A stretch of DNA of 64,000 nt from a virus. This document shows positions 1-64,000 of this stretch, piece after piece (within the stretch, counting starts at the first letter, position 1; every line of letters starts with the position of its first letter). The notes under the pieces were generated by a model. That model was not told where the DNA came from. It searched no databases and saw nothing but the letters and a program-made list of their open reading frames with translations. The stretch is from the IMG/VR virus record IMGVR_UViG_3300028608_000008, positions 60,246 through 124,245 of that record; one strand, 5' to 3'. The position numbers and the translations under genes are program-made.

Positions 1-1
1 C

Positions 2-2302
2 GCAGGTCTGCAACCGGGTAGCGCAGCGTTCAACCAGAAGTACAAAGAGATTGTTGCACGCGACGGTGAAGGTTTCGATAAAGCGCAATCCAACTTTATC
101 AAAGCCACGCACTATGATCCGGCAGCACGCAAGCTGGCAAAAGACACCGGCCTTGATGTTTCCGGTCGCAGCCGTGCGGTTCAGGAAATGGTTTATTCCA
201 CTTCCACGCAATACGGCGGCGGTTCCTCGGTAATGGCGAAAGCACTTGCTGGCCGTGATGCCAATAGCATGAGCGACGAAGACATTATTGACGCAGTGCA
301 AAACTACAAACGCGACAACGTTGGGACGCACTTCAAGTCGTCGAGTGCAAAACAACAAGCGGGTGTGGCTGCGCGGGCGGAAAGAGAAAAAGCCATGCTG
401 CGCCAGATTCTTGATGATGAACGCAAGAATCCGCAAGGTGTAATGAAAGGCGAAGACAAAAAAGGCGTAGACGGAAACACTGCGGCCGAAGTTGTCCAAG
501 GCAAAACTGATCCGAAATCGCTTCCAGCGGATTCTGTTGCCAAAGCGCAGCAACAAAGTGTCGGCATTATGCCAATGCAACCGCAAGACGTAAAAGCGGA
601 TGAAGCGTTGGGCACCAGTGAAGACGGCGAACAATTTGTAACCGTGCAACAATCCACTGGCGGCGTTACTGCGGTCGATGGGGCTGGTATGGCATTGGCC
701 GGGGCTGGTATTGCAAAAGCTGGGGCCGATGGCACCAAAGCCGCAACCGCAACCAAAGCCATGATTTCTTCCGGTGAAAAAGCTACGCTGAAAGGCGCAG
801 CAAAAGTCGGTGGCAAGATGCTCGGTCCCGGCGTTAGTGTTGCAATGGACGGCTACCGCGCTGCGGAAGTTATCAACGATGACAAAATGTCGAGTGCGAA
901 AAAGGAAACTGAACTCGCAGGCATTGGTGGTTCCATGGCTGGCGCTGTTGCTGGCGGTGCAATCGGTGCAACAATGGGTTCCGTTGTTCCTGTTGCGGGT
1001 ACTGCGGTCGGCGGCGTCATTGGTTCCATTGGTGGCGCAATAGTTGGCGAAGAAGGTGTGAAGGCTGGCGTCAATTACGTTATGGGAACTCCCGAAGAAC
1101 GTGAAGCAAAAGCCGCATCGAAAATGTATGTCAATTCTCCGTTGCTGCAAGGCGAACATTCGACTTTGCCAACGGCGCCGGTTGCATTGCCTTCGGTAAA
1201 AGATTTGATGACGGTGCCACCAAAAGCGCCAACTGAAATCCAAACCGCTGCATTGGCCGCACCTGCAAAACCTGCGGACGCTACGCCGGTAATTCCGCCA
1301 GCGCAAAAAATGGATGGTAAATCTGTTGCGGAAACGCTCGCCCCTTCGGTTGCCGCATCTTCGACTCCGGGCTGGAATCCAACCCCGGATGAAATGGCAA
1401 CTTGGAAAGCGATGACAGTTCCAGTCGCTCCAAACGCGCCGTCGTTCCACAAAGCTGCACGCGATCTTGCTGCAAAAGATAAACCGGCAGAAGTGTTGAC
1501 GCCAAGCAATCCGGAAACGCAAATTGGTAAAGCTGCAACGTATCAAGCGGCTGCACCGAAAAGCGAAACTCCGGCACCAGTACAGGCGCCTGCGCAAGCA
1601 CCGACCAAAACTTTTGATATGCCGAAACAGGAAGCTGCGCCGCCATCGGTTACGGCTCCAACCTATTCGGAAATCAAACCTTTCCAGCAACCGGCAGTCG
1701 TTCCAAACACTCCGTCCATTGCAACAAACGTTTCTGCAACTCCGGTAAGCGCTGGCTCCGATGGGCTTTCCTCAAACGTTGACCGGTTAGCAACCGCTGC
1801 ACAATCGCTTGCTGATTCCGCTGCAAAAATGGCCGGGGCTGGTGGCGTCAAAGACGGAAAAGGTGATCCCACAAAACCGGGAATGCCGGGCGCTGCACCT
1901 GCTGGAATGCAATCGGTTGAAGCAAAACCAGTTGGCGCTTCTCTGTTTGAAAAACTGAATCCGTTCTCGCCTGCGAGTCCGCAATTCTACAAATCGGAAC
2001 CTGCAATTTCGCAACGTCCGCAAATGGCCGCACCAGTGGTCAGCGCTGCGCCTACTCCGGTTGCAGCAATGCCAGCACGCGAATCGGCAGCACCTCAACC
2101 AATAGACAACATTTCGAATATTCGCATGGCGACACAAGCGCCAGCACCGGCTCCGGCTGCACCTGCACCATCGGCAGGCGGTGGAGGCGGCGCAGCAAAA
2201 GGTGGCGGAGGTGGTTCGGGTTCGGATAAACCGACGCTCGATGAAATCCCCGCGCTGATTAGCGATTTCGGATTGGTGTTTGTAAACTCGGGACTTCTGT
2301 AA
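2..2302 (+). CDS. Tape-measure-like tail protein with VgrG3-type muramidase domain (5'-truncated by the window edge)
   Basis: Frame is open from base 2 (AGLQPGSAAFNQKYKE...THYDP...EMVYSTSTQYG), so the 188 start is internal. This part aligns with the lysozyme at 12877. Also a glycine-zipper segment (GGSMAGAVAGGAIGA) and a long Pro/Ala linker; lies upstream of baseplate genes. Confidence 0.75.
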   Translation, partial: AGLQPGSAAFNQKYKEIVARDGEGFDKAQSNFIKATHYDPAARKLAKDTGLDVSGRSRAVQEMVYSTSTQYGGGSSVMAKALAGRDANSMSDEDIIDAVQNYKRDNVGTHFKSSSAKQQAGVAARAEREKAMLRQILDDERKNPQGVMKGEDKKGVDGNTAAEVVQGKTDPKSLPADSVAKAQQQSVGIMPMQPQDVKADEALGTSEDGEQFVTVQQSTGGVTAVDGAGMALAGAGIAKAGADGTKAATATKAMISSGEKATLKGAAKVGGKMLGPGVSVAMDGYRAAEVINDDKMSSAKKETELAGIGGSMAGAVAGGAIGATMGSVVPVAGTAVGGVIGSIGGAIVGEEGVKAGVNYVMGTPEEREAKAASKMYVNSPLLQGEHSTLPTAPVALPSVKDLMTVPPKAPTEIQTAALAAPAKPADATPVIPPAQKMDGKSVAETLAPSVAASSTPGWNPTPDEMATWKAMTVPVAPNAPSFHKAARDLAAKDKPAEVLTPSNPETQIGKAATYQAAAPKSETPAPVQAPAQAPTKTFDMPKQEAAPPSVTAPTYSEIKPFQQPAVVPNTPSIATNVSATPVSAGSDGLSSNVDRLATAAQSLADSAAKMAGAGGVKDGKGDPTKPGMPGAAPAGMQSVEAKPVGASLFEKLNPFSPASPQFYKSEPAISQRPQMAAPVVSAAPTPVAAMPARESAAPQPIDNISNIRMATQAPAPAPAAPAPSAGGGGGAAKGGGGGSGSDKPTLDEIPALISDFGLVFVNSGLL

Positions 2303-3081
2303 TGGCTACTGCAACTCCAAACGCAGCAACCCCAGCGGCCAAACCGTACACGTCCGATATTTACATGGCAACGCTAAACGTAAAACGGGACAACGCGGAT
2401 TATCTGAATATCAGTACCCCGTTGCCTGAAAGTTTTTCGTTTGGTTTGACCAGCCACTTTGACCGTCCGCTCGATCAGCCGCTTTCCAACCTGAACCAAG
2501 GTGGCGGCATCGCAGCAAACAGTTTGGTGAAAGCTGGTGCAACTGCAATCACCGGCCAAACAACCAAGATGAAGTTTTTGTCTGGTGCCGTTTGGTCGGG
2601 CGGTTCGTATTTGCAAATTTCGTTGCCCTTCCTTTTGCATGCGTACACCGATGCAAAAATGGACGTGATGGATAAGCTGATTCAATTAATGTCACTCGCG
2701 GCTCCAAGCGAAGACGGTTTGGGCGGGACGCTTCGTGCGCCCGGTCCGACCGTGGCAAACCTTGATGCGATTATGGAAGGCAACTTTTCGCAACAAGGCA
2801 ACCCTTTGCAAATGGGCGGCGATCTGATTACTGTAAACCTCGGAAGATTCATGACGTTGAGTCCGTGCATCATCACCGACGTAACTCCGACGTTTGACAC
2901 AGTGCTGGATCAAAACGGAACGCCAATGGGTGTTTCGGTAAACGTGAGTATTGAAACGTTCTTCACCACGACGCAGGAAGATTTGATTAAAGCTTTCCAA
3001 AGCAGTATCACTGCGGGCACCGGTGCGAAGTCTGGCACAGGCTGGGGCGTTCTCAATCTCGCAAAACTGATTGGTGGATAA
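2302..3081 (+). CDS. Putative tail tube initiator / baseplate-tube junction protein
   Basis: 259-aa ORF coupled to the tail gene; C-terminal beta-rich segment (PCIITDVTPTFDT...VSVNVSIET) resembles T4 gp48/gp54-type proteins; context. Confidence 0.5.
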   Translation: MATATPNAATPAAKPYTSDIYMATLNVKRDNADYLNISTPLPESFSFGLTSHFDRPLDQPLSNLNQGGGIAANSLVKAGATAITGQTTKMKFLSGAVWSGGSYLQISLPFLLHAYTDAKMDVMDKLIQLMSLAAPSEDGLGGTLRAPGPTVANLDAIMEGNFSQQGNPLQMGGDLITVNLGRFMTLSPCIITDVTPTFDTVLDQNGTPMGVSVNVSIETFFTTTQEDLIKAFQSSITAGTGAKSGTGWGVLNLAKLIGG

Positions 3082-3082
3082 C

Positions 3083-3415
3083 ATGGCTGACCTCGGCGAC
3101 CATTCCACGTTTTTGGTGATTGACGAACTGGGCATTGATCCTTTGCGGGACAAAGCCATTGACGCAATCATGGAAACGAGAGGTTTTGAATTCTACACCG
3201 TGAAGTCGAGTGAACAGCACAACACGCCGTTGCTCGCCTACAACGTGTACCGGAACGAAAAATTCTGGTGGCATATCCAAGTCTACAACGGACTCGACGA
3301 TATGTTTGAAGTCAAAACCGGTATGCAAATCAAAATCCCTGATATGAACGAAATGGTCACGCGTCTAACTGCCGCAATGAAGCCGACCAATTCCAACAAA
3401 ACAGTGAGTATCTAA
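3083..3415 (+). CDS. Baseplate wedge protein, T4 gp53/LysM-like
   Basis: YTV...LLAYNVYRNEKFWWHIQVYNGLDDMFEVKTGMQIKIPD matches the gp53/tail-X LysM pattern; ATG at 3083 preferred. Confidence 0.7.
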   Translation: MADLGDHSTFLVIDELGIDPLRDKAIDAIMETRGFEFYTVKSSEQHNTPLLAYNVYRNEKFWWHIQVYNGLDDMFEVKTGMQIKIPDMNEMVTRLTAAMKPTNSNKTVSI

Positions 3416-5881
3416 ATGCAAGCGACTCTGAATATTGAGGGCTTGGCGTATTGCTCAATCGACATTGAAGGTTCTTCGGTTCCTCCGTCGATGAACATGC
3501 TGAGTAGCATTTTGATTATGGAAGGTTTCGGAATGGGTCTGCCCGTTCTGCAACTGATCCTCAACGACGAAAAAGAGTCGCTGTCCAAAGAACTCGCGAT
3601 TGCCGACGGCTCGCGCATTGTGATTCGCATGGGCCGCGACACCAAGAATATCAAGGAATGTCCGTTTCGTGTTTTCGGGTGGCGCCGTTCGCGTTCCACT
3701 TCCGGACCGCGTTTGGAAATTGTTGGTTTGCTTGACGTTCCGGAATTCGGCGCGGGCGCTTTTTGCGAAGCGTTCCGTGTCAGTTCCAGCGACCTGATGG
3801 CGCAGATTGCCAGCCTTTGCGGTTTGACCTATGACGGTCCAGCACAAAACACCGACGACCTGATGACGTGGTTGAATTTAAACACAACTCGTTTGTCGTT
3901 TACCGAAGACGTAGCCATGCGTGGTTACACTTCCGAACAATCGTGCATGGCGCGTATCGTGACCATGGACAAAACCCTGCGCTACAAAAACCTGTTTGAC
4001 GTGCTGTCCGATAAACCGAAATTCACTTTCGTGCATGACACCACGGGCGCAGGCACCGAAGGCGTTGTGGTTTCTGTTCGCGAATCTCGGGACGCTTCTG
4101 TTTCGGGCATGGGCGCACACCACGTCAACTACGGGCAAAAGCATTACCAACACGAAGGCAATGGCATTGACGAAGAAATTCTGACATTGACCGCGCCGCT
4201 TCTCGGCACCGGTTTGCCATTGAATGACGACGTGTTGCAGAAACTCAAAGAGCGCGGTTCTCGCGTTTCCTATTCTGGTTTCGATCCGGGCACAGCGCCA
4301 ACTGCGGACGACGCGGTTCACCAGTTTTACGAAAACGCGTATTACCAAAACCTGCGCTTCCTGTCGTTGTTTAGCGAACGCCTTGTTTTGCTGAATGACC
4401 AATGCACCGATTCGAAATCGTTTGACCCGGTTGCCTACCTGCTGAAAAACGATAAGCAGAACGGTACGCCAACTGTCAGCGCCGACGTGTCGAGCCAGTA
4501 TGTGCTGGGCGGTAAATCCATTCTGATTAAAAACGGTTTGCGGTTTGCCGAAGCGCATTATCTGTATCGACCATTCCTTTCGACGCCTGCAAAGAAAGGT
4601 CAAGATTCTGGACAGGCTCCGGTTGCGCAAAACGCCAGCGCTTCCAGTTCCGGACCAATCGCGGCAGCCGCAACGCAAACAAATGCAAACACGGCCACCA
4701 ACCTTTCTTCGCAATTGGTTGCGGGTGAAGGTGGCGGCATTCCAGTTCCGGCGACAACGGCTGCAATGGACAGCATGAAATCGCTGGATGCGTTCAACAG
4801 CGCGTTCCCGGCAGTTCCGAGCATTGCAACAAACTTGGCACCGAATGCACAAATGCGAAGTGCTATGGATGGCGTGCGTTCCAGTACGGCAGCACTCGAC
4901 AACATCGGTGGGCCACTGGGCGCAAGTATCAAAGCTGCAAACGTTATTCCGGCCGACACCTCATACTTCCAGCGCGTCACAGCATTCGGCGGCGATATGC
5001 TTTCGAATTTGACCGATGGTTTCAACATAAACCGTATTGCATCGGACATTGATTATGCGCGAAGCAATTCTACAAGTTTTAAAGCGGCTGCTATTGGCCG
5101 CGTTAGTGGCGCTTTTGGCGATGTTACTGGTTTCCGGGTTAATAATATCGTCAGTGCTGCCACTGGTGGACGCCTCAACAAAGGCGCTATCGTCGGTGAA
5201 GTTCTCGGTGGTGGAATATGGGCGGCGGACCTTGCAACAGGCGGCATGGGAGCGGGCCAACTTGACCTTCCGTTCACGTTGCCGTTTGTGGATACGGCGG
5301 CTGGTAAAGTAACGACAAATTTCCTGATGGATACGACCGGTTTCGGAATCGGGCCGGACAACATCACAATCAACCCGCACAAAACCGCACGCGCCGTAAA
5401 CGCGTTTGCAAATTCCACAAACCCACAACAGTTGCTGCTGACCCAAGGTGCAGATTCTTACATCAAAACGTTTGGCAACGTAACGCCAACCGATGCCGCT
5501 TCGAGTCTGCAAGAACTTTCGGTAATCTCGGCCAAGGTAATGTCGCAGTACGGACAAAACGAATATCTTTCCGACGACGCCCGAACCAACAAAGCACTGA
5601 TCTACGCAGGTCGCGAAACAATCTTCTCGTTTGGCGGCAAGGGCGCAACGCCATTGCTAAACTCGGTAGAAAAAGTTTACGACTACGGCGGTTATCAAAA
5701 CGTCGAGACAACAAAGCAAGCCACCACATGGGCGCGCCTTTACTCAATGGGCAAAGACGTTACCAACAAAGCCGGACAGTGGGAGGCGCCGGTGTTCCCG
5801 TCACTCGCAACCGAAACGGATACAACTGCTGGTTTGTCGAATTCGTATTCCAGCAACGCAACGCGCTACTTTGGTGGGTAA
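3416..5881 (+). CDS. Baseplate hub protein (gp27/gp44/VgrG-like) with long C-terminal extension
   Basis: 821 aa directly after the gp53-like gene; N-terminal ~390 aa has hub-like organisation; Gly/Ala-rich C-terminal half. Confidence 0.55.
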   Translation: MQATLNIEGLAYCSIDIEGSSVPPSMNMLSSILIMEGFGMGLPVLQLILNDEKESLSKELAIADGSRIVIRMGRDTKNIKECPFRVFGWRRSRSTSGPRLEIVGLLDVPEFGAGAFCEAFRVSSSDLMAQIASLCGLTYDGPAQNTDDLMTWLNLNTTRLSFTEDVAMRGYTSEQSCMARIVTMDKTLRYKNLFDVLSDKPKFTFVHDTTGAGTEGVVVSVRESRDASVSGMGAHHVNYGQKHYQHEGNGIDEEILTLTAPLLGTGLPLNDDVLQKLKERGSRVSYSGFDPGTAPTADDAVHQFYENAYYQNLRFLSLFSERLVLLNDQCTDSKSFDPVAYLLKNDKQNGTPTVSADVSSQYVLGGKSILIKNGLRFAEAHYLYRPFLSTPAKKGQDSGQAPVAQNASASSSGPIAAAATQTNANTATNLSSQLVAGEGGGIPVPATTAAMDSMKSLDAFNSAFPAVPSIATNLAPNAQMRSAMDGVRSSTAALDNIGGPLGASIKAANVIPADTSYFQRVTAFGGDMLSNLTDGFNINRIASDIDYARSNSTSFKAAAIGRVSGAFGDVTGFRVNNIVSAATGGRLNKGAIVGEVLGGGIWAADLATGGMGAGQLDLPFTLPFVDTAAGKVTTNFLMDTTGFGIGPDNITINPHKTARAVNAFANSTNPQQLLLTQGADSYIKTFGNVTPTDAASSLQELSVISAKVMSQYGQNEYLSDDARTNKALIYAGRETIFSFGGKGATPLLNSVEKVYDYGGYQNVETTKQATTWARLYSMGKDVTNKAGQWEAPVFPSLATETDTTAGLSNSYSSNATRYFGG

Positions 5882-5917
5882 ACTGTAAACCTTCCTCAGA
5901 TAGTAAAGGAAACCAAC

Positions 5918-6205
5918 ATGCACTCATGGGAAATACTGGGCGACAATCGGGTCAATCACATACAAGAACCCGATCCCGGTAAAATCAAAAAAGAAATCTA
6001 TGTCGATATGTGGCAGACTAAAGACGGGGCGCTTCAATCCGCTTTGGAGATTGCCCGCAAAGATTTGCTTCTCGACGTGGAGATTGAACAGGTTGAAGGT
6101 ATGGTCTGCATCAATCTCTACGGCATGCCAAACGACGTGATTCTGTTCCATTCACGGTTAACGTGGGAAGACGGAATCCATATCGCCACAACCAAAATCC
6201 GCTAA
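5918..6205 (+). CDS. Hypothetical protein
   Basis: 95-aa ORF with AAGGA RBS. Confidence 0.75.
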   Translation: MHSWEILGDNRVNHIQEPDPGKIKKEIYVDMWQTKDGALQSALEIARKDLLLDVEIEQVEGMVCINLYGMPNDVILFHSRLTWEDGIHIATTKIR

Positions 6206-6246
6206 CTGTATGGGGCGCAAACCAATACGCCCCGTTGGAGAATAAA

Positions 6247-7008
6247 ATGCGTCAACACTGGGCAAAGTTTTTCATCGACATTGCGTATATGTACGCCAAC
6301 CAAGTGACCTGCGCTTCGGGTCGTAAAGTCGGTTGCGTAATCTCTCGCGGCAATCGTCAGATTTCGGCGGGCTTCAACGGTGTGAAACCAAAAGTACCAC
6401 ATCCGGACAAATGCGAACGTCTGATTTATGGTGTGCCCAGTGGTGGCGGCTTGCATATGTGTGAATGCGACCACGCCGAAGCCAATGCAATCGACTTTGC
6501 AAAACGTATGGGCATCGACATTGTTGGTGCCGAAATGTATGCGACTGCGCAGCCTTGCGATTTGTGCAGTGCGAAAATCATCGAAGCGAAACTGGGCGCC
6601 GTCTATTACGACGTGCCGTATCCGGGTTCGAATTCGTTGATCGACTTTTTCCAAGCTGGCATTATGTGCGAACCTTATCACAACGTGGTTTTGCGTTCGC
6701 TCAGTGTTGGTGAACAATCCAACTACCTGCTGGAACTCACAAAGAACGAACGCGGCCTCGACCGTATCGCCAAACTGATTCCAACGTTTATCCACCTTTC
6801 CGCTGGCATGGCCGAAGCGTTTGCCTGCGCGATTGTAAACCGCTCGGGCGTTTTCGGAAAGGAAGAACCAATCACCGAATGGAACGAACTCGACTGTACC
6901 ATTACCGTGAAGCTTTCCGAAACGGCAATGCCAATCAAGATCGCACCAAAGGAAAACATCATCCTCGGTTTGCAAGCGCATTACGGGGTTCCAAATTTTC
7001 TGAATTGA
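6247..7008 (+). CDS. dCMP deaminase (ComEB/Cd family) with C-terminal extension
   Basis: Zinc-deaminase motifs HAEANA and PCDLC, plus RKVGCVI and GFNG; GGAG RBS before ATG 6247. Confidence 0.9.
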   Translation: MRQHWAKFFIDIAYMYANQVTCASGRKVGCVISRGNRQISAGFNGVKPKVPHPDKCERLIYGVPSGGGLHMCECDHAEANAIDFAKRMGIDIVGAEMYATAQPCDLCSAKIIEAKLGAVYYDVPYPGSNSLIDFFQAGIMCEPYHNVVLRSLSVGEQSNYLLELTKNERGLDRIAKLIPTFIHLSAGMAEAFACAIVNRSGVFGKEEPITEWNELDCTITVKLSETAMPIKIAPKENIILGLQAHYGVPNFLN

Positions 7009-7017
7009 GGATTTCCA

Positions 7018-7944
7018 ATGGAAGTTCAAACTTATGGTGGCGTAGTCGATCAACTCGTTGCCAAGATTGCCGAAGCTGGCGAGCATCCCAACGAAGTACG
7101 TCGAATCGTTTTGACTCCGGCCGAAATGAAAGAAGTGCAAGACTCCGGCGCCTTCACCACCACGGTTTCGAAATACTACGGTGATTCCTCGACGCTGATT
7201 ATCGACAACATCATCACCGACCGCCAAGGCGATTACATTTCGTTTTACCTTGGCGGCGTTTTGGTTTGTCGTCATCCGGGCGACCCTGATTTCGTTGCCG
7301 GTCTGACCTACGCGGCAGGCAGCGCCCCGGCTGTTGCTGAAACCGGTTTTACCAAAACCATCAACGGCAAGAAATACATGCTGGCTGGTATTGGCAATCC
7401 GGCTGACGATTTCACCATTTCGAAAAACTCGCTGATTGAACTTGGCCTCGCCGTGCGCAAACGTGGCGACCAAACCAATTACGAAGCGGGCGGCAGTTAC
7501 GACATTGCGCTCAAGCCTGACGAACTGTGGACTTTCGCAGTCACTGTCGGCTCGCTGAATCCGGATGTTCCAAACGTCTGCGATATGTATGACGTGGAAC
7601 TGATTCTGGATACCGACCCTTCCGGTGGCGAAGCCAATCCAGTGAAATGGAAATTGATCTTTGACGAATTGCGTAAAGCTTACGTCTGGAGCAATGCGGC
7701 TTCCGGCCATACCGTCATTACCGATGGCACCATGAGCGAAGGCGGTTACGCTGTCCAAACAATTCAGCGTTACGACTTTGGTTTCATCAAGCCGTATCTG
7801 CAAAACGTCAAATACAACGCTGCCGGTGCGCCACTCGGTTCCTATGTTCTGGAACTGAAAGCCACTCCGAAATGGAAAGGCAGCACTGCCGTCGTTTCCG
7901 TCGAAGTGTTGGCCGACATTTCCGAATTCGTCGAACAGCCGTGA
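7018..7944 (+). CDS. Hypothetical protein, possibly virion structural (beta-rich)
   Basis: 308-aa ORF with GAGGA RBS; beta-strand-rich C-terminal domain. Confidence 0.6.
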   Translation: MEVQTYGGVVDQLVAKIAEAGEHPNEVRRIVLTPAEMKEVQDSGAFTTTVSKYYGDSSTLIIDNIITDRQGDYISFYLGGVLVCRHPGDPDFVAGLTYAAGSAPAVAETGFTKTINGKKYMLAGIGNPADDFTISKNSLIELGLAVRKRGDQTNYEAGGSYDIALKPDELWTFAVTVGSLNPDVPNVCDMYDVELILDTDPSGGEANPVKWKLIFDELRKAYVWSNAASGHTVITDGTMSEGGYAVQTIQRYDFGFIKPYLQNVKYNAAGAPLGSYVLELKATPKWKGSTAVVSVEVLADISEFVEQP

Positions 7945-8009
7945 CCAAGAGCCGTGCTCACCTAAACTGTAAAGGGTGAGTACGGTTTTTCATTTCTGGA
8001 GCCAAAACA

Positions 8010-8198
8010 ATGACCGAAGTTAAACAAGTGAAAACCAGTGAAGGTGCCTCTACTGTAATGCGCGATATGGTAATGTCGCCGGGCAACCCCGAACAGCAAC
8101 AGGCTCGAATCGAAGCGCGCCAAGCTCCCCAATTCCTGACCCGCAAACCGCGTATCCGCCCAAGCATCGCGGCCAAACTGCGTGGCGAAAAACTGTAA
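8010..8198 (+). CDS. Hypothetical protein
   Basis: 62-aa ORF with GGAG RBS. Confidence 0.7.
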   Translation: MTEVKQVKTSEGASTVMRDMVMSPGNPEQQQARIEARQAPQFLTRKPRIRPSIAAKLRGEKL

Positions 8199-8237
8199 AC
8201 TAGATTCATCACCAATCACCCAAACTGGAAAACTGAA

Positions 8238-9131
8238 ATGTCTCGATTCCCGGCTCGCTACCTCGGCCACGAAATGCCAGAACACACTGCCGTTTTCAAT
8301 ACCATTCTCGGCGTGCAGGCTGACCTGAACGACCTGATGGGCGGCGTGCAATGGCGCAACGCAACTCTGGAAAACGACCACGGTTTCGCGTATCGCCGCG
8401 CAATCAAACTGGAAGTCGCGGAAGCAATCGCGTTCACTCCGTACAAGTGGTGGGCGAAAGTCGATTTCAACCGTCCGCAATTCCGCATGGAACTGATCGA
8501 CGCCGCGCACTTCCTGCTTTCGTTCACCCACGTTGTGCAGCGTAGTTCCAAGCCGTACTACTGGGCTGGTCAAATGTCGGCTGTTCAAAAAGTTTACACG
8601 CCTCTCGACGCAATGCGCGAAGGTTGGGTAAACGCCGAACACGCCTACGGCAGCAAGTACAACGACCTGTTCGCAGAAACCGAAAAAGAAACTTCGGAAC
8701 ACGCAGTGCAACATCTGGAGCGTCTGGTTTCCAACCTGTATGGTCGCCACATCGCAACCCAAGTGACCTACAGCACTTTCGATCTGTGCGGCGCGTGGGA
8801 AAATCTTTTCTCCGCTCTGTTCATCGTCGATCCGGATTTTACCGTTCAAAACCTGCTGACCGAATACCTGTCGAAGTCGGTTCTGAATCGTTTCCGTACC
8901 GCGAACGGCGCGAAAGAACACGGCCTCGCCTACAACAAAACCCAGTTCCTCGAAAACCCGGCGACCTACGTGAAAGTGTGGGCCGACGACCGCGAAGACA
9001 CCGAACATCTGGCCGACATTCTGGAAGGTATGCTGCTGGCTGGCGGTGAAATCGACAACGCAAAAATCATGACCGCGCTGACCGAACGTTACGCGAAAAC
9101 CATCGAAGCGTACCAGCGCATCGAACAGTAA
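8238..9131 (+). CDS. Dimeric all-alpha dUTPase/dCTPase
   Basis: Motifs EVAEA..FTPYKWWAK, MELIDAAHFLLS, YLSKSVLNRFR..NG and YVKVW..DRED of the dimeric dUTPase family. Confidence 0.85.
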   Translation: MSRFPARYLGHEMPEHTAVFNTILGVQADLNDLMGGVQWRNATLENDHGFAYRRAIKLEVAEAIAFTPYKWWAKVDFNRPQFRMELIDAAHFLLSFTHVVQRSSKPYYWAGQMSAVQKVYTPLDAMREGWVNAEHAYGSKYNDLFAETEKETSEHAVQHLERLVSNLYGRHIATQVTYSTFDLCGAWENLFSALFIVDPDFTVQNLLTEYLSKSVLNRFRTANGAKEHGLAYNKTQFLENPATYVKVWADDREDTEHLADILEGMLLAGGEIDNAKIMTALTERYAKTIEAYQRIEQ

Positions 9132-9139
9132 CAATCGCG

Positions 9140-9171
9140 AACGGGTGGCCTAGTGCTGCCCGTTTCTGTTT
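9140..9171 (+). terminator. Probable intrinsic terminator after dUTPase
   Basis: aacgggtggc-ctagt-gctgcccgtt followed by tctgttt. Confidence 0.6.
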
Positions 9172-9180
9172 GAGGTGCGT

Positions 9181-9735
9181 ATGGGTTTAGGACTTCCTCC
9201 GATGAAGAAAAAGCAAAAGGAAATCACGTTCACTAGCCGGACCATCAAGTACGCGTTTCTGTCGAACCCGTTCCCGGCTGCGTTCATCGCCATGTTTGGC
9301 GGCAAGCCAGTTTTGTTTAAAAGCGCTGAGCACTACTACCAAGCGCACAAGACGAAAAACAAAACCTTCCGCGCCAAGATCATCAACGCGTTTGACTGGT
9401 CGAAGGCCAAGTATTTCGGTTCCGAGAAAGGCGGGGCGCCACTCGACCCTGCGTTCAACGAAAAGAAAGACAGCATCATGCTGAATGCCGTGGCGCACAA
9501 GTTTGCACAAAACCCAATCTTGCTTCGGTTGCTGCGCGATACCGGCGAAGCTACGTTGACCGAAGACGCGACGTGGGATGAATACTGGGGAACCGGGCGC
9601 GACGGAAAAGGTAAACGCAAACTCACCAAGATTCTCGCAAAGGTCCGCAGCATGACCAACGAGGAACTGGCGAAGTACCGCATCAACGCAAACCTCGATG
9701 ATTTGAAATTTTACGAAGGGAGTGACGACAAATGA
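9181..9735 (+). CDS. NADAR (YbiA-like) family hydrolase
   Basis: FLSNPF, F.SAEHYYQAHK, KFAQNP.L...L..TG and EDATWDEYWGTGRDGKG match NADAR; GAGG RBS. Confidence 0.9.
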   Translation: MGLGLPPMKKKQKEITFTSRTIKYAFLSNPFPAAFIAMFGGKPVLFKSAEHYYQAHKTKNKTFRAKIINAFDWSKAKYFGSEKGGAPLDPAFNEKKDSIMLNAVAHKFAQNPILLRLLRDTGEATLTEDATWDEYWGTGRDGKGKRKLTKILAKVRSMTNEELAKYRINANLDDLKFYEGSDDK

Positions 9736-10511
9736 GACCGATGATTGGCAATTTCAGCGGCACCGTTACTGACGCGCACGGCAATACCAAAAAGATTCAC
9801 CACTTCCCGCAAGTCCTAGCCATTGCCCGTCTGCAAAAAGAAGCGCGCTTGCGTATCCTGCTCAAAGCCATCGGCCACCCCGAAGCACTCGACTACCTGA
9901 AAACCTACAACGTCGGTGCGGGCAACCTGTATCACAATACACAACATTGCATTGGCGTTGCTCATTACGCTGTTGAAATTGCGGCAACCGAAACCCTAAA
10001 CGATCCCCAATTTGCTGGTCTGGTACTGGGTGCCCTGTTCCACGATTTCCATCACACCGGTGGTAATCAACAAGTTCCAGATTCGCACAACATCGAAGCG
10101 GCTGTTTCCGGCCTGCACGAATACAAGGCCATGCTGCGCCAGAAAAATGTTGTCGAGTGGGTTAACTTCGACAAAGTGTTTCCAATCGCCGAAGAAGCAA
10201 TTCGTGTAACAGAGTTTCCGTTCATACACGAACCGAAAAACATTGTGCAGCAAATCATTCGTGACGCCGACCTGCTGTATGCGTCTGCCAGTGCTGACAC
10301 GCTGTACATTCTGGAAAGCCTGCGTTGCGAAATCATGAAGAAGACCGGCACCAACATCACCCCGGTCGATTTCGTAAAACAGCAACGTTCGTTCCTCAAG
10401 GCTGCGACCTTCTACACCGAAGCCGGTCGCGCAATGTTTGACGCCGTGGCGCCGCTGTCGCTGGACTTGCTGGAAGCCTACGCCAATTCGCAAGAGGATC
10501 ATAACGAGTAA
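9732..10511 (+). CDS. HD-superfamily metal-dependent phosphohydrolase
   Basis: YHNTQH...ALFHDFHH...IIRDADL motif set. Confidence 0.8.
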   Translation: MRPMIGNFSGTVTDAHGNTKKIHHFPQVLAIARLQKEARLRILLKAIGHPEALDYLKTYNVGAGNLYHNTQHCIGVAHYAVEIAATETLNDPQFAGLVLGALFHDFHHTGGNQQVPDSHNIEAAVSGLHEYKAMLRQKNVVEWVNFDKVFPIAEEAIRVTEFPFIHEPKNIVQQIIRDADLLYASASADTLYILESLRCEIMKKTGTNITPVDFVKQQRSFLKAATFYTEAGRAMFDAVAPLSLDLLEAYANSQEDHNE

Positions 10512-10672
10512 TGGCCGAATCAGTTTTCTACCCAAAGAAAAATATTCGAATCATGAAAGGTTCGGAAGCGTGGGAAATCTATCACGACAAATCCGACAAG
10601 AATCGGAAGCGTCTGGATAAGCACCTCGACAAACTCGACCAAACGTGGCGCGACTTAGAAGGTCGCCAGTAG
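10511..10672 (+). CDS. Small hypothetical protein (53 aa, not in ORF track)
   Basis: Read by eye: MAESVFYPKKNIRIM...LEGRQ; fills the gap between neighbours. Confidence 0.6.
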   Translation: MAESVFYPKKNIRIMKGSEAWEIYHDKSDKNRKRLDKHLDKLDQTWRDLEGRQ

Positions 10673-10690
10673 TAATCGGAGACGGGCACG

Positions 10691-11170
10691 ATGCGACTCT
10701 ATACTGTAACAATGTGGTACGACGACGTGCCCGTTGACGAACACCTGATTCCGATTCCTTCCTTCGGCGAACCAAACTTTTATCGCTGGGGCGCCCGCTG
10801 GGAAACTTTCCGCAAACGCAACAACACTGATTTGTACAAGCGCACACTGGCCGCACATAAACCGGGAGGCGTGTACATTCCGCCACCGATTCGTGCGTCT
10901 GTAAAAGATAAAGATGATTGGGATTGGGATCGGCAGCATTTGATCGACTGTCTTCTCAAACACAATCAGCCAATTCCGAATGAGCCGGACTGGATCAAAC
11001 ACGACAACATGCTGGAATTCTTTGAGGCCGTTGGTTATGACGATAAAGCGCACCGGTGGATTCGTCCCGAAGATCGTGAAGCCCACTTTTTGGCAAAGGT
11101 TGGTTCACAGATGGACCTTGTTGCGCGCAACTTTGCAAACGATGCCAAAAGGTATTGTATCCGACGCTAA
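10691..11170 (+). CDS. Hypothetical protein
   Basis: 159-aa ORF, GGAG RBS. Confidence 0.75.
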   Translation: MRLYTVTMWYDDVPVDEHLIPIPSFGEPNFYRWGARWETFRKRNNTDLYKRTLAAHKPGGVYIPPPIRASVKDKDDWDWDRQHLIDCLLKHNQPIPNEPDWIKHDNMLEFFEAVGYDDKAHRWIRPEDREAHFLAKVGSQMDLVARNFANDAKRYCIRR

Positions 11171-11300
11171 AGGCGAACAGGGAATTCAAGGCACCCCGCT
11201 GCGCGGTATCAAAGGCGGCAAAGTCGATCTAGAATTCGATTCGAAGTCCGTAACTTATAATCCGCGTGAATTCCGCGCCGATAAAGGACCACGTAAATGA
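11142..11300 (+). CDS. Small hypothetical protein
   Basis: MPKGIVSDAKGEQ...; stop overlaps next start (ATGA). Confidence 0.5.
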   Translation: MPKGIVSDAKGEQGIQGTPLRGIKGGKVDLEFDSKSVTYNPREFRADKGPRK

Positions 11301-12319
11301 CTCTCATAAATCCTGATGCACAACTGACCAAGCGTGCCCCATTCACAATGCTGACGCCGAAACCAATCCTCCTTGACGGCCCGATCAAGGAACTGGATTT
11401 GGAAAAGCTGAAACCGCTGTGCTACTACATTTACGCCGACGCTACACCATTCGTTAAAGAAGACGTGTACCGCGATCCGAAAGAAGTCATTCCGGGTTTG
11501 CTGACGGATCACTTCAATCTCGTTTACAGCGAGCACCTTCCAAACTTCTGGCGCACTCTGAATCTGCCGTACCGGTTTGCAAATCTGGCCATAGCAACCC
11601 GTGATACGCTAATCAGCAATCGCATCAACTGCATTACCAACTATCCCGGCCGTGGCCCATTAATGCAAGGGCGCGAACTTTTCGGAACGCATATCACAGT
11701 TCCAGAACTTACTGTGTTTGCTTCATTGTTGTCGGAGATTTTCAATTTCGCTGACCACAATCCGAGCCTTGCCAACAACCTCGACGCACTTGCGCCAGAC
11801 GGTAATAAGGTGGCGTTGCATCACGTTTTCCACCATCTGGATTCGATGGTTCACAATTTGAAAGCGCGGGGCTTTCTGCCATTCGGCGTGAACGCAAATG
11901 TTTCGCTAAACAGGCACCCCACGCTGGTCTACACCCGTACAGCAACGGCAGAAGAACTTGCCGCCGATCCGGACACGCTTTCTTTCGAATACACAATTAG
12001 TCCGGGTGGCGTTCTGATTCAGGTCGGCACCATGGTCGCCTGTTTCAACTGCAACATGGAAAGTTTCGACCTGATTATTTTCGGTGATGCCAACACGCTG
12101 ATCGAAAACGTATTCGGTTACGACACCTTCGGTTCGTGGATGGACGAACAGACCGGTCAGCGCTACGTCCGTGTTTTCAACCACAGCATCGAAGTCCGCC
12201 GCATGCAACAGATGAAAGACGCCTGTGCGATTGCGGCCAATCTTGCTTTCCTGAATCCACTGGAACGCAAAGACGTAAACATTCCACTCAACATCACCCA
12301 CGCTGGAGTTCCAAAATGA
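11297..12319 (+). CDS. Hypothetical protein
   Basis: 340-aa ORF with AAGGA RBS; no confident motif. Confidence 0.75.
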   Translation: MTLINPDAQLTKRAPFTMLTPKPILLDGPIKELDLEKLKPLCYYIYADATPFVKEDVYRDPKEVIPGLLTDHFNLVYSEHLPNFWRTLNLPYRFANLAIATRDTLISNRINCITNYPGRGPLMQGRELFGTHITVPELTVFASLLSEIFNFADHNPSLANNLDALAPDGNKVALHHVFHHLDSMVHNLKARGFLPFGVNANVSLNRHPTLVYTRTATAEELAADPDTLSFEYTISPGGVLIQVGTMVACFNCNMESFDLIIFGDANTLIENVFGYDTFGSWMDEQTGQRYVRVFNHSIEVRRMQQMKDACAIAANLAFLNPLERKDVNIPLNITHAGVPK

Positions 12320-12816
12320 GTAAACGCTATAAAAGCCGTCGCACTCTCACGGGCGAACCAACCGGTAAGCGCGTTCGCTGGTTGACCATTTCCGGCCGCA
12401 AAGCCAGTCTTTCGAAATCGGTCGTCAACAAAGATTTCGACCGCGAATTCCAAACCGAACTGGTGGCGCTGAATCACGTTTTCGGCATTTACGAAATCAC
12501 CGCCGACGGTTTGAAGTACGTGGCGTGGACCGGTCAAGTTGGCGTGTGCAAAGTCAAAGGCGAACGCCGCCATTGCGTTGCGGGAAATCTGTTTGTCAAC
12601 GATGACCCTGCGCGTGTCGTAATCTATTCGATGTTTGTTCCGTTTGGTTTGGAAGCTGAAACCGCAGCCGGTTACGCTGAGCGAATCAACAACGGCATGG
12701 CTCGCCCGCTGTTGCAGTGGATGCCACCAGCCGGTGCCATACTGGGCCGAGTCCAGTTGAAAAGTTTTGGAAAAGAAATCAGCGCTGGGTACAACGCCCT
12801 GAAAGCCACCGAGTAA
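12316..12816 (+). CDS. Hypothetical protein
   Basis: GGAG RBS before ATG 12316 (MSKRYKSRR...). Confidence 0.7.
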   Translation: MSKRYKSRRTLTGEPTGKRVRWLTISGRKASLSKSVVNKDFDREFQTELVALNHVFGIYEITADGLKYVAWTGQVGVCKVKGERRHCVAGNLFVNDDPARVVIYSMFVPFGLEAETAAGYAERINNGMARPLLQWMPPAGAILGRVQLKSFGKEISAGYNALKATE

Positions 12817-12876
12817 AAACGTTCGATTTCCTCTGATTTGAAGAATTTAATGGTAGTGACACAAGAGGCCACTACC

Positions 12877-13590
12877 ATGCGTTCTATCATCGACCTGATC
12901 CTGTCTCTGTTTCGGAAAGCACCAGAACCAACCCCGGTTCCTGCTCCCGAACCTGCGCCGGTTACGGAAGAAAAATCTGAGGAAATCGAAATGCCTACTC
13001 CAATCATCGTGACCGGCTTCGTTAGCGAAAAGTTTGAATCGGGCGGTCGCGGCGTTTCCACGGTGAGCACCGGCAAAGGTGACAACGGCGGCGTTTCCTA
13101 CGGGAAGCACCAACTGAGCACCAACGCTGGCACCATGGCTGCGTTCTTGAAATCGGAATTCGGGAAACCGTTTACCGAGTTCAATGGTTACACTCCGGGC
13201 ACCACTGCTTTCAACGCGGTTTACAAAAGCGTTGCCAGCAAACGCGCTGATGAATTCGCGGCAGCACAAGCGGCGTTCATTCGGAAAACCCATTACGAGC
13301 CCCAAGCCGCAACGCTTGAAAAGGCCGGGTGGAATCTCGGTAAACGCCACCAAGCCGTTCGCGAAATGGTTTACTCGACGGCAGTGCAGTACGGTCCAAA
13401 CACTTCGGTTCTGCTGAATTGTTCTTGGCTTCCGTCTGATACCGACGAACAACTGATTATCAAAGCGCAGCAATTCAAAAAGCGCAGCGTTCCCACCTAC
13501 TTCAAGAAAAGCAGCATTGCGGTTCAGAAGTCGGTCGAAGATCGCTGCCAAAACGAACAGGCCGTTTTGCTGGCCTTCCTGAAAGGGTAA
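12877..13590 (+). CDS. Peptidoglycan hydrolase (VgrG3 C-terminal-like muramidase), probable endolysin
   Basis: SEKFESGGRG...VSTGKGDNGGVSYGKHQLS...G and EMVYSTAVQYG match the Vibrio VgrG3-type lysozyme-like domain. Confidence 0.8.
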   Translation: MRSIIDLILSLFRKAPEPTPVPAPEPAPVTEEKSEEIEMPTPIIVTGFVSEKFESGGRGVSTVSTGKGDNGGVSYGKHQLSTNAGTMAAFLKSEFGKPFTEFNGYTPGTTAFNAVYKSVASKRADEFAAAQAAFIRKTHYEPQAATLEKAGWNLGKRHQAVREMVYSTAVQYGPNTSVLLNCSWLPSDTDEQLIIKAQQFKKRSVPTYFKKSSIAVQKSVEDRCQNEQAVLLAFLKG

Positions 13591-13594
13591 CACC

Positions 13595-14074
13595 ATGCTC
13601 AAACTTCCGGCGCACGTTGCGGAATGGCATTACAAATCCGTTTCTGTTTGCGGGACCGACGTGGGGCTTTTGTCCGACGAAGACACTTGCAAACATTTGC
13701 AGGATCGCCAAGTATTCACCGATGCTGTTTGGGGACCGGATCGCAGCGACGAAAAGCCTATCGGTTTTCGAATCAAGAACCCGGTCGGCCTACTCGCCAT
13801 TGACCCGGACCTAAACGCACTGGCGCAACTGGCAGTGCGTTCCGGAAAGAAGTCGGATTCAGTTTTCGAACTGTTTACGCATTTGTTGATTCTGCTCAAG
13901 ATACCAACGGGCAAACAATCGCATACCGTGGTGCCAATCATTCGTGAAGCGTTGAAAGAACGTTACACGGTTGAATCGCAACACACTCACGAACTGTCTT
14001 TGCTCTGCGCAAACGTGGTTCGGGTTTTGCGGCGGTTGACCCCGAAGCTGTTGCTGGAAATGCCGAAAGGCTGA
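13595..14074 (+). CDS. Hypothetical protein
   Basis: 159-aa ORF directly after lysin. Confidence 0.7.
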   Translation: MLKLPAHVAEWHYKSVSVCGTDVGLLSDEDTCKHLQDRQVFTDAVWGPDRSDEKPIGFRIKNPVGLLAIDPDLNALAQLAVRSGKKSDSVFELFTHLLILLKIPTGKQSHTVVPIIREALKERYTVESQHTHELSLLCANVVRVLRRLTPKLLLEMPKG

Positions 14075-14083
14075 CGAAGAACC

Positions 14084-14120
14084 GAAAGGGTGGCCCTAGT
14101 GCCGCCCTTTCTTCGTTTCT
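14084..14120 (+). terminator. Probable intrinsic terminator upstream of cassette 1
   Basis: gaaagggtggc-cctagt-gccgccctttc then T-rich; resembles the 9140 hairpin. Confidence 0.65.
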
Positions 14121-14143
14121 GGATTCTGGAAAAACGCGTCGGG

Positions 14144-14260
14144 AAACCTCCCTTAGTCCGTAAGGGTAAGTCATTTCAAACCGAAGACGGCTATGGGATA
14201 ATGTCAATACTGGGGAGAAGCCTAGCCCGGAACATTACACTTACGAGTTAGAGGAAGTTT
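14144..14260 (+). promoter_or_regulatory. IR-flanked promoter cassette 1
   Basis: Left arm aaacctcccttagtccgtaag (14144-14164); TGgGATAAT (-10 at 14197-14202); right arm cttacgagttagaggaagttt (14240-14260). Confidence 0.75.
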
Positions 14261-14264
14261 GAGC

Positions 14265-14567
14265 ATGAGCAAGAAGCCGAGCGTTTACATTGACCACACC
14301 GCCGACGAATTGTTTGTAGATTGCGCCGACGATTTAACCTACCGCGTTTCGGACCTGATCGAATCGCTGGTTGAAGACGGGTTCTGTCCGAGAAGCGCAG
14401 CGCTAGTTGATGCCGCGTGGGAATGGTCGAAACTTTGGGAAAGCGCGCACGACACAACCGGCACGCTGACCGCGCAATACCGAATCAACAGCGGGTTCTT
14501 CCACTGCGCGCAACCGTCACAGCGCACAATCGAACGCCGCGCAATCGCTGCATACTTCGGCGGGTAA
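14265..14567 (+). CDS. Hypothetical protein, first gene after IR-promoter cassette 1
   Basis: GAGG RBS lies within the cassette right arm. Confidence 0.75.
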   Translation: MSKKPSVYIDHTADELFVDCADDLTYRVSDLIESLVEDGFCPRSAALVDAAWEWSKLWESAHDTTGTLTAQYRINSGFFHCAQPSQRTIERRAIAAYFGG

Positions 14568-14642
14568 ACATTCGCCACGGGGCTTCGGCCCCGACTCAAA
14601 CTCGTAAACTGCAAACAATTCAGATTTTTCGGAACTCATATC

Positions 14643-14786
14643 ATGTACGCCACTCAAGTAAAAACCAAGAAAGTCGCTGCAACAAAATCGTGGGAATGGG
14701 ACGCTGTGTTTGTGCAGGCTGATTCTGCGCACCAGAAAAAAGTGCAGGATGCCCAGCGCCGTTTCCGCAACGCAATCACCCGCTAA
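14643..14786 (+). CDS. Small hypothetical protein (47 aa, not in ORF track)
   Basis: MYATQVKTKK...NAITR read by eye. Confidence 0.55.
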   Translation: MYATQVKTKKVAATKSWEWDAVFVQADSAHQKKVQDAQRRFRNAITR

Positions 14787-14807
14787 CTGTTTGGAAAACT
14801 GACCATG
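14783..14807 (+). repeat. 25-bp direct repeat, copy 1
   Basis: ctaactgtttggaaaactgaccatg. Confidence 0.9.
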
Positions 14808-15029
14808 CCTGACCAAAAACCGACCTGCCCATTCAGCACGCACATTTACCACTGCGATGATCCACGTTACGACGGAATGTGCGTTAACGGTGAATTGCTG
14901 GAAGAAGAATTCCCCGGCCAAGGTGTTTACGTGTGGTACAACGAAAACGGTGATGCTTTGGGTCGCGCTCGTATCGACGGCGCCAAAGCGTTTAAGGGCC
15001 AGTACGTCACCCCGATTGTTCGCGACTAA
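14805..15029 (+). CDS. Hypothetical protein flanked by 25-bp direct repeats
   Basis: 74-aa Cys/His-containing ORF. Confidence 0.7.
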   Translation: MPDQKPTCPFSTHIYHCDDPRYDGMCVNGELLEEEFPGQGVYVWYNENGDALGRARIDGAKAFKGQYVTPIVRD

Positions 15030-15050
15030 CTGTTTGGAAAACTGACCATG
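15026..15050 (+). repeat. 25-bp direct repeat, copy 2
   Basis: Identical ctaactgtttggaaaactgaccatg. Confidence 0.9.
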
Positions 15051-15296
15051 ATTATTCTGACCATCCTCCTTTGGGCCGTTATTGTTTACCTGTTGCTGGG
15101 CTGCGCTGTTGTCAGCCTCGCTGTTTGGTTCTGGTACAAGACCGAGCGTGAAAGCGTCGAGTACCAATTCGACTGGTTGAAAAATGCCAGTTGGAAAATG
15201 CGTGGGGCCGCTGTTTTGTTGGCCGTGTGGTACGGCGTCATTTGCTGGTTGCCGATTGCGGCAGGCTGGATGACTCGCCCAACTAAATTCCGCTAA
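15048..15296 (+). CDS. Small membrane protein
   Basis: Two hydrophobic segments. Confidence 0.7.
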   Translation: MIILTILLWAVIVYLLLGCAVVSLAVWFWYKTERESVEYQFDWLKNASWKMRGAAVLLAVWYGVICWLPIAAGWMTRPTKFR

Positions 15297-15330
15297 CTGC
15301 AAACATTTCGATTCGACAAGGAGCCACACA

Positions 15331-16536
15331 ATGTCCACTAAAAGCATCGTCGCTGCAAACGATATCCTGCGTGCCAAACACCGCGTTGAAATTGTCCCGC
15401 GTGGCCGTGGTTTTGTTTTCCATCACATGGACCCGCACATTCTGGAACAAGACAAAGCTGTTCGCGAATACGCGCACGGCAAAAAGACCGCCGACCTGAC
15501 CGTCGAAGAACTGGTGCTGTACGGCGAACAATTCGCTTCGATCAAAACAGGAAAAGAACCCGTGACCACAAACATCGCACTCGCAAACATTTCGCTTAAA
15601 GAACACGGCGTCGAGATTCGCAAAACTGGTCGCACGTTTGTTTACGCGCATATTGACCCGGAACACGAAGCGCGTCACCCTGCGCAAAACCTGCGGGTCT
15701 ACATTGGCGAAAACGCTTCGATCAATGGCATTCGCCCGGTCGAGTTGATCGCGCACGGCGTCGAGTTTGTAGATTCGCTGCCTGACGAATCCCCAGTCCA
15801 AGGTGGCTCGACTGCCGACCTGAAATACAAAATCGAAACGACCGAAGTTGAAGCCGGTTGGAACGATTCCGGATTCCGTCACCGAGTTGTTTGCAGTGAC
15901 GGGCGTGTTTCCCGCTGGGCGCCGTACAGCGTGATTTCGTTCCTTGATGATTGCGCCAGCGTGCCGCCGTATTTCACCGATGGTAACGACAACAAAATCA
16001 TGACCGTGCGCGAAGCGTTTGCGCTGGTGGCCTACGGTGAAGAAACGCAAACAGTTGCGCAGCCGGGAACGCAAAGCGCTGTCGAAATGGAAGCGGTGGA
16101 CGAAGCCACGCCGACCGAACTGTCAGAACATCCGACCGCCCTTGTTTTCCGAAACATGAACGGCACCCGCGCCGGGTCGTTTGAGTTTGGCTGGATGTGG
16201 GGAGGCAGCGCCGTTGACAAACAACTCAACGTTTTGGCCGAACCCGACCGATTCGGAAAGTTGACGGATGCGGGTTCGCTTGTTTTGCCGGTGCATGAAT
16301 ACCTGTTGATTCTGGACGACACAAACCACTACTGGGGCACTGGCAAAACAATTGAACAGGCAATTACCGCCATGCCAAACAACATGGACACGCTGCCAAA
16401 CAATTGCTGCATCTACACCAGCCCCGCACCGATGACCGTGAACGAAAATGGTTGCGTGCGCGGAACCGGCAAACATATTCCGGTGCAAATCATGAGCAAG
16501 CTGGGCAAAACAATTCGCCCGGTGATGCCGAAGTAA
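15331..16536 (+). CDS. Hypothetical protein
   Basis: 401-aa ORF, AAGGAG RBS. Confidence 0.8.
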   Translation: MSTKSIVAANDILRAKHRVEIVPRGRGFVFHHMDPHILEQDKAVREYAHGKKTADLTVEELVLYGEQFASIKTGKEPVTTNIALANISLKEHGVEIRKTGRTFVYAHIDPEHEARHPAQNLRVYIGENASINGIRPVELIAHGVEFVDSLPDESPVQGGSTADLKYKIETTEVEAGWNDSGFRHRVVCSDGRVSRWAPYSVISFLDDCASVPPYFTDGNDNKIMTVREAFALVAYGEETQTVAQPGTQSAVEMEAVDEATPTELSEHPTALVFRNMNGTRAGSFEFGWMWGGSAVDKQLNVLAEPDRFGKLTDAGSLVLPVHEYLLILDDTNHYWGTGKTIEQAITAMPNNMDTLPNNCCIYTSPAPMTVNENGCVRGTGKHIPVQIMSKLGKTIRPVMPK

Positions 16537-16538
16537 AC

Positions 16539-16586
16539 AGATAAACCCGTCTGGCGATTTGTGAAAGTCGCCAGTCTGGTTGAACT
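16539..16586 (+). repeat. Conserved intergenic stem-loop, copy 1
   Basis: agataaacccgtctggcgatttgtgaaagtcgccagtctggttgaact; near-identical to 25685-25731 with a compensatory pair change. Confidence 0.75.
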
Positions 16587-16628
16587 GTCAGCCATTGGAC
16601 ATTCAAAACTGTTTGGAGGAATCTGTAA

Positions 16629-17072
16629 ATGATCTTTATCGCCGCGCTGGTGGACGCGCAAATGTCCAACGAAGATTTCCTGTTTGCGGTAAAACACAAC
16701 CCGCAATTCAACGGCATGAAATTCAAAGGCAACGTGGAAATGGCCGAGTGTTCGCAACCGGCTGGTCGCATGCGCCGCTTCATCTGGAAAATCTCTGACG
16801 AAGAAATCCATTCGACCGACGTAACGCTGGTTATCATGTTTAACCAAACCCTTGACCAGCGTTCGGTTGTCGATCACCAATTCATGCTGAGCCGCCGTCA
16901 ATCCGAGATTCAAGAATGTTTGGATTGGCTGGCCGACCAACTTCACCCGGTCGATGTTGAAACCCAGTTCCTCGAAAACGGCAACATCGCCTATCATCTG
17001 CGCGCCTGTGAAATCGAAAAGCTGTCGTCGGCATTCGCCTCGCACAAGCGCAAACTACTCAAGGAAGTCTAA
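16629..17072 (+). CDS. Hypothetical protein
   Basis: GGAGG RBS. Confidence 0.75.
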   Translation: MIFIAALVDAQMSNEDFLFAVKHNPQFNGMKFKGNVEMAECSQPAGRMRRFIWKISDEEIHSTDVTLVIMFNQTLDQRSVVDHQFMLSRRQSEIQECLDWLADQLHPVDVETQFLENGNIAYHLRACEIEKLSSAFASHKRKLLKEV

Positions 17073-17074
17073 TA

Positions 17075-17338
17075 ATGCTGCCTCAAACTATCGTAACCAT
17101 TTTGCAGGTCGTGTTGGTGCTGTCGTTGGTTTTGACCATCGTGACTAAAACCCGCCATCACCAAAAGATGATGGAGATTAAAGATCAGCATATCAAAATG
17201 CTGCGCGATGCCAATCAAAAACTGATTGTAGAAAAGGCCGAAATGAATGCGGCGCTGCTTGAGTCCCTCGTAAACATCGAACGGACCAAACAGGAAATGC
17301 GACTAATCTCCGACAAACTGGACAGGTTGAATGGATAA
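17075..17338 (+). CDS. Membrane-anchored coiled-coil protein
   Basis: N-terminal TM helix followed by heptad-like segment. Confidence 0.7.
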   Translation: MLPQTIVTILQVVLVLSLVLTIVTKTRHHQKMMEIKDQHIKMLRDANQKLIVEKAEMNAALLESLVNIERTKQEMRLISDKLDRLNG

Positions 17339-17682
17339 TGGAATGGTCGAAAGTTGTAGAAATCGCCCGAGCAATCACAATCGGCACGGCCCCGATGTTG
17401 TCCCTTGCTTTGATTTTGTTTGCGTGCAAATGGCGCAGCGCTTCCAAAGAACTGCGCGCTGTCCGCAAAGAGCGTGACGCACTGCAAAAGGAATTGGATG
17501 ACACCAAGCTTGCCGAACAAGCTGACTTGCGGATGCGTGCCCGACTAGACACGGCTCGCGATTACCGTGCAGCAAACCGTTTGGCTAAAGTGCTGGACGA
17601 AAACGAAAAGTGGGATAAGCGCGGAGAACCCATTACTCCCCAACCCCGAAAAACTTGCAAAAAGAAAGGTGAACTGGAATGA
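17338..17682 (+). CDS. Membrane-anchored coiled-coil protein
   Basis: N-terminal hydrophobic helix then charged helix. Confidence 0.7.
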   Translation: MEWSKVVEIARAITIGTAPMLSLALILFACKWRSASKELRAVRKERDALQKELDDTKLAEQADLRMRARLDTARDYRAANRLAKVLDENEKWDKRGEPITPQPRKTCKKKGELE

Positions 17683-18599
17683 GCGATTATATCTATCGCG
17701 TTGTATTGGCAAATGGTGAAATCGTTTCGGTGAAAGGGCCGCTGTCCTACGTCTCAAATTGTTTGGAGGGATTGGGTGCCCAATACCGCTCCTACACTCC
17801 GGCCGAAACTCCGGTAAACAATTGGGCCGACGTAAACTCTAGAGAAAGCATAGAATTTCTGAATGCTCGCGCAATGCGGGCGCAACTGGAGGTGTTGAAA
17901 AAGCAAAAGCCGTTTGCCGAGGTAGTCCAAAATCTTTGCGTGATTGCCCATCTGCCGTTCGATCCAAACGACGCCGAAATCACTGTGCAGAATCTGATTC
18001 AGTGGAACGTGCAGGTTGCGACTGATCCGACCGTTTCGAAAGACGCGTACAACCTGCACCGACAAATCACCGCACGCAATGAATTTCTGGCTCGCGATAT
18101 TCTGCCGTTGACCGACAAACTCGACGGCGTTGATCCGCGTATTCTGGATAAGCTGCGCCACTACATTTCGGAAAGCCCCGGCGACACGCCATACGATCCG
18201 ACCGAATTCGAAAACTTGGACGTTTCGGAATTCGACCGGCAGGATCGTCACCCTGATCCAGAAATGGAATCGGATGTTGCAGCCGGTCGCGAAGCGGCCC
18301 GTCGTCGTTTGGAAAAGCGCAAAGCTCCAAACGTTTTGCGTTCGCAAGCGCAGGCAGACGCCCCGAAGTGGTTGGTACGACGGCAAGAGGAATTGCGGAA
18401 AGGTGCCGCACTTGCCGCACGCCGCAAAGCGCTCAACCTGAAACGTGAACAACTGGCTGCGCTGATCGGCACCACTGCGCAAAAAATCCGCCGCGTTGAA
18501 TGCGGCCTGTCCCTGATCGGCACCAAAACGATTCGCCCGCAAATGGCACGCGAACTGCGCCGCCTTGAGGAACTGAAACGGGAAAGCGAAAACGGGTAA
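17679..18599 (+). CDS. Protein with C-terminal XRE/Cro-C1 helix-turn-helix
   Basis: RRKALNLKREQLAALIGTTAQKIRRVECG fits the HTH_3 pattern. Confidence 0.7.
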   Translation: MSDYIYRVVLANGEIVSVKGPLSYVSNCLEGLGAQYRSYTPAETPVNNWADVNSRESIEFLNARAMRAQLEVLKKQKPFAEVVQNLCVIAHLPFDPNDAEITVQNLIQWNVQVATDPTVSKDAYNLHRQITARNEFLARDILPLTDKLDGVDPRILDKLRHYISESPGDTPYDPTEFENLDVSEFDRQDRHPDPEMESDVAAGREAARRRLEKRKAPNVLRSQAQADAPKWLVRRQEELRKGAALAARRKALNLKREQLAALIGTTAQKIRRVECGLSLIGTKTIRPQMARELRRLEELKRESENG

Positions 18600-18712
18600 C
18601 TTCCTGTAGGTCGTAAGGCTAAGGGGTTTCCAACAACGGTGGGGTTTGCTATCATGTATATGCTGGGGGTTCCGCACCCCAGCGATTCCCACTTACGACT
18701 TAGCGGAAGTTA
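18597..18712 (+). promoter_or_regulatory. IR-flanked promoter cassette 2
   Basis: Left taacttcctgtaggtcgtaag; TGcTATCAT (18650-18655); hairpin gctgggg/ccccagc; right cttacgacttagcggaagtta (18/21 inverted match). Confidence 0.8.
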
Positions 18713-18763
18713 AGGGCAACCCAGCCCGCTCATGTTGCAAACATTTCGGAAAGGAACAACGCA

Positions 18764-19780
18764 ATGACTAACGAAAAATGCAAAATCCAAACCGCTATCG
18801 AATCCGTTCGTAAGCAAGCGCTGAGCGATTGCCGCATCGCACTGGATAACGCGGCCAGCGCCCTCGGTGAATTGGGCATTGTTTCGACTTTCAGCATGGT
18901 TGCCAATCATGAAGGCGCCCGCCTGAAAATTCTGATCGACCACATTGTTAACGGTTCGGTCGAAATCGAACCGTGCTCCGAAGGCATCGCACCAAACGCT
19001 CGCGCCCTTCGCGCCAAACTGTTTGACGCTTTGCTGGACTACCCGATTGGGATGTTGGCAGCACTCGCCACCGATCAAGCGGTTCCGTTCAACGAGAAAA
19101 AAGTTGAGCGTTTCCTCAACAGCGACACTCCGAAAAAGGAGAAAAAGTTTGCTCGTAAGCTGGTCAGCAAATTGCTCGACCAAGTTCCGGCCGTGAAGTT
19201 GCAAGCGTGGTTGGAGTACAACGGCGAAGAAGTCGAGTCCTTCGAAGACGACGATGAACCGAACGTCGAAGACGACCTGTTCGAAGAACTCATGGAATTC
19301 CCGCTGTTCTATTTGAATCTGTTTGCCGAAGAAACTTCGGAGGCTATGAACATTCCGGTGCTCGCCAAACTGGTGAAGGCCAGCGACGCAATCGGCGACG
19401 AAGACTATGAGCGCCTGCAAGAACACAAACAAAAACTGGCGCGTTGTTTGGCGGCTGAGCTTCCGATTCCGGTGTTGGATGTTTGGATCACTGAAAACGA
19501 CCACCTCAAAGAAGGCGGTGATTTCGTAAATGCCGATGACGAAAACCACTCTGCCCCGAAAGCGCAAACGCCCGCCGACGTTTTGGTTTCGAACCTGAAA
19601 GCCACGCAACTGAATACGCTCTGCGCGCACTTCAACGTGGTTCCAAAAACCAAGCGTGTCGCACTCGGCGCACCGGCCCCGACCAAAAAGGAAATGGCCG
19701 ACGCCATTCTCGCGAAGCACAAACCGAAAAAGGTTGAAGCTGCGTTGGTTCAATTGAGCCTGCCGCAATTCAAACTGTAA
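18764..19780 (+). CDS. Hypothetical protein with internal helical repeats
   Basis: 338 aa, AAGGA RBS, first gene after cassette 2. Confidence 0.8.
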   Translation: MTNEKCKIQTAIESVRKQALSDCRIALDNAASALGELGIVSTFSMVANHEGARLKILIDHIVNGSVEIEPCSEGIAPNARALRAKLFDALLDYPIGMLAALATDQAVPFNEKKVERFLNSDTPKKEKKFARKLVSKLLDQVPAVKLQAWLEYNGEEVESFEDDDEPNVEDDLFEELMEFPLFYLNLFAEETSEAMNIPVLAKLVKASDAIGDEDYERLQEHKQKLARCLAAELPIPVLDVWITENDHLKEGGDFVNADDENHSAPKAQTPADVLVSNLKATQLNTLCAHFNVVPKTKRVALGAPAPTKKEMADAILAKHKPKKVEAALVQLSLPQFKL

Positions 19781-19842
19781 ACAACTACCGCGCCTCTTAA
19801 CCGGGGCGCACCGCTACAAACAATTTCATTAGGAGAAGCACC

Positions 19843-21285
19843 ATGCAACAATTCCAAACTGGCCGTCGCGTTTCCGTCCTCGTTTCTGCAAACAGCGCCC
19901 TCGGTACTGCGCTCGGTGACGAACTGCCAAAAGACGGCGTGCTCTACAAATACGCCGCAGTTGTCGGCAGCCGTGCGCAACTGAATCCGAATTTCGGTGA
20001 CGGTGCCGACGCTCCGGGTGGCGAAAACGAATACATGATCGCGACCCTAAACAACAATGACGAAGCCGTCATGTTTGTTGCATACTTCGACGCTGCGCAA
20101 CTGGTTCCGGACGCCGACGAATCGCTGGTCGAAAACCTGCGTGAAGACCTCGAAGAAGCGGGCGAATTCGAACAGGACGAAGACGAATCCGGCATTCTGT
20201 ATTCCGTTCTGCGCGACGATCTGGAAAAAGGCACTTTCGAGCCGGATGGTTACGACGGTGAAATCCAGTTGGTGCGCCTCAAGGTGGACGGCGAAGTTGT
20301 AAACATTTTGCCAGCCGAATCGCTGTCGGTAGTTGCGCAAAACCTGAATGCCATTCGCCGGTTCACTGGCACCGATTCGCCGGTACTGACCGCAATCGCT
20401 GGCGTGTACACGCCGCACCCGGACGAAAACGCCGACGAAAATGTTCGCGCTGTTTACGTCCCCGAGTTTCTGTCGCTCGACAAGTTTTTCAACCGCGACG
20501 AAATCGTGCAACTCGGTCGCGCCGTAATCGACTACGGCAACTACGAACAACTGAAAATGAACAACGCGTTTGTCGAAGCGTGCGAAAACATTCCGGCACT
20601 GCCTGCGCCGAAAATGATTCCGACCATTTTCGAATCGCAAGGCGTAATCATCGAATCGCTGCGCGACTCCATTTTCGAACTCGCAGATTTGGGCCGTCTG
20701 ACTGTCGGTTCTGATATCGTTCTGGAACTGGAAGTTTACGTCGGCCCGGCCAGCGACTGGGACAACCACGGCTTCGACCCTAGCTTCGAACTGGAAGACG
20801 AAGACGACGAAGACGATCTGGATGACGAAGACGATTCGGAAGACGATTCGGAAGGCGAACTGGCTCCGGATTCCGAACAGCCGAAACCGGGCACCATGAC
20901 CGAAGAAATCGCAAACAATTTGCAGACCGCGTTTTCGTCGTTTGCTGATTCGCTGCCTGAATCGCTGGGCGCCCCGGTCGAAATCGTTTCGACCAACACC
21001 GTGTTCAGTTCCGATCTTGCGTTGGTGACTATCGCCGTTGCCACCAAAGAAGACGCGGCCGAGGTTGGGCCAATGGTCGAATCGCTGGAATCTGCAATTT
21101 CCAGCATGTTGGTAGGCGAGCCGGATTACACCGCCGCTCTGATGGAATGCGAACCGGGCAACCTGATCGCTTTCGCAAACTATTTCGGCCTCAACGCTGA
21201 TGACTCCATGACCAAAGAAGATATCGTTGAGCGCATCAACGATAACGTGGACGCTTCGGAAATCGAAGAATTCCTCGAAGGTTAA
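19843..21285 (+). CDS. Highly acidic hypothetical protein
   Basis: 480 aa, AGGAG RBS, D/E tract at ~20790-20880. Confidence 0.85.
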   Translation: MQQFQTGRRVSVLVSANSALGTALGDELPKDGVLYKYAAVVGSRAQLNPNFGDGADAPGGENEYMIATLNNNDEAVMFVAYFDAAQLVPDADESLVENLREDLEEAGEFEQDEDESGILYSVLRDDLEKGTFEPDGYDGEIQLVRLKVDGEVVNILPAESLSVVAQNLNAIRRFTGTDSPVLTAIAGVYTPHPDENADENVRAVYVPEFLSLDKFFNRDEIVQLGRAVIDYGNYEQLKMNNAFVEACENIPALPAPKMIPTIFESQGVIIESLRDSIFELADLGRLTVGSDIVLELEVYVGPASDWDNHGFDPSFELEDEDDEDDLDDEDDSEDDSEGELAPDSEQPKPGTMTEEIANNLQTAFSSFADSLPESLGAPVEIVSTNTVFSSDLALVTIAVATKEDAAEVGPMVESLESAISSMLVGEPDYTAALMECEPGNLIAFANYFGLNADDSMTKEDIVERINDNVDASEIEEFLEG

Positions 21286-21361
21286 AACCGCAACATTTCC
21301 ATTTCAGTGACACAACAGGGGCGCCTTCGGGCGCCTCTACTCAGTTCAGGGAACCGCAAAC

Positions 21362-22060
21362 ATGAAAAAGTATCTGCAACTCGCCACCACCGTCAGCAAC
21401 CAATCGTATGCAAACCTTCTGCTTTCCGAATACGCCTTGCCTCGCAATGAGCGCGGCCTTGAGGATATCGCCAATATGTTTGACGATTCCGACAAACGTT
21501 TCGGTGCGTGGATCGTTTTGATTCGCGACCAAAACAACGCGCAAATCACCACGCCAGTTTGCACCATGGTTGGCGATTACTTCAATGTGCTGCGCGCTGC
21601 ATTCTGTTTGCAGCCGGTTGCCGAAATGTTTAACCGCCATCGTCAACGGGTTCCGGGTTACGTGCAAATCACACGAATCCCATCCAGCTTCGATTTCTTG
21701 GACGTGCTCCATCGTGACGACGGCCAGTATATGTCGTTCGTGGAGTGGGCGGAAACTCGCCGCGAAAACAAAGATCGTCTCAATTCCGAATACACCGGCA
21801 TCGACTCCGACGACGCCGACCATATCAAAGGTTACGTCTACGGTCCGGAAGGTTACGAAATTCTGATTACCGAATGTGACCATACCGATATCGTCGCGCT
21901 GCGTTACGAAGATTTTTACTTCGGTGAAGAAAACCAAGACGAAGCGGAAGCTATCGGCTACCGCTGCTACTTAAACATGCTGGGTTACTACAACGACGAA
22001 TTGCTGAAAGAGCATTTCCCGCATCCGTTCCGCCAGCGCCGTTCTTCAATCACCTACTAA
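21362..22060 (+). CDS. Hypothetical protein
   Basis: 232-aa ORF. Confidence 0.75.
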   Translation: MKKYLQLATTVSNQSYANLLLSEYALPRNERGLEDIANMFDDSDKRFGAWIVLIRDQNNAQITTPVCTMVGDYFNVLRAAFCLQPVAEMFNRHRQRVPGYVQITRIPSSFDFLDVLHRDDGQYMSFVEWAETRRENKDRLNSEYTGIDSDDADHIKGYVYGPEGYEILITECDHTDIVALRYEDFYFGEENQDEAEAIGYRCYLNMLGYYNDELLKEHFPHPFRQRRSSITY

Positions 22061-22085
22061 TCGAATCGAGCCGCTGGAGTTTGCG

Positions 22086-22517
22086 ATGGAAAAGATTGTT
22101 AGTGTTATCGCCAGCGGCCGGTTTTCTGCAACGGTGGAGGCGCGCACGTTGCGCCTCTTTCCGCGTGTGCTCAAAGAGATTACCGGCGTTAGCGGATATG
22201 ACAGCCTCAAACAATTCTGGAAGGCTGACCCCAACGTCGTGACTGCAATCAATTTCGATTGGAAAGAAATCGAAAGGTTGGCCGAGGCGCTGTACGAAAT
22301 GCGCGCCTATCGCTTAGCGGAACGAGCAGAACGGTTCCGCACTCTTTTTCGAAACAAGCCAAGCCGTCAACTCACCGAAGTGGACAACGCGCTTGTTTAT
22401 CAATTCGCCGACAAACTGTTGCAGACGATTGAACGTGAAGCAAAGTTTGGCCGGTTTGTTCGACACACGCATTTTGTTTTACGATTCGTTATGATGAAGC
22501 CAGTCCTTTCAAAATAG
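22086..22517 (+). CDS. Hypothetical protein
   Basis: GGAG RBS. Confidence 0.7.
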   Translation: MEKIVSVIASGRFSATVEARTLRLFPRVLKEITGVSGYDSLKQFWKADPNVVTAINFDWKEIERLAEALYEMRAYRLAERAERFRTLFRNKPSRQLTEVDNALVYQFADKLLQTIEREAKFGRFVRHTHFVLRFVMMKPVLSK

Positions 22518-22531
22518 TTTGGGGGTGTCGC

Positions 22532-22696
22532 ATGGAACGCAATGGCAGTGAATTCAAATCGCGTGATGACTACGACGAAATCGTAGTTCAGGAATATCCC
22601 GGTGCAACGCATACCGCTGTGACCGCGCTGCGTATGTACAAGCAAGTTGAACTGATGGCGGATCACGACCTTTGTGATTACGTCGAAATGGCGTGA
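22532..22696 (+). CDS. Small hypothetical protein (54 aa, not in ORF track)
   Basis: MERNGSEFKSRDDY...VEMA read by eye; fills gap. Confidence 0.55.
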   Translation: MERNGSEFKSRDDYDEIVVQEYPGATHTAVTALRMYKQVELMADHDLCDYVEMA

Positions 22697-22702
22697 GGCT
22701 TT

Positions 22703-23119
22703 ATGAATAACGACACTCTCTTTGCAAAAAGCAAAAAGGACTTGGACGGCGCGCTGCGCTTGATTGAAGGTAAGAACGCCGAAACAATCGACGCAATCAG
22801 TTTGGAAAACGCGGCAACGCTGGCACTGGTCGCCGTTCGCAACATGCTGCGTCTGGCTGGACGTATCGACGTTCCAAGGCCGCAAACTATTTTGGTGAAA
22901 CCGGCCAAGCGCAAAAAGCCGGTAGCACCACCTCCCGTAAAATCGCTGGCGGATTCCGCACGTCGCGGTAAGTCGCCCGCTGTAAACCGTGACGTTGTGT
23001 TTAACGTTTCGATGGACCTTGAGGAAGGGAACGATATGCTGAATTCCGGCATGCCTTCCGATAGGCCGAAAGTTCCAACCCGCAAGAAAAGAAAACTACC
23101 CAAGGTAAAGAAAAAGTGA
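22703..23119 (+). CDS. Hypothetical basic protein
   Basis: GAGG RBS; Lys/Arg-rich tail. Confidence 0.7.
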   Translation: MNNDTLFAKSKKDLDGALRLIEGKNAETIDAISLENAATLALVAVRNMLRLAGRIDVPRPQTILVKPAKRKKPVAPPPVKSLADSARRGKSPAVNRDVVFNVSMDLEEGNDMLNSGMPSDRPKVPTRKKRKLPKVKKK

Positions 23120-23349
23120 GACTCAGTTCGTTTCTGTTTTACGTGCTACCCTTGCTGTTGATTCCTGCTGTCGTCGCCTTCGCAATGTACCAGCGCGGCG
23201 GTATGGAATTGTTGCTGATCGACTGGCCTCACAAACTAATGGTTCTGGCTCTCTTGATGTTTGGCGCGTTTCTTTGCTGGCGCCTAGACTGCTGGATCAC
23301 CCAACCCAAACAAAAACGCGGCGGCATTCGTCGCAGTACCGGAGACTGA
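23116..23349 (+). CDS. Small membrane protein
   Basis: Two TM-like segments; GTG start overlaps upstream stop. Confidence 0.65.
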   Translation: MRLSSFLFYVLPLLLIPAVVAFAMYQRGGMELLLIDWPHKLMVLALLMFGAFLCWRLDCWITQPKQKRGGIRRSTGD

Positions 23350-23352
23350 ATC

Positions 23353-23823
23353 ATGGCAAAACAAAAACCGATTCTCGGCTATTGGATTTACGCGTTGCAG
23401 CGCAAGCCAGTTTTCGTTATCGACGCAATGCAGTTGTCCGTGCTGGACTACCACTTCTCGAAAACCGAAGTGGTTGAAGCGCAAATGCTCGTAAACGTTT
23501 GCAAGGAAGAACGGCGCAGCCTGTCGTTTGAACCAAACGCGGTTTCGGTCGAAGTTGTTTTCGATCCTCGCCGCGCACCTTCCATTGCATTGATCCGCAG
23601 TCCGGAAGATCGCGAAAGCCGAAGCTGGATGAACTTCGATGCGAAAGCAGGCTATGACAATTTCGTGGCCGAAGGTTCGACCGAACCGCTTGCAATTGCT
23701 TTCGACTATTGCTTTACCGAAGGGCAGGCGCGTTTGCATCTGACTCCAAACAGTCCAATATTTCCCGTGCGCAAAAATGCAGTAGGCGGTCGCCTCGGTA
23801 AGCACGAAGAAGAAAGCGAGTGA
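23353..23823 (+). CDS. Hypothetical protein (paralog of 23846)
   Basis: GGAG RBS; GYW...FVIDAMQL. Confidence 0.75.
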   Translation: MAKQKPILGYWIYALQRKPVFVIDAMQLSVLDYHFSKTEVVEAQMLVNVCKEERRSLSFEPNAVSVEVVFDPRRAPSIALIRSPEDRESRSWMNFDAKAGYDNFVAEGSTEPLAIAFDYCFTEGQARLHLTPNSPIFPVRKNAVGGRLGKHEEESE

Positions 23824-23845
23824 TTGATTCACTCTGGAGGTAAAC

Positions 23846-24289
23846 ATGAAACGGGGCCTGTACGGTTTTTGGTTCCACTACGCGGACGGTTCGACATTCA
23901 TCATCGACGCCACGCAATTGCATCAATTGAAAATTCAACACAAGGACCGCGAACTCACAGCGGCAGAACTCACTAGCATGATGGCCGCAGCGACTGTTGA
24001 ATACGACGCGGTTTATTTTGCTGACGTGGGCGTCACTGTTGAGCCAGCCGTCACCGTTCGCAGCGCCCCGCGATTCGTTGTCCTCAAACCGTTGGTTGGT
24101 GACGGTGAAAAGTTTGCGCGTGTGTTTGAACCAACCACCGGCCACCAGATTTGCTACGCGCAAGACGGCACGCTGGTTTACGAAATCGTCGGGTTTGCAG
24201 ACAACTCACTCGACCTCAACGAGTTTTTGTACCACGACGCAAACAAAGGTTTCCCGCGTTCGACATTGAAGAAAGCAGCAAGGATATAA
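23846..24289 (+). CDS. Hypothetical protein (paralog of 23353)
   Basis: GGAGG RBS; GFW...FIIDATQL. Confidence 0.75.
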   Translation: MKRGLYGFWFHYADGSTFIIDATQLHQLKIQHKDRELTAAELTSMMAAATVEYDAVYFADVGVTVEPAVTVRSAPRFVVLKPLVGDGEKFARVFEPTTGHQICYAQDGTLVYEIVGFADNSLDLNEFLYHDANKGFPRSTLKKAARI

Positions 24290-24300
24290 GGAGATTCGCT

Positions 24301-24540
24301 GTGAACTGGATCATTTTGGTTTTGAGCATCATCGGCATTGCGTTCCATTGCCTGATGAAGTGGCAGGTCGCCCGCATAAACAAACGGGACCGGGCTGTAC
24401 ATGAAAGCAACCCGGTTTTTGTGCAGGCTGGTTTCCAGTACGAAAACATTCGGTTGCCGTGGCCGTTCTACATTCTGCTGGCGCTGTCCGTCTACAAACT
24501 AATTGAATCCATCGCAATTCTCTCTGGAGCGTGTCACTGA
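24301..24540 (+). CDS. Small membrane protein
   Basis: AAGGAG RBS, GTG start, two hydrophobic segments. Confidence 0.65.
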   Translation: MNWIILVLSIIGIAFHCLMKWQVARINKRDRAVHESNPVFVQAGFQYENIRLPWPFYILLALSVYKLIESIAILSGACH

Positions 24541-24755
24541 TGATTCATCCCGAAAAAGGTTTGCACTCAAACCACCCCGGCCACACAAATTCCGATTGTC
24601 CGCTGCGTCTGCAAATCAATGCCGCACCGTATGGCACCAGCCGCAACGGGTACGCCTGTTCTTGGACCGGTGGACACTGCGTTAAATCCGACGATTGTGG
24701 GTCGCTGGTATCCGCACATGAACAGGAGCAATACAATGCGCCAAACATTTACTGA
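24540..24755 (+). CDS. Small Cys/His-rich hypothetical protein
   Basis: Start overlaps upstream stop. Confidence 0.55.
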   Translation: MIHPEKGLHSNHPGHTNSDCPLRLQINAAPYGTSRNGYACSWTGGHCVKSDDCGSLVSAHEQEQYNAPNIY

Positions 24756-25179
24756 CCGACGCTTCACCGAAATTTCCCCGCAGCATTTCGCGTGGTGCAT
24801 TCAGATTCAGTTGCACGGCATTCGCCCCGACGCAAACTATCCGGGCGTGAATTTTCTCGGGTCTGAAATCCCTCTCGAAATGTTTGCGTTTTCCGAGGCG
24901 GAAATGAAACGCGCCGTAATGCTGGCGACTCCGAAAGCGCTCGGCCTTGCCGTCTCCCAACTGACGCACCAAATCAGCGGCGACAAACACGACGGCGTTG
25001 TCGAAGTCGTGCTGTTGTTCCGAGACGCCCTAACAGAAATGTTTGCAGAGGATGGCCGGGACTGGCAGACGGAATCCCTCGGGACGTTTGCCCAGCGCGT
25101 GCTAAACAAGGCCGACGCAATCCACAGCGTGCGCCAGTGCTTCGCGGACGCCACCAGCCGCACGTCCTACGGTTCCTGA
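24736..25179 (+). CDS. Hypothetical protein
   Basis: AGGAG RBS before ATG 24736. Confidence 0.7.
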   Translation: MRQTFTDRRFTEISPQHFAWCIQIQLHGIRPDANYPGVNFLGSEIPLEMFAFSEAEMKRAVMLATPKALGLAVSQLTHQISGDKHDGVVEVVLLFRDALTEMFAEDGRDWQTESLGTFAQRVLNKADAIHSVRQCFADATSRTSYGS

Positions 25180-25188
25180 TCGTTCCGG

Positions 25189-25305
25189 AAACGTCCATTA
25201 AGCCGTAAGCCTAAATCGTACCGTTCTGGCGATTTCGTGGTATATTGACACTGTGTTCGGCGCAGCGTGCCTGACACCCTGACACTTACGACTTAGTGGA
25301 AGTTA
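25189..25305 (+). promoter_or_regulatory. IR-flanked promoter cassette 3
   Basis: Left aaacgtccattaagccgtaag; TGgTATATT (25241-25246); right cttacgacttagtggaagtta (17/21). Confidence 0.8.
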
Positions 25306-25323
25306 ACGGAACAAGGGGAATAC

Positions 25324-25686
25324 ATGAGCAAGCAACCGAAGCGCGGCACTGTTTACACCGTCGAACAAATCGACAATGAACTGGCGCTGCGTGATTCGCC
25401 TTTCCTCCGGTTCTGGCTTACTACGGAAGACGGCCAGCGGCATCTGATTCCAATGCAGACCAGCCACATCGCTGCAAACATTTCGACGCTCTCGCCGGAA
25501 TGGGCAGCGGCTCCGTTTGAGTTCCAGACGGAAACGGACGAATGGATTCCATTGTTCCGGTTTGCGGGAACGCCCGAACAACAAGCGGCGTTGATTGACT
25601 GGCACGAAGTGTCGGAAGAAAAACGTTTGTTCCGCAACGAACGTGAATTCACGGTGACGCCGAAAGGTCATCCGTGGGACGAATAG
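25324..25686 (+). CDS. Hypothetical protein, first gene after cassette 3
   Basis: AAGGGG RBS. Confidence 0.75.
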   Translation: MSKQPKRGTVYTVEQIDNELALRDSPFLRFWLTTEDGQRHLIPMQTSHIAANISTLSPEWAAAPFEFQTETDEWIPLFRFAGTPEQQAALIDWHEVSEEKRLFRNEREFTVTPKGHPWDE

Positions 25687-25731
25687 ATAAACCCGTCTAG
25701 CGATTCAGGGAGTCGCTAGTCTGGTTGAACT
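25685..25731 (+). repeat. Conserved intergenic stem-loop, copy 2
   Basis: agataaacccgtctagcgattcagggagtcgctagtctggttgaact. Confidence 0.75.
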
Positions 25732-25784
25732 AAACGACCAAACACACAAACATTTTTTCAGTGAACCGTAAAAAGGAATACATC

Positions 25785-26603
25785 ATGACTACTGCAACCC
25801 ACACCACCGTTGCCATGCTGACCGTTGCTGTTGCTCAACTGGCTCGCCTGAACCGCGAAGCGAAAAAGAATGGCGGTGAAGCGCTGTTCTCGCTGGGCAC
25901 CGATATGGGCAACGGCGTTACTTGGCGCGAACTGAGCGCTTGGGCAAAAGCGCAAAAGGCAAAAGCTGCCGAAGTTTCCGCCGAACCGGTGAAACCAACC
26001 GCTGGCAAAAAGGCGCCTGCCGGTGCCAAGCGTGAACCGTCGAAGCTGTCCACCATTTCGGATGCAATCAATCCGAAATCGGCTGCAAACAAATCGGAAG
26101 CCGTCGCGCTGAAAGCCAGCGAAGTTCGCGACCAAATTGTTTTGATCGGTCGCACCAAAGAAACCGTAGTTCGTATCGGCACCGAGAAATCCAGCGGCAT
26201 GCGTGTTGCGACCACTGACAAAGGCACCATCATTCCTTTCGCCAGCATCGAGCGCAACAATCGTGGCAATCTGCGCGTGAAGCCTGCCGACGAACAAATG
26301 GTTTCGAAGGCCGCGCCGAAAGCTACTCCGAAAGTCGCTGCCGCCCCGGTCAAAGAAGGCGTGCGCAATCTGGAAATCGGCACCAGCACCAACATTTCGG
26401 CGGCATCGTATGACAAAGCCCGCAAAGTGTTGACCGTTGCTTTCCACAGCGGTTCGGTTTACGAGTACAAAGGCGTGACCCTGAAAGACATTAAAGAGTT
26501 TGAAGCCGCCAAGTCGAAAGGCGCTCATATCTCCAAGGTCATCAAACCTGCCAAAGACGTTGTTTGTGTAGCCAAGGCTCCACGCAAACAAAAGGCAGCG
26601 TAA
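25785..26603 (+). CDS. Lys/Ala-rich protein with C-terminal KTSC domain
   Basis: STNISAASYDKARKVLTVAFHSGSVYEYKGV...FEAAKSKGAHISKVIK is a KTSC signature; AAGGA RBS before ATG 25785. Confidence 0.85.
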   Translation: MTTATHTTVAMLTVAVAQLARLNREAKKNGGEALFSLGTDMGNGVTWRELSAWAKAQKAKAAEVSAEPVKPTAGKKAPAGAKREPSKLSTISDAINPKSAANKSEAVALKASEVRDQIVLIGRTKETVVRIGTEKSSGMRVATTDKGTIIPFASIERNNRGNLRVKPADEQMVSKAAPKATPKVAAAPVKEGVRNLEIGTSTNISAASYDKARKVLTVAFHSGSVYEYKGVTLKDIKEFEAAKSKGAHISKVIKPAKDVVCVAKAPRKQKAA

Positions 26604-26618
26604 CAGCAACGAAAATTC

Positions 26619-26646
26619 AAGGCGATTCGAGGGAGTCGCCTTTTTT
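26619..26646 (+). terminator. Intrinsic terminator after KTSC gene
   Basis: aaggcgatt-cgaggg-agtcgcctt followed by a T run. Confidence 0.75.
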
Positions 26647-26664
26647 CGTATGAGGTGCAAACAA

Positions 26665-26892
26665 ATGGCTATCGGCTGGGCCAAAGAAGGCGACGGCGAA
26701 CTAGAGGCCGAAAACGAAATCGCCGAAGGCATCCAGAATGCACGCGACGAACTCGCAAAGTCGCAAGGTGCCGAAGAACAAACGTGGTGCATTGATTGTG
26801 GCGATTTTATTGACGAAGGGCGGCGCCTTGCCATTCCCAACGTTCAACGCTGCACACACTGCCAATCAAAACTGGAAAGGAAAACCCGATAA
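26665..26892 (+). CDS. TraR/DksA C4-type zinc finger protein (YbiI-like)
   Basis: MAIGWA...CIDCGDFIDEGRRLAIPNVQRCTHCQ closely follows the YbiI/TraR pattern; GAGG RBS. Confidence 0.9.
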   Translation: MAIGWAKEGDGELEAENEIAEGIQNARDELAKSQGAEEQTWCIDCGDFIDEGRRLAIPNVQRCTHCQSKLERKTR

Positions 26893-28901
26893 TGCAAACT
26901 CCAATGACCAAAGGCCAACGCAAACAAGCCCGCGACGATTGGCATCTGCGCTGGAATCAAGCGCTCAAACATACCGGCCTTGACCGCATTTACAAAACCA
27001 ATCTGCGCTTTGATATGACCACAAACAAAGCCAACAAGGAAACCCGGTTCACGGCCATTGGCTTTGCCCATATTCAGAATATCCCACAAACGTTTACCAT
27101 CGTCGGCTACGCAACCGGCGAGCAGAAAAATGGCCGCGCCTGTTTCGATATCTACGACCTATCCTATAGCCTCGGTTCGGATGTTGAAATGCAAATCGAC
27201 ACCGACGCCGAAGATATGCCGCCGTTGGCTGGCGACCTGACCGAAATCGGCCCGGCCATTCTCAACCGCATTTTCGAAAGTTTGCACGCGCAGTTGCCAG
27301 CGGTCGAACGCTCCAAAGCGGAAGCCGAACAAGATCGCCGCGCCTGTGACGAAACCCTGAAAAAGTTGGTACAGGCAGCGGTCAAGAAATGCCACGCTAA
27401 AGGCATCGCGTTTCAGTTTATTGAAGCGTACCGCTTTTTCAGTGACACCCGCGTAGAACAACCGTACTACGCAAAAGCTGTTTTCAAGATCAACGAACAG
27501 CACAGCGACATTCGTTTCAAGTTTAAGCGTATCGGCACCGAACAGGAATTCGTTCTGGAATCGGTCACGGTTGACGGGCGGGATCGCGAAATCAATTTCC
27601 GCGTGTCGCCGTTCACTGTTCAAAACGCAATCGTTGTCGGTATGCGCAACGCAATCAAATGGATCAAAGAGGGATTCAAGATGGACTCCACTGCAATCGA
27701 AAAAGACCCGGTAGCCGAACAAGTTGGCGCCAAGAAAACCCCGGCTGCGAAAAAGCCAGCCGTGAAAAAGACCGCCAAGGTTATCGAAAACGGCGAACTG
27801 AAAGATGCGCCAAAAGGCGCGGTCAAAGTCGTGAAGAAAAAGCCAGCCGTCAAACGTGCAGCCCGTCCGACCAAAGCTGAACTGGCCGCGAAGCCAATCC
27901 CGAAAATCAAAACCAGCCCGGACGATTTCAAGAATCTGGCAAACGGCATTATGGGCAAACCTCCGGTGGAAGAACTGAACGAAGACCAGCAACAGATTGT
28001 TCGCGTCTTTGCCGATCAACTCGGTGAGCCAGTTTCGAAATTCACAATGGCGACCGAACTCACGGCGACCGGCGCTGACGAACTCGACCTCGTTGAAATC
28101 GTGATGCAAATCGAAGAAGAATTCGAGTTTGATATGCCCGACAACATCGAGCACGAATGCAAAACCATTGGCGACCTGTACACCCACGTCGCCGAGAAAA
28201 AGGCCGAACTCGCCGCAGCCGCCGCAGCACAACCCAAAACCAAAGCGCGCCGCGCTTCGAAAGCGAAGGTCGAAGCGGAAACCGGCAAACAACCGCGCAT
28301 GACCACGCCGAAACCGAAGGCGAAAGGCAAACCGAAAGCCGCTGGTTCTGCAAACTTCGACGCGGTTAATGACGGCAAGCTGGCGAACCGTTCGAACAAC
28401 CAAACGGCGAAACCTTTGCCTGCGCCGAAAACCAAAGCCGATTCGCTCAAGTGGGATTCGCTGGACGAGGCGGAACTGGTGCGCATGCGCAAACAGTTGG
28501 TGACGACCGCCACCCGAATCAAACTGTTGGAACGGGCGAAAGAAAACGGCGTGACCGCCTCGGTTCAAGTGACCGCTGACGTGAAAGCGAAAATGAAAGA
28601 CGAACTGTTGATTGCCGAAATCAAACAGTTGGCAAACCTCTACGGCTTCACGTTCTACAAAGCGAAAAAGGTCGAAGACTTCGCCGACAAGTTTACGCTC
28701 AAGCGCACGTATATGGACGGCACCAAAGTCGCAATCGTGATTCATTACGACGACAGTTCGCAACACCGTTTCGTAATGGAAACCGATAAGCTGCCGAAAG
28801 GCGCGAAGAACAGCCTCCACACGCTGCCGGTCGAACTGAAAACCAAAGCGCAGATGTTGGCCGTACTGCGCAAGCTGGGCGCCACCAACAACCGGAAGTA
28901 A
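26892..28901 (+). CDS. Multidomain protein with histone-H1-like AKP-rich linkers and an acyl carrier protein-like domain (Ser to Glu)
   Basis: 27981-28206 reads IVRVFADQLG...GADELDLVEIVMQIEEEFEFDMPD...KTIGDLY and aligns with AcpP (GADSLDTVELVMALEEEF..EIPD). Confidence 0.85.
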   Translation: MQTPMTKGQRKQARDDWHLRWNQALKHTGLDRIYKTNLRFDMTTNKANKETRFTAIGFAHIQNIPQTFTIVGYATGEQKNGRACFDIYDLSYSLGSDVEMQIDTDAEDMPPLAGDLTEIGPAILNRIFESLHAQLPAVERSKAEAEQDRRACDETLKKLVQAAVKKCHAKGIAFQFIEAYRFFSDTRVEQPYYAKAVFKINEQHSDIRFKFKRIGTEQEFVLESVTVDGRDREINFRVSPFTVQNAIVVGMRNAIKWIKEGFKMDSTAIEKDPVAEQVGAKKTPAAKKPAVKKTAKVIENGELKDAPKGAVKVVKKKPAVKRAARPTKAELAAKPIPKIKTSPDDFKNLANGIMGKPPVEELNEDQQQIVRVFADQLGEPVSKFTMATELTATGADELDLVEIVMQIEEEFEFDMPDNIEHECKTIGDLYTHVAEKKAELAAAAAAQPKTKARRASKAKVEAETGKQPRMTTPKPKAKGKPKAAGSANFDAVNDGKLANRSNNQTAKPLPAPKTKADSLKWDSLDEAELVRMRKQLVTTATRIKLLERAKENGVTASVQVTADVKAKMKDELLIAEIKQLANLYGFTFYKAKKVEDFADKFTLKRTYMDGTKVAIVIHYDDSSQHRFVMETDKLPKGAKNSLHTLPVELKTKAQMLAVLRKLGATNNRK

Positions 28902-28953
28902 CTGCAAACATTTTTGCGGCTCGCAAGGGCCGCTTTCCTACGGGGATTCCGCC

Positions 28954-29172
28954 ATGGACGTTTTTGTTTATTCAAACGTTTTCGCGCTGGTAGGACTGCT
29001 GACAATGGGCACGGCTGCCCTGATTATCATTCTGATTATTCAGTCACTCCAACTTCGCGATTGGCGCAAACGGGCGCTCATTGCGGAATCCGAATGCAAA
29101 CAAATGTACTCGCTGTACGGGCCACACCACGCCAAGGATATTTCCCCAAATGGAAAAAGTTTCTCGCTCTAA
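28954..29172 (+). CDS. Small membrane protein
   Basis: N-terminal TM helix. Confidence 0.65.
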   Translation: MDVFVYSNVFALVGLLTMGTAALIIILIIQSLQLRDWRKRALIAESECKQMYSLYGPHHAKDISPNGKSFSL

Positions 29173-30070
29173 GGTTCAATACGCCCCACAAATTGAACGC
29201 ATGCGTGATTCGTTTGTCACTGACTTCGAACACAACGGCCATCCTGAGTACCGCATTCCACAGGCCGACTTCGAAAATCGCGCAGCACTCTTTCTTCGCT
29301 ACGGCGAAACCGAAGAAGGCCGTTTCAAAAACATGATGCGCGACCTGATGAAAACCGCGCAACTGAAAATCAGCTTCCTTGAAGGTGAAGTGATTTTCAC
29401 CAAAAGCACTGCGCCGGTTCCGCAGGCAAACAAAACCCGCGCCGCTGATTACCGGACCCGCATTCCGCGTCCGCAGTGGCAAGGCATTCTCGACACGGCA
29501 ATGCCACGGATCATTGCCGACCTGAAACACCGGACGGCACCAACCACGTCGTATACGCACGCGCAGTTTTTCGACCTGCTGACGTTCTGGCCTAGCGATG
29601 CAATGTTTGTCGAATTGCTGGAAATACGTTTGGGCAAACTCGGTTACGATATCGAAGTGCTCAAGTCGGTCGTGCGTCTGAGCAACCGCAACGCCGGGGC
29701 TGCGAAGGTTACGAAAACTCCGAAGCCTCCAATCATCAAAATGTTTAACGCGCAGGAACTGTTTGCGGTTCTGGAGAAAACCTTCTGCCAGACGCTTGAG
29801 GAACTGCGTGAAATGAAGTTTGCAGGCGCGTACAGTCACGTCGTCACCCTGCAAGATCACCCGACGGATTCCGAAAAAGGTCCGCAAAAGATTTTCTTTG
29901 TTGACGAGGATATGCAAGTCGTCGGCGGGCGCAAGGTTGACGAAATCGAACTGCGCGTTGGCGATATCGTGCTGACCAATGAAGCGGGCGCCAAACAATT
30001 CCGCAAGGCAGTCCGCTTCGTCAACGAATCACCACGCCGCATGTGCAGCGTGCGCAAAATCAAATTCTAA
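29150..30070 (+). CDS. Hypothetical protein
   Basis: AAGGA RBS before ATG 29150. Confidence 0.75.
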   Translation: MEKVSRSKVQYAPQIERMRDSFVTDFEHNGHPEYRIPQADFENRAALFLRYGETEEGRFKNMMRDLMKTAQLKISFLEGEVIFTKSTAPVPQANKTRAADYRTRIPRPQWQGILDTAMPRIIADLKHRTAPTTSYTHAQFFDLLTFWPSDAMFVELLEIRLGKLGYDIEVLKSVVRLSNRNAGAAKVTKTPKPPIIKMFNAQELFAVLEKTFCQTLEELREMKFAGAYSHVVTLQDHPTDSEKGPQKIFFVDEDMQVVGGRKVDEIELRVGDIVLTNEAGAKQFRKAVRFVNESPRRMCSVRKIKF

Positions 30071-30088
30071 ACAAGAGGACGCAATACA

Positions 30089-30454
30089 ATGAAAGCTGTT
30101 TTTGAATTCAGCGAAGATGCACTGTTGGTAATTCTCGAAGGCGCAAAAGAGCGCGGCCTGAGTCCGGAAGATTTCATCATGGAAGCTGTTATCAAAGCGG
30201 ACCCACAACAATCCACCAGCACCATCGAAGTTGTTTGCGTGGAAGCCGTGCGCGCAGCGGTCAAGCTGGCACCCGGCACGGAGTTTATCATTGACGACGT
30301 TGTTCCGAATTTCCGCGAACAGCTAAACGTGCGTGACCGTCAAGCACTGGGCCGGATGTTCCGTGTCGAAATCGAAGCGGGCGAGGTTGCAACGTTTACT
30401 CGCCGCAATACCCGCAACCAAGCCATGTACCGCCGCAAAGGTTCGCGTGTTTAA
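30089..30454 (+). CDS. DUF1413-like putative nucleic-acid-binding protein
   Basis: EFIIDDVV...RQALGRMF...TFTRRNTRNQAMYRR resembles the DUF1413/LP1413 winged-helix pattern; GAGG RBS. Confidence 0.5.
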   Translation: MKAVFEFSEDALLVILEGAKERGLSPEDFIMEAVIKADPQQSTSTIEVVCVEAVRAAVKLAPGTEFIIDDVVPNFREQLNVRDRQALGRMFRVEIEAGEVATFTRRNTRNQAMYRRKGSRV

Positions 30455-30572
30455 AACGTAAACCGGACAAGCATTAAGGCCACGGTCGGCCTGTCACCGA
30501 AAATATAAGGCAGTCAGAATGACAAACACTTAGGGCCAAGGTTGGCCCCTACACTTCCTAATGGGGCAAACA

Positions 30573-30800
30573 ATGTTTAATAATCCTGAGTTGATGTTTC
30601 TAGCGTTCATGCTGGGCTTCGCAATTATTTTCGTGGTCGGCTGTGTCTACACGATCACCGTTTTAGTTTGGAAGGTTGACGCATTGGAGCGCGAACGCTC
30701 CTTGCTGCAACAGGAATTGCTTCACGCAAACGGCGTGATTTTCCGCCTGCGTAAAAAGCTGCACGACGAAAAGTGCGCAATCTGCATTGGAGATATTTAA
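30573..30800 (+). CDS. Small membrane-anchored protein
   Basis: TM helix plus coiled segment. Confidence 0.65.
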   Translation: MFNNPELMFLAFMLGFAIIFVVGCVYTITVLVWKVDALERERSLLQQELLHANGVIFRLRKKLHDEKCAICIGDI

Positions 30801-31283
30801 ATGGCCAGCCTCATGACACCGCATTCCGCGCAAGGCCGCATTCGTGCAATGATGGCCCGTCCAGAAAACGAAGCGAAACTGGTTTTGCTTCACACCGTCG
30901 CCGCCTACATTTTCGGCACCAACTTTATCGGGTCGAAGGATGGCGAAGGTATCACGCTGGAAGCGTTTGATAGTTTGCAGAAAGAACTGAACGCGCTCAA
31001 ACGCCAATTGCCGTTCCTGAAAATGGACGTGAAGGCTGGCGCCTCCGCTGATATGAAAGCGTCGTCCCATTACGAAGACGTTTACGACCAGCTTTGCGAA
31101 CTCTGCACGCCGCACGTTGTAGAACTGGCAAACGGCTGCACAACCATTTCCAAAGATAGTTTGTGTGGTTCGGTCGTGGACAACCTGAGCGCGCTGATCG
31201 ACTATTGGCTCGCTACCAAAGACGAAACTAAATTCGAACTTGGCGACCACATGATCGTCGGCGTTCACAGCGAAAAGGAATAA
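30801..31283 (+). CDS. Hypothetical protein
   Basis: GGAG RBS. Confidence 0.75.
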   Translation: MASLMTPHSAQGRIRAMMARPENEAKLVLLHTVAAYIFGTNFIGSKDGEGITLEAFDSLQKELNALKRQLPFLKMDVKAGASADMKASSHYEDVYDQLCELCTPHVVELANGCTTISKDSLCGSVVDNLSALIDYWLATKDETKFELGDHMIVGVHSEKE

Positions 31284-31285
31284 TC

Positions 31286-31771
31286 ATGTTTCAGGTAATC
31301 ACTTCGAAACCCAAACAGTTGCAAGCTCTGCTGGAACAGATTCTGTTTCGTCCAGACAACGAAACAGACGGTGCAGAATTCACTGCTGTTCTGTCCGTTT
31401 CCGAAATCCAAACCTTTCTGCAAATCGACGACGACGTTTTGATTGCTTGGCTTGACGCAAACAAGCTGCGTCCCCACGAAGACCAAGACCCAATCGTAAA
31501 CATGCTGGATGACGTTTGGGAAATTTGCGACAAGTTGCTGCTCAAACGTTATGCAATTGGCGAAGCGTTGACACCGCTGCTTACGCATTTCCAGCCGGGT
31601 TTGCTGACGTGGGAAATCGAAGACCGGTACGACCGCGAAGGCGGTTCGACTACCCGGCTGTTCCGCTACACGCCTTTGGAAGAACTCGACTTCGACAATC
31701 ACATGGACTGGTACGCGCAATTGCAAAAAGAGTATCAGGAAGCAAACGAAAAGGAAAATGCAAATGGGTGA
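31286..31771 (+). CDS. Hypothetical acidic protein
   Basis: AAGGA RBS. Confidence 0.75.
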   Translation: MFQVITSKPKQLQALLEQILFRPDNETDGAEFTAVLSVSEIQTFLQIDDDVLIAWLDANKLRPHEDQDPIVNMLDDVWEICDKLLLKRYAIGEALTPLLTHFQPGLLTWEIEDRYDREGGSTTRLFRYTPLEELDFDNHMDWYAQLQKEYQEANEKENANG

Positions 31772-32003
31772 CGAAACTTTCACCTCTCTCGACCTGTACA
31801 TGCTGCGCCATTCCGCGACCATGCTGTACGTTTCAATCATCAAACCAACTGACGTGGCGTTGACCAAACATTGGGGCGAAGCAATGTATTTCCCTTCGCG
31901 TGCCGTTGCATTGGCACAGGCCGACGATCTTATGCGCGCACGTCTCGGGCACTTCCAAGTCGTATCGTCGCAAATGGAATTGCAAATTGTAGGGAGCCGT
32001 TAA
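31758..32003 (+). CDS. Hypothetical protein
   Basis: ORF track; tiles with neighbours. Confidence 0.65.
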   Translation: MQMGDETFTSLDLYMLRHSATMLYVSIIKPTDVALTKHWGEAMYFPSRAVALAQADDLMRARLGHFQVVSSQMELQIVGSR

Positions 32004-32345
32004 ATGCTGCGTCGCACTCCCGAACAAGTCGCAATTCTGCTGGCCGTGCTGTTGGGCCGCGCCCCAAAATGGCGGGTCATAATCAATCGCGAACAAATCC
32101 GTCAATTGGGTGGGCGCAAAGAAGCGCCCGAAAGCTGGTACGACGAAATCAATCAGGAACTGCGCGAGCATGACGCGGTGATGTTTCCGTTTGGTGAAAA
32201 GTTTGCAATCTACAGCACGGTCAACACGCACAACTGTCACAAGATTCCCGCGTATGCAGTAGACAAAGTTTTGGAGAACGTGTCTTACAGCGAGTACCTG
32301 CGCGAAATCCAATTGGGCAAACAAAGCAAAGGCAGTGACACATGA
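32004..32345 (+). CDS. Hypothetical protein (family shared with 42327 and 59346)
   Basis: ORF track; by-eye similarity. Confidence 0.7.
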   Translation: MLRRTPEQVAILLAVLLGRAPKWRVIINREQIRQLGGRKEAPESWYDEINQELREHDAVMFPFGEKFAIYSTVNTHNCHKIPAYAVDKVLENVSYSEYLREIQLGKQSKGSDT

Positions 32346-32587
32346 GCCGGAACGAACAGAAAATGTTTGTAGTCGAAGTGGAAATCGACTTGGGCAATCC
32401 GTTTGAAACCATCGAACTGAATCGGTCGTATCCGAGCCACGATGCCGCAGACAACTTCCTGCCGGACAAGCTCTCTGACGTTTTGATCCGCGCCGGTGAG
32501 ACGTTGCAGGAAATGATTTACGACAACAAGTTCAACGAAGATCAAGTTATGAAAATCGTTGTTCGCGAATTGCGTGAGGGTGAGTAA
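32342..32587 (+). CDS. Hypothetical protein
   Basis: Overlapping start/stop with neighbours. Confidence 0.7.
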   Translation: MSRNEQKMFVVEVEIDLGNPFETIELNRSYPSHDAADNFLPDKLSDVLIRAGETLQEMIYDNKFNEDQVMKIVVRELREGE

Positions 32588-32952
32588 TGCGACTGCACAG
32601 CGGCGACGACGAATGGCACGCCAAAATGAAACGGGAACAGGAAGAACGCGACCGCATTTTCAACCTTCCCGAAAACGTGAAAGCCCGTGCGTTCCGTAAA
32701 GACCTGCGCCGGGTTTTCAAAAAGCACGGCCTGTCCCTTGCGCACCAAGATATGCAAGGCTCGTTGATTATCACCAATCAGCGCATGGAACAAAACCTGC
32801 GCTATCTGGACCACGCTTCCGTAGACATTCGCGACAACCCGAAAGAAAGCGATCCGGGTCATGATCCGAATTTCAATCCCGATCCGGCGCAACTGAATCA
32901 CGATCACGCATTCCTTTACCAAGAAGACGAGGACGAATCAAATGCAAGTTAA
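32587..32952 (+). CDS. Hypothetical protein
   Basis: ORF track; GAGG RBS. Confidence 0.7.
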   Translation: MRLHSGDDEWHAKMKREQEERDRIFNLPENVKARAFRKDLRRVFKKHGLSLAHQDMQGSLIITNQRMEQNLRYLDHASVDIRDNPKESDPGHDPNFNPDPAQLNHDHAFLYQEDEDESNAS

Positions 32953-33319
32953 TGCCACTGTTACCATTGACGAATCGGCAATCGCCAAGAAAGCCGAAGC
33001 GCGTATGCAGGAAGCAATCAACGAAGAATACGGCCATTGCGTTTCGTCCCTGCTTTCCGACAACAAACGCTGGGGCGCAAACCTCGGGCCGGTGCGTGCG
33101 CAAATCCGCAAGAAAGTCGAGTCGCTTGTCCTCGAAGCTATGACCGAGGAAAAGATTGATCCGGAAATCGAAAAGCGTTACGCCACCGCTTACGCCAAGT
33201 ATTATCAGGAAGCGCTGGACGAGGCCATCGAAAACCAAGCACGCAAAGCCGCTTTCGCCGCCGTGCGTAAACTCAAAGTTTCGGAGTTACAGAATGCAAA
33301 TTCATCAAGCGATTCTTGA
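32942..33319 (+). CDS. Hypothetical helical protein
   Basis: GAGG RBS. Confidence 0.7.
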   Translation: MQVNATVTIDESAIAKKAEARMQEAINEEYGHCVSSLLSDNKRWGANLGPVRAQIRKKVESLVLEAMTEEKIDPEIEKRYATAYAKYYQEALDEAIENQARKAAFAAVRKLKVSELQNANSSSDS

Positions 33320-33578
33320 TGCGCTGGAAGAAGGCATCAATATCGAACTGACCAAAGACGCAGTTGGTTTCCAGTTCGAAATGAACACCGGCGCGAAATC
33401 CGATATGCAAATTCGCCCGCGTGCTGACGGCAGGCTCGACGTGTTCCAGCGCTACAACGAAGAAAACGTGGTCGATACCTTTGACGAAATCTGCGATCTG
33501 GTTCGTGAAGGTATGTTTAACACCAAACACGTCGCGGAGTGTTGGGAAAAGGCACTCAAGAAACGCGACCTTCTGTAA
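33294..33578 (+). CDS. Hypothetical protein
   Basis: GGAG RBS before ATG 33294. Confidence 0.7.
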   Translation: MQIHQAILDALEEGINIELTKDAVGFQFEMNTGAKSDMQIRPRADGRLDVFQRYNEENVVDTFDEICDLVREGMFNTKHVAECWEKALKKRDLL

Positions 33579-33588
33579 GGAGACGGAA

Positions 33589-34110
33589 ATGGATAAGCAA
33601 CCAAACGAAAAAGGCACCAGCTATTCTTCTGCTGACGAAATCCGCGAATTGAAAGCGCGTATTGTCGAACTGGAAGAGGAGTTGCAGCCGTTCCTCGACA
33701 AAGAGTGGTTGAAGAACCGCGTCAAGCTGATCGTCGGCATTCTGTTTCCGGGCGGCAAGTACGACGCTCCCGGCGCGATGATTCCAAAAGAACATCGCCA
33801 CCCCGAAAAATACTGGTGGTGGAATGGCGTTGACCACACCATCGACGATATCGAAAACTGGGAAATGGGCGACGGGGTTTCCCTCGAACTTGAAACCTAC
33901 ACGGGCGGCGGCGATACCGACCGTTACGGTTTCGACATTCCGCGAGAGTGGTTGAAAATCGAAAACGATTGCGAGTGTGTCCGTACCGTAATCGAATGGG
34001 CGAAAGCCGGACACGAAGCAAAAGAAGCCGCCAAACGAAAATCTGAACTGGCGGCTGCTGAGCGTGAATTGGAAATTGCGCAACGCAAAGTAGCTCAACT
34101 CAAAGGGTAG
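33589..34110 (+). CDS. Hypothetical protein
   Basis: AAGGAG RBS before ATG 33589. Confidence 0.75.
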   Translation: MDKQPNEKGTSYSSADEIRELKARIVELEEELQPFLDKEWLKNRVKLIVGILFPGGKYDAPGAMIPKEHRHPEKYWWWNGVDHTIDDIENWEMGDGVSLELETYTGGGDTDRYGFDIPREWLKIENDCECVRTVIEWAKAGHEAKEAAKRKSELAAAERELEIAQRKVAQLKG

Positions 34111-34112
34111 GG

Positions 34113-34274
34113 ATGAAAATGACTGTAAACATTCGTTGGCTGTTTTGGGCCTGTGTCGCTGGCCTCGCAGCCGTAATGCTGCAACACTCCCCCGCTACGC
34201 CGTCGAATGTTTGCGGTTACACCGCGCTGTTCGTTTCGGCAATGGTTTTGGTTTATCGGTATAGGACAAAGTAA
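34113..34274 (+). CDS. Small membrane protein (53 aa, not in ORF track)
   Basis: MKMTVNIRWLFWACVAGLAAVML...; two hydrophobic segments. Confidence 0.55.
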   Translation: MKMTVNIRWLFWACVAGLAAVMLQHSPATPSNVCGYTALFVSAMVLVYRYRTK

Positions 34275-34276
34275 AA

Positions 34277-35248
34277 ATGGAATCTCAAATGACTCCGCAA
34301 CATCAACTCGCTCGCCTCAACGCAGCGCGGATGCAAACCTTTTTCGGCAAAGTGTATCCCGGTTGCCGCGTGCATCTGGTTACGTGCGAAACGGACGGCC
34401 TGACCTATCTGCAAATCGACGGCGTAGTTGCCTTTCTGATCGAACGTTCGAAAGGTATCGTCTCTACCAAAATCTTCCGTCACTCTGACGGCGGGCGTTT
34501 GTTCCTGTTTGACAACAGCCCGAAAGAAGGCGACCGCGACCGCCGCCTGAAAACGCACGTCCGCATGTGGCAACTGTTTGTGAACTCGCAGCAAGGTAAA
34601 GACGTTTTGTCACGCTGGAGAATCCCAACCGGCAACGCCACGCTGAACCGCATGCTGGAAAACGGAATGCCAACCACTACTCTACGCATGGTGGCCAAAA
34701 GTCCCGAACCTGATACCGAATCAGAATACAAAAAGTATGTGCCGCGCCAGCCTGTGGTAAAGCCGCGCAAGTTTCCGGTGCAGCGTTTCAACATTTTGGT
34801 AGTGCAGGACGGCAAGCACGGGAACCAACACCTCGACGCGTTCCTTGACACCACGATCCAGTTCCGCAAAGTGGCCGAACAACGCATTATTCTGTTTACG
34901 CAAAACCCACTGATGGAAAATCTGGTTCACCGGTTGAAACAGCGGCAAGATCACGCGAAGTTTGATCTGACGTTCCAGTGGGCGCAAACTCTGGAAGAAC
35001 TGACCGAGTGTTTTGAAACTGCGCAAACCGACAAAGCGGATTACGTTGACCTGCACCTGATCGTGGATGCGCCCGATCTGGTTGAAGTACAGGTAGAACG
35101 CCGCAACTGGTTCAACACGCGTTCGCAAACTTTCAAAGCCATTGCACTGCAAGACGTGGCCGAAGCGTGTCCAATCATTTCGGTAATCATCCCCGAACCC
35201 AAAATCGAAAAGGTTGGTGAACAATGGGCGGATCATTTGGCGGAATGA
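34277..35248 (+). CDS. Hypothetical protein
   Basis: 323-aa ORF. Confidence 0.75.
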   Translation: MESQMTPQHQLARLNAARMQTFFGKVYPGCRVHLVTCETDGLTYLQIDGVVAFLIERSKGIVSTKIFRHSDGGRLFLFDNSPKEGDRDRRLKTHVRMWQLFVNSQQGKDVLSRWRIPTGNATLNRMLENGMPTTTLRMVAKSPEPDTESEYKKYVPRQPVVKPRKFPVQRFNILVVQDGKHGNQHLDAFLDTTIQFRKVAEQRIILFTQNPLMENLVHRLKQRQDHAKFDLTFQWAQTLEELTECFETAQTDKADYVDLHLIVDAPDLVEVQVERRNWFNTRSQTFKAIALQDVAEACPIISVIIPEPKIEKVGEQWADHLAE

Positions 35249-35562
35249 TGATGCGGCACGCTATGCGACTCGGTATGGGTGGCGTATCTAGTGGCCTGCA
35301 AAAAAGCGAAAGCGTGCCTGCCGATGTTTCGTGGGCGCGCATTGTAGATCGTGAAACGAAGCATGAACTTGAGCGAATCAAACGTGAACGCGAAAGCGAC
35401 CGTGACCACGCAATCGACACGTTTCAGGTTTTGCTTTTGCGGCACCAGCAAGAACTGTACGACGCGGGTTTGCTGAAAGACGGCGACACCTTGTACAAAA
35501 TTCTTTGCCGGGCCGCTGGCATCCCGTACAGGAAAAGGAAACGCAGAAATGGGAAAGGGTGA
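35245..35562 (+). CDS. Hypothetical protein
   Basis: ATGA overlap with upstream stop. Confidence 0.65.
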   Translation: MMMRHAMRLGMGGVSSGLQKSESVPADVSWARIVDRETKHELERIKRERESDRDHAIDTFQVLLLRHQQELYDAGLLKDGDTLYKILCRAAGIPYRKRKRRNGKG

Positions 35563-36043
35563 AATCCTGTTGCCCGTTGCAACACCAATCGTCAAGCCTT
35601 CGCGTCACCTGACCACGCCGATGTTTACCGATTCGAAAATGTTTACCCACATTTTCCTGTCCCGACATTACGTTTCGGTTTACGGTGAAGCACTGTCGTA
35701 CTACATCGTGCAGGACAACGCTCTGAAAGAAGCCCGGCGCAAAGCAGACAGTAGACGCAAAGTGCAAATCGAAGTCTATTCGTCATGGTTGCTCGACGGC
35801 GTGTTGACCGAAAAGCTCATGCGCGAATTCCCTGACCCGGAAAACGCCACGCTGACAGACGTGTTGTGGAATGCTGTAAAGTACCTAAAGCGTAGCGGCC
35901 CGTTTGGCAAACGCACGCCAGCCGGTATGCGGGACGAAGACCGCAACTGGAAATTGTACACCGACGAAAACGGCGTAGAACGTTTACGTCTTTCTCTCGA
36001 ATACCAAAAGGTTCCTGTTTATGAAGCCGCGCCGACTCATTGA
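35549..36043 (+). CDS. Hypothetical protein
   Basis: ORF track. Confidence 0.7.
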   Translation: MGKGEILLPVATPIVKPSRHLTTPMFTDSKMFTHIFLSRHYVSVYGEALSYYIVQDNALKEARRKADSRRKVQIEVYSSWLLDGVLTEKLMREFPDPENATLTDVLWNAVKYLKRSGPFGKRTPAGMRDEDRNWKLYTDENGVERLRLSLEYQKVPVYEAAPTH

Positions 36044-36959
36044 GTTTGAAAATTCCGATGCTGAAAAAGTCGAACAGCTTGAAGGCACGCTGCATGACGC
36101 GACCACTGCGCTTTTCGAAATCAAAAAGCTGTTGACCAAAGGCGGCACCCTGCTGGAGTTTTTCGACGACGTTGAAAAGCTGGTGACTGCCGAACCGGTT
36201 CGTGCCGCTTTGCATTGGCGCCGTGACAACACTGTGCGTCTGAAAAAGAAGGCGAAAGTGCAATCGACTTTGCTCATTCCAGAAATGGGCCAGCCTGAAA
36301 TGTTGCGACCGGCTGACCAGATTTACTTTCAGGCAACCGAGCGTGACGTTACCCGAATGCCCGTGCTGTTCAAAGACGGAAAGCGCGTAATGTGTTCCGT
36401 TATCAAGATCGAAGGCACGAAGCTGAAAGGCATTGTTGTCGGCACCGGGCAGATGGTGCAATTGCAAAATCTTATTATCGGACAGAACGACGATTTCATT
36501 TCGATTCAGCAAGGGCACCTGTCGTCCGTTCCGAAAGGCCGGTTGATCGAAGTGTACCCGGCGCCCAAACAGTACACCGGCCAGCGGGCGTGGGGCCGCT
36601 TAAACTTCGGCTGCCAAACCCAACCGAAAACCGCTGGGTTCTGGCGTGAGTCTATCGAAAAGTCTACTGAGCTTGGCGGCTCTTTGCCGTTTCCAGTGCG
36701 CATGAAATTGGAAACGTTTGAAAAAGAAGCGTTCCTCAAACAGTTGGCAATCGAAGAACGTCGGGCCACCAAACGCAATATGAAAGGTTGGAGCACCAAC
36801 CGCTGGGATGGTTCGAAAAACGGTTCGGCTGAATTCCAGTACAAAGGCTGGCGTTGGCCGTCTGGTTACAAAACGTATCTCGAAGGCGGCGTTTTGCCTT
36901 CGGCATCGTTCTTCAAATTCATCATGGGTTACGAACTTCCCGGTTTGCCCGCTTTATAA
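36021..36959 (+). CDS. Hypothetical protein
   Basis: 312-aa ORF. Confidence 0.75.
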   Translation: MKPRRLIEFENSDAEKVEQLEGTLHDATTALFEIKKLLTKGGTLLEFFDDVEKLVTAEPVRAALHWRRDNTVRLKKKAKVQSTLLIPEMGQPEMLRPADQIYFQATERDVTRMPVLFKDGKRVMCSVIKIEGTKLKGIVVGTGQMVQLQNLIIGQNDDFISIQQGHLSSVPKGRLIEVYPAPKQYTGQRAWGRLNFGCQTQPKTAGFWRESIEKSTELGGSLPFPVRMKLETFEKEAFLKQLAIEERRATKRNMKGWSTNRWDGSKNGSAEFQYKGWRWPSGYKTYLEGGVLPSASFFKFIMGYELPGLPAL

Positions 36960-36974
36960 AAAGGAGATTCACCA

Positions 36975-37415
36975 ATGGTCCCTGTTCAATTCAAATCGTT
37001 GTACAACATTTTCATGGGCGACACTGGTTCCGGTCGCACCAACAGCCTCCTGCATGGCGTACTGGTGGATACCAATCGTCACGCCGACGTAATCGCGGTA
37101 ATCGTTTCCGAAGAATGCAGTGCGCATAACCTGACCCGCGTTCTGATGGATAACGAAAACGTACATTCGCTCGGCATTGACCCAAACCGCACTATTTTCT
37201 GCGGCACCGAAAACCTCATGCTCGTTCTGCGTGACGTGATGCCGCAAGGTCCGGTGCATTTGTTTGTCGATGCTCCAAACAAAACGCGCATCAACACCTA
37301 CGGCAACAACGATGGTTCGCAGTCGCGTGTTTTGCGTTTTGACAATGCGCGCCTGAATGAAGCTGCGGAAATCGTACAGAAGCTTTCTGTTACCGTAGAC
37401 CTGACCGCGCTGTAA
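36975..37415 (+). CDS. Hypothetical protein
   Basis: AAGGAG RBS; GDTGSGRT is reminiscent of a P-loop. Confidence 0.7.
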   Translation: MVPVQFKSLYNIFMGDTGSGRTNSLLHGVLVDTNRHADVIAVIVSEECSAHNLTRVLMDNENVHSLGIDPNRTIFCGTENLMLVLRDVMPQGPVHLFVDAPNKTRINTYGNNDGSQSRVLRFDNARLNEAAEIVQKLSVTVDLTAL

Positions 37416-37419
37416 TCGT

Positions 37420-37659
37420 ATGGATTGGTTGCCACTAATCTGCATGTTGGCGCCGCTCATGTTCCCTGTTCTGATTTGGGTAAACCATTGCATTCATTCG
37501 GACGGTAAAAACATCCGTCTCGAAATGCTCAAATCAGACCAGCGGATCATGGACGAATTCTTTCACAAAATGCGAACCGGACAATACGCCCGCCATTACA
37601 CAGGGCCAGTGGGACCGCAAGGCCCGCAAGGTTTGCAGCAACCAAAGAGACAACAATGA
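37420..37659 (+). CDS. Small membrane-anchored protein
   Basis: N-terminal TM; short GPxGPQ collagen-like tail. Confidence 0.6.
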   Translation: MDWLPLICMLAPLMFPVLIWVNHCIHSDGKNIRLEMLKSDQRIMDEFFHKMRTGQYARHYTGPVGPQGPQGLQQPKRQQ

Positions 37660-38294
37660 ATCACTGCCACTACTGCAAACATCCATACGTCCACCGTCCA
37701 ATCACGCAAGTGCTGCAACCGGAAACCATCGCCAAAATCGAATTCGGTGATCGGTCACGCGGCTTGTGTTTGGACTGCGCTGTTCTGTTTCTCGGTCGCC
37801 CGCTGGAAGAACACGATTACATTCCGCAAAACAAACCGGCACCGATCCCGTTCTGCCCAATGCCTCCACACATTCCGACCGCTGCCAAAATGAACGATTT
37901 CATGCGGCGCTGTTTGGTTTGGAAGAAAGGTGTGCGCAGACAGACCACCATTGAAATGGGCGTGCGGCTTTCTGCGTTTTCCGAACCGTTGGTTTTCGAT
38001 GGTGAGTATATCGCAATCGGCTACCAGCCCGGCGCACAGGCGTGGCCTGCCTTGATCCTGTTCAACAAATATCCGTTTCTGGAACAACACCGCCCCGTCG
38101 CAATCAACGGGCATATTCCAGACTTTGAAGCGGGGATGCAAGTTGCAAACCGTTTGCTCAACGAAGCTATTCGCGATTGGATGAAGAAAAACGTTCAACT
38201 GAAACGCTGGTGCGATTCGTGTCACGACTTTTCCGTTGTTGACGGCGTATGCGAACACCGACCAAACCCAACCTTTCACGGAGAATCGAAATGA
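37656..38294 (+). CDS. Hypothetical protein with CxxC zinc-binding motifs
   Basis: CHYC...CLDC and C-terminal CDSC...C. Confidence 0.7.
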   Translation: MNHCHYCKHPYVHRPITQVLQPETIAKIEFGDRSRGLCLDCAVLFLGRPLEEHDYIPQNKPAPIPFCPMPPHIPTAAKMNDFMRRCLVWKKGVRRQTTIEMGVRLSAFSEPLVFDGEYIAIGYQPGAQAWPALILFNKYPFLEQHRPVAINGHIPDFEAGMQVANRLLNEAIRDWMKKNVQLKRWCDSCHDFSVVDGVCEHRPNPTFHGESK

Positions 38295-38809
38295 ACGAAT
38301 TGCCAAACGCCGATAAACTGGCCCACGCCCTAACGCTGATCGCTGAACATTACGGCGACCGTTGTGCAGAACGCAGCGGCGTGCCGTTGATGAACCACAT
38401 CACCGAAGGTTTGCAAATTCTGGATCGCTTCGGTGCCAGTGATTCGGTGAAGGCAGCGTTTTGTTTGCATCCGTTGCTGCAAGCGCCCGCCGACTACAAA
38501 GCAAACTCCGAACGTTTGGCTACTGACGATATGATCGACGTTCAAGTTTTCCGCATGGCTGTCGATTACCGCTGGGCAGCGAATGCGTATTTGTGCAAAC
38601 CGGAAACCGACCACTGGAATCAACACGATATCCATCAAAAAGTCGGCCACCTGTACCCGGAACTGCGCTTGCTGCTGATTGCAGACAAAGAACAGAACCA
38701 GAAAGATTTCATGCTCTACCACTACAACAAACACGAACGTTCGGGTGAACTGAAACGCTACTTCCACAACTGGCTCGACTACCTCGGCGTTTCTGAATTG
38801 AAGGCGTAA
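38291..38809 (+). CDS. SpoT/Mesh1-like HD-fold protein with degenerate HD (HP)
   Basis: HYGDR..RSGVPLMNH...IL...AAFCLHPL...LIADKEQN parallels H.GQ.R.SG.PY..H...AALLHD...LADKL.N. Confidence 0.6.
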   Translation: MNELPNADKLAHALTLIAEHYGDRCAERSGVPLMNHITEGLQILDRFGASDSVKAAFCLHPLLQAPADYKANSERLATDDMIDVQVFRMAVDYRWAANAYLCKPETDHWNQHDIHQKVGHLYPELRLLLIADKEQNQKDFMLYHYNKHERSGELKRYFHNWLDYLGVSELKA

Positions 38810-38812
38810 CAA

Positions 38813-39142
38813 ATGCAAATCATCTACCGTCAATATTTGGCAGACCCGGAATCCAAAAAGGAAGTCATGGGCTGCCTGTCGGGCGATAAGCAAGCAAAGC
38901 AGTACATTGACGAAATGAACAAACGGGAAGGCGACCGCCCGTGGTTCGTCTGGTCTTCCGAGAAAACCAAAGTGCTGCGCCCGATCAAGCACAAGCCACG
39001 CAAAGCGAAAGCTGTAAAGACTGATGACGCTGCGCAGGTTCTTGATACCGTGGTTCAAGGCGCAATCGCTGATTACAAAACTTCACCACCGACGCCGAAA
39101 CGTACAGGCCGCACTCTCAAGCTGAAAAAGGATTCTGAATAA
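38813..39142 (+). CDS. Hypothetical basic protein
   Basis: ORF track. Confidence 0.7.
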   Translation: MQIIYRQYLADPESKKEVMGCLSGDKQAKQYIDEMNKREGDRPWFVWSSEKTKVLRPIKHKPRKAKAVKTDDAAQVLDTVVQGAIADYKTSPPTPKRTGRTLKLKKDSE

Positions 39143-39426
39143 TGGCAACCTGCCCACACGGTGTAAACCTCAACGAAGAAGACTGCAACTTCTGTGACCT
39201 GCGCGATGCTCAAGGTTGCGCGGACGGCGAAATGCTGACCTGCCGCCACGGCACCTACATCGAACAAGTCGAATGCGAAGACTGCGCCGAAGATGATTGC
39301 GGCGACATTCCGGGCACCGGCGAAGACGACGAAGACGACGATATGCAGCGCGGCGCCGAACTGGATGCAATGGCCGAACGTCACCGCGAACGGCAAGACT
39401 TTGCGTACTTCCACCCGGAGGATTAA
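39142..39426 (+). CDS. Cys-rich acidic small protein
   Basis: Two CxHG-x7-CxxC units. Confidence 0.7.
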   Translation: MATCPHGVNLNEEDCNFCDLRDAQGCADGEMLTCRHGTYIEQVECEDCAEDDCGDIPGTGEDDEDDDMQRGAELDAMAERHRERQDFAYFHPED

Positions 39427-39429
39427 GCA

Positions 39430-39666
39430 ATGGCCGACGCAAACCGAAGCTGGACCGTGTTAAACAATTTTCACCGGCCCCAATGCACCAAAACTGCTGG
39501 GTTGTTTCGGTTGTCGGTAGATAACTCTGGTGCGCATATGCTGCATGCCAGTTTTGTAAACCACCAAGCCAGCATGGATACCGACCGCGCTAGCATTATC
39601 AAATTGCGCGACGACCTCACAAAGTTTCTGGACGCCACTGCGCCCGATGGAGAAAGCAATGGGTGA
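39430..39666 (+). CDS. Hypothetical protein
   Basis: GGAGG RBS. Confidence 0.65.
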   Translation: MADANRSWTVLNNFHRPQCTKTAGLFRLSVDNSGAHMLHASFVNHQASMDTDRASIIKLRDDLTKFLDATAPDGESNG

Positions 39667-40186
39667 CTACATTGCAATTCGCTACAACCTGACAATCAAA
39701 CCGGAACACCGGGCCAAGGTGTCCAAACAAAACATGCGGCGCGAAGCGTGCCAGCCGTTGGATTGGGCACGCGCTGATTTGCGTTTTGCTGACCACGCCC
39801 AGCAACTGGTTTGGCAACAATTCCTGTTGCACGAAATCAGCCAGCGTTTCCCCGATGCCTGCCTGCTCCATTACAATCCGCAAGGTTGGGAATTCCAACG
39901 CCGTTATTTCAGTTGGGAAACTGGCGAAATGAAAGGCACCGTTTGCCACAAAGTCATTCCGGGTGGCGTGCAAATGTTGGCGCAGGTTCTGCCGCTGATT
40001 GCGGACGAATGGAAAGTCGAAGTCGCAATTCGTGATCTGCTAATGTCTCACGGGCAGTACGAAATGCACGGTTGCGAGCCGGTCGATATCTATTCGCACA
40101 CTGGCGACGATCTGTTCCGTGATCGTGTCAAGAAAGCGGAAGATGAAGAAGAAAAAGAATTCGGGGGCCAGTGGGGCTTCCGTTAA
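39647..40186 (+). CDS. Hypothetical protein
   Basis: ORF track; start may be 39659. Confidence 0.7.
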   Translation: MEKAMGDYIAIRYNLTIKPEHRAKVSKQNMRREACQPLDWARADLRFADHAQQLVWQQFLLHEISQRFPDACLLHYNPQGWEFQRRYFSWETGEMKGTVCHKVIPGGVQMLAQVLPLIADEWKVEVAIRDLLMSHGQYEMHGCEPVDIYSHTGDDLFRDRVKKAEDEEEKEFGGQWGFR

Positions 40187-40205
40187 TTGATATGGAGATT
40201 TTGTT

Positions 40206-41450
40206 GTGACTACTCAGATTCGCATTCGCTGCACCGATCCGTTCCACGCCGAAGTATTGCTGGACGAAGCACCGGGCAAACTTTTGCTCAACGTGCTGGG
40301 CCGTTCTTACGAAGGTTTTCTCGCCCGTGGTGAAGGCGCGCAGGTAATCCGTGCGCTTACCAAACTGGCAAAAGAAGACAACACCGGCACCATCACGCTG
40401 GTTCCCAAACTCGCAAACTATTTGCTACGCATTGTCACCGAGCGCATCGCCCACTTCGCTTACCGCATGAATCAGGTAAACGACAAAGTGGAAAACCAGC
40501 GCTGGGGCAAAAACGGTTTGAAGCTGACCGACGAAATGTTGGAAGCTTCGCAAGGCCACGACGAAATCTATCGTTTGTCGCAAGTGCTCACCGTTCTTAC
40601 TCTGGCTTCGCGTCATTACGCAAACGTCTATTTCATTCGTGAAGACCTCGAAGACAAAGAGGACGACGAAGACGAATCCGATCTGACTTCCGGCACCGAC
40701 TACAGCGAACTCGATGACGACGATATGCTGGATGAAGACGAAACGCCGGAAGAAATCGCCGAACGTATTTCGTCCGAATCTCCAACCACGCAGCGCCGCA
40801 CTATTTCCGAAGCGCGTGGTTTCGGAATTGACATTGTTGGGCGACTGGCAGACTGCAATTGCAGCGGGCATGCACTGCAATTCATTTCCATGCACGAAGT
40901 CATGACCGACGCCGAAAAAGAATTGTGGGCAAACAAACCTGATTACAATCTGCTGTATTCGGCAATTGTTCAGTACATCAAATTTGCCAAAAACAATCAC
41001 GAGCACGTTGTAGTTCGCGAACTGACTCAGGCCGAAGCCAACACGGTACGCCATCCAGAAGACTCGCAATTGTTTGCAGTTGAGCAGTTGCCCATGCCGA
41101 AGGCGGGCATACCCGATTCCAAAGTTCAGGAAATCGCGGGCAAGGTTTTCAAACGGGCAACCGGACATTCCGTAGACGGCCAACCGCCGATCCTCAAACC
41201 GGAAGGTGTGGAACGTTGGGTAGTGTCGGTCGAAACGTTTATGACCGTTGAAGAACGCGAAATGATTGCGCCGATGGAAACCAATCTGGAATCGTCGCTG
41301 TCTGAAATGTTTGCGCATCACTACGAATCCAAGGATTCCGAAAAGACCGGCCTGTACCGCGTGCTGGTCGCGTGCGAATCCCAATGTCCAGCCGACGACA
41401 ACCATCTGTATCTGGTCGTAACTGATTTGCCGAAGCGCGCCAATTCCTAA
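40206..41450 (+). CDS. Hypothetical protein with acidic central linker
   Basis: 414 aa, GGAG RBS, GTG start. Confidence 0.8.
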   Translation: MTTQIRIRCTDPFHAEVLLDEAPGKLLLNVLGRSYEGFLARGEGAQVIRALTKLAKEDNTGTITLVPKLANYLLRIVTERIAHFAYRMNQVNDKVENQRWGKNGLKLTDEMLEASQGHDEIYRLSQVLTVLTLASRHYANVYFIREDLEDKEDDEDESDLTSGTDYSELDDDDMLDEDETPEEIAERISSESPTTQRRTISEARGFGIDIVGRLADCNCSGHALQFISMHEVMTDAEKELWANKPDYNLLYSAIVQYIKFAKNNHEHVVVRELTQAEANTVRHPEDSQLFAVEQLPMPKAGIPDSKVQEIAGKVFKRATGHSVDGQPPILKPEGVERWVVSVETFMTVEEREMIAPMETNLESSLSEMFAHHYESKDSEKTGLYRVLVACESQCPADDNHLYLVVTDLPKRANS

Positions 41451-41463
41451 AATCGGACGGTGG

Positions 41464-41580
41464 AAACATCCAGTAGGTCGTAAGTCTTAGGGCTTTCGGC
41501 CTACTGCCGTTTGTGGGATAATGTCCATGCTGTGGAGAGACTGTGCTCTGCGGCCAACACTTACGACTTACTGGAAGTTT
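41464..41580 (+). promoter_or_regulatory. IR-flanked promoter cassette 4
   Basis: Left aaacatccagtaggtcgtaag; TGgGATAAT (41517-41522); right cttacgacttactggaagttt (19/21). Confidence 0.8.
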
Positions 41581-41593
41581 GGGGACACATAGA

Positions 41594-41944
41594 ATGGCAC
41601 GTAAACCGAAACAGGAATACTCGGAAGCTTCGCAACTTTTGGACCGCTTCACTTTCGAGATATCCGTCCATTTCAAGGATGAAAATGCCTGCCGCTTTTT
41701 AGTGGTGGACGTTCGTGCCCGGTCGTTGACCGAAGCCAAACATTTGGTCGTTCTGCAATACCGCAACAAAGACAATGCCTTTGTGCAGGAATGGGTTCGC
41801 ACCTATCACCACGGTCGTGATCGTTCGTGGTTGCGCGAAGGACACAAAAACTACTACCCGCAAATTGTTCAGGTCCGCCAGTACGACCGTGCAATCTATG
41901 AACGTTTGCTGAAAGAAAGGAATGCAGAATATGCAGTTCAATGA
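41594..41944 (+). CDS. Hypothetical protein, first gene after cassette 4
   Basis: GGGGA RBS before ATG 41594. Confidence 0.75.
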   Translation: MARKPKQEYSEASQLLDRFTFEISVHFKDENACRFLVVDVRARSLTEAKHLVVLQYRNKDNAFVQEWVRTYHHGRDRSWLREGHKNYYPQIVQVRQYDRAIYERLLKERNAEYAVQ

Positions 41945-42170
41945 GCTACCCGCAAAACTGCAAGTTTGTTTGCTCGGTGGAGTTCTTGCCGCAATCGAAG
42001 GCGAGGCCGTGCGACACAAAAGCAAGCTGGCCGGAATTGTTAGCGCACTGACCCGCAACATCGGTCTAGGCGAAGACGATATCGACAATATCATTGACAA
42101 CCTTTCGGAAGAAGAAAAGCGAGTGCTGCGCGCATACAGTGACCAACTGTTGGCAGCAAACAAATCGTAA
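41922..42170 (+). CDS. Hypothetical protein
   Basis: AAGGA RBS. Confidence 0.7.
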   Translation: MQNMQFNELPAKLQVCLLGGVLAAIEGEAVRHKSKLAGIVSALTRNIGLGEDDIDNIIDNLSEEEKRVLRAYSDQLLAANKS

Positions 42171-42326
42171 CACCGCAACACCGGGCGTCTTCGGGCGCCC
42201 AACCAAAGCCGCTCATTAGCGCACGCAATACAAAAGTTTGTCGGAACTGAAAACCGACCCACGCTGCAAACACCTTGGCTACTCCCAGCCACACGAAAAC
42301 TTAAAACCTTAATGGGAACTACTGTA

Positions 42327-42836
42327 ATGACTACTGAAAACGTTCAACCAACCGTCGAAACCATACTCGCCAAAATCGACATTGGCGAAAAGCCGAAACG
42401 GGGTCGCAAGAAAACTGGCGTGACTGTCCGCCCAATTTCCCGTTCCGGCCCGCGCATGCAGGTCAAACCGGACGAAGTGATTGAGTACGCCGCGTTGATG
42501 ATTGCGGTTATCGGCAAACGCAACAATTTGACCCGCTGGCAAATGCGTAAAAGCATGGTGCGTGAACTTTGCCAGACTGGTATCCGTTCCCGCTTGTATG
42601 ATGAATTGTCGGATTGTTTGTCGGAATACGGCGTCATGATGATGGACGTTAGCGACAAGTATTTCGCATTCCTGCAAACTGACAAAACCAATTCGTGGCG
42701 CCACGTCGGCCTGAAAGATTTGACCGAGGAAGAACGCCGCAATCCAAACATGGAAGCGATGGAAAAAGAAATCGGCTACGTCGGCCCGTGGGATGCCATG
42801 ACCGACGAAGAACGCGCTGAATACGAAGACGCATAA
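42327..42836 (+). CDS. Hypothetical protein (family shared with 32004 and 59346)
   Basis: ORF track. Confidence 0.75.
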   Translation: MTTENVQPTVETILAKIDIGEKPKRGRKKTGVTVRPISRSGPRMQVKPDEVIEYAALMIAVIGKRNNLTRWQMRKSMVRELCQTGIRSRLYDELSDCLSEYGVMMMDVSDKYFAFLQTDKTNSWRHVGLKDLTEEERRNPNMEAMEKEIGYVGPWDAMTDEERAEYEDA

Positions 42837-42850
42837 CTGCAAACATTTTC

Positions 42851-42870
42851 GGGGCGGCTTCGGTCGCCCC
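42851..42870 (+). other. cUUCGg tetraloop hairpin following AACTGCAAAC motif
   Basis: ggggcggc-ttcg-gtcgcccc; similar hairpins at 14578-14593, 21317-21338 and 42183-42200. Confidence 0.6.
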
Positions 42871-42889
42871 ATTCTCTGAGGTACGCATC

Positions 42890-43417
42890 ATGCACGACTT
42901 TTTCGAAAAGCTTTTCCAACTTTTGTTTGCTTGGCTTCCGTCAATGACTTGGACAGTTGAAATGTCTACGGAATCCGGCATGGGTAAAGCAAAGGCGTTT
43001 CTGGTGATGGTTGTTGCCGGATTCCTGCTGTACAAACATTTGGTCAAACCCGTGGTGATTACCTGCTGGGCAATCTTCTGGAGTTTGGTCTGCGCGTTGT
43101 CGGTAATCGGCGTTAGCATTTACGCCGCGTACAAACACAAACGTTTGGGGCAACTGCACTGGCATCGTTTGCCGACTGTGATTTTGTCGCGCTGGTTTGG
43201 TTTCATGGCCGATGGATACAACAGCACGACCGTTACCCACGCGCACTACATTTGGCGCAGCCCGTTCGATTGGACATTGCGTGCCCAAGCGTTTCGGGAA
43301 AAGCAGCCGCGTGAAAAAGTCACCGACAATATTTGTGATGAAGACGAAGACGATGACTTCGACCTGCCCGAAGAATCGTTCAAACATTTAGGCGTTGATA
43401 AGGAATCCGAAAAATGA
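42890..43417 (+). CDS. Membrane protein (paralog of 43414)
   Basis: GAGG RBS; TM segments. Confidence 0.75.
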   Translation: MHDFFEKLFQLLFAWLPSMTWTVEMSTESGMGKAKAFLVMVVAGFLLYKHLVKPVVITCWAIFWSLVCALSVIGVSIYAAYKHKRLGQLHWHRLPTVILSRWFGFMADGYNSTTVTHAHYIWRSPFDWTLRAQAFREKQPREKVTDNICDEDEDDDFDLPEESFKHLGVDKESEK

Positions 43418-43719
43418 ATGAAGCACTGGTGCTGTTGTTGATTTTGGTTGCATTGTTTTGGCGTTCGATCATCTGGCCGATTCTCCACGCTACCGCCGCC
43501 GTTATTAGCTGGCACCTGTTGTTCATCTACGCAATGTGGAAACACGAAGCGTTTAGCGAAATCAAATGGCGGAACCTGCCACGGCATATGTGGCGCGAGT
43601 TTGTGCAATGGCTCGAATGTGTTCCGGACAATTGCAGCAACGATATGTTTTACTGGGGCGGCGTTTTTGTTTGGCACGTCAAACCCTATATCCCTGAGCA
43701 AAAGGAACCGCAAGCATGA
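43414..43719 (+). CDS. Membrane protein (paralog of 42890)
   Basis: TM segments; IYA.WKH...W..LP shared. Confidence 0.7.
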   Translation: MNEALVLLLILVALFWRSIIWPILHATAAVISWHLLFIYAMWKHEAFSEIKWRNLPRHMWREFVQWLECVPDNCSNDMFYWGGVFVWHVKPYIPEQKEPQA

Positions 43720-44264
43720 CTTTGAAAATCGAAGGTTACGAACTGACCCAACTGGAAACCCTCGGCAAAAGTGTTGAGACGGTAGACACCCGCAAACTTT
43801 CTATCAGCGGTGACGCGCAGTACGTCGCGCAGGTTTACTTGACGCTCGGTTTGTTTGCGCCTGTTGTGCAAGAACTGAAAAAGCGGGTAGACGCGGAAGG
43901 CCCAGTGTTTAAACTGACCCGCGAACAGGAAAACGCCCGAATCAGTTTGGGGATTACCGAAGCCGAAGCGCTGGAAATGGCAAACAGTGGCAAACAGCAA
44001 CCGCCTGCCGTGTCCGCTATTGTCCCAAGCGAAGCGCTGCCTTTCGGTTTCCTGTTGCCGAAAGATGGCGAAGCACGGGAACACGCTGTAAAACATTTGC
44101 GCTGGGTACTGCACTCCACCCACAAAGGTTCCGCAAACTCGGACAACCTGACCGACAAAAAGTTTGCAAGTTGGATGCTTGGACTGTATGACGCGTTTCT
44201 GCCAATCCTAACCAGAAACGAAATGGCCTATGTGTTTGCAGGCGCTGGCGTGGAGAAATCGTAA
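43716..44264 (+). CDS. Hypothetical protein
   Basis: AAGGA RBS. Confidence 0.75.
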   Translation: MTLKIEGYELTQLETLGKSVETVDTRKLSISGDAQYVAQVYLTLGLFAPVVQELKKRVDAEGPVFKLTREQENARISLGITEAEALEMANSGKQQPPAVSAIVPSEALPFGFLLPKDGEAREHAVKHLRWVLHSTHKGSANSDNLTDKKFASWMLGLYDAFLPILTRNEMAYVFAGAGVEKS

Positions 44265-45073
44265 TGAAAAAGTTGCATGAGCCAGTTCAACCGAAACGCG
44301 GTGTTCGTTTGCCGTCGCAGGAAGCACAATCCGTTGCCGGTGCCGTTTTCAGAATCATTGAAGAAATGCGCACCGATACCGATTACGCCAACCTGACGCC
44401 CGAACAGTTTGCCGAAATCCTGAAAAAGCCCGAGGTGCCGGTAAGCCCGCGTGTGGTCGAACTTTTCGACCTGATGAAAAGCGCGGATGGCCTGACCGCT
44501 GCCCCGCCAAAGATTGCCGAAATGATTTTGTTGCTGGTCGGTGAAATGCTCGGCCAGCAAATGGTCAACTTCGATACGGACCGTTTCGAGAATTGCGAAT
44601 ACGCATTCGATTGGACGGCACGCGATCAGGCCAGCGTGATGACGCCGCAAATGTTGGATGCGACTTTGAAGGTCATGGCCTACGCAATGGTTGCATCAAC
44701 TATCGGTCGCCGTCGTGGGTATCCGTCGTGCAGCGCCAAGCCAAACGAATACCTGTACGGCGAAGATGTTTTCCGGCGCCAGCTTTTGGAGTCAGAACTG
44801 TTTCGCGGTTTCGGTTTCCGCATTCACTGCCGTCGCGTGCGCAACATGCGAAACGAAGAACCGTATGCGCGTTACACCGAAGACCATTCGAAAATGCAGT
44901 GGCTGCTCAAACAAATGGTTTTGACCGGTGCGTTGTTTGGTTTCATTCCGAGAAAGGACGCGGTGTTTATGGCGTCGTCGTATTCGGCAGTCGAGTGGGA
45001 CTGGCTGTTTACCGATCCGATCATCGCACACAAACTTTACAAGCGCGCAATGGAACGTTTGGAACGTGACTGA
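44264..45073 (+). CDS. Hypothetical protein
   Basis: GGAG RBS. Confidence 0.75.
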   Translation: MKKLHEPVQPKRGVRLPSQEAQSVAGAVFRIIEEMRTDTDYANLTPEQFAEILKKPEVPVSPRVVELFDLMKSADGLTAAPPKIAEMILLLVGEMLGQQMVNFDTDRFENCEYAFDWTARDQASVMTPQMLDATLKVMAYAMVASTIGRRRGYPSCSAKPNEYLYGEDVFRRQLLESELFRGFGFRIHCRRVRNMRNEEPYARYTEDHSKMQWLLKQMVLTGALFGFIPRKDAVFMASSYSAVEWDWLFTDPIIAHKLYKRAMERLERD

Positions 45074-45473
45074 AACCAAGATCAAGTCGCAAATCAAACA
45101 GTTTGACGGCGAGTGTTCCACTGCCTACGTTTTGTTTGCAGACGGCAAGTGGGCATCGCACGCGGAAGTTCGCGACGAAGGCCAGTTCTATTCGCTTGAG
45201 GACGTGTCAACAGTTGAAAAGTTTCGGCGCCGTGGGTTCATGCGCCAACTGTTGCTGCACATCAAAGCGGAATGTCAGAACCGTGAGTTTCGTTTGATTG
45301 TTGCGCCCGACAATCACGAAGCAATCGTGCTCTATCTGGAATTGGGTTTCGTGTTCACCGGCGACGACACTTACCGTCAAACGTTGAAAGAGCGCGGGGC
45401 TGAGGCTTGTATTCCACCCGTTATGGAAATGCCGGAAATGGTTTGGGCATCCGGATACGTTAAGGAGAATTGA
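45066..45473 (+). CDS. GNAT family acetyltransferase
   Basis: Acetyl-CoA motif A (VSTVEKFRRRGFMRQLL) and motif B (LIVAPDNHEAIVLYLELGF); probable GTG start at 45066. Confidence 0.85.
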   Translation: MTETKIKSQIKQFDGECSTAYVLFADGKWASHAEVRDEGQFYSLEDVSTVEKFRRRGFMRQLLLHIKAECQNREFRLIVAPDNHEAIVLYLELGFVFTGDDTYRQTLKERGAEACIPPVMEMPEMVWASGYVKEN

Positions 45474-45474
45474 A

Positions 45475-45855
45475 ATGGCAAAGATGAAATGTTTTGGCTC
45501 TGAGAAACATCCGCTGTTTATGGCGCCACTGTCGATGGTGCTCCGCGATATCGCTTTCGCCAATTACGTTGTGGGTAAACCGGCAGCGCATGGCCGCAAC
45601 GTAACGCATGCAGTTGTTTTCGAAATGCCCGAGGAAGAAACCTACCCGTGGGTACTGGTGCATCACATTCGCGCAGACGACGAAATCGAACAGTCGTACA
45701 CCATTAGCGCACACTACTGTTTCCTGACCGACGAAAAAGGCGTGGAAGGTTTCAACTGTCAATCGGCCGGAACGTGGCCGTACAAAATCATTCCGCTGGA
45801 GCGGGGCGCCAAACTGTTTATCGACATTCCGAAGGTTGAGGGGATTTCACAATGA
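45475..45855 (+). CDS. Hypothetical protein
   Basis: AAGGAG RBS. Confidence 0.75.
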   Translation: MAKMKCFGSEKHPLFMAPLSMVLRDIAFANYVVGKPAAHGRNVTHAVVFEMPEEETYPWVLVHHIRADDEIEQSYTISAHYCFLTDEKGVEGFNCQSAGTWPYKIIPLERGAKLFIDIPKVEGISQ

Positions 45856-46160
45856 CCGCGCAAATCTTGAAGTTCCCGCAAAAGGCGTACAAGTGTTTCA
45901 ACCAATCGTATCGGATCAGCGGTCCGGACAAAGATTTGCACGGCGGGCCGGTGCCTCGGCAAGTTGCAGACCTGTCCCGCGATCTGGCGCCAGTTGTACA
46001 GAAGGGCAACAAGGCAATCGAAAAACGCATTCAGGATTTCCTCAAGAAAAACAATTCACGGGAATGCGGCGACCGCCACAATTTCATGTGGGTCGATTGC
46101 AAGCCCGGTAAGGTTGGCGCGTACCTCTGTTTCCGTACCTACATTTTCCACACGGGTTGA
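45852..46160 (+). CDS. Hypothetical protein
   Basis: GAGG RBS. Confidence 0.7.
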   Translation: MTAQILKFPQKAYKCFNQSYRISGPDKDLHGGPVPRQVADLSRDLAPVVQKGNKAIEKRIQDFLKKNNSRECGDRHNFMWVDCKPGKVGAYLCFRTYIFHTG

Positions 46161-46164
46161 TAGC

Positions 46165-46359
46165 ATGCGCGAATCTCCAAACAGAATAAGGCTCGGTGCA
46201 ATCGTGCGCCGGGTCGTGCAGGAAGCAATCGTTTCGGTTTCGGAACCAGCGCAGCGCAAACTAATCGCCACCTCTATCGAACGTCAAATTGCACGGGAAT
46301 TCGCAAGCATGACGAACGCAGAGTTTGCCAAGAAATACGAAAGGTACAATCACGAATGA
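46165..46359 (+). CDS. Small hypothetical protein
   Basis: MRESPNRIRLG...; fills gap. Confidence 0.55.
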   Translation: MRESPNRIRLGAIVRRVVQEAIVSVSEPAQRKLIATSIERQIAREFASMTNAEFAKKYERYNHE

Positions 46360-46598
46360 ACGGTTACGAATTCTTGCTGGGCATGTTCATCGTCTACTGT
46401 GTTTACAAAGTAATGGCTGGAGGCAGCTTCGACAAACTGGAATTCAAACGCGGCCTAATCAAACTGTTGCGTGATGGATTCAATCCTCCGCTCGACAAAA
46501 TCATTGAGTCTTTGGAGCAAGGCAAACCAATGCACGCCCTTGAGCATGCACGCCAACTCAAAGACGACCTAAACAAACGTCACGACTTCGAGGTATAA
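46356..46598 (+). CDS. Small membrane-anchored protein
   Basis: N-terminal TM. Confidence 0.65.
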   Translation: MNGYEFLLGMFIVYCVYKVMAGGSFDKLEFKRGLIKLLRDGFNPPLDKIIESLEQGKPMHALEHARQLKDDLNKRHDFEV

Positions 46599-46602
46599 AC
46601 AA

Positions 46603-46875
46603 ATGATCCTTTCTTTCCTGCTGAACAACTCCACCGTTATCTGGACCCTTATTGCCATTTTCCTTGTACTGGTTTTGTCGCTGCACTTCTTTATCATGCG
46701 TACCCGTGCCCGCGACGCTGCCGATATGAAAGAACTTTCCACGTTGCGGTTTGAGCGTGCGTTGATTCTTCCGGAACTGAAATCGGCAATCGACCTGCTG
46801 TATTCCGGCAAGGTCAAAGACGCCCGCAACAAGCTGTGCCGCATCCGCAATACCATCGCCCCAATCGAGGATTAA
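46603..46875 (+). CDS. Small membrane-anchored protein
   Basis: N-terminal TM; GAGG RBS. Confidence 0.7.
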   Translation: MILSFLLNNSTVIWTLIAIFLVLVLSLHFFIMRTRARDAADMKELSTLRFERALILPELKSAIDLLYSGKVKDARNKLCRIRNTIAPIED

Positions 46876-46879
46876 CCAA

Positions 46880-47122
46880 ATGGACTTTTTCCAAATTGTC
46901 GGTTTGGCTATTTTGGTGGCATCGTGTTACGCGGCCGGTCGTTACGGCGTACACAGTGGTGCCAAACAGATGGCACCTCAAATACAGAAAGTTGTGTGCG
47001 CCCGCGTTCTGCCTTTGCTGGAAGAAGCGCGCACGGCCCTTTCCCACGGCTCTCGCAATGAAGTGCGCAGGTCGTTGGACGAAATCGAATTGTACCTGAC
47101 CGAAGATGTTAAGGAACGGTGA
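46880..47122 (+). CDS. Small membrane-anchored protein
   Basis: N-terminal TM; GAGG RBS. Confidence 0.7.
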   Translation: MDFFQIVGLAILVASCYAAGRYGVHSGAKQMAPQIQKVVCARVLPLLEEARTALSHGSRNEVRRSLDEIELYLTEDVKER

Positions 47123-47934
47123 TGGATCAGCAAACATTACAAAAACTGGTTGGTGAAGTTGAAGCCGAATTCGGTGTGCGCATGCTCATTGTTTCGGAAT
47201 GCAGTTCTCGCGCTTGGGGCCTCGCCACCAAAGAAAGCGATCACGACATTGCTTTCATGTATCACCAATTGCCGTGGCGTAAAGCGCTGCAAGATACTTC
47301 GACCGGCATTCACGTAAAGCGCGGCGGTGTCGATTTCCGTGGGCACGATGTTCGCCGCACGTTTGCACTGGCTTGCAATTCCAAGCTGGGCATTTACGAA
47401 ATGGTTTACAGCCCGTTGCAGTATGCGCAAGACGCGCTGGCCTATTCGACTTTGCGTGCAGTGGTCGATCACTACTACTCGCAACGCGTTCTTTTCGATT
47501 CCACTGTCGGCCACGCGAAACGCGTCTACATGAAAAGCGGTGCGTTTGATTCACCGGAAAATGTTTCGTCAAAAGACGTGCAGTACATTGTCCGTTTCGC
47601 GCAGATGGCAGCGGCGATTGCCAAAGACAAAAAGTTGCAAGTGGCAATGCACGCCCTGAACCACGGCCTGTTTTCGCCGGACGAATACGAAGTCGTGTGC
47701 AACTTGCGCAGCATGACCGTTAGCGATTTCAACACCTTCAAACAAAGTGAACTGTACCGCCGAATCATGAAACACGTCGGCGCATTGCTTGAAGAAGTTG
47801 TCGAGTTTCCAGAACGTTCGCCACGGCCAGCGGATCAGGACTACTTCGACGAAGCAAACGTACACCTTTCGATTCTACAGAAAGCGCTGTGCAACCAAAC
47901 CGATTGTCTTGAATGGACAGGTATTCTGAAATGA
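47119..47934 (+). CDS. DNA polymerase beta-superfamily nucleotidyltransferase (YcgL/RlaP-like)
   Basis: SECSSRAWGLATKESDHDIAFMY fits the (G)SRA.G....SD.D signature. Confidence 0.8.
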   Translation: MMDQQTLQKLVGEVEAEFGVRMLIVSECSSRAWGLATKESDHDIAFMYHQLPWRKALQDTSTGIHVKRGGVDFRGHDVRRTFALACNSKLGIYEMVYSPLQYAQDALAYSTLRAVVDHYYSQRVLFDSTVGHAKRVYMKSGAFDSPENVSSKDVQYIVRFAQMAAAIAKDKKLQVAMHALNHGLFSPDEYEVVCNLRSMTVSDFNTFKQSELYRRIMKHVGALLEEVVEFPERSPRPADQDYFDEANVHLSILQKALCNQTDCLEWTGILK

Positions 47935-48755
47935 GCAAACCGACCGCACGCCAGTTTTTCGAGCACGTCTACGCCGACGAAATGCAGATTCCGAAAGGTC
48001 ACGTTTTCGGTGAGCCGGGTGAAATCAATTTCGAAGACCCAACCATTCGCGAAGCGGCCTACGCTGGTTTCGCGCTGGCCTACTCCATTGTGCAAGATAC
48101 GGCTTATCGCATGACGCACAGTGTGCAGACTTTGCGTGCCCGCATTCAAGCGGAAACTACGCCGGTATTGCGTGCATTGGAAGACGACCGCGCCGTGCTG
48201 GGCAATTTCGCCGCGCAAATCAATATGCACGACGCCCGCAAAGAAGGCGACGTAATCCCACTGCCGGATGTTTTCGACTTGACCCATTTGGAAAACACGG
48301 TCGAAGGCAAACTGAAATTCGAACAGCGCCTGCTGGCCCCGCGTGCAAACAAACGCATGCGCCCAATCAGCTTGCAGGAAACCCCGGCGTTTTCCGTGGC
48401 CTACGCTTTGGAATTCGACAAGTATTACCCGATTGCCTACCGCTATCAGGATTTGGTTCTGGCGAATGGTATCGGTCCGGCCAAAGAAGAATACCAGCAA
48501 AACGTTTTCGTCGTGCTGGCAATCAAAGGCGAACCCGAACTGATGGCGCTGACGTATGCGGAAAACCTGCGCGCTGCCTTCCACCGTCTGCGAACTTTCC
48601 GGGCTGCCTGCATAAACATTTGTCCAGTTGGCGAAATCCGTGCGCTGGGCAGTTCGCTGGAAGGTGGGCCAATTGAAGCACTGGTGCTGACGCTGAATAT
48701 CCACCATCACGAATTCATGAAAGCGCAAAAGTATTCGGAGAAGCAAGATGCGTAA
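47931..48755 (+). CDS. Hypothetical protein
   Basis: ATGA overlap at 47931. Confidence 0.75.
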   Translation: MSKPTARQFFEHVYADEMQIPKGHVFGEPGEINFEDPTIREAAYAGFALAYSIVQDTAYRMTHSVQTLRARIQAETTPVLRALEDDRAVLGNFAAQINMHDARKEGDVIPLPDVFDLTHLENTVEGKLKFEQRLLAPRANKRMRPISLQETPAFSVAYALEFDKYYPIAYRYQDLVLANGIGPAKEEYQQNVFVVLAIKGEPELMALTYAENLRAAFHRLRTFRAACINICPVGEIRALGSSLEGGPIEALVLTLNIHHHEFMKAQKYSEKQDA

Positions 48756-49326
48756 ACAGCCCCGCGCCGGTCAGACTGTTTGGGATGGGAAAGGCTGCGC
48801 CGTGCGCCTGATTACTTGTAAACGCAAAGGCAAGTTCTTTGTTTGCGATACGTGGCGGGAAGGCGTGCGGGAAACTCTGCACCTGTTTCTGAATGGCAAA
48901 ATCGTGCGGCCCGCTGCGGGTGGATTCATCGGTAGTCCACTTGATGCGCTGTCGGTAGGTTTGCTGGGATGGCACCACAACCGAAAAAAGGCAAAACGTT
49001 CCGGGCCGCTGATGCGTTCCATTCGGAGCATAAATCGCCAGTTCCAAAAAATTCACGTTGTTACTGCACAAGCGCGGCGTGACGATGAACTCGACCGCAT
49101 TGGAAACTTTGCAAACGGTACGCAATTCCCCGACTGGTATGGCGTGCCTAGTGGCAGCCTGAGTTGCAAGGCGTGTGCCGTTGTCGATGCTACAGTCATG
49201 GTTCACGTTCCGGTGCGGGTTATCGAAGACCCAAACAATCCGGAAAACAATGGTCGTGAAGTCAGTATGCTCATGCCGAAGTCGCGTATCGACGCAATCA
49301 AAAAACTTACAGAAGGAACGAAGTAA
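48748..49326 (+). CDS. Hypothetical protein
   Basis: GGAG RBS. Confidence 0.7.
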   Translation: MRKQPRAGQTVWDGKGCAVRLITCKRKGKFFVCDTWREGVRETLHLFLNGKIVRPAAGGFIGSPLDALSVGLLGWHHNRKKAKRSGPLMRSIRSINRQFQKIHVVTAQARRDDELDRIGNFANGTQFPDWYGVPSGSLSCKACAVVDATVMVHVPVRVIEDPNNPENNGREVSMLMPKSRIDAIKKLTEGTK

Positions 49327-50325
49327 ATGTCGATGAAATATATTGTGGTTGAAGTTTCAGACTCCAAAGCCGATCCGGAAAGCGATAAATTCGTTCAGCA
49401 CTTGCCAATCATCTTTCCGAACACCCTCATTCACAAAGATATGTTTGAAGGTGTTCAGCAAAACCTGCTGATGGACGAAAACCATAGCTTCAATGTCGCC
49501 ACCTGTATCGGCGCCGGTTTCGTTGACCTGAGCAAATGGGGCGAGCATACCTGCTACGGCGAATCGGAAACTTTGGAAATCGCCAGCCGTGGCAAAGCGG
49601 ATTCCGATTTGATGGATACCTACCGCTTCACACACGGCATTGCCGACGCAGTAACGGTTGAATCGACGCTGGCCGAAATCGTTGGGCCGATGGGTTTCCT
49701 GCACAAACATCGCCGGACCCACGCAAACGAAATCCTGCAAGCGGCCGTGCAATTGACCAAACAGCATTTCGAAGATCGCCAGTTGCACCACAACGGTTTC
49801 GTTACCTGTGACGTGGTTGGCACCGCGTATTCGATCAACAAAGATCACACGATGACTTTGCCGCCGAATTTGCACATGGACTATATCAGCCCAGCTTCGA
49901 CCGTTCGCTTTGGTGGACTGTCGCACATGCTGACCATCGGTGGCGGTACGGAAGTAATCGAGATTCCGGACAACGAATTCTGCAAACTGTTGCCACGGGC
50001 ACGCACGACCGACACTGTGGTCAGTGCAATCGCGAAACGCAAAACATTCAACGGTGAAGCGATGTTTGGCGAAATGGAAATGACGCCGCTGTCGCCAATC
50101 CCGTTGGCCGACGAAAGCTTGGACCTCGAAAACTTCAAACTGTTTGCGCACGTCGGTGACTGCATCCTGCGTTCTGTAACCATGGATCAGGAAAACCTCG
50201 AAGGCTTCCTGCGCGATACCAAAGTCAGTGTGGTCACTGCAACCGTTCTGGAAATCGAAACCGAGACGCTGTACGTGTTTGAAGCGACCCTCGGCAACCT
50301 GTTCGACAAATTCAAAAAGATTTAA
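49327..50325 (+). CDS. Hypothetical two-domain protein
   Basis: 332 aa; N-terminal KYIV..PIIFP...H..GAGF..CYGES.TL..SR segment. Confidence 0.75.
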   Translation: MSMKYIVVEVSDSKADPESDKFVQHLPIIFPNTLIHKDMFEGVQQNLLMDENHSFNVATCIGAGFVDLSKWGEHTCYGESETLEIASRGKADSDLMDTYRFTHGIADAVTVESTLAEIVGPMGFLHKHRRTHANEILQAAVQLTKQHFEDRQLHHNGFVTCDVVGTAYSINKDHTMTLPPNLHMDYISPASTVRFGGLSHMLTIGGGTEVIEIPDNEFCKLLPRARTTDTVVSAIAKRKTFNGEAMFGEMEMTPLSPIPLADESLDLENFKLFAHVGDCILRSVTMDQENLEGFLRDTKVSVVTATVLEIETETLYVFEATLGNLFDKFKKI

Positions 50326-50341
50326 CCAAAGGGGCGTTACC

Positions 50342-50515
50342 ATGAAAGTATCGTTTGAAGTGTTTTTGAAAAAGGGTGGCCGCAAACAACTGGAAGCGGA
50401 AGGCAGCACCTACGCCGACTGCTTGGCGCAAATCAAAAAGACGCCGGGGTTTGTTCGTGTCGGTATTAGCCGCGTTGTGTCGGGCGCCGTTGCGAAAACG
50501 GAAGCGCCTGCATGA
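50342..50515 (+). CDS. Small hypothetical protein
   Basis: AAGGGG RBS. Confidence 0.6.
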   Translation: MKVSFEVFLKKGGRKQLEAEGSTYADCLAQIKKTPGFVRVGISRVVSGAVAKTEAPA

Positions 50516-51051
50516 ATGACGGATCGGCAAGTTTCTTTTTGCTGATGATGTTGGTGGTCGCTATGCTGGCGCTCACCAACTTCCTAAATCATACAGCGAA
50601 GATGGCACGCGAAGAAGAACGAAACGAACGGTTGGGACTTCGCCCCGAATCAGAAATAAAGGCGTGGCACCTCGTTTTGATTGTTGCCGTGGTCGGACTG
50701 GGCTGCATCGCCTACACCTTTTACGAGGACTGGCACCGCAAAAACTGGAAAGGCAAAGTAGTTGTCGATGAAATACGCGAATACGAAGTTCGCAAAATCA
50801 TCAATAACCCGAATAACGGCAGCGTAATGGTGCTATTGGTAAAGCCCGGAGAAAAGGAACGCGCACCAACCGGTTATGCACGTCGAGGCAAGCCTGACCT
50901 TTGGGCCGATTTTGAAAAACCTTGCCAGACCATCGACTTGTTGCCGATTGGCTCGTTGGTCAAAGCGCATTTCGTGGCGCGCCGGTACGCGGATAGTTTC
51001 CCGACTGGCTATTACGAAAAGATTGAAGAACCTGATTCCCTTTGTCCGTAA
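50512..51051 (+). CDS. Membrane protein
   Basis: Two TM segments plus soluble C-terminal domain. Confidence 0.7.
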   Translation: MNDGSASFFLLMMLVVAMLALTNFLNHTAKMAREEERNERLGLRPESEIKAWHLVLIVAVVGLGCIAYTFYEDWHRKNWKGKVVVDEIREYEVRKIINNPNNGSVMVLLVKPGEKERAPTGYARRGKPDLWADFEKPCQTIDLLPIGSLVKAHFVARRYADSFPTGYYEKIEEPDSLCP

Positions 51052-51061
51052 GGAAACGAAT

Positions 51062-51406
51062 ATGTCAACGTCCACGAAAATCATGGCCATTTTGTTTGCG
51101 TTCAGCCAGTTTGTATTGTTTTGCACGGTTGCGTCAATGGACGGTCGGCTGGAAAAGCTTGAAACGCCGGAAGTACAGTCAGCCGAGTATTCTGCCGCTG
51201 GGACAGACTATCGCGTCGTGAACGTAACGCGTTCGACTTGGCACACGCTAATTACGTTCGAACTTGCCGATTCAAAAGGCACGGCCCGTTTCCGCGCACC
51301 GTGGTTTCAGGCTTCCGGCAAATGTCCAAACGTTTCTGTCGGGCAAATCATAAAACTGGAATACACCGCAGGTCGTTTGATGAATTCTGACGACATTTGC
51401 AAGTGA
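51062..51406 (+). CDS. Secreted or membrane-anchored protein
   Basis: AAGGA RBS; signal-like N-terminus. Confidence 0.7.
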   Translation: MSTSTKIMAILFAFSQFVLFCTVASMDGRLEKLETPEVQSAEYSAAGTDYRVVNVTRSTWHTLITFELADSKGTARFRAPWFQASGKCPNVSVGQIIKLEYTAGRLMNSDDICK

Positions 51407-51412
51407 GACATT

Positions 51413-51745
51413 ATGGCATACGTTGATCGCGCACTACCGGTCTACAAGAAAACCTTTTCAAACTACACAAACATCGAACCCTGCACGTTCATGTTTCTAG
51501 GAGGTACACACGACCAGAAACCAATCAAAAACGCAATGTCCATCGGCCTCTCCGGCCTCATTGAAGACGCAAGCCAAGCACTACAAAACGAAATCGACGC
51601 GTTCGAAAAAGAAGAAGGCGACATTACAATCGTCAAACGCGATTCAAAGGTTTCATTCACAACTATGCGTGATGATGACGATTATGAAGTGGCCGCTGTA
51701 GCAATCGAAATCGAAGTGTCGTTCACACATCACGACGACGTGTAG
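51413..51745 (+). CDS. Hypothetical protein
   Basis: ORF track. Confidence 0.7.
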   Translation: MAYVDRALPVYKKTFSNYTNIEPCTFMFLGGTHDQKPIKNAMSIGLSGLIEDASQALQNEIDAFEKEEGDITIVKRDSKVSFTTMRDDDDYEVAAVAIEIEVSFTHHDDV

Positions 51746-51769
51746 AAAGCGTCAACACTGGAGCGTTAC

Positions 51770-52063
51770 ATGGAACTTCCAAAAGCAGGACAAACTGTTT
51801 TCCTTGCGGGCCAACCTCGACAAATTCTTTGTTCGAGTACGGTCGTGCGCTCGGAATCGGGGAGCCACATCGTTTGCCACGTCAACACTGAGGCAAAGAG
51901 TGGAACAGTAAAACGGAAGTTGAAAATTCACGATGATGGAACGTTTGAGATTGACGAAGTGACGGGGAGTCCGTTGCCGCGCAATCTCTCACGCTGGCAC
52001 TGGCGTAAAGAAGATTGCCAACGAGCAGTCGGCGCCGCTATGCAAAAGTTAGCAACACGTTGA
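51770..52063 (+). CDS. Hypothetical protein
   Basis: GGAG RBS. Confidence 0.7.
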   Translation: MELPKAGQTVFLAGQPRQILCSSTVVRSESGSHIVCHVNTEAKSGTVKRKLKIHDDGTFEIDEVTGSPLPRNLSRWHWRKEDCQRAVGAAMQKLATR

Positions 52064-52146
52064 ACTACAGACCCAACGTTTAAACTTTAAACCCGATGGC
52101 CGTTGTGTTTGGGAGAACCAGCGGCCTTTTCAATGGAGTGATTCAA

Positions 52147-52929
52147 ATGGCAGAAAACAAAAACTTCGTCGAGCGCAGTGTCCAAGACGGCGAAACCCCA
52201 CACCCAGCTTACGAAACGTTGAAATTTAAAGACACGCGCCACCCTGATGGCGGTCGCGGTGATTGGTTCTCGCACATTCTTCTCGGTTACGTTCCGACCG
52301 ATCTGTTTGACCAACTGTGCAAGACGCCCGGCTTCAACAATCAGGAAATGAAAGTCAGTATTACCATCAACGGCATTCAGGTAATCCACGCCGAATTCGA
52401 AGCGATGATTTCCGAATTCAGTGGCCGTATGTTGGCCGAACGCATGCAGCGCGGCGACTGGCACAATTTCGAAAAGGCGGTCGAAACCAAAGCGGAAGCA
52501 ATGCTGAAAGTTATCAGCGGCGACTTTATGGAAAAGGCTCACACCATCCATAGCATGCTGACCCAATTCGCTGACCAAAGCGAAACCATGCTGCAAACTA
52601 TTTACAACCAACCGTACAAATGGCAAATCACCAGCGAAATGAAAGATGCCGGTGCGCAAGCGGTTGAAGATTTCGGCGACTACAACGATACGCCGATCAA
52701 CCGTCGCGTTCTGGCCGACAAAGTTTATTCGGCCATGGTCAAGCTCAAACCCGAAGGCTCGGGCAAAAATGTAAAGCTCAAGTTGCCTCCGGTGATTCCG
52801 GTTCCGACCAATCACGATTTCGTTGTCGATAAACGCGAAGTGCGCGGCCGTAAGCAGATGTTTGAAGAAATGAAAACCGCACTCGCCGCTATCGGTATCG
52901 ACATTGACCAACTGGCTGCAAAAGAATGA
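52147..52929 (+). CDS. Hypothetical protein
   Basis: GGAG RBS before ATG 52147. Confidence 0.8.
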   Translation: MAENKNFVERSVQDGETPHPAYETLKFKDTRHPDGGRGDWFSHILLGYVPTDLFDQLCKTPGFNNQEMKVSITINGIQVIHAEFEAMISEFSGRMLAERMQRGDWHNFEKAVETKAEAMLKVISGDFMEKAHTIHSMLTQFADQSETMLQTIYNQPYKWQITSEMKDAGAQAVEDFGDYNDTPINRRVLADKVYSAMVKLKPEGSGKNVKLKLPPVIPVPTNHDFVVDKREVRGRKQMFEEMKTALAAIGIDIDQLAAKE

Positions 52930-53216
52930 CCCTGTACCTGATCGCGTTTTGCACCACGTTCGTCTCGATCTTCCTCAAAGGCATTCAACACAAAAACGTT
53001 ATACACTCCATGTATTGGAGCACGGGCATTACTTCGTATGCAATGAACGTGTTTGATGTTTTGCTGGTCGGCCTCAACGCCAAAATCATCATCCAAGGCG
53101 ACTACTGGTACGCATTCGTTTCCGGTACGTCGGCAGCGCTGGGCATGGTGGCCTCGATTTACGTTCACGACAAATTCATTAGCAAACGCGCACTCCGCAA
53201 AGCGCACTCACACTAA
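52926..53216 (+). CDS. Small multi-pass membrane protein (paralog of 60487)
   Basis: 3 TM-like segments; TTF..FLKGIQHKNV...VHDK. Confidence 0.75.
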   Translation: MTLYLIAFCTTFVSIFLKGIQHKNVIHSMYWSTGITSYAMNVFDVLLVGLNAKIIIQGDYWYAFVSGTSAALGMVASIYVHDKFISKRALRKAHSH

Positions 53217-53225
53217 GGAAAGAAA

Positions 53226-53984
53226 ATGCAACACATCCATTTGGAACTCGATAGCGCCCTGAATGATATTATCGCAAAATGGGCAAACAGTCTCGAAGCC
53301 AACCTCGACGACTTCGTGGTGGTCGATGGCGAGGAAGGCGATTTCGGAATCGTGCGTTATTTTGGTTTCGATCTGCACGGCAATGCCGACGTTCACTTGA
53401 TGACCCGCTATGTTGAAGGCGGCGATATCGAATCGGCCTACTACACCGAAGCCGGTGCGGAAATGGTTGAACATCTGGTCAGACGGAACCTTGATCGCGT
53501 GGTGAAAAACCAACTACGCGAAGATATCGACACGGTTGGCTACGTCGGCGGCATGTATCCGGGCTTCGTTGCCGATTACGAAAAAGCTGTGCAGATGGTC
53601 AAAGATTCCGGCAAGGAAATCAAAGGCGAACTCGGCTCAGACGTTCACGAATTCATCCCGGCAGACGCACAGCACGGCGACGTTTTCAAATGGGGCTTCC
53701 GCCTGTTTAAAGTGTTTGTCATGCGGCCCCGCGATACGACCGCGCCAACAAAGTTTGGTCTGCGCAACATTCTCGAACCGACTCAGTTTCTGGCAATGGT
53801 GCGCCCACTGCGCCCGGAAGCAAAGCGTCCCGAAGGGTTCTTCTTGTTTAGCCATGCTGACTGGTTTACCGTTTCGCAAGAAAATAAAGTTTCGCTGGTG
53901 GAGATTGCCCGTGCTGAAATGCCGGATAGACCAAACAGCTTCCCATTCACCGCGACCATTGAGCGGGTAATCTTCAATGGCTAA
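53226..53984 (+). CDS. Hypothetical protein
   Basis: AAGGA RBS. Confidence 0.75.
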   Translation: MQHIHLELDSALNDIIAKWANSLEANLDDFVVVDGEEGDFGIVRYFGFDLHGNADVHLMTRYVEGGDIESAYYTEAGAEMVEHLVRRNLDRVVKNQLREDIDTVGYVGGMYPGFVADYEKAVQMVKDSGKEIKGELGSDVHEFIPADAQHGDVFKWGFRLFKVFVMRPRDTTAPTKFGLRNILEPTQFLAMVRPLRPEAKRPEGFFLFSHADWFTVSQENKVSLVEIARAEMPDRPNSFPFTATIERVIFNG

Positions 53985-54243
53985 GTTTACCGATCAGCAA
54001 ATTCGAATCGTTGCGTGGTTCGCCGTTGCGTCAATCGCTTTCGTTTGGCCGGTGGTGCTTTGGGCGTTTATGTCTTTCATGGGCTGGGGAGGTTTCCCGG
54101 CATGGTCGCACCAGTGGTTTGCCAAACTGATGACTGCGGGCTGTTTGCTCGCAATCTTTTTGGCGGTGCCGACACGCTTTCTGGTCGAAGGCGAAATCAT
54201 CAATCGTAAAATTCGCGCTATGGATAAGGAACACATGCAATGA
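53977..54243 (+). CDS. Small membrane protein
   Basis: Two TM segments. Confidence 0.7.
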   Translation: MAKFTDQQIRIVAWFAVASIAFVWPVVLWAFMSFMGWGGFPAWSHQWFAKLMTAGCLLAIFLAVPTRFLVEGEIINRKIRAMDKEHMQ

Positions 54244-54803
54244 AACTCGTTATTCCCGGTGCTATCCGCGTTCGTGACGATGAATGCGCAGAATCTCCGT
54301 ATGCGCGCCCGCTGCTTTCCATGGTGCAGTTGGAACAAATGAAGTCTGATGTTTTCGACTTCGGCGCTGCACCAAAGGCCATCCTGCGTTTCTGCGCCGA
54401 CGATTCGCAAAAGGTTTTTGGTCGTCTGAAACTGCGCGCAGGCAAACTGGTGTACCCGGCAGGCGGCGACCCCAGCGCTGAAATCGAAATGCTGTATCTG
54501 GTGCGCAAAAGCAAAGAACAGCAATTCATCGCGTGCATGGAACAGTGGGCGTTTGCGGGCCACCCGCTGCTGGAAGAAATCGTTTACCCCGGCGAGGAAA
54601 ACACTTTCAACATCTGCCTCGACGAAGGCAACGAGTGTTTCTTCGGGACCGATTCGCAGTTTTACGAAACACTGTGTACCGGCCTTGAGAAAAGCTGGGC
54701 AGCTATGCACGACAACCTCGTGTTTTGGCGACTGATGCCTAGACGTTCGTTGCGTGAGAAAAGCATCGAAGAAATCATAAACGGCCCGGTAATTGCGCCG
54801 TGA
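54240..54803 (+). CDS. Hypothetical protein
   Basis: AAGGA RBS. Confidence 0.75.
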   Translation: MKLVIPGAIRVRDDECAESPYARPLLSMVQLEQMKSDVFDFGAAPKAILRFCADDSQKVFGRLKLRAGKLVYPAGGDPSAEIEMLYLVRKSKEQQFIACMEQWAFAGHPLLEEIVYPGEENTFNICLDEGNECFFGTDSQFYETLCTGLEKSWAAMHDNLVFWRLMPRRSLREKSIEEIINGPVIAP

Positions 54804-55258
54804 AGTGGCTTCGAAAGTTTTTCCAGAACCAGCGCATTTCCCAAGTTTGTCTATACGAGGAAATGTATAAGCGCCTTGATTCAGTGCTGCTGACCAATCT
54901 CGACTATCCGACGTTGCAACGCATTGTTTTGGACCACGCCGACGAACTCAAAATCAAATACGGTTCGATCTACATCGTGTTGTCTGCAATCCCGCCGCGC
55001 ACGTTGTCTCAGAATGGTACGGTCGAAGTCACTGTGCGTTATGTTACTTTCCTGTACGGCGATCCAAACGAAGCGGTAATCGACGTAGAGGTAAAACGCA
55101 CTTGGGACATTCCGCTGTTGCGCGGTATGGTTGTCGGTGCGCGTTGCGATTGGCAAGAAGACGCCGGTTTCGTCGGACCACTTGGGCATTGGCGCAAAAC
55201 ATTTCTCGGGTTCTCCCACACAGAAGCTGCTGAATTGCAAATAGGGGATTTGATATGA
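54800..55258 (+). CDS. Hypothetical protein
   Basis: GTG start overlapping upstream stop. Confidence 0.7.
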   Translation: MKWLRKFFQNQRISQVCLYEEMYKRLDSVLLTNLDYPTLQRIVLDHADELKIKYGSIYIVLSAIPPRTLSQNGTVEVTVRYVTFLYGDPNEAVIDVEVKRTWDIPLLRGMVVGARCDWQEDAGFVGPLGHWRKTFLGFSHTEAAELQIGDLI

Positions 55259-63750: not shown

Positions 63751-64000
63751 ATGAGCCGCACTTTTGTAGAAGACGTTTCCGGGCGCGACGATGACGCAGC
63801 ACCAAAAACTCCCGTAGCTGCGGGGCGCCCCGAACAAAAAAGCTGGACGATCATGCTGGAGCGCAAAGTCAAAGCGCACCTCGGTAACGATCAAATCAGC
63901 GTCGAGAAACTGCAACTGGATACCAACGGCCAGTGGGTAATCGTGGTGAATGGCAACATTATCATTCACCGCCCCGGCAAAACCGTCACGTCGATTTATC
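63751..64000 (+). CDS. Hypothetical protein (3'-truncated by the window edge)
   Basis: AAGGA RBS; MSRTFVEDVSG... open to the end. Confidence 0.65.
   Translation, partial: MSRTFVEDVSGRDDDAAPKTPVAAGRPEQKSWTIMLERKVKAHLGNDQISVEKLQLDTNGQWVIVVNGNIIIHRPGKTVTSIY

What the first reader, a model, noticed from the sequence alone, without database searches (positions are those of the whole stretch)
27981..28206. Phage acyl carrier protein domain with the phosphopantetheine serine replaced by glutamate
Seen: the domain aligns over its length with AcpP (QLG, GADxLD, VEIVM, EEEF, PD, T), but codon 28080-28082 is GAA, giving GADELD instead of GADSLD. Established: that serine is the invariant 4'-phosphopantetheine attachment site, and AcpP also binds SpoT, MukB, IscS and lipid-synthesis enzymes. 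Inference: a non-modifiable, acidic ACP mimic (decoy) tethered between histone-H1-like Lys/Ala/Pro linkers. It could occupy SpoT, MukBEF, AcpS/Fab enzymes or an ACP-dependent defence protein. It cannot act as a canonical carrier.
Basis: partly seen in the sequence, partly recalled or inferred. Interest (0 to 1): 0.82.

Follow-up and report, generated by a model that had tools for sequence, protein, structure and literature searches.

The report
Serine-less acyl carrier domain in phage protein
A 669-residue protein of a giant phage carries, in the middle of a floppy basic linker, a true copy of the bacterial acyl carrier protein fold. The serine that must hold the cofactor is a glutamate, so the domain cannot carry fatty acids and most likely works by binding other proteins; which ones is unknown.

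Summary
Codon 28080-28082 is GAA (Glu397 of the 669-aa ORF 26892-28901). Residues ~360-441 are a genuine ACP-fold domain: Pfam PP-binding 38 bits against a cut-off of 20.8, and it aligns GADELD to GADSLD of solved ACPs.

All 20 stand-alone viral ACPs and all 80 best cellular ACPs used as controls keep Asp-Ser.

The window is a fragment of a jumbo phage related to Pseudomonas phages PaBG, Lu11 and HRDY3. The host protein belongs to a very small jumbo-phage family: 7 hits among 1.84 billion representatives. Only two members carry the ACP insert; the others have only the Lys/Ala/Pro linker. In the second carrier the same site is broken by a 4-residue insertion.

The domain is the least conserved part of the protein (43% identity, against 58-74% for the flanking domains). 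Its acidic helix II/III docking face stays nearly canonical.

Ser to Asp/Glu also occurs in Lu11_0346 and in the "acyl carrier proteins" of three Ackermannviridae genera, which I checked here. This scan had already noted that class on other DNA.

Best reading: a non-carrier, protein-binding ACP module (adaptor or decoy). A drifting acidic relic remains a serious rival. No partner was identified. The flanking domains have only generic folds.

The parts
26892..28901 (+). Gene for the 669-aa multidomain protein (P0001). The start may instead be the Met at codon 5, as in the database copy P0003 (665 aa).
   Evidence: ORF list and translation. Homologues P0004-P0012.
26892..27686 (+). N-terminal conserved domain (res 1-265): two helix / 4-strand sheet / helix modules. 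This is the family's hallmark.
   Evidence: 74% identical to P0004. About 50 invariant residues over 9 sequences. AF2 pLDDT 80, pTM 0.68. Only generic fold matches, Z <= 7.5.
27687..27965 (+). Basic Lys/Ala/Pro-rich linker 1 (res 266-358), including the motif P-T-K-A-E-L-A-A-K-P-I-P-K shared with ACP-less relatives.
   Evidence: pI 10.2, 23 K+R, 16 A and 11 P in 93 residues. The motif is seen in P0006, P0007, P0010 and P0011. pLDDT below 50 at the domain border.
27966..28214 (+). ACP-fold (PP-binding) domain, res 359-441, pI 4.05.
   Evidence: Pfam, PHROG and PDB matches. Present only in P0001/P0003 and P0004.
28080..28082 (+). GAA codon = Glu397 at the position of the phosphopantetheine-bearing Ser.
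   Evidence: alignment to 2ehs; alignment to the Ser-bearing ACP P0013.
28215..28436 (+). Basic linker 2 (res 442-515).
   Evidence: pI 11.0, 18 K+R, 17 A and 8 P in 74 residues. pLDDT below 50.
28437..28898 (+). C-terminal conserved domain (res 516-669): helical hairpin, then 4-strand sheet, then helix.
   Evidence: 58% identical to P0004. AF2 pLDDT 80. Fold matches are generic: Med17C, TriTu, frataxin, RWD/E2-like, Z <= 8.6.
26650..26892 (+). Upstream neighbour: an 80-aa DksA/TraR-type C4 zinc-finger protein. Its stop overlaps the target's start (ATGA).
   Evidence: PF01258 E 2e-10 and phrog_54 E 1e-14. Overlap seen in the sequence. Absent at this place in relative L001.
25761..26603 (+). 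Upstream neighbour: a 280-aa KTSC-domain protein, also with an Ala/Lys/Pro-rich stretch. Its synteny with the family is conserved.
   Evidence: PF13619 E 1e-15. A KTSC protein lies directly upstream of the family gene in L001 too.

Best explanation
An ACP-fold domain was inserted into the disordered basic linker of a jumbo-phage-specific protein. ACP genes are common in this phage clade. The domain has lost its carrier function because Glu397 replaces the Ser, so no 4'-phosphopantetheine can be attached. What it keeps is the ACP docking face: the acidic helix II and the following EEEF...PD segment. It therefore most likely acts as a tethered protein-binding module, an adaptor or decoy for a host or phage protein that recognises ACP, and it is held on whatever the N- and C-terminal modules and the basic linkers bind. 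Shown: the homology, the missing Ser, the domain's insert status, the retained acidic face, and recurrence of Ser to Asp/Glu in other phage ACP homologues. Inferred: that it binds a partner, and which partner.
For: The ACP homology is above Pfam's cut-off and the Glu aligns to the Ser. Helix II/III is almost canonical: G-A-D-E-L-D-L-V-E-I-V-M-Q-I-E-E-E-F against L-G-A-D-S-L-D-x-V-E-L-V-M-x-x-E-E-E-F in cellular ACPs. Its score against a Ser-bearing ACP (50.7 bits) is nearly as high as against its own orthologue (56.2 bits). The helix II-IV part is 56% identical between the two carriers, similar to the C-domain. The same acidic replacement recurs independently: Lu11_0346 has G-V-D-D-L-D. Ackermannviridae 'ACPs' have G-G-D-D/E-L-D in the three genera Kuttervirus, Limestonevirus and Taipeivirus. 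By contrast, 20/20 viral and 80/80 cellular controls keep Ser. No PPTase and no second ACP were found on the 124-kb fragment. Precedents from papers: apo-AcpP stimulates MukB as well as holo-AcpP does (PMC8602292); apo-ACP inhibits glycerol-3-phosphate acyltransferase more strongly than holo-ACP (review PMC3896788); Plasmodium mACP (Ser to Phe) is a Ppant-independent binding subunit of Isd11-Nfs1 (PMC8547962).
Against: No partner is known and none could be tested. The insert is absent from most family members (P0005-P0012), so the parent protein works without it. It is the least conserved part of the protein: 43% overall, and 26% in helix I plus loop. With only two sequences, selection cannot be measured, and the DNA of P0004 could not be fetched. 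The genome fragment is only about 44% complete, so the absence of a PPTase or other ACP genes is weak evidence.
Confidence: 0.5

Rival explanations
1. The domain is a drifting relic or a mere acidic spacer. After being captured in the linker it lost its carrier role and has no specific partner. At most it serves as a folded, very acidic block (pI 4) that balances or masks the two basic linkers (pI 10-11), for instance by competing with nucleic acid for them.
For: The insert is optional in the family. It has the lowest identity of all segments, below even the linkers: 43% against 57-62%. The attachment site is damaged in two different ways in the only two carriers, Glu here and a 4-residue insertion in P0004. 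In P0004 Pfam PP-binding falls below its cut-off at 18.8 bits and covers only helix II-IV. The linker of this family also accepts other inserts: P0006 has an unrelated stretch of about 100 residues.
Against: The frame is open and the fold signature is intact in both carriers. Helix II/III remains close to the cellular consensus. The replacement is acidic, as in the independent phage lineages where the Ser-less form is conserved across genera. Random decay would not be expected to pick Asp/Glu each time. However, an acidic residue or N-cap at the start of helix II may be structurally favoured (my inference).
Confidence: 0.33
2. The domain docks on a protein of the phage itself and is a structural or regulatory part of a phage complex, not a mimic aimed at host enzymes. 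Candidate partners are its own C- or N-terminal modules, the KTSC protein, or the DksA/TraR-like protein whose gene overlaps its start.
For: The gene is tightly coupled to the DksA/TraR-like gene (ATGA overlap). That gene is missing next to the ACP-less relative in L001. The C-domain is basic, pI 9.7.
Against: The N- and C-domains are conserved without the insert, and there is no co-variation data. Whether the P0004 contig has the DksA-like gene could not be checked (look-up of encoding contigs closed).
Confidence: 0.12
3. It is still a carrier, or the Glu is a sequencing or assembly artefact.
For: P0004 keeps a Ser in N-A-D-S-V-D. The related phage HRDY3 has Ser-bearing ACPs, one of them fused to a larger protein.
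Against: This protein has no Ser in or next to the motif. GAA is at least two substitutions from any Ser codon. The database copy P0003 is identical. The orthologue has Glu in the same helix register. From general knowledge, PPTases require the Asp-Ser-Leu Ser.
Confidence: 0.04

Closest known systems
Bacterial type II acyl carrier protein (AcpP; Pfam PF00550, TIGR00517), especially its apo form
   Same: Same fold signature over the whole 67-position profile. Same acidic helix II/III face (D, D, E, EEEF, PD). Very low pI.
   Different: No Ser, so no cofactor. Scores below the equivalog cut-offs. An internal domain of a 669-aa protein, flanked by basic disordered linkers, rather than a free 8-9 kDa protein. 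Only 32-42% identical to the nearest cellular ACPs.
Ser-less 'acyl carrier proteins' of Ackermannviridae (PhiSH19 F416_gp096, LIMEstone1 ORF107, Menlow gp141) and Pseudomonas jumbo phage Lu11_0346
   Same: Phage-encoded ACP homologues with Asp or Glu exactly at the Ser position and a conserved D-[DE]-L-D-x-[IV]-E-[IM]-V-[ML]...E-E-E-F helix. None has been studied functionally, as far as six literature searches showed.
   Different: Those are small stand-alone proteins (107-140 aa). This one is an insert in a large protein. It is no closer to them than to Ser-bearing phage ACPs: tblastn E 1e-2 against 1e-4 to 5e-7. The shared substitution is therefore convergent, not inherited.
Plasmodium falciparum mitochondrial ACP (mACP), a Ppant-independent subunit of Isd11-Nfs1 (PMC8547962)
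   Same: An ACP fold that lost the Ser and works purely by protein binding through conserved acidic residues.
   Different: The replacement there is Phe, which packs into the partner. It is eukaryotic, stand-alone, and its partner is known.
Ser-bearing phage ACPs of related jumbo phages (HRDY3 XDJ15383/XDJ15384, phiRSL1 ORF083, Motura, BCSR5)
   Same: They show that ACP genes, including fused ones (236 aa in HRDY3, 162 aa in BCSR5), are common in this kind of phage and are a plausible source of the insert.
   Different: They keep D-S-L-D and are presumably true carriers.

Membership tests
Acyl carrier protein superfamily (Pfam PF00550 PP-binding) | Sequence profile match above the curated cut-off over the whole domain | tested here: met
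   38.3 bits (domain alone) and 33.1 bits (whole protein) against a cut-off of 20.8; profile 1-67 of 67.
Housekeeping AcpP (TIGR00517 / PRK00982 equivalogs) | Score above the equivalog cut-off | tested here: not met
   44.9-50 bits against cut-offs of 66-106.
Functional carrier protein (any ACP/PCP) | Ser of the Asp-Ser-Leu motif at the N-terminus of helix II, for 4'-phosphopantetheine | tested here: not met
   Glu397 (GAA 28080-28082) aligns to the Ser.
Functional carrier protein (any ACP/PCP) | Modification by a phosphopantetheinyl transferase | not testable with these tools
   No PF01648 match on the 124-kb fragment, but the genome is only about 44% complete. Needs mass spectrometry.
Functional carrier protein (any ACP/PCP) | Acidic helix II recognition surface | tested here: met
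   D396, D399, E402 and E408-E410 are kept. The motif is compared with 80 cellular ACPs.
Ackermannviridae-type Ser-less ACP look-alikes | Asp/Glu at the Ser position in an ACP fold | tested here: met
   G-A-D-E-L-D here; G-G-D-D/E-L-D in PhiSH19, LIMEstone1 and Menlow.
Ackermannviridae-type Ser-less ACP look-alikes | Specific common descent: closer to that family than to Ser-bearing ACPs, and a stand-alone protein of about 110 aa with their N-terminal extension | tested here: not met
   tblastn E 1e-2 to LIMEstone1 against 1e-4 to 5e-7 for Ser-bearing phage ACPs. The architecture differs.
Jumbo-phage family of P0004-P0012 (unnamed) | Conserved N-terminal double module and C-terminal hairpin-sheet domain joined by a basic linker | tested here: met
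   Profile search: 7 hits in 1.84e9 representatives, E from 1e-111 to 1e-297 for N-domain holders. Alignments.
UBC/RWD-like, frataxin-like or NTF2/VirB8-like folds (for the flanking domains) | Fold match clearly above background | tested here: inconclusive
   Best Z 7.5 (N) and 8.6 (C), within the tool's stated background. Foldseek TM 0.2-0.4.

The most novel reading that the evidence does not exclude
Ser to Asp/Glu ACP look-alikes are a convergent phage device. The carboxylate would sit where the phosphate of holo-ACP sits, so the protein would imitate holo-ACP without being a substrate, and would capture or block host enzymes that dock ACP (lipid or LPS synthesis, condensin-type complexes, or an ACP-dependent defence). 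In this phage the device has been built into a large protein whose H1-like linkers tie it to nucleic acid or another scaffold, so the captured host factor would be relocated rather than merely titrated.
Probability: 0.15. Interest if true: 0.8.

Novelty: new variant of a known kind. Interest (0 to 1): 0.45.

Why it matters
ACP is one of the most connected proteins in a bacterial cell. A phage-made ACP that cannot be loaded is a natural probe for which ACP contacts matter during infection. This instance adds two things to the Ser-less phage ACPs that databases still label 'acyl carrier protein'. First, the acidic replacement has arisen again independently. Second, the module can be used as a tethered internal domain, not only as a free small protein. 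In practical terms, automatic annotation as a carrier or 'auxiliary metabolic gene' is wrong for such genes. The weight of this particular case is limited. Only two sequences exist, the phage is uncultured, its host is unknown, and relaxed constraint is not excluded. Ackermannviridae and Lu11 are better experimental entry points.

Tried and rejected
1. Phage database by protein and DNA: no relative of the whole protein or of 20 kb around it.
2. Word-indexed search with the domain alone: nothing.
3. JGI metagenome scan with the family profile: nothing.
The contigs of P0004-P0006 were therefore not available: no codon-level comparison, no dN/dS, and no check of whether the DksA-like neighbour travels with the insert.
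7. Fold searches of the N- and C-domains (Foldseek PDB, VIA wide, ESM Atlas) gave only generic alpha/beta matches. I assign no function from them. The frataxin-like hit of the C-domain (Z 7.6) is within background, and I do not build an Fe-S/IscS story on it.
8. Donor or host search: the nearest cellular ACPs are 32-42% identical and spread over Steroidobacteraceae, Myxococcaceae and others, with no donor standing out.
9. A promoter-like hexamer pair inside the domain (28093-28122) is no more than the shuffles give.
10. SpoT as target: I rate it unlikely, because apo-ACP is reported not to bind SpoT.
11. Lu11_0346 has no close relatives among isolates, so conservation of its Asp could not be assessed.
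Its fold rests on sequence evidence.

Full report
**What is there**

The window is the second half of a 124,245-bp IMG/VR virus record that CheckV rates about 44% complete. Its tail and baseplate proteins match phage families. Its baseplate hub is 40-51% identical to those of Pseudomonas jumbo phages PaBG, HRDY3 and Lu11. It is therefore a fragment of an uncultured jumbo phage of that broad group; the host is unknown.

The finding lies in one long ORF, 26892..28901 (+), 669 aa. Codon 28080-28082 is GAA, which gives T-G-A-D-E-L-D with Glu397.

**Is it an ACP domain?**

Yes.
- Residues about 360-441 match Pfam PP-binding over all 67 profile positions: E 1.6e-9, 38 bits, cut-off 20.8.
- They match the phage family phrog_5934 'acyl carrier protein' at E 1e-15.
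- They match 88 distinct solved ACP sequences. The best alignment (2ehs, E 3e-10) puts the Glu opposite the Ser of G-A-D-S-L-D.
- NCBIfam AcpP equivalogs score only 45-50 bits against cut-offs near 70. It is a member of the superfamily, not an AcpP orthologue.

**How unusual is the Glu?**

I used two controls.
- The 20 stand-alone ACPs on IMG/VR contigs that share its helix II/III words all have D-S.
- The 80 best cellular ACPs in GTDB genomes all have D-S.

Five annotated phage ACPs (phiRSL1, Motura, BCSR5 and two Vibrio phages) also keep the Ser. GAA is at least two substitutions from any Ser codon.

**Architecture and family**

The protein has five parts:

| Residues | Part | pI |
|---|---|---|
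| 1-265 | N-terminal domain | 8.6 |
| 266-358 | Lys/Ala/Pro-rich linker 1 | 10.2 |
| 359-441 | ACP domain | 4.05 |
| 442-515 | Basic linker 2 | 11.0 |
| 516-669 | C-terminal domain | 9.7 |

An exhaustive profile search of 1.84 billion representatives found only seven proteins. The word-indexed search of 5.8 billion clusters found four. One relative lies on a 275-kb viral contig (L001).

All relatives share the N-domain, and most share the C-domain, joined by a basic linker. Only this protein and P0004 (677 aa, 58% identical, on a 124-kb contig) contain the ACP domain. The domain is therefore a lineage-specific insert in a linker. That linker also tolerates other inserts: P0006 has an unrelated stretch of about 100 residues.

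The related phage HRDY3 has two adjacent Ser-bearing ACP genes, one of them a 236-aa fusion. Phage ACP genes are thus a plausible source of the insert.

**Is Glu fixed in homologues?**

This cannot be answered properly, because there is a single other carrier. In P0004 the site reads L-N-A-D-S-V-D-A-E-I-D-V-L-E-M. Relative to canonical ACPs there is a 4-residue insertion exactly here.
- phmmer aligns its Ser to the canonical Ser and treats V-D-A-E as the insert.
- MAFFT keeps helix II in register and aligns its Glu with Glu397.
- Pfam PP-binding drops below its cut-off in P0004 (18.8 bits) and starts only after the site.

Either way, the attachment site is non-canonical in both carriers.

**Conservation between the two carriers**

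| Segment | Identity, P0001 vs P0004 |
|---|---|
| N-domain | 74% |
| Linkers | 57-62% |
| C-domain | 58% |
| ACP domain, overall | 43% |
| ACP helix I plus loop | 26% |
| ACP helix II-IV | 56% |

The ACP domain is the fastest-evolving part, yet its docking face is as conserved as the C-domain. It is also very close to the cellular consensus. The domain scores 50.7 bits against an ordinary Ser-bearing ACP, against 56.2 bits for its own orthologue.

**Recurrence in other phages**

tblastn with the domain hit Lu11_0346, a 140-aa protein of a related jumbo phage. Its ACP domain (PP-binding 25.7 bits) reads G-V-D-D-L-D, with Asp at the Ser site.

Notes from this scan claimed that Vi01-like phages have Ser-less ACPs. 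I checked this in three Ackermannviridae genera:
- PhiSH19 (Kuttervirus) has G-G-D-D-L-D.
- LIMEstone1 (Limestonevirus) has G-G-D-E-L-D.
- Menlow (Taipeivirus) has G-G-D-E-L-D.

All three are annotated 'acyl carrier protein'. CcrSwift and ICP1 gp97 keep the Ser.

The present domain is no closer to the Ackermannviridae proteins (E 1e-2) than to Ser-bearing phage ACPs (E 1e-4 to 5e-7). The acidic replacement has therefore arisen independently at least three times. Six literature searches found no paper that discusses this.

**Flanking domains and neighbours**

AF2 models are usable, with pLDDT about 80. Each shows helix / four-strand sheet / helix modules: two in the N-domain and one, after a helical hairpin, in the C-domain. 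Foldseek, VIA and the ESM Atlas give only generic matches: Med17C, RWD/E2-like, frataxin, capping protein, VirB8/NTF2-like, with Z <= 8.6. No function follows from them.

Upstream lie two genes:
- A KTSC-domain protein, whose synteny is conserved in L001.
- An 80-aa DksA/TraR zinc-finger gene, whose stop overlaps the target's start. It is absent in L001.

No PPTase and no second ACP are on the fragment. This is weak evidence, given the 44% completeness.

**Mechanism**

Shown: the domain cannot be phosphopantetheinylated at the canonical site, and it keeps the acidic surface through which ACPs dock on their clients.

Inferred: it acts as a tethered binding module.

Published work shows that such cofactor-independent ACP functions exist:
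- Apo-AcpP stimulates MukB ATPase as well as holo-AcpP does (PMC8602292).
- Apo-ACP inhibits glycerol-3-phosphate acyltransferase more strongly than holo-ACP does, whereas SpoT does not bind apo-ACP (review PMC3896788).
- Plasmodium mACP (Ser to Phe) is a pure binding subunit (PMC8547962).

The repeated choice of Asp or Glu may mimic the phosphate of holo-ACP, or may simply cap helix II. I cannot tell which.

The main rival is that the insert is a drifting acidic block, perhaps buffering the basic linkers. This rival is supported by the insert being dispensable in the family and by its low overall conservation.

I put the binding-module reading at about 0.5, the relic/spacer at about 0.33, an intra-phage partner at about 0.12, and carrier or artefact at about 0.04.

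**Verdict**

This is a new architectural variant (an internal, tethered domain) of a recurrent but unstudied kind of phage protein that this scan has met before on other DNA. Interest is moderate. The class is more interesting than this rare, uncultured instance.

Noticed in passing
window 26650-26892 (+): An 80-aa DksA/TraR-type C4 zinc-finger protein (PF01258 E 2e-10; phrog_54). Its stop codon overlaps the start of the ACP-bearing gene (ATGA). A strong terminator-like hairpin (26619-26642, 10 pairs plus a T run) lies just upstream. The gene is absent at the matching place in relative L001.
   Followed up: partly
window 25761-26603 (+); L001 4844-5917: A KTSC-domain protein (PF13619) with its own Ala/Lys/Pro-rich stretch lies directly upstream of the family gene, both here and in the 275-kb relative. 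This is a conserved gene pair of unknown function.
   Followed up: partly
L004 2270-2692 (Pseudomonas phage Lu11, Lu11_0346): A 140-aa 'hypothetical protein' whose C-terminal half is an ACP domain with Asp at the Ser site (G-V-D-D-L-D). It has no close relative among isolated phages.
   Followed up: partly
L032, L033, L034 (PhiSH19, LIMEstone1, Menlow): The proteins annotated 'acyl carrier protein' in three Ackermannviridae genera have Asp or Glu instead of the cofactor Ser (G-G-D-D/E-L-D). The annotation as a carrier is therefore probably wrong.
   Followed up: partly
L031 708-1677 (Pseudomonas phage HRDY3): Two adjacent Ser-bearing ACP genes. One is a 236-aa protein with an unknown 150-aa N-terminal part fused to the ACP domain.
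   Followed up: no
P0006 (658 aa; residues ~275-375), relative on a 272-kb contig: The same linker that holds the ACP insert here holds a different, unrelated insert of about 100 residues in P0006. The linker of this family seems to be a landing place for extra domains.
   Followed up: no
window 26892-27686 and 28437-28898: The two modules of the N-domain and the C-domain all look like the same helix / four-strand sheet / helix unit (RWD/E2-like matches, Z 5-8.6). They may be three diverged copies of one module. Cys167 is invariant in nine sequences.
   Followed up: no
window 56770-58161 (+): A 463-aa protein matching phrog_6215 'glutathionylspermidine synthase' at E 2e-104, an unusual metabolic gene for a phage.
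   Followed up: no
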